Assembly (NCBI GenBank): GCA_036172245.1
Contig: JAYWIR010000080.1
Location: 248,001-312,000, forward strand
DNA: 64,000 nucleotides
Direction: 5' to 3'
From: Raillietiella orientalis
Lineage: Eukaryota
The notes under the pieces are model-generated. The model was not told the DNA's origin and searched no databases. It was given only the letters and a program-made list of their open reading frames with translations. Positions 1 to 64,000 of this stretch are shown piece by piece (position 1 is the stretch's first letter; each line of letters begins with the position of its first letter). Position numbers and translations under genes: made by a program.

Positions 1-184
1 AAGAGGAGAGGGCAGGAGAGGAGGCCGACCTGGAATAGAAGGAAGGACAGAAGGGAAACACGCGAAAGAAGAGGATAGAGAACGTAGCCCTGCAGGTTTT
101 TTCTACTGCTCCTGATTACTCCCCTGAGGCCGTCCGGGAAAGTGGACATTCGAGTCTGGACGAATGGATAACGGTGTTTATTAA

Positions 185-829
185 CCCTTTGGATGCGAAG
201 CTCATCGGATTGGAGACGTTGCGTGTCGGTGGCACGCGAGTCGCCGACACGGAACGCTTTTTCGCGTGCCGCGTGCTCCATCGAGGTACCCATTGACTAC
301 TTAAAGTTTAAGGTCACTGTTGTAATTGTTTATTTACACCACACTAAATAAAATAGTTCCGTTTTTCCCAAGCATGATTTTTTTTTACTTTTGTATGTAT
401 ATTTGGCTATTTTATTACGTATAACGCTTTTCACATCTTCGGAATCAGATGACGATTATTCTCTCACTTTCATCGTCGTATTCTCCATTCGGATACGACG
501 CTTCCCCTTCTCCATCCACTGTCGTCTCTTGTAATAATCTCTTCAAAATTATCCGGCATTTTTAAGATATCACAAAGATAAAGTATAATAAATTATATAC
601 GAAGAAAAACCGAGAATACTTAGCCGATATAAATGAGATTTTGTTTTCTTTCGTTGTTAAGGAAACTGTGAGAACGTGAGTGCATGCGTCCATCTCAAAC
701 GTGGATCGTGTTGACGTATGTCGCGTGTACAAGGTACAAAAAACATTTGCCAAACGCATATGTGGGTCCACAGTCCACACAGATAATTTTCGTCGGACGC
801 ATCTACGCGCGTCCACAGCACCCAAAGGG
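185..829 (-). mobile_element. Non-autonomous piggyBac-type element (MITE), copy 1
   Basis: TTAA at 181-184 and 830-833. The termini CCCTTTGGATGC and GCACCCAAAGGG form a 12-bp TIR with one mismatch. The interior is the reverse complement of the copies at 32416 and 54016. TTAA TSD plus CCC...GGG ends is the piggyBac signature. Confidence 0.9.
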
Positions 830-2389
830 TTAAGGATGGGAATCGCCCATGCTTGTTGGATATGGGGTGAGTTGGGATGGTCCAGAAAAAAAAAAAACAG
901 GAGAAGGTGAAGGCAACAATCTTCCTCTTTCCCCGTTCGTGGACCTGAATCAGCTTGTGGAGCTCCTTCCTCAAGATGGGAGTCATCTACCGAGAGCGGG
1001 GTAGGTTCCTCTTCCTTCCAACCCTCCTTGCTCTCCCTTCGCTACCTGGACGTGCCTTCCCACAAGGCTCGTTCGTGAGGACCTTGAAATGCTCAGGGGA
1101 CAAGTTCTGGCATCTCCCGCCAAAGATCTGCCGAGCATCCAACGAGGTCGGGTCCTCCTGCGAGGATGCTGCTTCTGGGTTCCCGAGGCATCTTGCTGCT
1201 GCGATCTGCCCGCGTTCTGCATTCTTCGGAGCAGCGGTCTCTGGGACCTGAATTCCTCCTCCTCCTCCTCCCCCATGTTTTGCTTCATTCAGCAAAGCTT
1301 CACTGTGGATGCTGACTCTCCGAAGAAACCTGCCAGTCTTCGGCTTTCCAGAATCTTCTTCCTCCTGTCAATCTTATTATCTCGCTCAGAACGCCTGGTT
1401 CCCTTGGTGACTGCAGCACAACATACCATTGCTTGTAGTCAAGGACGCGAACGGAAAACCCTGTTTTTAAATCAGTTGTTTTCTTCTTCACTCTTTCCAA
1501 GGTTTGTGAAGTCCCAGCTGTGTTACAGGTGGTGGACCTCGGCTTCTTCAGTAGCTCGATAAGGCCAGTCTCAGGCCTCATCATTCGACCGGCCTGTTGA
1601 ACGGTGAGGTCATCCCAATCGTCTGCTCGCTCATGAAGAAGGCGACAAGATGGTCACCTATCTTCCAAAAAAGGGGGAAAGTTGCCAGCATCCTCCAGAG
1701 GATGTTGAGGATGCCAGAAAGAAGTCTATGATACCTTTCTTCCCTTCTCCCTTACCCTCAATATATTTTTTAACTGAACTTTTGTGTTTTTCTTCTCGAG
1801 TTTCTCTCTCATCCTCCTGTGAGAACCTCATCGGTGGAGCTGCTCACGAGAAGCAGCGCCTCCGAGGCATTTCCCTTTGTAGTGGTGGTGTGAAACCACT
1901 ACGAAGAAGGACATTTTTTAACTTGTTCCTGACTGTCGTTTTTTTTTTTTTTTTTTTTCCACGATAAACTCCCCAGCATGACCGGGTGAAAATAATGACA
2001 GTCTCGGCGGGAGGCCAAGTCACCATCGGAGGCATTCTCAACACTTAAGTGGAGAGAGAAATCGGTAGACCACTACTCTCGAGCACACGTCACAGGAATT
2101 CTCCTTCTTCCGGAAGAATCAGCAAAAAACACAGCAGTGAAAACAAAGATACCACATGCCGAAGAACAGTATGTAGCTTAGTATTCCTCCATCAGTATCC
2201 TTTCTCTTCATATTACCCTCCGATAACATGCATTTACTATTCTAAACCTTTTTGGCTCTTTCAAGGACATCATAAATGTTATATTTTATGCCAGGTCTAA
2301 TGAAAATCTGTTTGATCAATTATTAATCGCTTGATTCATATTGGATAATACATGTTAGGAACCATTTTTGATATCATGAAAGGAAAAAT

Positions 2390-4300
2390 TACGTAATTTT
2401 GTATATGCCAGTTGGATACAGTAAAAAGAGTTTCACGGCTTGGGCTCCGTATTCCATGTATCTCAGATGTCTCAACTCTGAGGCCACTGAAGGGTAACTG
2501 CTCCGAGTTGCCGTGACACCTCTGCGTTGATTTTCGACGAGGACGTGCCGCGTTTTCTTGGAAATCCACAAAGCGACTTCGCTTCTCTGATATTCGCTGT
2601 TCAAGCAAGCAGAATCACAACTAGCTCCTCTGCTGCCAACAGCGCCCCGTGATCTTTTCGGGTATCGCAAGCTCCCTCATTTCTGATTGAGGACTCGATC
2701 TACGAGCAGATGCAATTCATTTGTACCTTGGAACTCTTGCACACATGAGGCGCACGCCCTCGACGGAACAACGAGCTGTTCCACTCGTTCACGCAAACTT
2801 GCTAGATCGTCTTTCACTATTTGATGAACGGCTGCCCCCGAATACCTAGCTTCTGTGCAGCAGGAGCATACCAAGGTGCACAAAATAGTTGACCCTGTCA
2901 TTCATCTAACCCAGAGCGATAATGTTTATACCACTATTCTTTATTCTTCCCCCCCATTTCGATTCCAGAAGTCATGAGCTTGCCAGAAACATACCCATGC
3001 TTAGGATGTTTTAGGAAAAGTGAATCAACAGCCTTTTGCAGGAACCACCTATTCGAAGCGTCGGATATGCGAAGACCGGTGCTGGAACTACTTACGAGAG
3101 AGTGTGCTCAGTCGGGTGTACCACAGCTTGAAGGGCTACTTGTCTTCCTAGGATGCAACAACGTGCAGCCAGCCCTATTTGCAAACGTACTTACCTACAG
3201 TACGATTCTTTTTTTTAAATTTTCTCCCGTCTAACTCTTCAGGGCAAAATTTCGGAGAATACTCTCTGGAACATGTCTGCTCAACACAAAGATTCATCTA
3301 AGTGGTTTGGTAGTATTCCATATTTATTGCTTTCTTTTTAGTGGATGCTGTGCACACTGCTTGTTTGTTTTTCTCCTTCTTCGTGCACCAAATAGCACCC
3401 AGGCTCTTCCAAATCCATTTATCATTTTCCCTACACAAGTTCTGATCGTTTACATCCAGGTGCTTCCGGAGTCACATCCAAGTATTTTCCTATTGATGTT
3501 CATCATTAAACTGACCAGCTTGGTATCCATCAACGCCAAAACGGCGTTGATGGATACTAATCGGATTTCCCGAATAGGATAAAAGCTGCTGATGGAGTAT
3601 GAGTTACAACCACTGAGGCAAAGCCTCCTATTTCTCTGCTTTCATCCCTTTTGATGCAGATTTCCAAGAGGTCGCGTGCATGCTAGTGGTTTGTTTCTGC
3701 TCGTCAGCCAACGCAGACTGAGAGGCTCAGATTGCTTCTTAATTTTTAAAATTTGAAAAAAATAAGGATCGCTAATGCAACGAGAGTCGTTGGTCAGTGG
3801 GTGGAAAAGACGTTAGGTATGTGGCGGAAAGCAAATAAAGAGCTGAATCGCAGTACGATAGCGATTCGAATCGTTTCCCTGAAGATGGAATGTGCACCCA
3901 GAAGCTACAGTGTCTTCCCATGTAGCCCCTCCCGATTTATGCTTTCAGTTCAGACAAAGGACTTTTCTTCCAGACAGGGGTCCTTAACTTCTTTGCAGCC
4001 TTGAATAGAAGTGCCTCTTTTCATCATGATTGGAATTTGACTCTGAGGTGGTATCTTGATTCAAATCTGCCATCATCTTATTGCAGTAAGAGTCTCTCCT
4101 CGAGCAAGCGCATCAGACAGGTTTGATGAGACACTGAAAACGATGGTTCGTCTTGTGAGAACTCCAGAGAATGGAGATGGCATAAGTCCCATAGTTCGGA
4201 AACTGAACATTTCGCAAAGCAGATGGAAGCAGAGATCTGGAGGAATACATTATTAACGAAAGCTGATGCAAAGGACAGTCGAATGCCATGTGAGCCATCA
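2390..4300 (-). mobile_element. Highly degraded non-LTR (CR1/L2-like) reverse transcriptase remnants
   Basis: Scattered minus-strand motifs in RT order: MAFDCPLHQLSL (~KAFDxVxHxxLL) near 4290, QG..GPL near 3980-4000, DDLASL near 2800 and RYMEYGAQ (~LEY) near 2450. Many stops and frameshifts. Confidence 0.3.
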
Positions 4301-7300
4301 TCGAGATTCGAACTCGGAGCTGTGATCATGAGCTGTTGTCCCACAGGTTTTCAGCAGCCCTCGACTACCTGGGAGGAAACTCTCATTTTCTAAACTTTCC
4401 ACAAAGAACAGCAAAAAGAGAGTTCCTAAAATTTGGAAAACCCAGCGGTGAGTGATGGGTACGAAGTGCCTATTGAGTTTGGCAGAAATCCTTTGCTCTC
4501 CCAGATGCCGGACGGAAACCAGAAGGAAGACCAGACAGAGAGCTCACAGAGAATTTTCGTAGTGAATGCTACATCAGGATGCTTTCTTATGAGACAAAGA
4601 TATTCTCAACAAAATGTCCTTAATCGACTTATGGAGGCCATACAGGGGCAGGTAAGCAGAGAGAGAGAACCATAAAGGTCGGAATCTTTAAGGAGACAAA
4701 GGAAAGAGAAGAAAGTTTGGTGCTACTCATGAAACAGAGATTGTATGCGTATCATTACGAAAAAAAAAGGGACAGGGTGCCATGACCTTCTTGGCACCTG
4801 ATATTCCTGTCGGTGAAGGAAAAGCAAACCTCAGCCGTTGTTCGGATCTTTGTATCAAGGTGCGGAAAAGATGCTTCTGTTCTTCCAGTAGAGCAAACCA
4901 GAACAAATGAGCATCAAGAAGGGCTTTCTGTCTTGAATCCTGGTCCTTCAACTTAAAGAAATTTTCCTTTTTCTTTTAACGCTACACTGTCACCAGTCTA
5001 TATCCAACCCTTCGCTGAAGGTCTTCCTTGATTTGGATTCTGCACGGATGGATTCTGTCTGGAGTCCCTGAGGCTCGAGGGAACGATGGGTCTCGTTTTG
5101 AAGAGGACTTCCCATACCAGAGTCTCGGGCTCTGCCGATTGCCCAACGTTCCTGCAGAACGTTTGCCAGGGCCACGTTCTTCCAGTAACAAACGACCGAT
5201 CTGTTTCTTCCTCTTTTTCATTCAGAAAAAAAAAAAGGAAGAGAGGAGCTGGAAACAGGAGGAACTACAGAAAACTACTTCCATAGTTCATTCTATCCTG
5301 GAATTTCAACGCGTTATCCAAAAACTGTTATCTTTTGTCCCCATTCTAAGATCAGCAAACTGTCAGTGGCTTCATAGAAGAATCGAGATTTTGCAAGGCA
5401 TATTGTATCCCGAATATAGACGAGGCTCCCCTCTCGAATTCTCAGCCTTTCCTTTATTTCTTAAAATCATGAATAATGAGCACTTTCAGGAAAAACGAAT
5501 TTGCAAAGTTGTGGAAGATTCTCAAGAAACTTTGGCTGATTTTTTTTTTATTTTTTTATTGAAGAACTCTGAATCTCATGAATCGCTCTCTAGCAGCACC
5601 CCTGTTCCTGTGCTGTTACCCTATTCCTCCTAAGTTGCCACTCCAGGAGTTCGTTTTCTAGGTTGGCGGTTTGCCTGGAGCACACAGGCAAGCTGAAGTC
5701 GTGTTTTCTCCCATTTTGATTCGTGCCAATTCGATAACCCCCGGAAGCCCCGAAGATGAAAGAATCCTCCGATGCAGCTGGGACATCCTGTCGCAGTCCA
5801 ACATCCATTCTAAAAAGCCGAGAGTTCTTTCATCTTCCTGAAGAACCACGTAGCTTGTGGACTTTGAAGTCGGCACCAAACGGCAGAGAATGATGCAAAC
5901 AGCGCATGGCACCACGGTCAGGTAACCAGGAGGTCACGTCGCATCTTCCACGGTGAGAGGCAGGGCGTATTCGAAAAGGGAAGAACAAGGTGGATGACGA
6001 ATAGATCCGGAGGGTAGCTTCGCTCTGTCAGGGATAGGGATTTCCAGGATGGCGCGAAATCCCTGAAAGCCTGGTTGGATTTTTGAAAGATCACCAGAAT
6101 GCATCGCACTGAGTGGAAGCTCCGTCCCCTAGGGGAAAGCTGGCTTCTGCTCTGCTCTTGGGGAGGAGCAAAAAGAGTTGCTTCTGAAACTTTTTTTTTT
6201 TGGAGGGAACTGAACACGCAAAGCTCGTGGGTTTTTCCTCAAGAAGTTCATCTCCCGAGGCAATTTTGATTTCTCCACGTTCACTTGGCTCTTTCCAAAT
6301 CCTCAGCCCGCGGTCGGATCGGTCGGGAAGGTGCAGGAAGACGACGCTTCGTTCTTTCGGATTCCCATTCACCACGGGGGTGACCTTCTCGTGCATTCCT
6401 TTGCGAGCAGCCAAATGGAGGATGAAGGGAGGAGTTTCTCAGAAGTCTGGAATTCAGAGTGATTCCTCTCACTGCTCACCACTGAAGGAAGGTGTCTCGC
6501 CAGGAATTGATTCCATTGAAAAAAAAAAAAAAAAATGCAAAAAGAAAAGGAAAAAGGATGCATGGGAGATGCGATGCACGAGAGGAAGCTGGCTGCCGAC
6601 TTCCCCTTCCGACTTCGCGTCCGTATGTTGCAGCCCCGCTCTCAATGCCAAGATCTGTTTTAGGAATTCCCAAGATCTCTCTTTTCGGAAGCTAAAAACG
6701 TAATGTGAAGGTATCTGTGAAGCGTTCTCCCGCGCGGATTGTGGAACAGAAAACCACTTTCGATCTATTTCTGTCGCTTCCCGTAGGAGGGTGGTTCCTG
6801 CAGCGTTTATTTTCCTGCAGTTTAAAGCTAGACACACGTTTAACATCCCAGTTGCCATCCGGGCTTCCGTGTCCACGGAAACAAAGTGCTAGACAGTGCA
6901 CTGCACTTTGGAAAATTCGGGAATAACGTAGAAAAAATCGAATGGGATCTTCGCAAAGAACGGGATAGCGATTTTCCCCAGTGTGCCTCCTTCCCCCAAA
7001 CGGATGCTGGTGTCAATTTCCCTCCAAAAAAAAAGTGCCAGAAGCTAACTTTCGGTGTATTCCTTGCAGATTTTCTCTTTTGTTTTTTTCATTCTTATTT
7101 TCTATTTTTTACACCCAGTGCTACGTTTTAAGGTATTAACAAAGCATGGACTTTTGTTTTTTTTCACCTCCGTAATTTAGTTGCCTAGGTGACGTAATCC
7201 GAGATCCTAGGTGGGTACTAACTCTGTGCTCCAAATAACACGAGAGAGAGAGTTTCGGGAGTCCGGGAAACGCTGCCTCTTATTTCCGTCTTGCTTTTTC

Positions 7301-7773
7301 CCCTGCTTAATGATTCGAAAGAAAAAGGAAAGGAAGAGAATGGGTCCGTCTGTGACTTCTAGAGTTGCACCGCGAAATCCTCCCGCCGTGCCACCTCGCG
7401 TCTTGTTCTCAGCGGATGAAGGTATTCTGATAACCCACGGCCTGGTGTTCGGAGATCTCATCTTTGCTCGATTTCTTCTGGAAAATGGGAACTCGTTTGA
7501 GAGATTTTTTGGGAAGGAGGGGGGAAGAAGAGGGTGCAAGGCACGCCGCTTCTCTGTTCGGTCCGGTGCGAGGGAGGTCTTTCGAATTGCCATGGGGACG
7601 GCTGTCAGATGCGTGGGGAGACCGCTCTCGCTTGCTGAACTTGGCACTAAGGAGCAGATGAAAGCACAGGAACTGGAAAGGAAGGAACAGGGAAGAGGCG
7701 CGGTTCCCATATTTTGTAAATCGCCGGAAGTGAGCTTTCCATGCAAAAAAAAAAAAAAAAAGTGTGGGAGTGC

Positions 7774-7836
7774 AGTTTCCGGGGCGGCGGGACGCTTCGC
7801 GGTTAGAACCTCAAGCTGAGAAGCTTCTTTGAGACG
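7774..7836 (+). promoter_or_regulatory. Candidate non-coding first exon / TSS of troponin T
   Basis: Inr-like GCAGTT at 7772-7777 and donor ACG|gtgagg at 7837. The ATG-bearing exon begins at a strong acceptor (ttatttcgttttacag, 8196), so an upstream non-coding exon is required. Its position is inferred. Confidence 0.3.
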
Positions 7837-8295
7837 GTGAGGCGTGTAGGAAAGAGGGAAAAAAAAGAAGAAAACTCGAAATGGTTCTCATTACCAATCA
7901 GTCGTCCTCCCTCCTTTTCACGGGTTTCCTCCCAGAATCGTTTCGCAGAGAATGATGCAAAATGGACCGGTTTCCACGAGCTCCTGGGAAGCAGGACGCG
8001 CGCGTCCCATTCCAGGAGCGAATTCGAATCCCATGCCAACGAATGGGCAAAGAATTACCGAGCGCTGGTTCTAAAGTTTGGTCCCTCACTAAATCCACAT
8101 TCTTTGGAATTTATTTGGATCGGTTTTGGGAACTTTGAAAAATCATTCCGATGCTATTTTTTGACTTTTTAAATTTATTCTTATTTCGTTTTACAGAAAA
8201 GCAGCATCTTAAGTGTGCCTCAGGTGTTCCGTTACATGTATTTATCGTAACGATAAATTGAATTTGCTTGTTGTTTGAAGTGTACATAAACAAAC

Positions 8296-11200
8296 ATGTC
8301 TGAAGACGACGAAGTCTATTCGTAAGTGATATTTTGCTGTTAGTTTCTCTTGACTGTTGTATTCCAATGTATTCATCTATTTACGCAATTTGAACTTCAG
8401 GGAGGGCCTATACATAGTGTGCACACTTCACGTGGTATTCTGCATGTGTCATTATGTCAACTGAACACTGTACCGTTGTTGTATAATAACTATTAAATGG
8501 ATTCGATGTTTCTCGAAAGCCGAAGATGAAAGAATCTTTCTACGCAGCCGGGATACCTTGTCGCAATCCGGTAGCAATGCTAAAATACGAGCCAGAGCTC
8601 TTTCATCTTACTGTACAATTATCAAATGGATTTGTTGCAATAACAGTATTACAGCGTTTTTCTCGTTGGTTGTAATATGTTTGAACTCAACTGTGTTTTC
8701 CTGCCATCATATTTTAAATGAGCTCAAGACAGCAGAATCAGCTCAATCAGCTAGCTCATGTGCGTGTACGTGCCGTCACTGATGGGTTCCTATGATCCAC
8801 CAGTTCTCAATGATCTCATCAGTGTGATCAAACCTGTGATGTGGAGTGTTTTGTCCCGTTTCTCATTACGCATGTACCCACGTGCACCCTTCAGAATGTT
8901 CCGTCCCCGGGAAATGCCTTCGTTCTTTGAAAGTTCCTGAGGCATTTTTTCCAAGGATAATCAGAGAAGGGACACATTACGGTTCCATTCAGAGATATGG
9001 GCCGAAATCTACTCCGAATCCGGAAAGTCTGGATGACGTACCCAGTCGAAGCGATCTTCTGCAGGATCTTTTCCCGGCCTCTTTTGCCCCCCGGCTCGGT
9101 TCGCGCCCCTGCTCCTCAATTCCGGCTCCGGAGCACGGTTGCTCATTCTGAAATCTTTTCGTAATATAACTCTTTGATTGTGCAAGCTGCTAGTTGACAC
9201 GCGAGAAAAATTAAGGATTCAACTAAGAATGTAAGGATTACGGAAATGTTTTCTATCCTCCACCCAGATGAGCTGCGAAGCTCGTTCGGATTCCGAACGA
9301 ATCACCTGAAAAGTATCTCTTTTCGTGGATGCTTCTCCGGAACCCGCAGCCAACAGGAACGTAGCTGATCCGCTCTCCAACGAGAGCTAGAGGTAGCAGA
9401 GGTAGCAGAGGCTCTTCGTTCGGCAAGTGCTCGTTCCGAATCGAAGTCTGAAAGTTCAAAATGCCCTCGAGGAATGATCTTCCCCTGCGCGTTTCTCATT
9501 TGAGGGAATCGCGAATGGTGTTCGGCTGCAGAGCAAAGATTCTGGATTTCAACTCCAAATGGATTCTGCTTTTCCCACTCCACTCGCCTTCGGCACGAGG
9601 CGCCGTTTCCTCCTTCACGTTAACAGCGTCCGCTCGAATGCAACCCAAGAAACGAATCGACATCACGTATTTTCCCCACATTTCCGCCCAACCACATTAA
9701 CAGACTACGTAAGAAGTTCATGTCGACGACGAGATATGGACATTCCGTCTACGTTTGCTTCTTCGGTTTTTGGCACGCCATCCAAAACTTTTACGGCAAG
9801 CCTGAGAGAGTCCTAGGAACTAGTAATTGTGCATTAACTTTCCTTCGCTTGCAGCTACCAGACAAAAAATTCATCTGGGTTGAATGATACGATGTAGAGA
9901 ACGAATGGAACTCTTAATTATGAACTCAAGTGGAACTCAGCATTTGTTATTTACGTTTTTTTTTGCTTCTCTAATCCCCTGTTATGCCCATCTTGATTTT
10001 CTGGCACTGTTCTACAGACAGCTTATTAAGAGACGAGCTTTGTTCCCAGGGCTTGGAATCTTCTGACATGAAGCGTTCAGGTGAAGAACATGAATCATCT
10101 ATCAAGACTGGATGGATTTGCAATGGAGGCACCACATCGATTAATGAAACCGATTATAACATAAACACATATTGTTCATAGCCGTTCGAGCACCTTGCAA
10201 TTACCTTAGGTTTGAGAATAGGCATGTTCACAGTCGGTGTATGATGGAACAGTTCCGTGACATCTTCGTTCAAGGAAGTAGGTTTCAGCAGCTGAAAAAG
10301 GAGAAGAGGGGAACGTACAAAAGATCGGATGTGTGTTCAGATTCGATGAAGAGAGAGCGATCCGCAAGCTGCGAGGCAAATCGGGAACTACGCGAAAAAC
10401 CCGTGACGGAAGCTCCGGTGAAGAGGCCAAGTTCGTTCGTCACGAATTGAACGTCACAAGGTGAAAGCTCGCAAATGAACAAAGAAAATTGGTGCTTGAA
10501 ATCCAGCGAATAACACGCACGTAATTGAGTCTCATCCCTGTTACAGATAGTGTGCTCGAGACCAGCTGTTCCGCAATAGAAGCAGAACAAGTCCATGAGA
10601 CTTCAGTCAGCTGTGGATGGAGCAAACCTTTGCTATTAAAAGCCCGCTGGGATGGAAGTCTCTGTTTGGCGGGACTCCAGTTTTCACGTTTCGCATGTTC
10701 ATCTGGATGCAAAGTTATTATGGAACAACTCCTCTCCCCAGTGCAGCAGCAGCACCAATAGAAACCAGAAACACTGGCCACTGAAAGTTGCTTTTCTGGA
10801 GGAAAGCTCACCCCTTGCTCCTTACCAAGGGGGGCGCATCGTTCTGGCATGGGAAAGCGAGCGTGAAGACGCCTAAATAGGACAGCCACTCAATGATGTC
10901 TTTTCGAAAAACAAAAGCACTGTGTGTCACTCTGCAGATGGATGGGCCTCGTTTCTTCAGCCGTAGAACAAAATGCCACAGGAGAAGAAATCTCAAAGCT
11001 CAAAACCCACGCTGCTTTAACATATCGTTGAGCGCCACCTTTAATTTGAGACGGGATCTCCTCGATCCAGTGGATTGACGAGGAAGACACCAACACTGCC
11101 AAGTCCAGCTTTGTCCAGCTTACATTGGCCGAAACCATTCCATCAGTTTCTAGAAGATCCTGCATTCTGTAGCGATCCAGCCGTCTGTTCTAATCATGGT

Positions 11201-14200
11201 TTGTGATCCAATTTCGGTTTGCGTCATAAGCAGATTTTTGTTTTTTTCAAAGAAATTGCAATCTGTATGGCTGGGATGCTGTGAAAATGTGGAGGGAGAT
11301 TTTTCGGTTAACCAATCACGGAACTGCGATCCAAGGCGATTTGGATTGGCTTCCTTTTGTTTTTCTCTTCACTCGACACATTGGTTTCGATTCTGAGGCG
11401 ATCCCGACATGACTTGCTGCGAAATCCGTTCCATCAAATCCATGATTTCGTCCCCTTGTGGAGGAAGAGTTCTTTTTTTTATTTTTATTATTATTTTATT
11501 GGAAGGTCCATGAAAGCAGACAGCGTCCTGCAGCACTGATCTTGGATTCGAACAAGATCTTTTCTCCTCGCCGAAACGGTGATGCGAATAGCAATTTCAA
11601 ACATTTCCAACACGTTCTTCCTTGTCAGCTGCAAAACTGTCCATGTCAGTGGCCATCTTGGAGACTTACGTTGTGTGATTTCAAAAGACAAATCGACAAA
11701 TTGCATTTGGAGGCTGCAAAGGCTGATTGCTTTGAATGTTTCTCTGGCTCACATGCTCAGTATCTTTCCATATGCAATGCCTATGTTTAATTGCGCGGTT
11801 ACGTTTGAGTCGCTTGCATCCTCAAAATCATGATCATCACGGAAGGTTCCATCGGCGAACCTATTCCTGATTCATCCCACAAGGCGATACAGCCCATGCA
11901 GAGCAATAGGGTGGATCCATTCGTATATCGTAGCCATGCCCTTCCCGAACTTTTCGTTTTCACTGGCATGCGTGATCAGAAGGGTTATTATTATTATTAC
12001 TACTTTACTTAAGTGAGACCCAAATGCCACTGCACGATTACATTCTGTATGCTTCCGCCTTGCGATGTGAAATTTTGCGACCTCGATGTTGTTATAGGTA
12101 TCTATGAGAGGTTTATAGTAACAGTCTGTTCGACCGAAAATCCTACATGATTTGAGTTTAGATGTACGTTTTTTCTTTTTGTACTGGCAGGCCAGGGGAT
12201 ATATCGAAACTCACCAATTTACCTACACCTTCGCCCAGCCAGGACTCCGCTCCGCTACCGAGCCTGGCCATCGAGATTTCCGGTGTCCACCGTTACCGAT
12301 CTGTTCTAAACTTGCTTCGTGACGGAATGTCCAAAGCTGAGTGTAAACACCATGTTATCTTATTTTCAGTGAAGAGGAGGAGGAAGAGGAAGAAGAAGAG
12401 TAAGTTCCTTTACACGAAAAAGCAAACACACACACACATACATCGGCGCAATGGTTGCTCTGCTTTCCGTTGCATCTCCATTCGTGTCCTCGCATGCATC
12501 TCCGGCGCGAACAGCGCGAACTCCTCTGACTGGCAGGCAGAGAGTTAGCAGCGCACGTCTTGCAGGTGATCCGCCGCCTCGACTCCGTGGCTCCTTTCTC
12601 AGCTTTCACCCCCTCGAACGTCGAGGACTATTTTGGCAGTAAAGGCGCCGCTTTGTTCCGCGAGGACGGGTTCCGTCCGATGGCGAGAGCTGTCCTTAAA
12701 AAAAAAAATCCCCGCCAGCAAGAGAACGTGCCTGAATCTTTTCGAACGGAGCTCCAAGTGGTCGCTGTTGTCCATTACAGGAAGTGGCCGCCGTGCTCGG
12801 CGACAGCGCGCTTAACGCACTTGCGCTTCCTATCGGAGACGTCGAAAGTCGCTCCTGCGTTGAATCGAAAGCCTGTCCGGGAATGAAGGAATCTGACGGA
12901 AGCTTTCGCTGATGCAGCAGGAGATGCGCAGCCATCGCGAACATGCAGAACATCCGATTCCCTAGGACGCGTAGCCTCCTTCCTCTCCTAATGGAATGGA
13001 ATTGAACGCCTCCGGGCTAACCTCGATTTTTCCGGATTCGAAGAGCCGAAAGCTCTAACCGAGGTCTTTTCTGGGGTGTTATCGGGAAAGGGAAAGGAGC
13101 CAACCAGTCTTAGCAATCGCGAGAGTGCTCCTTGGCACGTCCTGTTCGCTCCCGCTGTCAGAACAGAGCGCCCGTGACGGTGGAGGAGAAAGGACCTTGT
13201 TCGCTCTTCCGCACGTCCGTGACCAAACACATACTCCGTGACAAGAAGTACATGGCGACTCACATCTCTTTTTCATTGCCAACCCACAACGAATGGACGT
13301 GTTTTTGTCACCATGAAGGGAGGAAAAAAAGCCGTAAGTAGTGCAGTTTCTTGGCGTCACAACGGAATGTCTTCTTCGACCTTTCCGAGACCACCGAGCT
13401 TTGCATGGGCCCTTCCGAACTAACCGCAGGAGGATGGCGTGACAAATCACTGAAAAGCCCTTGGCAACGTAGTAGAGCCTCTGTGATGCCCTGCTTGCTC
13501 TAGCGGGGTCGCCATTTCTCACCTTCTAACTCTGAACCTGGTAGCGCATGCGTCCCCCTCCCTACATGGATTGATATCGGCGTTTGCGAACCTCTCAAGC
13601 AAACGACCAAGATCACTCCGCGCAGTCCCCAGGGAAATGCGCAGGGAACCTTTGTGTCTCGAACCAACCAAGTAAACTCATGGATAGCCAATCAGCCGTT
13701 CATCTAAAACGACCATTCTTGTATTCCGCTATAGAAAGCATGAAGAAGAAAAAAAGGATGGCGGCGCTCCTGATTTCCTCAAGGTAATGTCGTGATTCTG
13801 GTAAAGATGCCGCTGGTTGGCGGCAGGGTAAAGACAGCGAATGGTGTCCTAATGCACGCCGGTGTTTTCAGCAGCGGGCGGAGGCGAAGCGAGCCGACAT
13901 CGACGAGCAGATCAAGGAGTACGTCGAGGAGTGGAGGAAGCAGAGAGTCAAAGAAATGGAGGAGCTGAAAAGACTGAAGGAGAGGCAGATCAAGAGAAAG
14001 GTACGCTCGTCGTTCCAGCGTCGATGGGAGCTCCTGGCTCCTCCACCCCTTTTGCTTCTTGATTCCCTGACTTACCGGCGGCGGGCCCCGACTCCGTCTT
14101 GAGCGCTCCCTCTACTCCGCAAGAGCGAAGTTCTGCGGTGAGGGCATAGCTAGGCGGTCAGGTCTGACCCGTTGCTCCCCTTCCGGTGCGGAGAAGCCGC

Positions 14201-17200
14201 ATCCCTGCTACTTCGAGGAACTAAGGGATCCGGAGCCGGGAAAGTTGACGCTGATGGAAGTCAAGGAGAGGAGGAGATTTCGTGCTACACTTGCCTTCCG
14301 ACGAAGAGCATGGCGACGCGTTCCGTCCGATTGAGAGAGCTGCTTAAAAAAAATCCCCGCCAGCAAGCAAATGTACCTGTATCTTTTCGAACGGAACTCC
14401 GAGATGTCGCCACTATTCAATTCCTGTAGTGGATAGCAGCGACCACCCGAGAAGATGGAGGGAAAGACGACCTTTGACTTCCTCTGGTTGAGCCACCCGA
14501 GAAGATGTAAGAAAGGAGGAACTGCAACCGAAGATACGAAGCGGATGCAGGGGTAGTAGCGAATGTCATCCTCCAGCTGTCTCATTGTCCAAACTGAGGG
14601 AAACTGAAAAGGGGGCAAGAATGGAGCATCTCCTCTCAAACTGAAGTTTCACCCCGCAGGTGGCGGTCTCGTCGCCGTAGAAGCATGTTGCTCTGCAGTA
14701 CCAAAAGAACGTCATCCTCGATGACGAAGATGACAAAAGAAAAAAAAGGCACAAGACGACAGAGGAAGGTGCTGCATTCTTCGTGGAGCCTGGGAGTGGA
14801 GGATTCCGATGAAAGTTTCCGTCTAGCAGTCCTCCTGTCATCTGTAGCTTCTGGACAAGCCAGGAAGACCGCGCACTAACTCCGCGAGTTCCTCGCCGGA
14901 CGAAGTTGCGCTCCTGCTGGGAAACGCGTTCCTCTTCACCCCGACTGAACTTTCCCGGAGAAGTGGTCATACTTAAGGAGGGTTCCATCTCGGTTCGCAT
15001 TTGGAAGGGCTTACGGAACCTTCCTCGCGATTCTAAGGTCCTTCTGAAGATGAACTTTCTTGCCATCCCCGTGAACGAGGACGCTCGTTTCCGGAACGGA
15101 ATTGGGATTCGCCCCAGCCAGGGAACTGGAAACTACGAAAGAGAGAGACCCTGAGCTTCCCTCCTTTCGTAGGTCCGAGAGGGCTACCCTTGGGATTGGG
15201 TTCAGAGCAGAGAGCCGGGAGGGGGAGAGTAGCTGGAATGGACACACTGAAATTTGGAACGAGGGGAGCCACCGTTGGGAAATGGGGAGATTCGAACGCT
15301 CCCCGGAGCTGGGCACTCGAAGCGCGATGACCTCTTTTAATCATTCGTGTGTACGTGTCGTGCGTCGACTGCTGCCAGTAAGGCGGGTTCTACGGGGGAT
15401 CCCTGCTCACAGCTTTCCCACGAGGTGACCACCGCCCTCCCACCCAGTCGGACGGCGATTTGGAAGCCAATAGCTTTGAGAAAAGTTTCGGTTTCGGGCA
15501 ACGGTGCGGGAGCACTGGCAAGTTTCGCCTCAGGGGAAGTCGTCTCCCGACTCACGGAAGCTCCGCTGCGGCAACGGGAACCCCTGGGGACTGAGCGTCT
15601 GCGAAGGGGAAGATTTCATGGGGAAGCTTCCAGTTCGCAAACGGGGGAAAGGCTTTCTGATCCGATGCCATTTGACCTAGGTGACCCAAGACGGAAAAGT
15701 CTGTGAGAGAACCGGAAAGCGAGTGCGAGGACCCAATGTTCTTGAAGAAGAAGAAAAAAAATAGGGAGGGAGTTTCTCCTTGCGAATCTTCTTGGAAACT
15801 AGGAGACCGGGTGGGCTGGTCGAAGTGGCCACGAAAACTCTCTCCATTGACCAATCCAGAAACAGATCCTCTCTGCTTTCCCTCTCTCTTTTCGTGTCCT
15901 TCCGCTTAAGGTGTTCTCTCTTTCACAGGCCCAGCGAGCGGAAGAAGAGAAGAAGCTGGAGGAGATGAAAAGGAAGGAGGAGTTGAGGAGGCAGAAGGAG
16001 ATGGAAGAGAAGAAGCAGAGGGAGGCGGAAGAGAAGAAGAAGCGCCTAGAGGAGATCGAGAAGAAAAGGCAGGCCATGTTCCAGACCAAGGAAAGCCAGA
16101 ACTTCCGACCTAACTACAAAATCGAGAAGAGAGACTCCTCTGGAAACATCGCTCCCAGCACGTTCGCGGCCGACGACCCGAGGGCCGAATTCATGAAGAG
16201 CAAGGAACAGCTGGAGGAGGACAAGAAGATCGCTTTGCAGTTCCGGATCAAGCCGCTCAACATCGACAGCCTCGGGCTGCCGCAGCTGAAGGCCAAGGCG
16301 CAGGAGCTGTGGACCATGATCGTGAAACTGGAGACCGAGAAGTACGACCTGGAGGAGAGGCAGAAAAGGCAGGACTACGATGTGAGTAGCGATCCCTCGC
16401 TCCCGCCTCCATGCTTCCGCCTCCTCTTCAGCTCAAGGAGTTGCACGAGCGCCAGAAGCAGCAGCTGAGGCTCAAGGCCATCAGGCTGGGACTGGAGCCG
16501 GAGTAAGTACGACCCGCGCGGAGACTCGCAAAGCGACGGCTGCCCTGGGTGTTCCACCACCAGGCACGTGGCGGTAGCACCCCAGGGCATCCGTTCCAGG
16601 GATGCCCTTCCTAACCGTCCGATTTTTGTTGTTCCAGGGCGCTGACAGGGAAGCATCCAGTAAGTCGAGTTTCCCGTGGGGATTTTCCTTCAGGGACTCA
16701 CCTCTATTCCTGACATTTAGCCCAAGGTCAAAGTCGCGAGCAAGCACGAGAGGAGGGTGGATTCCAGGACCTTCACCGACAAAAAGGACCTGTTCATGGG
16801 AGTAAGTTTCCTGCGGGAGGGACACCTAGGGGCGGCAGAGGAGACGGGAACCGGGAGCACGCTCGAGCGTCGCCCGATCGGCTCGAAAGTTTTCTTGGGA
16901 CCGGCTGCCGAAGCACGGATGGGGCCTGCGGTCGATGATTGGCTTTCCTGCAAACAGGACCTGAAATTCGTGGAGAGATCCACGGGAGATATCGCGTGGT
17001 GGTCGCGAGGGCTCTCTTGCTCCAACGCAAACATGCCATCGTCCAAGAAGTGCGAACGCCACTCGTTACAGAGGGAACATCGAAGGGGGAAAATCATGGC
17101 CGCCGCCTCAGGGGAGTGAAGGCAGCTTGGGAGTGTCCGATCCGCGAGAGGAAATCAGGCACACGGCTGAAGGCAGCCTCATGGAAGAGGAAAGACACAG

Positions 17201-20200
17201 CGGAAGACCCCCAGAACGCTCTGGGAGCATGAAAAGATGGGGATGCGGGAAACAACGAGGATTCCCGATCGGTTCCCCAGTGATGCGACGTTCTGTTCGC
17301 TTTCGATGGCTGGACCGTGCCGGTTGGCTCCGAGTACAATCCGAGAGATCGATCAAAGATTCCTCTTCGCCAAGCCTCCTATCCCTCAACCTAATCCTTC
17401 CCGTCTCTCCGAAGAGGATAGTCTCCCCTGATGGCCCGTGCTTTGAAGTCGCCACAAGGAAGACATGGAGAAGAGTCCATGCCCCCGTGGGTCGTCCAAG
17501 ACCCAAAGCAGCCCCCGAGAAGCCTTGTGGTTCCATAACCACGGAGGCGCTCTCCAATGCAAAACATCGTATCAGGCGCTGGTATCCAATCCACTCCAAT
17601 CCAACATGAAGTCCTCACACCTACCACAAATTTCATGAAAGCACTTGGATGGGTCCCCACCCCCTCCCCGCAAGTCGCCTCTCTTTCTCGTCTGCCTTTC
17701 TTACTCTTCCCTCGAAACCTCTTGCCAGTATCCAGCTCCCAACTTTTTTGCCGTGCCGGCGACGAACTCAGCACCCTGTTCCCTCCCACATAAAAGTCAA
17801 CAGACTCCGTGCAGCTGGGGCCATGGAAACGATCTTCCCTTTAAAACGGAAAGAACAAACAAACAAACAAAAAACACGTGAAGAGGAACTCTGGATCACG
17901 CAACTCTTCGTTCCGAGAGCGTCGCCAACCGACCACCACCCGACCGGTCACCGAACATGCAGCATGGAACTGTCGAAAACCGCCCACCGTCAGCAATATC
18001 AAGCGATCTTAGCAGCAGTGTCGTCTACCGGCTCTTGTTCGAGCTGCAGCTGCTGCATCCAAGGCAGTTTTTGGTTTTCTTTCGTTGTTGCCCGTTTCAC
18101 AAATCGAAACGTTCACGTATGTCTTTGCGTCTTTGGCCCCCGCAGAATCACGGTTCCCTGGGAAGATGGCTGCCCTCTTCAGATGCGAAAACCCTTAGAG
18201 GTCCTTCCCCTCCGTGAGGACGAAAATCTACGCCACAATCTACGCCTACAAAGAAAAAGATGTATGACCTTGGTCAGCTAGGTCACTTGCAGTCTGTTCG
18301 AAAGCGAGTGTTCGTTCGGCATCTGCGGTCCAGGTGTGTCGGTTCTGGCGTCCATCGATGACAACGGAATCGCCACTTGTCCACCACTGGAGCTCTGGAG
18401 AAAATCTGTGACACCGGACTGCACTGAAAAAGCCTCGAAGCCCGGGAATGAAAAATTTCCAAGGTTATCTGATCGATAAGTTCCTCAAGATCTGAAAAAA
18501 AGTCTTCCTTCAAAAAAGAAAACTCGCTAATCCGAGAACTGGAACCAAGTCAACTGGTATCAAAGAGACATCGGAAAAAAAAGAAGGAAAAGGCGCATGG
18601 TTGCAACATGAAATTAGGATCTGTGACAGCCAGGTTTAAGTCCAGATCCACAAATCCGTTGTGTCCTCCAGCAAACCGCTCGGAGCTGCGTCTTGTCCTG
18701 ACTGCTTCCTCAAAACTCTTCTCCAGATATTTCTTAAGTTCTTTCATCCGACCGTCTTTCGCTAAATGCACTCTCAATTCTTTTTCTTTTTCCCGGCTCG
18801 TTCGGGATGCGAGCAAAAAAAAAAACGCTTTCCTTCTCGACTAACACAGTGATTCCCAACACGGCAAAGAAACTATCAGTCGGGAGTCAGCTGTTAGCAG
18901 GGCTGACGGGTTGGTGAAAACGGAGATGCTTGTACTTGGATGTCTTTGCAAGCGACACACCCAGAGGTGGCAAATAAGATCCAGACGTCCACTCGTTGTA
19001 TTCTCTTTGCGAACGATAGGACTGCCTGGCTTCCTCAGTTTCAGGAAAACAGCATACAGATACCCGCACAGAATACATGCGATCGCGTCATTAGAAGGCA
19101 CATGAAATGTTACGATTCCAGAGAGCTGGAGGTTACTTGTTGCTGGGATATGGGGAGAGAGGCCCCTAAACAGTTGTGGGGCAAGAACATCAGCATAATT
19201 CCACGAGTGAAGGTTTTGTAGAAATTCTTGTGTATTCGAGCATCCCACGAATGTACAAATAGGAAGGTATTCTTTCAGTAGCGCCTTGCATTTTCAATCG
19301 AACGACAGCCAGCCATGTGGCTTGTACACAACCCTTGATCCCATTACGATAGAGCTTGAAACGCACTCTTCTTGAAGAAACTCTAATATCGAGACGGACA
19401 GTCTCCATGCTACTTTTGCACAGAGCAGTCTTCTGATGTTTTCCTCTTGGCAAGCTTCCTTTTGCCTTTCCGGAATCTGAATTCTTAGTCCAGCAACCTG
19501 TACTTTTTTCGGTATCTAGTTTGTGTTTACGGAGACCACATTCCACCGCAGTGTGCTACATTAAAGAGGATTGCATCTTGATAAACTCCATCTGAAATGG
19601 AACCTCTCCCAAACTGATTATGCTTGTTTCCTAGTACACATTTAAATCTCCAGGATACCCTGGAGGCTCCCTGTCCGATAAAACATGAGACCATTATCGC
19701 TTTTGCACGTTAATCTACCAGATTGGATACAGACTGACGTAGGGCTGTAATCAAAAAGCATGATCTGAAACTGCTAATAATCTCAAATTCGAAATTTCGA
19801 TTAAATCATTAACCATTTGAACTGCAGTCCCTCACAAGAACCGATGTTCCGATGCAGCTCTCTCATTAAAATTCCCGTTCCATGCATGATATGAATGATA
19901 ACCAATTTGTCACTTTCCTCAATGATCAGAACTTTCTCCATGAAACCACACAACGCAATTCTGAAAACGATGCGTTTCTCGTTTTCGACTGCTTCCATTA
20001 GATACTTTTCAGCTTGCGTTTACCATAAATCACACACGATCTGTCTTTAGAAGTTGAAATATTACTGCATAACATTTACTAATATCGAATTTCTCAGACG
20101 CACTGTCATTCCACAAGTAGGCTTTGTCTAATTTTTTTTTTAAATATCAAATGCTAAGAGCATCTATTGGGTGCACGGGTATATGAAACTTAAGTGATTT

Positions 20201-21815
20201 GCCTTATACAGCACTTCAGACTGACAACATAAATGCCTGTATAGTAGTACTAAAATAAAGTCAATCAGTAAGAAGGCTCCCGATTGCAATAAGTGCCTGA
20301 GAGTAAACAAATTCCAGTCTCTTTTGACTTATCAGATTGATAAGGCACTAAAAAAAGCAAAACCTCTCGTCTCAATAAGAGCAGTGAAAGAGATAAAGAT
20401 AAAATACATTTTGCATACGAAAAGCGACTGTCAACTGAGAGAAAAAAAAAATCATGCTTCAGGATGAAACAAAACAATCTTTCGAAGAGACGCTTGTTTA
20501 AATGTTATCAAAATCACAGAATGGCTGAACACTAAAGAATGCTAAACATATAAATGAATTAATCAAAAAAAAAATTTATGAAAGGCAGAAAAGTTTCTGT
20601 GTGTTTCAACATATGAAAACTGAATTCATAATTTTACAGAGTTCATGGGTCATATAAAGCATGTGCACACTTGATACACTTGGTGTACTTAAAACGAATG
20701 AATGGATAAGATTGCAGTGATGTCCCATACCATATAAAACTAAGTTGTAAGGATTTTAAACATTCGTGTAGAACAGGATTGACTTGAATTATAAAAGAAG
20801 TATGCATCTAGTTCTTTGGCTCCACTGAGGAGCAAAAAAAATTGATAATCAACCAATTCTTTTTCAGTTGATAAACTATATACCCATATTTACGAGTGTT
20901 TTGTTTTAATAAGAACTAGAAACAAGCCTTTTTTTCTTTTCTTTTTTTAAATTAAGTAAACCCAAGCAGGAAACGCATTTCTTAGAAAACAGTGAGGAGG
21001 TTTTAGGAATATTCTAAAACTATCTGAAAATACACTTCCAGTTGAATGAAACGTATACCGAAAAAAGGTTTTCCAACATGTATGAGAGTTTTTAATCGAT
21101 AAACATTACAAAGAATGCCTGTGAAATACAAAGCTTGAAACTCAAAAAAAAAAAAGTAAAGCAATTTATCGTTTATAGATAGAAAAAGACATAAGCCGCA
21201 TCCTTTCACTTCAGAAATGAAAACCTTTGGTGATATCCGAGTACCAAAAACTGAATTAAACAATTTACATACCTATGTACTTAAAATCAACTTTGAAAAA
21301 CTTTCATCTGTACCGTATTTTAACTTATTGGCTATTTCTCTGAAATATGCTTTCCATAGGGCTTGGAAAACCAGGACAAAGAAACAATGGAAAATGCCTG
21401 GAAAGAAAAAATGACCCAGTTTGATCAACGATCAAAAGGTAATTAACACAATTGGTGTGAGTATTATACGTACCATACTCATAGTATGCATGTCTCATTC
21501 TTAGAAACTGGAGGTTTCTTTAGTCACTCTGAAAAACTAATTGAAACACAAGTATTATAGTACAAATCGATTTGAAATGCACTTAAAAATTCTCTACATT
21601 TAGGAAGGTTACCCAAGTGGTTTGGAGAACGCCCAGGTAAAAAACAGGATGAACCAGATACACCCGAAAATGAAGAAGAAAAGGGACAGGAATTGGATTT
21701 GGATTCCTTGAAACCCTTAAATTTCGAAGATGAAGACAAACATGAGGAGGAAGAGGAAGAGGAGGAAGAACCGGAAGAGGAGGAAGAGGAGGAGGAAGAA
21801 GAGGAGGACGACTGA
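8296..21815 (+). CDS. TnT: Troponin T (arthropod type, C-terminal poly-Glu tail), 383 aa
   Basis: Exons: 8296-8321 (MSEDDEVYS), 12370-12399, 13735-13783 (KHEEEKKDGGAPDFLK), 13872-14000 (IDEQIKEYVEEWRKQR), 15929-16381 (KLETEKYDLEERQKRQDYD), 16432-16502, 16638-16659 (ALTGKHP), 16721-16801 (PKVKVASKHERRVDSRTF), 21360-21438 and 21604-21815 (LPKWFGERPGKK...poly-E, TGA). All introns are GT-AG with consistent phases; total 1152 nt. Confidence 0.95.
12370..12399 (+). CDS. TnT: 30-nt poly-Glu micro-exon of troponin T (symmetric phase 2, skippable)
   Basis: tattttcag|T GAA GAG GAG GAG GAA GAG GAA GAA GAA GA|gtaagt. It fits the phase-2 ends of the flanking exons. Confidence 0.8.
12670..12787 (+). repeat. 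~110-bp interspersed repeat, copy 1 (TnT intron)
   Basis: gttccgtccga...gagagctg...ttaaaaa..aatccccgccagcaag...atcttttcgaacgga.ctcc is shared with 14320-14432. Confidence 0.85.
14320..14432 (+). repeat. ~110-bp interspersed repeat, copy 2 (TnT intron)
   Basis: Diverged direct copy of 12670-12787. Confidence 0.85.
18300..19560 (-). mobile_element. Degraded LINE (RTE-like) remnants in the long TnT intron
   Basis: KEDFFSDLEELIDQI resembles the RTE endonuclease KxxFYxxL motif. FKLYRNGIKGCVQA resembles the RT FxxxxGVxQGCVLA motif. Fragmentary. Confidence 0.25.
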
Positions 21816-22186
21816 AGTATTTCATTGATAAATGGAAAGGTATGCAAGCACAGTCTCGAGATTTATTCATTTTTATACATTTCCTACAAGATATGCGCCT
21901 TCCCACTGCGTGCATTTTTTCCAATTGTTGTGTGTGCTGCTAAGTAAATGTGTTTGATGAAAGCTTCTACTGCACGCACTTCATGCCAAATCCCATTCTT
22001 AACCATTGCTGCTGTAGAATAGATCCGCACAAATGTAGTGCCATCTCCAAATAAAATTGTGTATGCATATGTATGTTTGCATATCTGGGAACACCAGAAC
22101 AACTCTTGAATGAGTACTTTCCAGACAGCTGATTGTACAGGGAATGCACCAATATACAAAAATAGTGTTAAATCTTTTATCACATC

Positions 22187-22258
22187 TAACTGGGATAATT
22201 TACATTTGGGTGAAGACAGCAATAACTGGGACAAATTTACATTTGGGTGAAGAAGACA
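22187..22258. repeat. Tandem ~35-bp duplication in the PP2C 3' UTR
   Basis: taactggga.aatttacatttgggtgaaga occurs twice, starting at ~22187 and ~22223. Confidence 0.85.
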
Positions 22259-22266
22259 GGAACTTT

Positions 22267-23456
22267 TCAACTGAGCTTAAAATCGGGCTCCCATGGGGGG
22301 GATGGGAGTCGAGAATTGGCGGCCAGATGCTCCGAGTACTGTTGATAAGTACGACCATGCAAAAAACACACGATGGTGACAGTCATATTATCACAGCCTA
22401 TTCCTGCCATGTGGGATTCAGGAGAAAGGCAGTGATCAATCAGGGCTTCAGAGATCACCCCTGGTTCTTTTTGGTTTATAATGCCTTCACGAATAAAATC
22501 AACAACTTCCTGGAAAACACTTGTTTTCTCAACACTCAGAACGAAAATATCTACCTGACTGGAAAGCACATCCCAAATACCATCACAAGCTAGAACACAA
22601 AACTCCCATTTAGGAGTAAGCTCATGTACTGTGACATCAGGTAGTGCTAAGGATTCACATTCACTTATGTCTTCATAAAGACATCCTACCTGTGATCACC
22701 TGTTTCTCAGGCTCCTTTGCATCATTTTTTTTAAACATAAAATCACCAAATGCACGTGAAAGTGCTAAGGTACCATTCACCCGATTGAATTCAATCCATC
22801 CTCCTGCCTCTTGGATACGCTTGGCTTCTTCCTCATTATTAGGCTTGTGATCATTGGATAGATTTTTGGCTACTCCACCAATAGATGCAACACAGCGAGA
22901 ATCTCCTACATTTGCCTGAAATCAATCTTCTGAGCATCCCCTTATTTTATAATGCACTTACACAATACAGTTTGTTATTTCTAACAAGTAAGCAACATGC
23001 AGTAGAACCAGAGGTATCATCTTTCAAATCAGCATTGGTTAATAAAGACTGGTCAAAATCCATAAACCCCTGAATACCATCATCTAAAATTTATATCAAA
23101 TGCATCTACCTCCTACTTGCATGAGAGCCTCTTCAATATTTCCTTCTTGATACTCGGGTCGTTTCATTATAAATTTATGTAAGTTTTTCCCAGCATGCTC
23201 TGCTACTGCAACTCCTGGAAATGAGTTTAAGGGGTAGCTAAAATTTTAAACTCATTTGGCTTCCTATACCTCCATGACCATCATAAACCCCAAAGAAGGC
23301 TGAGAAAGGATCATTTGGAAGGGATAAAATGGTGGTGTGAGCATCTTCCATATTAATTCTCCACCCCTGCATGCATGAAGATCCAACCCGTACAAATTCA
23401 TTCTGACAGGTTTCTGTGTCTTTGGTAGTGACAGGTTCTGAAAGTGTCTGACCCAT
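22267..23456 (-). CDS. Protein phosphatase 2C (PPM family, MGQTLSEP type; T23F11.1/CG17746-like), 317 aa
   Basis: Exons: 23456-23270 (MGQTLSEP..SCMQGWRINMEDAH..YDGHG), 23214-23117, 23069-22962 (SGSTAC), 22915-22690 (ANVGDSR..DHKP..RVNGTLALSRAFGDF), 22646-22555 (LACDGIWDV) and 22509-22267 (GCDNMT, TGA). Introns are 55, 47, 46, 43 and 45 nt; total 954 nt. The PP2C metal-binding Asp motifs are present. Confidence 0.95.
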
Positions 23457-23632
23457 CAGTGGTATGGCAGGCACAGTGCTGCCCACATGAGTTGGGATGG
23501 TGCTTGTACAACCTACAAGATACATATTTACACAATGAAGAAACAAGCAGTCCTTTATAAAGACCACCCCTCCCTCCCTCCAGAAACATATATTTCTTGA
23601 CTCTCCAAAACGCCAACAGTGAAGCACCATAT

Positions 23633-26600
23633 TCAGTAGCGATATTTTGTGGAATAATCTTTGGGAGACACAACCAAACCTCGCCCTTTTCTTGCACCCC
23701 GATATACTGTTTCGATTATATCCACCATTTCTTGCTTATCTTCCAATGCCCAATTGATCTTGTTGTTGTTCCCTGTCCCCAAATCTATCATGATGTGTTT
23801 ATTTCGGAAGAAAAACATGACTGTGCATGGATCATACAATTCATACCTAAAGGCACGCATAATAGATTGTAAACATTGCTTTGGTACATTTACATTTTGT
23901 TGAAATCAGGAACTTCTGAAATATCCACCAAATAAATGACAGAAAAATTCTTGACTTTTTCTGCAATGCTAAAGAGTACTTCATCCATTTTCATACATGT
24001 TGGGTCCCAATCATGTCCAAATCTGATGACCTGAAAAGAAAATTCCATGAAGGGCGACCATTAGTTAGACTTTGTTGTATTCACAACTATGTATGGGATG
24101 TCATAAAAATACACCTTACCTTGAAAGCAACTTTCATTGCTTTTAATAGAGACATTAGGTTCAAGTTACATGAAGAAGAAAAAAGATTCATCAGGTAGTT
24201 AATTTGAAAATAAAAGATAGGAGATCTAAACAGAAAACTTAAAGTGCATGATGGGCAACAATTGTTACCGAATTTTAGCATCATATTTAATCAAGAAATA
24301 AATGAGACAAATAGCAAACAACCTCATGAATAACTAGACAGTATTACATTAAATATCCAGAACAAGGAAAAACTGCTTCAATTTGTGTACAGTTATCAAT
24401 TTTTACTGCACAGAAATTTTGCAAAGGGTTTTAATACCAAGAGTTCAGCCTTTAAAACTTTGTAACACACTGTACCATCTGTAACTAAAATTTACAGGGA
24501 GAAAGGCTCAGGTGTTTCTACAAACACTATTTTAATTTGCATCTGCATGATTTTTCTTACCATATCCCATTCAATGGGAATGGCAGGAAAGCTATCTCAT
24601 ACCAGTCGATAATCTTATTTTTAGTATTCCACAGTTTTCTTGATCTAATATGTTTAAAAACGCAATTACATTAGAACCCTCTTCTGATTCGATGCTATCC
24701 ACATCTGCAATATTTAGATTTTTGTTAGCAAGCAATTCTCACACATTTCTTCCTTGGGGATCCAAGGAAGAAATCTTCCATTTCTTCCTTCAACTGCTGT
24801 TACTAAATAAATTATACTGGATTCAACAAAGAAAATGATGAGATGTGCACAGAAAATTACAAGACATTCTAAAGGACGAACACTTATGTGTTAAAAACAT
24901 TAATAAAATAGTTTGTCCACAGTTAAGGAAGTGGTATAGAAAAAAAATGCAACACGGACTGTTACCATTGTCTGCCTGTATCTATTTGAACGAATCTTCA
25001 AGTTGAAATGCAGATAAGATGTATAGGAACTACTGTGTATAAACAACAAAAACAAAAACACTCATCATCATATCTGTGCAAAAGAGTTCAACAACAATAA
25101 ATCCACAAAAACAGACGAAAATCTTGAAAAACAGTTAACCCTAAATCAATTGTGAAGCATATAAACTGCAAAGTAGAAGATCAAACAAATACATTGCACA
25201 TATATGTATACATTGCACATTTTGTGTTCTAGCTTGCATGTATACATTGCATGACAATGTAAAATATGATTGCAAACCATGCAAATGAATGACTTATGTA
25301 TGAGATACATTACAATTTCTAAATATCATACAAAAGCCATGAATTTTGATGAATAAATAATTGCAAACCATCATAAACATACTAAAGCATTATCTCAATA
25401 CGAAATCAATTCCTTTAGATAGTAGGCAATAAAAACAATTCAACAGTAAGAGATGGTCCACATAATTACAGCTGTGCAAAACTCAATCTCAAAAGTTGAT
25501 TCATATAGTTACTCAAATTATCAGTCATTTTTCATGTATGCAAGAAAAAAAAATTACAAACAAACAAGATTCTGTGAAAGATGCATTTTCAGTATGGAAA
25601 TAAGTTCCCATTACATTACCAACTACAACAAATTTCTAAGAACGACGTGGGCAAGCAAACGTTTCTTTTCAAACCTATCAAGATGCAAAGATTCTAGCAT
25701 AAAAGGGAACAAACTGCTCCCATCTTTACTTCCAGAACCGAAAAATCTTATAAATCCAAAAAAATCATGTACTTTGGGCAATCATATGTCAAAAACTGTG
25801 TTGGAAAAAATATACCATGTGTGGATATATACTTGTATGTACATGCATACATGGTGTATATTAATATTCTTTGCCGAACATGGTATATACAATATGTACA
25901 ATAAACTATGCAGCAATCTCATATGACTACACTCCTTACTTTCAAATGGAAGTTGAAAGGATTTTTGCTTGGATTGACAGGAATAGAAGGTTATCAAAGG
26001 AATATGATTCGCTTACAACATGTATAATGCACAATATGGCCTGCACACACTTTTATCTTTACCTCTGATCTTAGTATTTTTGATTTCTACTGCTCGAGAT
26101 CTGTGGGTAAACAACAACAAAAACAAAAACACTCATCATCATATCTGTGCAGAAAAGCTCAAAAAACAAAAAATCCACAAAAACATAAGAAAATCTTGAA
26201 AAACAGTTACATTCATTTAAACAGCAAAGAAAGAACAATTTTCAATACAGTATTTCAACTGTCTTAATTCCTAATGTCTAAGAAAGAAGAAAAAAACTGA
26301 TAAGAAATAAGCAAATTGCCATTAACAATTAACACAGATGTAAAATACATTATTCAACTATCATAAAAAGACTGCTACTCTTAAGTGATTTACAAATGTG
26401 TAACTGAAAAGTCATAGATAAAAGACAAGCTGACTTTTTATGGCATATAAAAAAGAAAAAGAAAAACAAGTCAGTAGATGAATGAAAATGAAAATCACCA
26501 GGTTATGATACAAAGTGCTGATGAATACCCGATTTACAGTTTTAAAGGGCAGTTTTATTAGTCACATAGAATTTGTTAAGTATATTTGATTTCATAAACT

Positions 26601-27510
26601 AAATTTCAAGATGCAAGTAGTTTCAATTTGGCATAAAACCATGGAGACCTTAATCTTCAATTGATACTTTAGTAAAGCAACACAGAGATCACTGTGCACA
26701 TTTGGCCAAAACATATCATACCGGAATGAATTTTTAATGAAATGGCAACATGAAAGAGCAGTGCTTTTTATTTTTGCAGTGCTTATTTCACAAATGAAAG
26801 AGCAGTGCTTATCAGTTTTTGTGAATGACCCCAAACTCCATTTTTACACAAAAATCATGTAAAGAATTAAATCATGTGTGAAGAATTAATTATACATAAA
26901 TACTTTAATTCAGAGAGCACTTACTTCCTGAGAAAGTTTCCCAGCTTAAAAACAGTTATCAGATAAAAAATACTTTCATAACAACCATTTCACAGTCTGC
27001 AATAAATGCATTTATTTTTTGTTAAAAATTGATATCACATAAATTTGAGATAATTAATAAGAATTCTAAAACAATACAATACTTAGCAATTCTAAACAAT
27101 CAATACTTAGCATCCATTACGTTAAATTACAAACTGCATGAGAATTCATTCAAAATAAATGAACATTCCAATAATCAGTTAAAACAGTCTTTTTCTTACA
27201 TTTATAAGCACATATTAAATATAAAAAATACACTAATTAATATTGGTAACATCAACATCAAAACAAAGTGTTCACCAAATCTATGATTATATTAACTTTG
27301 GAATCAAGAATAATCGAAATCTATTCATATACCCATGTATGTAATGTTATGCATACATACACACATGCACACACTGGTGTGAAAACAATGAAAATTCGAT
27401 TCGCACCACAAATTAAGTACCCTTCTACTAACCACTACTCTGTCCTCTTCACTTAGAATTGCCTGGTCAACCTGCCAACCATTATGCAAATGTTGTAACA
27501 TATAACTCAT
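23633..27510 (-). CDS. TXNL4A: DIM1 / thioredoxin-like U5 snRNP 15-kDa protein, 142 aa
   Basis: Exons: 27510-27433 (MSYMLQHLHNGWQVDQAILSEEDRVV), 24030-23894 (VIRFGHDWDPTCMKMDE...) and 23846-23633 (YELYDPCTVMFFFRNKH...SPKDYSTKYRY*). Total 429 nt; nearly identical to the canonical DIM1 sequence. Confidence 0.97.
24745..24774. repeat. Perfect 13-bp-stem hairpin in DIM1 intron 1
   Basis: atttcttccttgg-ggat-ccaaggaagaaat, with a third arm copy (atttcttcctt) at 24780-24790. Confidence 0.8.
25033..25137. repeat. ~105-bp duplicated segment in DIM1 intron 1, copy A
   Basis: ctgtg..aaacaacaaaaacaaaaacactcatcatcatatctgtgca...atccacaaaaaca...aaaatcttgaaaaacagtta is shared with 26101-26209. Confidence 0.9.
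25944..26021 (+). mobile_element. Short fragment of a bacterial IS5-family transposase (Wolbachia ISWpi1-like C-terminus)
   Basis: 25952-26020 translates VERIFAWIDRNRRLSKEYDSLTT, preceded by a TGG (W) one base out of frame. This matches the IS5 motif RWxVERxFAWxxxxRRLxKxY. The Wolbachia assignment is from memory of the sequence, not a search. Confidence 0.75.
26101..26209. repeat. ~105-bp duplicated segment in DIM1 intron 1, copy B
   Basis: Direct copy of 25033-25137. Confidence 0.9.
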
Positions 27511-28199
27511 TTTGACAAATTATTTTTTTAAGGTTACTCAGTTGCCAACAGTGAATCTAAAAATAAAACAATTCAATCTTTCATAAAAATAGTCAGGATA
27601 ATAAAAGTCTCAAAAACACATAAATAAAAACTACTTTGAATCCTGGTAATCAATTACTTTATCATTAAGTGCAATGCTCTCAGCCCGCTAAGGGATGAAG
27701 GGTACTAAATGTCAAAATAAACACACTGGATTGCAAGCTTTCTTGGATCGCACTACTATAACATAATAAAGTATATTGGAAATTATATGGACTTCATTGC
27801 ACACTACTTAAAGGAAACCGCTATTTTTAAACTGATGAGTTACAGTAACAGTTGTACAACACTGAGGGTCTCTTCATGGGATTGTTCCTTTTTGTGTGTG
27901 ATTTTTTTTTCGTTAGTCTACGTTATTGCTCATACACGTAAGAGTAGCATTTTAACACAATTTAATATTAATGGATACAAAAGAATGAAGAGCACTTAAA
28001 CAACAAAAACTACCCCACATGTGAAGAATTTAATAGACTACTAATTACAGCAAAACCGGAAAATTCAGTCAACACAAATACTTCTTTTTGTACTTTATTT
28101 TTAAGGCTGATTGTAAGCATCAAGACTTTAGCTGATAGCGATTCAAATGTATTTGGAACATCTTCAAATGCCAGGTAATATTCAAAATATATGGAATAT

Positions 28200-29120
28200 T
28201 CAAAGTACATAATTCGGCTTCGTAAATGACTTTTCGTTTATAAATACGATCGGATTATTTGAGTTTACGGACGTCATATTGTACGATTTTTAAAAATCAA
28301 ATCGATGTGCCATGAAGCGCATTTCAATGATTTTTTTTTTTTTTTTTGCCTGGTGCTTTCTGAAGAACTTAAATTTATGCCGAGATGTTTTCAATCCTCT
28401 CCTACTTTAAATACAAAACTGAACACTTGAGTACTGAGAATATAAAGGCTTCATGCGGAAAACACACATTTTCAGGACGGTAGGAAATTCCGTGTACGGG
28501 TCGTTCGATACACTTATTCAGATATAATAACGAGCCCGCCGGATTCCAGTAAACCGGTGATTACTGATATTGGTGATGAATTAATTCACAATCGGAGTGT
28601 TGTCGTCACTTTCAAGAAACTCGGAGAAACCCAACCCCGCTTGTTAGGATTTCGGCTTCATTTGGAGTTCCTCGAAAAGTGTGGCATTTCACACGAAAAT
28701 CCCATACTTTCGGAAACCAATTCAAATTCAAACGGGGAAACAGATGCAACATTCTGTGCCGGAAAAGCAACACCTTATACACTGGTGCGAATACATTGCA
28801 TTGTGTACGTGCATGCAAAAACTTACATTTATGGACAGAAACGTAAATAGGGGTTGGAAGCTCAGAAGGTCGGGTGAAATGTGGACCGCGGTAAAACAGA
28901 ATTGGCACTTCAATACTTTTTATTTGTCGGTGCAATCGGATGAAAAGCTTTGATCTCGTTTGGAATAATTTTTGCAGCACCAGCAGTCATGAGTAATTAA
29001 TCGCAGTCAGCAAACTGGAGTTAATTACTACCTTCTCGCTATTTATTCTCGCCCGATTAGATTTTACTTCATCGGATTGCCATTACCCTGAAATGAAAAT
29101 GACACCGTAATTGGATCCCA
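28200..29120 (-). promoter_or_regulatory. Probable promoter / non-coding leader region for DIM1 (and possibly PP2C)
   Basis: CpGs reappear abruptly here after the CpG-poor gene bodies. The DIM1 ATG exon starts at an acceptor (ttttatttttag, exon start 27556). There is a candidate minus-strand donor gtaagt at ~28821-28826. Inference only. Confidence 0.35.
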
Positions 29121-32100
29121 CGTATAAAGAAAATGCCCTACCTTGATTCATGGGTAATATACAGGTATTTCAAAATGTTAAAAAAAAAAAACTGATGCAT
29201 TTTGAATATGCATGCAGTTTCAAACGGTCTTTTGTATCTGAGAAAGTACCAGAGGAAACATGTCAATCATTACCTATGAATGCAACTGTATGATTTTGGA
29301 AAATTGAGCAATAAAAATGCTCATTTGAAAACCATGAATAATCTTTGAAAAAGCGACGCCAATAAATTTCCCATTCCTTGGTAAGCTATTCTCCATTTAG
29401 GCTTTCATACTACGTCCAAGTTTTTAAGTGATAGCTCGATCATATGCTACAATTTAATTGATTATTTTCAAAGTGGAATTTCTTTTACTCCGGATGCGAA
29501 AGAAGTCTTTCCGTTTTCATCAAGTGTTCTGAGCAGTGTTTAACGTAGTAAAACGATGAATACTGCTGAAACTGGTTGCTGTGTAGTCCATGAGGGAAAA
29601 TTCGAAGCAGCCACAAAAACAGCCAGTCATGGAACAGAGGTCATATAAGGCGAAACAAGAGATAAAATGAATAGTCTTGGTCATAATAAACCCAATGCAA
29701 TTTTAAACTCCAGAAAACAGAAATTTAAATGAACTGTGATTTTTTTTTTTGTTGTTGCATACTTGCCCGTTCCCTTAACCTTCTTTTTGCACATATGACT
29801 ATGCATATTGACTCTTAATTAAATTGGTTTGAGTTTTCTTACATTTTATTTTATTTTTTTGCACGTCGAATGTTTCCCGAATTTGTCTCTAATTGAACAA
29901 ACAACTATTTGTTTTCATCCAGTAGTTAGTATAATTTTTTGATTCACTTCCTCTTTTATTTTTTCATTTCCCTGAGGAAAGTGTCTTCATCGAAATTATC
30001 CACCATTTGGAGCTTCAGTTACGATTATAAGTGAACTCTCATTAGTTGCTTGAATCCTAATGAAAATTTTAATGTCATCATATCATTCATAATGTCTGGA
30101 TCATATACACATACATGTTTCCAAGATCACACATACAGGGTATGAATGACATGTACACCTTATGTGCGCATACTGTAGATACTGGACACCGAATTTTTAG
30201 AGTATTTCACTGATTCCATACATTGAATGTCCAAAGGGAGATCGGTGAGGACTGCTCGTAGACTCGCATGTTGTTGAATATAATCTGTAAGGATGTGAAG
30301 ATATACATAACGTAATTTCATAGCAGACAAGCAAGAAATTAAAAGTTTCAGCATATGCACAGCAAACGCTTGACAGTATTTTATATTATTTATTAAGGTA
30401 GCTCCTCTCCAGTAGGGCTTCAATAAAGAGCAGCAAACAGAGCCCAGGCGAAGAAGCATGATGGATAAATTCATTTGGAGGAAGTTCTAGGCGCCAAAAA
30501 GTTAGCAGCTCGACAAGCTATTCCAAAAGCAGGCCAGCAATTCTGATGGATGAAGGACAGAGTAGAAAACAATACTGAACGGTTTAACACAATGATAAAG
30601 AGCAGCAAACACATCAGCGCTGCTTGAAGTGTTTCGGAACTTTATACCAATCAAGAAGCGGAACATAAGATTATTATAGAACATAGGAGACCCTGGATTT
30701 AAAAGTATGAGGGCACAATGGATACAACAATTTTTCATAGGAAATAAACTGAAGCAAGAGCATGCTTGCATGCGACATCTGCAGAGACGGAGAGAGAAAG
30801 AAGAAGCAGTTCCGGAGAAGAAAATCACGGATGACAACACACAGATTCCCCAATTCTGTCCGTTCGTGGCAGTCGGAGGGGAAATATTCGCGGTTGCGGA
30901 AGCTCTGCATTTAAGTTTGACCGAGTACCGGTAAAATAGTTCAGCGGTCTTGGGCGCCTGTGCTCGCTCATTTTCGTCTGAAAGGAAGAATCACAAGCAA
31001 TAAGTACCCGATACAGTGAAATGTCATGGGATAAGCCAGCGGTTCGATCTACAAGTCGAGGAAAGCACTCGAACAACTTTGCTACATTTGCAGTGCGCAG
31101 CCTCATACTTCTCAAGCACCACTCAGACGCCAGGAGAACTGAAGTTCAAGTGTTGCAATATCCATCACAGTTGTCACCATGCGTCCCGTTTGCTCTCATG
31201 AAGGATGAGTTGAGAGGTAAATGCTATCCAGGCTGTGAAGCAGTAAAAAAAGAAAAAAAAGAGAAGCAGTTCAAGGCTTGCCGAATTTTGCACGCATGAA
31301 GATGTTGGCGGAAAAACCGACCGAGTGACACCTGAAAGTTTTCTATAACATTAGAAACTGAAAACTTCGATCTCTGCTACAAAACTGCAGTCTTTGCAGC
31401 TTGAATACCACGTTCAAGAATAAATTAAAATCTCTGAGTCAATTCAGGTTAAGTAGTCGGGAATGTTTTGCAAAGAATTGCGAACTCCAATAACTGTAAA
31501 AACCCAAACACTTCAATGGTTTATTGCAATCTGGACAACCTTGCAAGCATCCTGGAGACGCAGAAAGCAAACGGTCGAGAATGACGGTTCCTGAGTATGA
31601 AAAAGGCATAAAATGAAAAAGGGAGAGCGCAAAATGGAAAAATCCAGAGATGAAAAAGCATCGGAAACGTTGGGAGGTTTGTAAGAAGAAGTGCACTGAC
31701 GTTACATCTGGCATTTCTTCCAAATGTGTGTGTCTACCTGGAACCAGAATATGCATAATGTAACCGTGGTTACAGACTTGATGTATTGGAAGCACCATTA
31801 TGGGAAGCATCTATTTTCTTGGACAGACTGAGTTTTGTGTTTATTATCAGAACAGCCTGATGACAGAAGTTGCTCTGAAAGCAATTTCGATTGTTCCAAG
31901 TCATGCCAATCACATAGGTTACTTTTACTGAACACTGCCATCATCACCTTAACTTCATGAGGTTGTAACCGTTTTTTGGTTTCTACCTGAAGTTTCCTAG
32001 AATCCAGGTTTCAAAGCTGCAATTCCCGTTTCGACTCAACTGAGTTGTTCCGAGGCACATATTTGCGAGTTGGTGAAGCAGTTCTACTTTGGCCATTGCT

Positions 32101-32415
32101 GTACTCTTGGTTCTTGTTGAACGAGAGAATGGAACGTCTCATCATCATTTGTTTGCGTGCTCAGTGAGGTCTGGGAACGAAGGGTAGGGGGAATCAAAAT
32201 AGCAACTAGGTGGGCATTTGAGAGAAACACTGTTCCCAAAAAGCTGCTTTAGTGAATCTTTGGGCTGCTTCCAACTTAGTCTTAGGCATCCACTCACACT
32301 TCATAAATGTCTTTATTCTTTAACAACGTGCCATTAATAGGACGGAGTTGGGTTAATTCTCAATCTATAGAGTGTAAGGTGTGTTTTACACACGTTTTTC
32401 TCTCGAGAAAATTAA

Positions 32416-33050
32416 CCCTTTGAGAGCTGTGGACGCATCTATGCGTCTGGCAAATGTTTTTACCTTATACTCGCGACATAAGTTAACACTATCAGTGTTT
32501 GAGATGGGCACGTACGCTTACGTTCTCATAATTACCTTAGCAACGACAGTAAACAAAATTCTATTTTTATCTGTTGACTGTTCGTTTTTCTCGGTGTCGT
32601 GTAGAATTTATTATACTTTTTTATCTTTGTGATATCTTAAAAATGTCGGATAATTTTGAAGAGATTATTACAAGAGACGACAGTGGATGGAGAAGGTGAA
32701 GCGTCGGATCCGAATGGAGAATACGACGATGAAAGTGAGAGAATATGCTTTTCATCGTCATCGGATTCCGAAGATGTGAAAAGCATTATAGGTAATAGAA
32801 TAGCCAAATATACATACAAAATTCATGTTTGGGAAAAAATTGGGAAAAAATTCATGTTTGCGAAAAACGGAACTATTTTATTTAGTGTGGTGTAAATAAA
32901 CAATTACAACAGTGACCTTAAATCAGCACTTTAAGTAGTCAATGAGTACCTCGATGGAGCACGCGGTACGCGAAAAAGCGTTTCGTGTCGGCGGCACGCG
33001 AGTCGCCGACACGCAACGTCTCCATCCGATGAGCTCCGCACCGAAAAGGG
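32416..33050 (+). mobile_element. Non-autonomous piggyBac-type element (MITE), copy 2
   Basis: TTAA at 32412-32415 and 33051-33054; CCCTTT...AAAGGG termini; colinear with the reverse complement of 185-829. Confidence 0.9.
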
Positions 33051-33379
33051 TTAACGAGCAAATTATCTTTGATGCCTCGTTGAATGAAACTCTTTTTGTC
33101 GTTGGATTAATTATCAGGTTCCCATTTCTCACTTCGAGTTCAATTCACTATTCTTGTACAGTATTGATTTGGTTTTCTTTATTTTAGCTTTCCTAGTTTC
33201 AAAGCAGATAATTTCCTAGTTTTGATTTTCACACGTGAATATTGCATTCTTTCGTTTTCTACTGCCATTTTCTCAAAAACTTTTGTTCTCTTCAGAAAGA
33301 ACTTCAATCAAGCAGAAGAAAGTCCACAGAACGAAATGTTCGGATCTGGAAAGCAAAGCAGGGAACATAAACGACGAAG

Positions 33380-33780
33380 GCCATAGAGTGTTCTCAAAAA
33401 CGGAGGTCATTAGAGATCTTGGTGATAAAGTTGAAAGAAATTCTAAAATAAAGTATGCACACATGAAAAGCGAAACGTAGCTGCAATGAGGCAGTGAACC
33501 TTGAGCATAAACGTCAAAGCAAAAGAGTCTGATCCAAGGGAAACCGATCATGCCTATAAATCTGGAAGATCTGAGGTAGGAAAAGGAAAGGTTTTGAGTA
33601 GCTTGTAAGAAAATGTACTATCAATTAACTACGGAATTGATCAAGAGAGCACAGGAGACGGAGTATGGAAAGCCGAAAGATACTAGAACGGCTCCTTAGA
33701 GATTCCTCAACTCGAACCTTTTTACTTACATCTTTTCAGGAGAAAAGATATAATCATTGCGCAGATTGAAAGCTCAGCAG
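33380..33780 (+). mobile_element. Degraded CR1/L2-like LINE 3' remnant
   Basis: EVIRDLGDKVERNSKIKYAHM resembles xxRDLGVxxDxxLxFxxHI; an ERL-like motif occurs further downstream. Confidence 0.3.
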
Positions 33781-34919
33781 ATGATGTTCGAGCAGGTAAG
33801 CTGACTGCAGACAGGAATGTTTTACCACAAAATACAGCATTTGTTTGCTTTACAAAATGAGCAACAGAAAAATCTCGAGAAGCTAAAGTTATAAAGTTGC
33901 GAAACTGTGCTTGAGTTCTCTGTGTCTGTTATCGCTGAAACGACAAATCAGCGCCTGCACGCAAATTTTTCCTTTCACTTCAGTAGAGTCGTAGGGCGTA
34001 ATTTAATCCAAGCTTAATCCATTTCCCCTAAGCATCCATCACCCTCTGAAATGGAAAGGCTCCCGATTCGGGTCATCATCGAAGAATCATCGGAATTTCT
34101 AAATCAAAACTATCATTAATCATCAAGTAGTTACAAAAGAGAAATAACAGCTTTCTATGTTTTTTCGCCTTTCTCAGCTCCTTCCCAGCTCGTTTGTGAA
34201 AAAAAGGGGGGGGGGGGAAAGGAGGTCCAAAGAGGTACACAGAAAGCTAGGATTGCTGAGCAGCAATACCAAGCCAAAGTGGGGTGCTGAGCTGAGTTCG
34301 AGAAATCAACTCTTTCACATAGAAGATCATCATGCCTAGTTTCCGCATGAGTGGCGTGCACAGGCTTATTAATTTTGAGAAAATTCCTGAAGAAGTGGAT
34401 GGTGCCGTAATTTGGCATCAGCTCACTGAGAGAACGTATGGTTTGAACAATTCCTCCATCTTTCTTTCGCATCTTGAAACCCGAAGAACTCGTTTGCGCC
34501 GCAGTGGTCTCCGCATTGCATGTCTACACGAAACTTCTGCTGCTCCGAAGATGGTCTCCCTTGGCTGGAATCCTTTCCAAACGATATAGTCCTTAAAAAC
34601 ACAGACGGCAGGAGCAAATTCAGAAAGCACCATGCAGCGATTCTTCATGGAAAATCTATAAGCGTCTGTTGGCTACAGAACAAATGCTATAAATGAGAAT
34701 TTTAGAACGCATTGTAAAGTAGGGGAGTTTAACCAAATTAGTCTTGGCATCGTTGAAAAAACGCACGCAGAGATAAAAATCCCAATTTTATTTCCATGAT
34801 CACGGTACTCACCTTAAAACCCTCCACCTTTAAACCTTCGACACAACTCTCGTTGCAAGAATAGGAAAGCACACCTTACATCGGGTATCCCTCCTCAATC
34901 ATGGTTCATGATGAGTCGC

Positions 34920-35600
34920 TGTCGATGCTTCCACACGATTCTTTTAAAGGCCCGAGAGTTGCTTAAGAGCATTTTTGCGTGGACACAGCGCCTGAGCAAG
35001 TCAGGTGACCGCTTGTGTATAGATTGATTCTCAGGATATTCGATTGCTGGCTCTACTTCTTTCGCGTGCAGATCTTCACTCTTGCAGTTCCCTGCCTTCT
35101 TCCTAGCCTTTTCTGTTTTCTGCGCCGAAACTTTGCCTCGCAGAGGAAGAGTTAAGAGCTTCCCTCTCCCCATCTGCACAAAGTTGATGGAATGGTTCTA
35201 ATCTTGCCACACAGGTTTAGGAACAGAAAACTGTTGGATTGTCTTCAAGGACCCGAGGTTTGTTTCCTCTGGGATTGAATTTGATAACTCCATGCAAGTA
35301 AGCTATCCACTGATCCTCGCTACAGAATCCTGAAATAAAAGGGCATCAGGAGTCCACATCGAGACCTCGCCTCTAAAATCTTCAGTTACCAATATGGATC
35401 AGGCCGAGAGCACCAGCCATGCGGCACAAAAGTACTAAACCTTGAAAAGCGCTTTAAGTATTCCTAAAGAGTTTTTCAAGGACAGCGACAGGCATTTCTA
35501 AAATCAGTACCTGTGGCTTGAGTTTTAGAAACATATTCCAGGGAGAATTCGTAAAGTTTCGAATTATAGCTGCCGTAGAAAGCGAGACCTGCTGATCCTG
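34920..35600 (-). mobile_element. Degraded Mutator-like (MULE) transposase remnant
   Basis: Ordered minus-strand motifs: FYG/AIIRN..S...M (~YYGxAIRxN), HQLCADGE (~HxxCPxG) and PDLLRRCVHAK..SN...F..IVW (~LLxRCLHGxTQNxNESxNxxIW). Frameshifted. Confidence 0.5.
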
Positions 35601-37049
35601 ACCAAAAGCGCAAAGGGATCGCTCCAGAAGAAGGAAAATGATACACATTCCTTCCAGGAAGCACGGAACTATATCCCCATTCCCTATTGCCTCTTCAAAA
35701 GAAGAAAAATGGTTAATACTTTTGTTAACACATGATGGACAGTGTTTATCGGAAAGGATGAGGAATAAGGCCGACTAGCATGTGCGAAGGCGTCATCTGC
35801 GTGACGTCATCTTCCTTTCTTACCTCATCCCATTTGAATTCAAGAACTGATTCTCGTGCACGACCGGGCAGTGATCTCAGGGTGAGTAGTGCGGGAATTT
35901 TCCTGGATTGGAAACTCCTGAGGAACCAGGGATCGCGGGGAACGGGAACCACTTCCGTTTGTGGGTCCTGAATTCTTTCAAGTGTTTTTACTATTTTCCC
36001 GAGGGAATGCGTAGTGTCTGTCTGTTTTGTTTTGTTCCAATACTTAAGCTTGCAGGATGCAAAACAGTTAGGCGATATGTCTCCCTGGGAGACGTGGGTA
36101 ACTCGTCCAAGAGAACTGCTAGATCACGCTGTGCAATAATTTGCTCAAAGGAAGTCATTCGCTAGGCATGGGTGGTAAGATCACAAAGCAGGTCAGAGGT
36201 GATCGCTATCCCTTGTCCTATGATGGCTGCCTTCTAGGAGCACAGACCCTGAGGCAAACTGCGTTCTCCTAACCAATCTCGAACCTCGAAGAGCAGGTGC
36301 TGTTGTCCCATGGATGGCCGTCTCCTCGCCAGGTTCGCCAGGGGAATTCCTACCGGTCGCGAGGAGAGAACCCAGAAGGCTGGCAAAAGTCTCGAGAAAG
36401 ATGGCTCAGCGCTGGAAAAGAACGAAGGGTCGAGAATGGTGGACCAAGGAGGGCAGAAGACCTGTCCAGAACCACAACAGATTCCCGCATGTTACCGAAA
36501 AGGACCCTGAATAGATGCAGAGTGAGGGCTGATACTCGGATGTCAGTGACAGCAGCTCGCCCTACCGTGACAATCGAGAGCGAATCCCTGATCCCCGATT
36601 CGATCTTTCTGGCTGCTTTCCGTTCCCATCCTCCTTAGGGTTTTGCTTATCTTGTGTGTCGAACTGCCACGCTAGTGTATACAAACAGTTCACTAGCGCC
36701 AGAGCGTCACACGACAGAGGATTCTGGGTGGTAAACACCAAGTCGATAGAGGCTTCCAGACGCAGGAGCTGTATCGTTTACGTGATCGGAGACTGTGATT
36801 TATTAGAGCCATCTCTCTGTCCATGCGGGTGACTGCGTCACACAAAAAAGTGCATTTCGGAATCTTCTTGCAGACATGCAGGGGTGTTTGCTAGCTTTCA
36901 GAGGCTTCGTGAAATTCGAAAGGGGGCTGGAGGAAACCAAACATGCGAACAAAAAAGGAACAGTAAACAACGGGAACAAAAACCCAAAAATTCTCGATTC
37001 CGTGGTATTTCCTTTCCTGACAGGGATCGCAGGTGGTTTGCGAACTTCA

Positions 37050-37820
37050 CAGACTCGATCAAACCCCATGTCAGTACGAATCGCACCCATTAGAAGCTGT
37101 GCTGACCTCATGGTGCATTTTGTCGAGTGCCCATTGCCAACCACTCCACGTTCAACTCCCAAGTCATTAACCATCGTCGCGATGGGGTAGGGAACAAACT
37201 GAAAAGGATGACAGCTGAACAAGGAAAGATAATTGCTTCCAATGGACTTGTTCCCGGAGCAGCTTCCAGCATACCTCAGGATCTTGTCTTCGGAGGAAGC
37301 AAATGGATGATCGTACTCGACATTTCCTGCTCCTTATGAGAGCACTTCTTCGCCCCTGGGAGACTTCAAAAAGAGAAAAGAGGGTAAATCCTGGCATTTC
37401 AGCACTTCTCCAATAAGGGAATGCCTGCATTAGTACGAGCCACTGCTATGGAAGCACTCCGTGCTGGGACCGAGTCAATGACAAAGTGCTGAAAGACCTG
37501 AAGATCTAAAAAAGATGAACCAAATCAGGAAATGACAAGGTCCTGGAAGACCTGAAGGTCTAAAGGAGACGTACCTAGTACATCAAAAAGAAAATGATAT
37601 GAAGCAAGCTACAACATTCCTGGAAGATGCACTGAAACCATTCGGGAACAAAAATAAGCAACTTACAAACAGGAAAACACGGATCTACTTCTAGATTTTA
37701 CTTCTAGTAAAATCTCAAGATTGTAGGAGCTGCAAGAACTGTGGATAACTCCCATAGCATCCTGTATACCTTCACAAAATGTTCCTCTGTAAACCGGAAT
37801 ATCTTGCCAATGAAGAAGTG
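37050..37820 (-). mobile_element. Degraded gypsy/Ty3 pol fragments
   Basis: FRFTEEH...LAAPTILRFY resembles the RT-RNaseH linker. It is followed by SAQLLMGAIRT, resembling the integrase SPAQLLMGRxxRT motif. Confidence 0.35.
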
Positions 37821-39184
37821 TTGTCCACTCATCTCCCCCTGCTGAGAGAATCCCATTGTCCCGCTTGCTCTAAAGCGGATGACTAGTAAGATTTCAAAAG
37901 ACTGCACCTGTCAGCGTCTCGTGACGCAGTCCTCTCACTGCAAGAAGATATGGGATGACAGTTCGATCTTCTTGCAGGCATCAGCCCCACGCCCACTGCA
38001 TCTTGGAGATAGCGACCATCTGCCACGCGCAGCCTGGTACGGCCGGGAAAGGGAGTCACCACCGAGAATCCGATGCACGAATCCAGAAGGGGGAGATCAC
38101 AAATAGGGTTCGCTCACCACTCCTCCATCCGTCACCAGAGGCAAGGTGGCAACCAAGAAGAGGAAGAGCATCCGCTTCCTCTCTGCCCCCGAGGGAGGCC
38201 TCCTGGAATCAGGAGGAGCAATGTTTTCCCTCTCCCTCTTCCGTGCATGCGTTCGCCTCTCGCTTCGTGGGAGCACTTTGGGTGCTGCGCAGGCTCCGTT
38301 TGGTTGCATGGCATCTCAGAAAAGCCTTTTTGCAGCTGCTGCTTCTCAGGTCTACCTGGAATCGTGCTCGGTGGTCCTTCTTGCTTCCCGGATTCGTCGC
38401 TCTTGTAGGTCCCAAGGAGAGAGAGATGAGAAGAACCTGTGGCCCACGGCCCAAGCCAAATTTCTGGAAACAGGGCGCCTGAGGACCCACAGGAGGTCCC
38501 TAGCTGGGAAGTCGTCCCTCGCGAATGCTTGCCCCGAGAGATCCTCAGAATATCCCCCGTTGCCTGCTGGTGACGCTGGGTATATTGGACGCGAAGGATG
38601 CGTGCCTTCCGCATCTGTCAGGTTCTTCGAATGGTCCGCAGACTCCTTCCCCTGAGAGACGCGCGTTCGTCTTTGAAAGGGAGGAGGACGCGGTGCTCTG
38701 AGCAAGGAGAAGCTGGCACTCTCCGGGCATGGGACTTCGAGTGTTGGAAAAGAGGCGAGGGATGTGGGGGGAAGATCCTTTTTCCTTCAGCAGACGTTGA
38801 AGGACCGCGGCGTCCCAGTCTTCGGTCTCCTTGGTCGGCAGGAGAGCCGCGAGCACGCGAAAAGGGCGTGGCCGGACATGCAGGGCTCCGCCGCATGACC
38901 TGCTCGTTACTCTTTTCGGACTCCCCCAGAACTGAACCCTCATTTTCCGCCTCCATTTCACCCTCTACCCTTACGAATTATCCTTTCTCCTCCCTCCTCC
39001 GTTTCCGTTTCGGGAAGACCCTGCACTAAGTCAGCAGAGTCACACCAGGAAGGGAAGCATTCTTGATGAATCAAGGGGAGCACCCATGGAACCTTCAGTG
39101 CCCAAGTTGACTACTGCTACTAATGATGGTGCAGGAATACCAGTACAACAAACGTCTTTGCAAATTTTTTAAACTTCCGCAACT

Positions 39185-39464
39185 TTGAACTATCCAGATG
39201 ACTCGAAGATTTCGTATCATTCAACAGCAATTTGGAGAAAAAAGTCTTTTTCTTTGTATAAAACATTACAGGTTTATGCAAAGTTATCAAAAATTCGTCT
39301 CACAAGTTTTGTGGTGCTTACCGGGATGGCTGGATTCGTTTTATGCCCCAGTACCATTGATGCTAGTCATTTGTCCACTTGAAGCTTTGTGTTTTGGAGC
39401 TACCACGGGAATATTAGGAGTATATATTCTGTTCCAAGGTGTGAATACATTGTGTGGAATTTTA
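39185..39464 (+). pseudogene. COX10: COX10 (heme O synthase) pseudogene fragment with internal deletion and frameshift
   Basis: YAKLSKIRLTSFVVLTGMAGFVLCP is joined, via a frameshift near 39365-39378, to PLEALCFGATTGILGVYILFQGVNTLCGIL. The intervening NQxxExxxDxxMxRTxxRPL motif is missing. There is no intact start or end. Confidence 0.75.
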
Positions 39465-42400
39465 TGCAGGAGGCCCTCTCCGCCTGCTCGGCAGGAAGGC
39501 CATGTGAGCAATGCGCCTTCTGCGAAACAGCCACGATCGGCAACGAGCTCAAGAGATGGATGATAACAAAGATGAAATTCACTTTCTGGGCTGGAACAAA
39601 AGGGAGCGAAAAGGGTCGAAAGGAGGAGTCGGTGGCGCTCCTTGCGGGACTGGAGGAGACTCGTCAGACTTGGTCCACGGCGCTCTCGCTGTCTCGCTGC
39701 AGTGACGGATCATGCGACGCCGTCCGTGGAATCAGACATCGAGAAGGAAAGGTCACTGTGGCCTCACCTTGCCCTTTCTCCTGCTCCCACGCGATGAAAG
39801 CCATCCTGGAACGATGTGCTGCGTCGTGAACACAGGAGTGTTCCCCTTGAATTGGAAGCAGTATGTCTTGAGGTATCCGCACTGGAGGTTCCAGTGCAAC
39901 CAGCGCAGAAACCTGTTTCCGGGGAGTTGCGTCTCCAAACTGCTCAAAATGTGGGGCGATGGGATCGTTCCCGCACCTTTTCTTCGACTTCAGAATCCTC
40001 CGGGAACTTTGGCGGAGGTTGGCTTCCTGGAAATCTTGAGCACTTTGGGCACTGCCAAGGAATTGTTGCGACGGTTCTTCACCAGAGGTGGAGTCACGCA
40101 CGACAGGTGCCGCGATTGTGACGATGTGCCGCAGCTCCGCCATCGTTTCAGCCCACCATTTGCTGCAGCCTCGGGCGTTCCTCCTTCACCGCTTGGGCCA
40201 CGTACATGAGGGAGGGTGCGCAGTGGTCTCTGGAGAGGAAGAAGTCTGGTCGAAGATCGTCGGCATTCTTCCTCCTTACTGACCAATAAGAAGAGACTCA
40301 AACCAAAGTCCCCTGTCCCTACCCTCCCTTTACTGATTTATTTATTGTTCCCTTCCCTTCCGCTTCGAACTGCCACAGCAAACGATATCGTATGTGCTTA
40401 GTTCCTCCTGGAGGACGGTTGATGGCACTTTCCAGACGACCAAATGTGTGTGTGCTTCCTGTTGCCAACGACCCAGGAGCGCCCGAAAGAGTAGCCACCC
40501 TAGGGGTTGGTCATCGGACAAGACCACTTCCAAAGCATGCACAGCGAGAAGAGCGCATGTGGTGCGGTGCCATCCGATGGGCAAAGTAAACCGCGGAGGG
40601 GTTAAGATGGAGCGCAAACTGGGCATGGGAGGAAACGGGAGTCCTCTCCTTTTGGTAAATAGAAACAAATCTACTCCCAGAAACTGCAGGACAAGTATCG
40701 TGTGCTAAAGACTAAATCTCACAGCGGCGGAGAAACCATCTGAAGATGCTTTGGTGAGATAAAAGTCAGCAGTCAACCTTACCTCAGTTGCAATGAGACG
40801 AGAAGCCCTCGAGCAACATCATGAGATAGACAGATTGGATCAGGTCTGAGGGAGATTGAAAGGATGCCGGGGAGTTGGACACGAAGACTTCATGCACCTG
40901 CTACGCTTAGTGTTGGAAACTTTGCAGAACAGTCAGCACGAGTGCTTGCATTGATCATCACCTTAGGCATCGTCATCCGGACAGCGAAAAGCTAGAGTCT
41001 GCGGAAGCTGCTGGAAGAATCTTCGTCCTTCTTAAATTTTGATGACACTTAAAAAGAAGGTGCATTCATCTTTTCTCGACTCTCTGATGTCTCATTTGTT
41101 TGCGAACACCCTGCGTTGCCTAAGGTCATGGATACGACGCAAGCATTACATAAGGGTGTACACGATGGTTGTAGGAGCGCTTCCCTGAGTAGACAGCTGC
41201 AAGCGAGCATTCTCTTTCTGCAGGAAGTATAGATCTGACTGTTCCTTCAGAAGAGAAGAATGTGGACGCATGATGATAAACGAGAGCTAAGTCAGGTTAT
41301 TCACATTGAATGTAGACAGCCATAGACACGTAAGTCTCCTCATTCGATGATGGCAACAGGGCGAAGAGTTGAGCAATCTTGGAAGGATGCGTTCCGGAAG
41401 CTCCATGATATCAAACTCAAGCTATTCACACTTGGGAGTTGCTTACCACAGTGTGTTCAGAGCTGGCAAAGCGTGTCGATCCTGTAACGGAGAGGAAAGA
41501 GAAAGGAGAGAGGTAGAGAAAGGGCACATCTATAACAACGATTTCGTGGTTATGTAAAGCTCGTAGACAAGCACCAGATGGGCTACTGCCCATCTGTTAA
41601 CTTACAGCCTTGTGAAGAGGAGTATCTGATGTGTGAGACACTTTAGCATAAAAGAAAGCTCAGAGGGTAATATGTGGACGCTGCTGGCATCCAATTGCCG
41701 AGGGCAGTGAAAGCTACAAAAGGAGGAGCCAATCCACACACGCCACGGTATTTCAAAGGCTCTGGGATCCTAAATCGAGCTTGTTTCAAGTTTCAAAGCT
41801 TGGACAACTTCCGTCAAGAGCAGCACTGTGTTTTACGTTTACGTTCACGACGAAGTGTGCTGTGCTAATCTTACCAATTGTCTCTGAGAGCATCGAACGC
41901 CTACAAGGGTGCCAGATAACCCGAACAAGGGGTTGAATCGTAACTTCCTGGTTTTCCATCGACTGTGATCTCTTACTTTCGACATGCGCACAGGAGATGG
42001 GCGTCTTGCTTGAGGGAAGCAGAGATGTGTATGCAAGGGAGCGGTAAAGAAGTTCTTTGCCATGAACACATTTATTCTTACAAAACGAACATTATAAAAA
42101 TAGGATTTCTGACTAGTGAAAGGTCGCCAACGGAGCAATGATGCGAAGAGTTTTCCTCGCACGCCATTCCGACGAACAAAGACTCGAAACTGCGATCTCA
42201 GAGGGAAGAAAGCTTTCAAAGAAGCGGTATCCAGTAGAAAGCGATGGGGATCTGCTTTTGGGTCCAGGATCGATCATGGTGGTAACCAGCGGCAGCACTT
42301 CAGAAAACGTGCCCACTCGAAGGGAGGTATATGGGAGCAACGGGAAGGGAATGGCAAGACGAGAAGTGAAGAACGGTTACTGTTGGAAACCATGCTGCGG

Positions 42401-42621
42401 ATAGTAGTTGATTTTTTTTCTCCCGATTACTTACTTCTGTTTCTTCCGAAGGAAGTCGACATCACATCAGCCACTGAGTTAGAAGGTGGACCCAATATCG
42501 GACTATTCTCCATCCACGATGCATCCTAGTGCAACAATCAAAATGATGATCTTCATGTTGCAAACCTGGAAATCTGATGCACTGCAAATCAAGTGCCTCC
42601 GGTCTGAGTTGATCAAGCTCA

Positions 42622-49213
<6,592 letters not shown>

Positions 49214-52094
49214 CTGGAAGACGAGAGGGTGAAGAGATGGGTTGCGGCAGCGGGTGAGTGGGACGCGGGCGACGGGCCCCATTCCGTGCTCACTCCGAGA
49301 CTTGGGGAGGCACAGCCCACCCACTCCACCTCCTCGTGCGGAGCTGCTTCTCCCCGGTCTTCCGATTCCGAGCCCCACGGACCGATCGCCCCTCCCATCC
49401 TCCCGGGAGAACGGCAGCCTACTTTTCTCCTGGGGGACCGTTTCGCTCTCCCGCATCTCCGGACGGAGGGCGCGGGGCCGTTCGAGGTCACGCGGTTCGA
49501 GGACGCTGCTCTGCGACGACCTGAAACAGGACGCGCTTCCCACCCCCCGCCCTTTCCAGCCGGTCGGCGAGCTGCCTCGCCTCGAGTATTTCCTCCAGGA
49601 CTCTTGGAACTTCCTGCCTGCAGGAGGGACTTTCTCGCCGCTTCCGACGCTCGGCAGCCTCCCCGCCAGCGACCGCGCGGACGAGGAGTTCGCTCGTCGT
49701 TGTTCGGAGGTTTTCAGAGGCGCAGGGAAGAGGAGGGAGGGAATCCCCTCTTTTCTGCGCTCCCGGGAGGCGACTAGCAGACGACCCCCTTTGGGGACCC
49801 CGTGGGCGAGCAAGGAGAGCAGAGGCGAAGCCGGAGAGCTGCTCTCCCCTCCTCTTCCTCTCCCTCTTCGGGAAGAAGGAGAGGAGGAGAGAGGAAAAGA
49901 GAGGGTTGCCCGGCAACGCTCCGCATCTGAATGAGGCAGCATTTCCGCGGTGGAAAGAGCGAGGGAGGGAGAGGAAGGAGGAAGGAAAAGTCGAAACTTC
50001 CTTCCCAGAGGATCGCGGCCCGTCTCAGCGAAGAGGGGGGCGGGAAGCGCAGGCACCGCCCTCCTCGGAGGGGGTGTGGGTGGTCACGCCGTGCGATCCC
50101 CCGCGCGCGCTGGATGGGAGGCACGGCCCTCGATTCCGCGCGTGGACGCAGCCTGCGGAGCTGACTGACCCTGTCCTCGTTCCACGGAACCCAATGGGAG
50201 GGAGGCGGGGAAGAAAAGAACAAAAACGGGACGGGAAAAGCGACCGGAAGTGTCACTCGTGAAAACGTAGCCAGGCACCGGGAGTACCGGATGTCACAGA
50301 GGCGGGGGAGGGGCGATGCGAACGCGATGGAAGGGGGGGGGGGAGGGAGAGCGCCGTCCTCTCTGCCCTTCCCCTGCTCCACGGCGCGACCGCCCCGATG
50401 GCGGCGGCGGAGGGCGGTCCCTCCCAGCAGAGTGGCGACCCCCTGGCGAGGTTGTGTGCGCGCCGCCGCCGTGCCACTTCCTCACACTGCACCCGTGCAG
50501 TCCGAGGCTCGCGAGCGCCACGGCTGCTGTCCCGAAGTGGCGAGCCTCCGCTCCTGGTCACCTCCCACGCCTCCGGCCCGCCTAGCTGTCCCGGTGGACG
50601 TCTCCTCGAGCGGGTGGTCCTCAGCCGACCTCAGTGGCCTGCGAGCGCCGCTCGGAGGCGGCAGAGCATCTCAAGCGGCGCCTCCGGCAGCATCCCCGAG
50701 CCGCTTCGGGAATGGCCGGAGCGCTCCTCCTCCCCGGGAGCGAAGAGGAGGAGGAGGCGACCCTCGCCCGTCCCCTCGCGGCGGCGAGGACGGGCAGAGG
50801 ATGCGGGGGGGCGCGGGGGGGGGGGGCAAAAGAGACGCCAAGTCACGAGCGACGACGAACCGACAGTGGCCTTGCCTGGTGGCTCTCTCGCTCTGCGGTT
50901 CGAGTTGACCTTAAGGGGCGCCTCCCGAAAGACGTAGCCCCGAGCGTCGCTTCTCTCGCGGGAGGCGCGTCCTCGCGTTCTCCGCTCGCGGCTTCCTGAG
51001 GCTCCCACCGGCGCTTTCACTCCTGGCGAGACGCCCGCCCCCAGGCAGACCTCCGAAAGTCCTCCGCCAGGAAAGCAGGCGTGGGCGTCCGCCCCGCGCG
51101 CGCCTTGACGGACACCCAGCGCCCGAGCGCCGTCGTTACCGGGAGCAAACGCTCGTCCCGCACACAGCCGCCGCTGCGAGCGCGCGCACTCCTCCTCCGC
51201 CTCCCTTCTCTCGCACGAAAACGGAACAGCGGGAGATTTTTTTGCCAGGCGCCGCGCGGATGCGATAGGTGATGGGAGCCCGCGAAGAGCTGAGGAGAGC
51301 CACGTGACCCAAGGCCGCGCAAACAGGAACTTGACGCGAGCGGCAGCCCGGCGCAGCGGGGAAAGGCAGGAACGAATTCCGGTGCATGCAGACACGAATT
51401 TAGCCCGCCTCTTCCGACGAGTTTCCACCTGCTCCTACTCTGACCTCGAATTTCGACCTCCTCTTCCGACCACGAATTCGATCCGGAAACGGCGTATGGG
51501 CGACATGACCACGACTTACGAATGCCATGTGAGGTTATTTCGCAATGACTGGCGTGTGTTTGTTACCATGGAAATCATTAATAATATACCCCAGAGCATT
51601 TTTAGTAAATTATAATGACCGCGAAGTTACTATAACGTGCTCATTCCAATTGATTGTGATTAGCACTATGGAGTAATGAGCATATTGAGCTTAAAATCGC
51701 AGCGCACTCTTAAACGCCACGGTACCATGGAAACAGACAACGTGGAAACAAACACCGAGGTACCACGGAAACAGGCAGCCTGTTCACATACAGTACGTTC
51801 GCAAACATCATGTTACACTGCGCAGTCTTGGTATACAGATCCGACTGTAACAGTGCCCCATTACAGGGAACCCGGTTTCCGGGTGTGCTAAAGGGACAAC
51901 GTGCTGCAATTCATCTGCCTCGCTCAACTGCATGTGGCCATGTCTTTGGCGCGGTGCATGGGAGTCCGATTGTACGGGAGGGCAGAGGAATCCATTGCGC
52001 CACTGGCGCAAAGGCAATCCGTACTCCGCGGAGGAGCTTGCATTTATCTTTCCCCATCAACGGGATGTCGCAAGGGTGTAGCATCTTGCGAGCC

Positions 52095-52097
<3 letters not shown>

Positions 52098-52131
<34 letters not shown>
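52098..52131. repeat. (CT)n microsatellite
   Basis: Direct observation. Confidence 0.95.
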
Positions 52132-52136
<5 letters not shown>

Positions 52137-53609
52137 GCTTCCTGTTTACAGAACAAACTCTCCACTCTTCCGAAGCAGGGTTCTCCATCTGCTTTGGAAG
52201 AGTGGGAAGTGTTTCACGCTCGCATCTGGAAATGGCGCGTTCGAAAGATACAAGTGGCCTTCATTTTCCCGGGTGATCGGGAGTCGACTCGCAGACAGGA
52301 TAAGCGAACAAGCAAAATCGCATATGAGTGCGGATTCGGAACATCAACGCCATGCCTGAGGCACCACAGAAGAATGAGATGACTGCCTGTCAAAAAGTCG
52401 CCTCCGGATACTTCGCTCCTAAAAATAAAAGTAAATGGCGGGATCGGGAAGAAATTTTACAGTTCTGTCGGTTCGGCTAGTCGGCTCACCCCATCTGTCA
52501 GGACCGTCGTGTTCTTGAAAAGACGTTTTCGTCGTTTTCTTCAAAAAGCTTTCCGTTGAACAGAAAATCCAGTGGCAGTACCAGAACCCGAAGTCAGTGC
52601 AGACCGTCCGTTAAAAACCCAAAGTTCGCCGCTTCACAGATGATCGTGAACACGGGAAAAAACTGATCAGCTGAAGCGCGCAGGGCTCACCCCCTTCCTG
52701 ACGAAGATCAGAACCTCTTCTCGGTACGGAGGGCCGAAATGCGTTCGTTCACAAAAAGCGGAACTTAACTTGATGCCCAGCGATCCCTAGTCTCCGTGTC
52801 GTGAAACTGGGCTCCCGGTCATGTAGAGAGAGACAAGGTCACGATCACAGCAGCCAAGATACAATCCGCGATTCCTGCTATAATAAGAAAAAATGATGGA
52901 CTACCTTGACTGCTTAGCCTTTCAAAAAAAAAAAAAAAGAAACCTCTGCCTACCGCGGACGAAATAAACACGTTTTTATGGTTGCCAGGAAACCCATCCC
53001 CCCCAACCTGAAAATGGCATTCTTCCTCCTGAAAATCACTCTCCGATCCTGGAGCACACAAAATCTTTTGGGAAACGATAGCGATTTCACAATGCGACAC
53101 CTGTGAGGCACTAGAGTCCATGAAGACAAATGCCTCCACAGAAATGGCTTCTCAAGCACTTCGGTGGACCACGTCCAGAAGGCAGCCTCGAGTGCCTAGA
53201 GGAAGGCCCAACGATAGATGATTTCCCTAGAGCGGAAAAGTGCATCACTTTAGAATGTGCCTGCAGACAAGACCGGAAAAAATGACAGAAATGGGGAAGA
53301 GCAACGCTGTCTTCTTGCCTAGAACTCCTGAATGTGTTCTGCAGAATTTTACGGTTGCCATTCTGAGCATCTTCGTTGTCGAATTCTGGATTAGAGGCTG
53401 TCAAAGAGGAAAAAAAAAAAATTTTTAGCAAGAAAGCCGCTCAATGAATTGCTCTCGATACAGCATTTCCCTCAGCCAAGATACTCTCCCCAACGAGATG
53501 CAACTTGGGCATATGAATGATCTCATGCCTTGTTTCTATAAGCGTGAGGTTTCCCGCGTGGGTCTCCATCTTTTCCCAAGGATTTCTGTCACCCGGAAAC
53601 AAAATCAAA

Positions 53610-53920
53610 CCTTATTCCGTCCCCTGCGCTTTGTGGTCTGTCGAGAGCCAAGCGTGCACCGCCTCGATAACCTCGCCGCCATCCTCTTCGTCCATAAATG
53701 GCATCCTTCAAGGATGTGTGAGAACTCGTGAGAACGAGCATAAGTTCGGACGCAGCGAAAAATGCATGATGAAAGCCATCCTTTCACGACGATGCGAGAC
53801 CGAACACCCCAAATTTCACGGAGAAGGCACCATCAAATGGTTACACGGAACCGTGGTCGCTCATCCACCTTGAAAGTCCGGATTTGGGTCCATCGGTCCA
53901 CCTGCACCCTTTCGCCCGAT
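53610..53920. mobile_element. Degraded, rearranged mariner (DD34D) transposase remnant
   Basis: The + strand at 53785-53920 reads HDDARPNT...TVVAHPP*SPDLGPS (~HDNARPH...HPPYSPDLAPSD). The - strand at 53713-53610 reads LKDAIYGRR / EVIEAVHAWL...GI (mariner C-terminus). Confidence 0.65.
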
Positions 53921-54015
53921 AAGGGATTGATTTTTTATTTAAACTGAAGCATGGCTTACTCCCTCTATTCGAAATCCTGTGTCAATGCCAGGTGTTACAT
54001 CAAAGTTTCGATTAA

Positions 54016-54394
54016 CCCTTTGGGTGCTACGGACGCACCAATGCGTTCGGCGAAAATTATGGGCGTGGAGCGTGGGCTCACATATGTGTTTGGCGAATGT
54101 TTTTACCTTGTACATTAATACTATCAATGTTTTGAGATGGACGTACACACTCACGTTCTTATAATTACCTTAGCAGTAAACAGAACACCATTTATATCGG
54201 CTGAGTATTTTCGGTTTTTCAGAGAGTCACTTTTCCGTGTAAATAAAATAAATAAACAATTACAACAGTAACTTTAAATCAGCACTTTATGTAGTCGATG
54301 GGTACCTCGATGGAGCACGCGGTACGCGAAAAAGCGTTCCGTCCAACTCGCGTGCTGGTTGTTTACATCGGATCAGTGCTCCGCACTCAAGGGG
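54016..54394 (+). mobile_element. piggyBac-type MITE, internally deleted copy 3
   Basis: TTAA at 54012-54015 and 54395-54398; termini CCCTTTGGGTGC ... GCACTCAAGGGG. It lacks the central acidic-ORF segment seen in copies 1 and 2. Confidence 0.88.
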
Positions 54395-57300
54395 TTAAAT
54401 ACTACTTAATTAATGATACATATATTTATATGACCATCACAGCAGTGAAAAGTTGAGTAGAATTTTCGCTATATAATTTCGCTCACAAAAATTAATTACT
54501 GTAAAATACTTTGTTTTCCCATTCTCTGATTTCATTTCGACTAATGAGTTTCACAAACAAATTTGTGCTGCTTATTTAGCACCCTTGCAAAATCATAGTC
54601 CCACAGACTTGTAGAAAGATCAAATTTTTATTTGTATGGTACTTTACACTTTCATGGTCATTAGGAAGCATAAGAGTGGCTCTTGCTTTCGGATGCCGTG
54701 AGGAAGTAGAGAGACGGAAATCCACGAAGAAAGAGCATTCGTAGATAAGGGTGTGAGCCATCTCTACAGCCTCCTCAGCGAATATCCAGTAGACTATTGT
54801 GTATTTACTAATATTCTACACATTTATGGTATTCATAAATCAGAGTAAAATTGAATTTCTCTTCCGCAGAAAGACTTATAAACATTTCCTGGAATGCCAG
54901 TGTGAAATAAATACATTTAATTAAAGGAAGTGTTTACATACTTTTATGACTAAATATTAAAGTTATTGTAATAAAAGAACATCCCTAGGAATTCTTAGGT
55001 AGCACTTTTTTTTTGAAGAATTTGATGCGTTGCTATTTTTATTCATGATGACTGCAAAGACACGACCAGCTTCAAAGAGAGAAGCAAAACATTACGGCAA
55101 GCAAAGGCCATGCTCTCACTATCTCGTGAGAGCATCTTTGCATTCCATTAATCACGAAGGAAATTTAAAAGAGCGAACATCCCTGAAATTATTAAAATTG
55201 TAATTCCTGAAATCAATCTCTCAAACTGAAGAATGGATCAAGAATCTACATGTGACCTTAGCTCAGAAAAGTAGCAATTGGCTTTCCATTGGGTATTTTT
55301 CTATAAGCTTAACCTAAAGCGCCTAATGTAAAAAATCGAAGTCTCTCCCCTCCTATCTAAACTATTTCTTCACATACAGTATTGGGTAGTTGCGCTTCTA
55401 CGTCGGAAGTTTTCGTAGGGGCAAGACACAAGATAGCTGTGGCACGGTTTACAGCTGCTAAGTGTCTCGGCTCCGGTCTGGCACCAAGAAAAGAAGCAAG
55501 CATCAAACAAGAACATCCAGAATAGGGCAGTTCTGCGGCGTTGAGAAATCCCTGTCCAGGTTGCATAGTTAATATGATTTGATTTTGCTTTGGTTTTTCA
55601 GTTTCTCAGGGGAAAAAAAGTCCAGTTAGCAGAATAGCACAAGCTAAAATCCTTGATCTATCCTTAGGAATGGACAAGGATTAAACTCAGGGCGTCTGTC
55701 TGCTGTATAGTTATCCCAAAAATTAGAAAAAAAAATTGTTGATCTTACGGACAATACACACACACAAAAAAGAAATCATCAAGGAATAGTACCGAAATGA
55801 ATTAATAAAGGTACAATATCTGTTCGCAGTGCACAGAATTCTCCACATAAATGATAGGTGTGAAGGAATAAGTGCTGCCTTATTGCTTTCAAGGGAATCC
55901 CCACTCTTCATGATGACTCACAAATGGAAACTGCTACAGAAGAAAAACAGAGCCCAGTCTTTTCTCTGAGCAACCTCCAACAGCATGTGGAAGTTTGAGC
56001 ATTTTCCGAGTTCTCATCGTTTCTTCTGGATCGTTGAAACCACGAAGCACGTGACAGTGCGATTCGGGTGATTCCGCGAGTTTTTCTCGTGCTTTCCTCA
56101 CTTCTCATTTGGTATTCTAAGTACACATCGTCTTTTTATTCTTGAGTCCAGGATTACATTGTATGAACTGCAGCTACGACGACAAGTGGAATCTCAAGAC
56201 GCCGTCCTATATGACTCCACTGCTTTCTGTACCACCTTTTTGAATTTCGATCACTTGCGCAGCCAACTGAACAAAGAGACGAGAAAAGCTGACCACACTC
56301 CGTCAGAAGAGAGAGGGAATATCCACAGGACGTAAAAAGCGAGATCCCGATTTCACATGCTTAACCGGTAACCTTGAATAAGGAAAAGGCAGAAACTTCA
56401 AAAGACAAAAGATCCCATTTTCAGCTCCTGTTAACGCATTCCGTATCGATTTGGAACGACACCGTCACTTGTGATTCCTCGGAAGAATCGAGGGATGCAG
56501 GATAGATGGGAAATCGAATTCAACGGAATGCTATTGAGATTTCATAAACAAAGACCGTTGGAAATAAATGAGGCCTTGCGCCTTGTCTGCTTGTGAGACT
56601 GACATGCATTTTGCATTACACATCGCAGAAGAGTCCACAACCGTGACTCACATATTCTGGACTCACTACGCAGAAACGCTCGATGGCGACGATTGAGATA
56701 TGCACCTTAATGACTACGTGCATAGAATCCGGGTAAGATAGACACCTATGTGGACCAACGGGCAAGGGAGATAACGCAAACGGAAAAGATCACAATGGCA
56801 AAGGATTTCAGCTGCTTGAATACAATTTTCATGGATAGAAAGGAGTTTCGGCCTCAGTCGTGGTGTCCCACATCGAAGAGCATCTGATAACCGTGTAGGC
56901 AATTAGTAACACATTCGTACTTGATAGTGAAAACGGAAAGAAGTAGATAAATAAGATAGCAGCTAGAATCAGCAGGACGCTGCACTCTGAAGGCTACTGC
57001 GAACTCAGAACAGTGTGACTGCAGGTCAAGATCCTGCTCCCTTGTTCTGTGTTCCTCCGATGACGAGATGTGATTTTCCCCACCAACAAACCTTGAAAGA
57101 ATCTTCCCTTCTTTCCCACCAGAAGGCATTCCCAAAGCACTTGAGGAAGCGTAAGGAACAAGAAGGAATGGGGTGGATGACGCTCGGAAGAGAACAGCCA
57201 TCATAGGATTTCCAGAGCACTGATTGTAGCAATTATTAGAACCTTAGAAATTCAGTACGCAAACATTCCCGTTTTTGCTTGGCAATGTATTATGATACGT

Positions 57301-58440
57301 AGTCAACGCAGGGAAAAACAGACAAATCTCGTCATCATTCGTGAACTTTTGCTGACGATGCATTCAAAGTGCACAATTTACTATTAGGTGTGAAATACTA
57401 AAACAAGGTATTTCCTTTTGCATGCTGATGATGAAAAAAGTGCTCAGTAATTATTCGCTGTGAAACAATAAAACCGCAAAGTCCACTCTATCCGTCCAAG
57501 TCAGATACACCTCCGCTGCTCTTCAGGATGCTTCCTGCTTCCTACCTAATGGCACATTGGATCCTTCTCCTCGCGCGGAAATGCATAAACATTCTCTCTC
57601 TTTTTTTTTTAAATCCCTACGCACCCTTGCTCTTGAAGGTACCCATCAGGGAGCTGCGATTCCTCACAGCTCTCCTTGGCAGCTCGAATAAGCGATGCTC
57701 GGCGATGCTCACCAACCGTCGTTTCAAAAGGTGCAACCGAATTTTCCAAAATTCGCATTACCTCCGTAACTTCATCCTTTTCCCTATCCATATGCACTTC
57801 TCCCTTCCTCGTAGAGGACACGGAAAGGAATTAGAATGAAAGTATCCCCTGACCATGTGAGCGTAGACTTCTCTGCCCCATTCATCTTGCCATTATGAGT
57901 CCTGCCCCCTACTTGTCAACGGCTGAGGGTCTTGCCGGGTAAAATAAACAAATGCAGTTAAAAAATCTGTCCCCACGTTAAGAGTGCTGTCGTATGCAGT
58001 TTCTTTCATGCTTCATTCAAAGGCATCAAATCCTTCTTTGCGCGTTTCGGATCTGCAGAGGTTAAGGTCATGATGGATGCAATGCATCTTGCTGACTGCA
58101 CCTCCTCAACGATAGTTACAAACTGCTCTTTTTTTCCACCACCACCCCTTTTTTCTTTCTTTCCTTTTTTGGCATTTTCTTGAGATAGTTTGGAGATATT
58201 TGAGAAGAACGAGGAAAGGGTTTCCCCGTCAAAATACGTTTTATCAAAATACGTTGCAGTCGATCGCTCAAAACTCGCTACGTGTCTTCTGCACAAATCG
58301 TGCATCCGTCTCTTAAAGGTTCGAGCCTTTAGACACGACAAGCGGCGTGTGCAACGGATTACAGAGTTTCCGGAGCATCTTAACTCATTTGGGTTTTATC
58401 TCACAATCTGCTTGAACTCCTTGCCCTACCCTCTCCAAGT

Positions 58441-58492
58441 AGTCTGAGAATAAGTCTCAGAATAAGTACTCTTAGAATAAGTCTGAGAATAA
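58441..58492. repeat. Short tandem repeat, ~12-bp unit (agaataagtct) x ~4
   Basis: agtctgagaataagtctcagaataagtactcttagaataagtctgagaataa. Confidence 0.85.
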
Positions 58493-58767
58493 ACTATCTC
58501 CACGCTTTAGCCCTGACTGAGATCAATGTTAGAGCAAAGCTTTCCGAAGAAAGACTTTGCTCTCAGTTTTCCATGTAGGCTAACCCTAGACTAATCTAGG
58601 AGATCAGCTTCCATTTTCTTTTCCAGAAGATATTTTGGGTGTTGCTATGTCGACAATTCGTGTGTGTTTTCCTCTTACCATTGTAAAGTTAACAAGAATT
58701 ATGCATGACTTGCTTTGCTAAATTCTTGCCTAGTGGAAATGGAACAGTTCTTTTTATCATTTGCCCC

Positions 58768-58770
<3 letters not shown>

Positions 58771-58823
<53 letters not shown>
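58771..58823. repeat. (CT)n microsatellite
   Basis: Direct observation. Confidence 0.95.
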
Positions 58824-58825
<2 letters not shown>

Positions 58826-61800
58826 GGAACCCTTGGTCTAACTGAAAACAGAAAGAGTATACCTTTGTCCAAATTTTTTTCGAGGAAAGAGAGTTTCAGA
58901 ATTCAGCATCACCAAAGATTTTGGTATTGGACTGCAAAGGGTGGCAGCTCCCAAAAGTCCAAACCGGGATAGCGAGTAAGCCAACCCAAGATACATTCGA
59001 GATAAGTTTCCTCTTCCAAAACATGTTGCACAGCCGCTGTACCCACGAACTCGGTAGCTTGTGAGCATGGTAGTTCAAGGAGATGTCTTTGTTTACTCTC
59101 CTCGAAATCCTTGTTTACGCGTGGATTGGATTTTATTCCGCAGAACCCGATCTCATGCCTGGTGATCGCATCCAAAGCAACGGTGGAGCAAGGTCGCTCC
59201 ACTACAGCGCACGCAGTGCTCCTGCAGCAAGCTAAGCCTCTTCACATGATTCATGCAAGTTAATCTGGACGAGAATTCATGGATGGAGTGAGCACAAAAT
59301 CATGAAGGACTGGGCATTAAACAGCCCAAAAAGAAAAAGAAAAGAAACCCAATCTCTTCGCAGCAAGTAAATGGGATTTGGTTTATTTCAAGATCCCAGG
59401 TTATTTTCATCCAAGGTTACAAACTACGTTCTAAACACACACGCCCTCGCATTCATACGTTCAGAAACAAACCGGAGGGAGCGTCGTTGCTTCAAAGAAA
59501 CCCTACGAACATGAAAGCTCGAAGAGCACACACGGAGCCTCGTTTTTGTTTTACTTTCGATCCCTCCTGATGGTGGACAGCACGATGTAAGGAGGCCAGA
59601 GTGGCAGTTGGAATGCTTGCCTGCCTCCTTGGCTATCCGCAACTCCCAAGCAGTAACGAAGGATCTTTGGAAAAATCGTTCCGCGTTACTTTCCCCCAAG
59701 TTTTGAGTACGAAACAGCACAGGAAATGACTGTCGTCCCTGAGAAGAGCAAGGCTCGTGTTTTGGCTTCTCTCTCTCTCTCGTATTTTTTCAGCACTTCA
59801 AGACAAAACCCGTTGGGCTCAGCTTCAAACTAACAGTAACTGGCAACGTACATAAAATTGCCTGGCTTTTTATGTTACCGAAAAACAACTGGCGACAACA
59901 AGTTGTATTTGCATATACTGAACTTTCTTTCGTTCGTGGTATCCAGACTTCTTGAGAAGGAAAAGTTCATTGAGGGCCGCCAGCGTTTTAAACTTATGAA
60001 TCGGCACGGCGCTTAATGCATTGCGACACTCAAAGGTTCCATGTGAAGGTCACACACACACACAGAAAGACGTCCGGAAACTTGCAAGCTTCAGCTCTCT
60101 TCATTGCAGGTTTGTTTCCTCATTTCACTGCCTTGACAACCCGAACTTGCATTTCTAGTTCTTACTTCCGGATTCTTGAACTATGAAGGCCGTATCGTAG
60201 ATATCATTTGAAATCATCTCTAACCTTCGGAACTCTGAATGCTTCTCTCTTTTTATTGTTCATATATGCAATCTTTCAAAACCTCGAGCCACAGTTGAAA
60301 GCAATTAGTTTTCAGATACAGCTCACCCTATGAAACAGGAAAACCAAGAAATCCGGATCAATCACACAACACCATTTTGTGGCTTGCAACACCTATTTAC
60401 TTTTACCGCTTTAGAGCTGCTAACCGACATTCAGGAACCAATCAATTTATACGATTCATACTTTCTTCATAGTCTCCATAGAATTCATCTTCTGTGAAGA
60501 TGTCATTAAACTGCTATTTTTAAACACTAGCCTATTTCAATCAATGTAGCCCTCCACGAAGACTCGGAATCTGCTAACCATAATTATTACTCTTGCAGAA
60601 AACCCACCGAATTATCAGCCCTCTGCCGCTTTGTTGTACATTAAGTTTCTTATCTCGTTTTCAGATATTTCACTTTTTACAATCTTTTCGAAACGATGAG
60701 GCATCTGTGTGCTTCCGAAATTGAGCAAGAGAACAAAAGTTTCTTCTGATGGCATTTCCCCTTTCGTTTGCACACGTCCTTGAGAGTGGTAGCTGATGCA
60801 AAAGATCGAGTACTTTCAAAGAGTGCTCGTTCCATACTTAGTAACGAGGAAAACGTTATTTCCTAGATTCGAATGGGAAGCAATTTTTCGCTCAATTTTG
60901 TTTTATTCGGCAGTCACCTTTTCCATCAAGAACAAGATGTATACACGTGACCTCCAAAATCGCACAGGATCATCAAATGTAAACTTTCAGCCATGGATAT
61001 GAGAAATCCTGACATCGGATTGTGTTTACTTCTGCACTTGAGGTAGGTAAACCGAAGTTCAATAATCTCGTAGACCGCAACCGAAAGCTTCCCGAAGATC
61101 CAACAGAGACGAAAATGCAGCCTGTGTCACCAGAGAAACAAAGACTTTGGTTGTGATCTCTTGGCTGAAACAATGACTCAACACCAAGGATTACTCAGTT
61201 TCATAGGCAATAACGACAGATTCGGAAACTGCACTATGCAACAGAAAGATCTACTTGAAACAGCGTCGCGACATGGCTAACTCAAAAGAAGAATGTTCGA
61301 GATCACCAGGTAAGGAAAAAAAAAAACATCCAGTGAAATTGCATGTACCACAGCAAATGAGCGTTCAAGAAACAAAGTACGAGAAATACGAGTATATTTA
61401 TTTACAAGCTGCCCTTACGAAAACACACACAAAAAAAATTCGCATGGTGCTTCACACGAGGGCTGTGTCACAAAAGGACAGTAACAAGAAAAAAACACAC
61501 AAAAAAAAACTTGAAATTGCATTAAAAAAGCAGACGTTTTACCCTCAAAGTCCCGCATGGAAGTGCTGTCCTCATGCTTAATAAGAGTGCTAAAAGAAGG
61601 CAGAGGAGCATTGGAGGAAACTTACAAGATTGCAAAAGAAATACTTGATTGCTCCAGAGAAACCAGCCCAACTGGAGGACTGTTCCGAAAATCTTGGGAA
61701 ACGAAAACTTCTCTTTATGCTTAGGTAGGTAGATGCTCGTTAGTCAAAGTAGCGCTATAATGTTAAACCTTCGTTTCAAATATAAAACCTATCTATAAGT

Positions 61801-64000
61801 TTTCGGTTAATATTTCTATTGTACAGTGCGTTTGCTCTACAGCGAGCTTAATAAACACGGATAATCCTTGAACTTTTAGAACCTGCGTGCTTAGCAAATA
61901 TCTATCTTATCATCGTCTGCATGCCCTAGGCACGCACAAGTCTGCGAGAATGATCTTGAAAAGTGGGGTTAAGGCAAAGACAAAGCAGGGGGAGCAGCTG
62001 GTTGCCAGCACACGGACTGAAGCCTGCATATTAGCTGGCAAAGTGATGAAGGTCTGCAGTTGCCCGAGTCAACAGCTAGTAGTCGTCAATCAAAGGTCAC
62101 ATGGACAGCGTACTTGAAGGCATTGCGAAAAGTCAATAGGAAATGCTGTTCAGGAAGTAGTCTCTACAGAATTGTAGTAATAAGCGTGGTTTAGCATGTC
62201 AAAAGAGTAGACACTGTTACCTATGAAAGAGGGGGAATGTAGAAACGAACGTGTTTTCACAACATTATCATCCTCTTTATTGAATGGGAGAAATTTTAAT
62301 GCAAACGGTAATAACCGCATTGGATTCAATCGCAGGTTGGCTTACAATGGATTCGAAATTAAAATCAAAATTCCCATTCTCCCGAAATTGACTGATCACT
62401 ATAATTCGATCGTTACTACTGCCAATCAAAAGGAAGGCAATTTATTTTCGTACATAAATCATGTAACATGAAAATCCTTTGAACAATTCGGTCTTTGGAA
62501 ATGATTCAACATATCCTGACACTCGACAAACATAATGTTTCTCTTGGCAGTGTTTCGCTCTCGGGAGTTCTGTCGGTAAAGGAGTCCATTCCAGCTTCAT
62601 GGTAAGATAAATTTATAATAATGCTCATTTTTTCTGATAACGCACTACACTACCAACCCAGCTCCCATTGAGACGACTAGTTCCAAGACATGTCTTGAGA
62701 TGCAAACATTTTTGGAAATAAGAAGCTTCTGGAATTCGGGAGGGGGAAAGTGCAACGCCGTGCGCTCAACTTTTATACAACGTTGAAACTCCCCATAAAA
62801 CGCCAATTCACCCAAAACTGAACCACGGAGCTGTGGAACGCTTCCGTTATGAGAAATTTTGCTCATGAAAAATGTTCATATGACGAACATCAGAACACGA
62901 CACAAAGAACAGATCCGCAAAGGGAACACATCATGGGAGGAGAAATCCGTCAGCCTACGTTAACAAGTGAGCATCTGTGACAGGCCGTGACAATGTTTCC
63001 TGACTTGAGAAAACTGCAGATGATGCTTCTGATCGAATTGCGAAAAACTTTCAGGGTAAAATGCGAGCAAGATAGAAGAACATTCTGCCGTTGCTCAAGC
63101 ACTGCATACAGATGCAACAACAACGCTCCGTGAAAGATGTTTTGCACGAGAATACCACGAATCCGCCTTCCACGTAAGAATGTGCAACACCTCCATCATC
63201 AAAAATAAGAACAAGATGATAGGAAGCAGGAAGGCATAGCAGCGAGCAAAGAGCAAGCTGAATAGGGCTACGCGAGCGGAAAATCGGGGGTTAAAGGAAA
63301 AGAGATTGCGAAAAGCACGGCACTGGTGGAAGACGAAGTCAAAGCACACGGTTCGAGAAGATTCGGTTGCGGCGCTGAAAATCAATGATGCCTCCTGTTT
63401 AGAATATTCACGTCGTTGGGAGTCCAAATCCCTCACAGCTTCCTTGATGGAAAATGACTGGAGACCGTTTCGCGCTAGGCAGCGCCATCGGGGAACTTTC
63501 CGCCGTTTCGAATCGGCGACCGTCGAATGCAAACGCACGAACGGAGCTCTTCTTTCTGTTTCAGATTTCGTGCCCTTTAATTTCATTTTAATACGCCTGG
63601 GCGCCCTGGGAAGTGTGACGTTACTGAGTTGGGTAATGAGGAGGAAGAAAAAGTTCAGCTGCGGTTGCTTACAGGAACTTTTCAAGCTTTGGTAAGAGTT
63701 TGCTTCCCGGGTATTCCAGCTATGGATCCAGGTCAAATGGGAGCACGCATGACCACGAGGAAGTTTTTCCCTTCATGATTACCATCAACAAGCTTCGTTT
63801 CGTTTTTTTTTTTTTTTCTTTGCCCTTATCTCCTTACTTGCGCTTCGCTGTGCCTTACGTGCCCAATAACCGAGCAACAGTGACTATGACTATTCAGCAG
63901 TCACTCTTAAGACTGACATCAGGGTGCACAGAAAATAGGGTTCCGCTGATACTTGAAATGCACTTAACTACACTTAAGGCCAGCTATTTTTTTTTTTTTT

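Follow-up and report, generated by a model that had tools for sequence, protein, structure and literature searches.

In the tongue worm Raillietiella orientalis, the genes for DIM1, a spliceosome subunit, and for a PP2C-type phosphatase lie head to tail on the minus strand, separated by a short gap. The window, which is the whole stretch of 64 kb that was analysed and whose positions are used throughout, raises the question of how the mRNA of the downstream gene obtains its 5′ end. An original prediction had taken the two genes for one transcription unit in which PP2C has no promoter of its own, and had named a shared leader exon, trans-splicing of a spliced leader (SL) and a dicistronic mRNA as ways in which such a unit might be read. 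The DIM1-PP2C layout is real, and it is part of an architecture that recurs in this genome. The 5′ end of PP2C most likely comes from splicing at an acceptor at 23512, in a transcript begun upstream of DIM1, since the CpG pattern, the weak donors in the gap and the ancestral character of the acceptor point in that direction.

The two genes and their transcripts

The DIM1 coding sequence (27510-27433, 24030-23894 and 23846-23633, minus strand) specifies an intact protein of 142 amino acids with no internal stop. It was identified as DIM1 of the TXNL4A type by its full-length open reading frame and by the Pfam DIM1 domain in coding exon 2 (23894..24030, E 1.4e-18) and coding exon 3 (23633..23846, E 1.8e-32), which closes with the stop codon ending at 23633; coding exon 1 (27433..27510) was recognized in translation. 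The first intron is 3402 nt long (24031..27432) and CpG-poor, with an observed/expected ratio (o/e) of 0.30 and no promoter-like island. The exon carrying the ATG begins, as predicted, at an acceptor (27556), a strong one with a pyrimidine fraction of 0.83, and includes a portion of 5′ UTR (27511..27556).

The PP2C gene (22267..23456, minus strand) comprises six exons encoding 317 amino acids, with introns of 43-55 nt. It carries a Pfam PP2C domain with the metal-binding motifs, and the PP2C motifs occur in order. The protein starts with MGQTLS, which we take to be a myristoylation-type N-terminus, and a PP2C of this type is presumably distinct from the acidic-domain PPM1G linked to spliceosomes. 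The AATAAA of PP2C (21862..21867) is the first canonical poly(A) signal downstream of the DIM1 stop. The 56-nt 5′ UTR (23457..23512) contains a 10-codon upstream open reading frame, the stop of which overlaps the PP2C ATG.

RNA evidence came from contigs of two public runs (depth 2-5), which cover small shares of the window (0.10 and 0.07). Four of the five PP2C introns are missing from contigs that match at 95-99% identity, which shows that the gene is expressed and that its splicing follows the model. In these two low-depth runs coverage stops short of the DIM1-PP2C gap and of the leader region. One 169-nt contig lies on 23344-23509, and its three leftover letters would reach 23512; because contigs cannot show a start, it was not counted as evidence for that position. 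Two RNA records of DIM1 were less than 90% alike and were set aside as coming from other organisms.

The gap between DIM1 and PP2C

The distance from the DIM1 stop (23633) to the PP2C ATG (23456) is 176 nt (23457..23632), as the original prediction had it. The gap lacks AATAAA and also ATTAAA. It holds two variants that had been pointed out before: AATATA (23589..23594), a weak poly(A)-signal variant and candidate signal for the DIM1 3′ end, and TATAAA (23554..23559), which may be a poly(A) variant or a TATA box. It is CpG-poor, with 1 CpG against 8.5 expected (o/e 0.12).

The acceptor tatcttgtag (23513..23522), with exon start 23512, lies 120 nt past the DIM1 stop. Its presence was confirmed, but its strength, which the prediction had rated as clean, is ordinary: the pyrimidine fraction is 0.58 against 0.42-0.75 in the seven coding introns from which splice-site strength was gauged by U1 pairing and pyrimidine counts. 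Its potential partners nearby are weak. Donors within the gap reach at most 4.5 pairs with the organism's own U1, compared with 5-7.5 in the same seven introns, yet a strong donor exists at a distance, at 28826. In other animals an acceptor occurs shortly upstream of the ATG in 19 of 27 genomic records of this PP2C family, versus 3 of 14 spliced records, and the acceptor before the PP2C ATG is ancestral in the family.

Three features of the gap are new beyond the first reading: a hairpin, a G-rich tract (23581-23564) and an open PP2C frame. The long hairpin predicted at 23516..23599 (-29 kcal/mol, z -4.19, equalled in 0 of 200 shuffles) ends just before the AG of the acceptor and would bury AATATA, the pyrimidine tract and TATAAA, the last of these in its loop. 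Such a structure could weaken formation of the DIM1 3′ end. As a general feature of the gene junctions described below it was rejected, with z of -1.41 to +0.90 in seven others. The PP2C frame is open across the whole gap, from an in-frame ATG 2 nt past the DIM1 stop; the same frame stays open in 556 of 20000 shuffles (2.8%), and any one of the three frames in 8.5%. A frameshift or fusion of DIM1 into PP2C was rejected, no canonical slippery site being seen by eye.

Promoter and leader region

Housekeeping gene bodies in this genome are CpG-poor, and CpG density was used as a proxy for promoters. Over the 400 nt upstream of the start, all 13 stand-alone proteasome genes compared have an o/e of 0.48-1.0, versus 0.36 for PP2C and 0.12 for the gap itself. 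The claim that PP2C has no promoter of its own thus gains indirect support from this proxy.

Next to the DIM1 start the o/e is likewise low, at 0.31. The CpG-rich block farther upstream (28200..29150), with 47 CpG against 36.4 expected (o/e 1.29), is a probable shared promoter and leader exon. Within it lies the candidate leader donor GTAAGT (28821..28826; exon end 28827), which matches U1 at 7 of 9 positions and is the best U1 match of all GT dinucleotides from 29500 to 27600; a leader exon had been predicted near 28.8 kb. Since the island contains the best donor of the region, a leader spliced in cis would explain the ATG exon of DIM1. Judged by CpG density, there would be a single promoter, at 28.2-29.15 kb and provided with the leader donor at 28826, and PP2C would lack one.

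Similar gene pairs elsewhere in the genome

Eleven junctions were assembled, namely DIM1-PP2C and ten others, of which eight had been pre-selected for acceptors and two were found blind. The chosen ones are VHL-RUVBL1, UTP23-NAXD, Ku-CHRAC1, CHRAC1 and a third gene, PGAP1-STRAP, UBOX5-TEX261, RPP30-APC10 and SLC35C1-QARS1. The blind-found pairs are EB1 before PSMB2 and NUBPL before QTRT1, the latter in a flank. Pfam supports most of the gene identities at the other junctions; UBOX5, RPP30, SLC35C1 and the EF1-delta-like third gene are putative names, and the Ku-CHRAC1 acceptor and the upstream stops were placed by eye. The 200 nt upstream of all 11 junction acceptors hold 0-4 CpG, compared with 5.4-8.3 expected. 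Ku, the CHRAC1-like gene and the third gene form a run of three, in which use of a leader in cis would skip a whole multi-exon gene.

The blind survey covered 14 proteasome, 18 LSM and 20 Ras-family loci (the last 20 taken from 68 rows), omitting L169 and L217, two weak family matches in CpG-rich DNA; several first exons lay beyond the stretch examined. One of the 52 housekeeping genes, PSMB2 behind EB1, had a tight same-strand upstream neighbour. This figure is a floor because the screen, a crude and insensitive codon score, missed CHRAC1, and with that screen the frequency is far below nematode or chaetognath operon levels. Upstream of its first coding acceptor, PSMB2 lacks a start codon that could serve, in contrast to 7 of 7 control genes. 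A leader ending in ATG was considered, but the anomaly was not counted because a single-base assembly error could account for it too.

The partners in the tight pairs are functionally unrelated housekeeping genes. Among the matches listed, DIM1 was absent beside 108 PP2C-type loci of other organisms, none known to be a close relative and 49 of them with at least 500 nt upstream; it was likewise absent, among the matches listed, in at least 116 metagenome loci retrieved by the PP2C N-terminus. The suggestion that the arrangement couples a spliceosome subunit to a phosphatase is therefore without support.

A G-rich element upstream of the acceptor

The G-rich tract in the gap (23564..23581) carries 10 G within a 12-nt stretch, at -66 relative to the acceptor. 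It agrees at 13 of 14 nt with a tract in the same place at the junction downstream of CHRAC1, and it is the strongest copy among the junctions read. The rule applied asks for 7 or more G in a 12-nt stretch located between -90 and -40 relative to the acceptor. Matches came from 7 of the 11 junctions (DIM1-PP2C included), versus 33 of 1291 acceptor-like sites that served as background and were taken from comparable DNA. The G-rich stretch in the matching junctions sits about 60-80 nt upstream of the acceptor. Among controls, the rule is matched by 23 of 339 exon-like sites, 0 of 13 stand-alone promoters and 2 of 30 ordinary 3′ ends. None of the seven coding acceptors matches, nor do the first acceptors of EB1 and of DIM1 itself (27556), where the upstream maximum is 4 G in 12 nt. 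The element keeps its place relative to the acceptor rather than to the poly(A) signal; in three cases it falls within the final codons of the gene upstream.

Serious reservations apply. The first seven junctions served to tune the rule, and three of the four later ones had been fixed beforehand. After the rule was set, two of the four new junctions match, as does one of the three pre-registered (P 0.07-0.19); both blind-found pairs fail, with 6 and 2 G. Two sites with the G element and an acceptor have no evident gene behind them. The exact motif was rejected as a genome-wide marker, the 11-mer with an acceptor showing no enrichment across the genome (201 against 169 in the control) and none of 19 hand-picked 11-mer matches falling between genes. 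A positional G element before downstream acceptors is put forward here, on sequence comparison, as a new candidate.

A second regularity concerns the poly(A) signal. At 4 of the 11 junctions, including both pre-registered failures of the G rule, A(A/T)TAAA lies 20-23 nt upstream of the acceptor, versus 40 of 1291 background sites. Most of the other junctions have no canonical poly(A) signal nearby.

Formation of the PP2C message

The best explanation, adopted tentatively and at somewhat below even confidence, is that DIM1 and PP2C form one transcription unit resolved by trans-splicing of the spliced-leader type. Transcription would start at the CpG island near 28.2-29.15 kb and run through both genes. 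The leader exon would be spliced in cis to DIM1, from 28826 to 27556, and the DIM1 mRNA would end at the weak poly(A) signal within the gap. The G-rich element, some 66 nt upstream of the acceptor, would then retain or tag the downstream RNA, to which a putative small RNA would donate a capped leader at 23512. Counted in favour of trans-splicing were the missing CpG promoter signature, the weak donors, the recurrence of the layout, the G element and the poly(A) signals' placement. Counted against it were the want of an SL RNA candidate in narrow searches, the strong cis donor at 28826, the ancestral acceptor, the selection of junctions for acceptors, the failure of the blind pairs and of two of the four later junctions under the G rule, the unenriched 11-mer, the two element-bearing sites with no evident gene and the frequency of 1 in 52.

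The search for an SL RNA used narrow patterns. Rfam SL1 and SL2 gave no match, although one of these blanks is in itself uninformative, and no Rfam family was found within the 64-kb window. The pattern of a donor plus an Sm site occurred 122 times versus 69 in the control; the 100 matches listed included no small-RNA family present in multiple copies. Searching with a promoter-like motif drawn from three U5 genes led back to those U5 loci alone (4 of 11 matches), and the U5-type motif combined with donor and Sm site gave 13 matches versus 37 in the control. Four 5S neighbourhoods contained no SL RNA candidate, and the U1 and U2 matches offered no usable promoter.

The failure of these narrow searches to find an SL RNA favours a possible, although rather doubtful, alternative, in which both genes draw in cis on a common promoter and a common 5′ non-coding exon. 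That exon, with its end at 28827, would be spliced either to 27556 for DIM1 or to 23512 for PP2C. The sites match the layout of the FlyBase shared promoter/5′ exon class, with the donor at 28826 and acceptors at 27556 and 23512 before each ATG. The leader would be spliced across the whole of DIM1, which would therefore sit within the ancestral 5′ UTR intron of PP2C; the weak poly(A) signal and the hairpin would permit read-through, and the G element would act as a splicing enhancer. This arrangement accords with the strong donor in the sole CpG island, with the ancestral 5′ UTR acceptor and with the 130 Drosophila genes described as having a shared promoter and 5′ non-coding exons (PMC4528330), and the low frequency in the blind sample matches a Drosophila-like share. 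However, splicing would have to bypass entire genes with several introns at many loci, two times over in the Ku trio. The arrangement does not call for a G element at a fixed distance or for the collision of poly(A) signal and acceptor, though it is compatible with both.

It is unlikely that the gap or the last exon of DIM1 contains a small separate promoter for PP2C, poor in CpG, or that PP2C starts with a short first exon. In the first version a G box and the TATAAA at 23559 would direct a start near 23529, and a pyrimidine-purine step does lie 30 nt downstream of the TATAAA, but there is 1 CpG against about 7 expected at promoter rates, and the 13 stand-alone promoters lack the G element. 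In the second, the exon would end at the G-rich donor GGG/GTGGTC and be followed by a 55-nt intron, a normal length here. GTGG donors with 5.5-6 U1 pairs occur 63-76 nt upstream of the acceptor at three other junctions; the local donor, however, falls below all seven coding donors, and the Ku, UTP23 and PGAP1 junctions have no such G-rich GT donor.

A dicistronic mRNA left unresolved, running to the AATAAA at 21867 and yielding PP2C through re-initiation or internal entry, would suit the small size of DIM1 as an upstream open reading frame, the want of a canonical poly(A) signal between the genes, the frame open from the ATG just past the DIM1 stop and the 159 dicistronic pairs described in Drosophila (PMC4528330), but it is improbable, as it leaves the acceptor and the G element unexplained, a frame open by chance is not rare when all three are considered, and a 58-residue extension would bury the conserved MGQTLS start, for which we presume a myristoylation-type role.

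The preferred reading, trans-splicing of an operon-like unit, extends with still less confidence to a genome-wide operon system in the tongue worm, conceivably the first among arthropods. Housekeeping genes in downstream position would there be capped by a putative spliced leader, and the part of the nematode U-rich element would fall to a G-rich one lying 60-80 nt upstream of the acceptor.

Relation to known systems

What is new here is the lineage, the CpG controls and the candidate positional G element. A COI copy in this genome is 77 and 76% identical to Armillifer, a pentastomid of the Oligostraca, 75% to Linguatula and 71-74% to insects, which points to a pentastomid by a small margin of identity; the troponin T encoded next door shares about 50-60% of its residues with insect as well as chelicerate proteins. 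A literature search outside subscription papers found no report of the DIM1-PP2C pair or of pentastomid operons or leaders. The tight pairs could be the first arthropod operons. If a leader resolves them, operons would have arisen independently once more among animals, this time in a parasitic crustacean and with a cis element of another kind, and pentastomid gene models would call for re-annotation.

SL trans-splicing is known in copepods and amphipods (PMC4664967, PMC5111886), which provides a crustacean precedent for spliced leaders. These animals belong to a different superclass from the tongue worm, and operons are not reported in them according to a 2021 methods paper (PMC7986045).

The layout resembles the SL2-type operons of nematodes such as C. 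elegans and Trichinella, as they are described in PMC7668243, in having unrelated housekeeping genes head to tail with spacing on the 100-nt scale, and an apparently unpaired acceptor preceded by a candidate cis element at a fixed distance. The nematode Ur element lies about 50 nt upstream of trans-splice sites and has the U-rich motif TAYYTT (PMC7668243), in contrast to the G-rich element found here. The tongue worm also differs in having no SL1 or SL2 match and a much lower sampled frequency, and trans-splicing here would be deduced from the layout.

In the operons of Ciona and the SL1-type operons of C. elegans without intercistronic DNA, the 3′ end and the acceptor coincide (PMC1488885), which is comparable to the four junctions at which A(A/T)TAAA precedes the acceptor by about 20 nt. 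DIM1-PP2C itself is unlike these, with its 120-nt stretch from stop to acceptor and no canonical signal.

An arthropod parallel lies in Drosophila pairs of the Ip259/RpS27A type, as reported in PMC4528330, in which a leader donor likewise shares its strand with two ATG exons that each open at an acceptor; the single promoter would be a further common feature. If the leader proves to be shared in cis, the significance of the present locus would be modest, as a further case of this known class. Chaetognaths are reported to have 18% of genes in operons (PMC12460157) and Drosophila 2.5% of genes with polycistronic transcripts (PMC4528330), and the pair frequency sampled here is nearer to that of Drosophila, including its 130 shared-leader genes, than to that of chaetognaths. 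Unlike the shared-leader pairs described in Drosophila (PMC4528330), those of the tongue worm, in which the leader junction is presumptive, include three-gene runs, large upstream genes and the positional G element.

Intron 1 of DIM1 and the DIM1-PP2C gap

Within the 3402-nt first intron of DIM1 there are two micro-exon candidates with good splice signals on the minus strand, one of 20 nt (26944-26925) and the other of 38 nt (26100-26063). Since the frame from DIM1 exon 1 stays open when both are included, they may constitute a set of poison or alternative exons. The same intron contains a duplicated U-rich segment of approximately 110 nt per copy (25030-25140 and 26100-26210, minus strand), and each copy ends in an acceptor-like AG. 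A search of the genome found only these two copies, and the segment had no match in Rfam.

Two additional minus-strand reading frames are found in the gap between DIM1 and PP2C. The first begins at an ATG 2 nt past the DIM1 stop, in frame with PP2C and open into it (23630-23457), and would add 58 residues to PP2C. The second is a 10-codon uORF (23488-23456), the stop of which overlaps the PP2C ATG.

The 3′ side of PP2C

PP2C is convergent with a plus-strand troponin T gene (13788-21815) that has a poly-glutamate tail. The AATAAA signals of this pair lie at 22050 (plus) for troponin T and 21867 (minus) for PP2C, which implies a predicted antisense overlap of their 3′ UTRs of approximately 200 nt.

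Other loci in the genome

PSMB2, the proteasome gene behind EB1, is a single gene (L155:5500-5760) that starts at an acceptor and lacks a usable start codon close by; the start may be supplied by a donor that is distant or in trans, or its absence may reflect an error of one base in the assembly. Downstream of two Sm/LSM genes, a G-rich stretch is followed by an acceptor (L212:6270-6560 and L201:7490-7620), with no evident protein gene behind either site; these are possibly spliced non-coding RNAs. There are two separate SmE-like genes (L212, L213) with near-identical translations. In this genome, rich in short introns, two Ras-family genes (L301, L302) have an intron-free GTPase domain and are possible retrogenes.

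Among the small-RNA loci, the best U2 matches (within L120-L149) lack the first ~35 bases, and several U1 matches in this set carry other sequence in place of their 5′ end or are followed by similar DNA, features consistent with retrotransposon association. The 5S rRNA genes at L329 alternate in orientation at a spacing of ~1.7-2 kb, with a diverged copy in between. Three U5 genes (L219, L220, L222) share a 14-nt motif, in each case ~57 nt upstream, which is a candidate snRNA promoter element. The 54 matches to COI (L150-L154 among them) are spread over many contigs and point to numerous nuclear copies of mitochondrial DNA.
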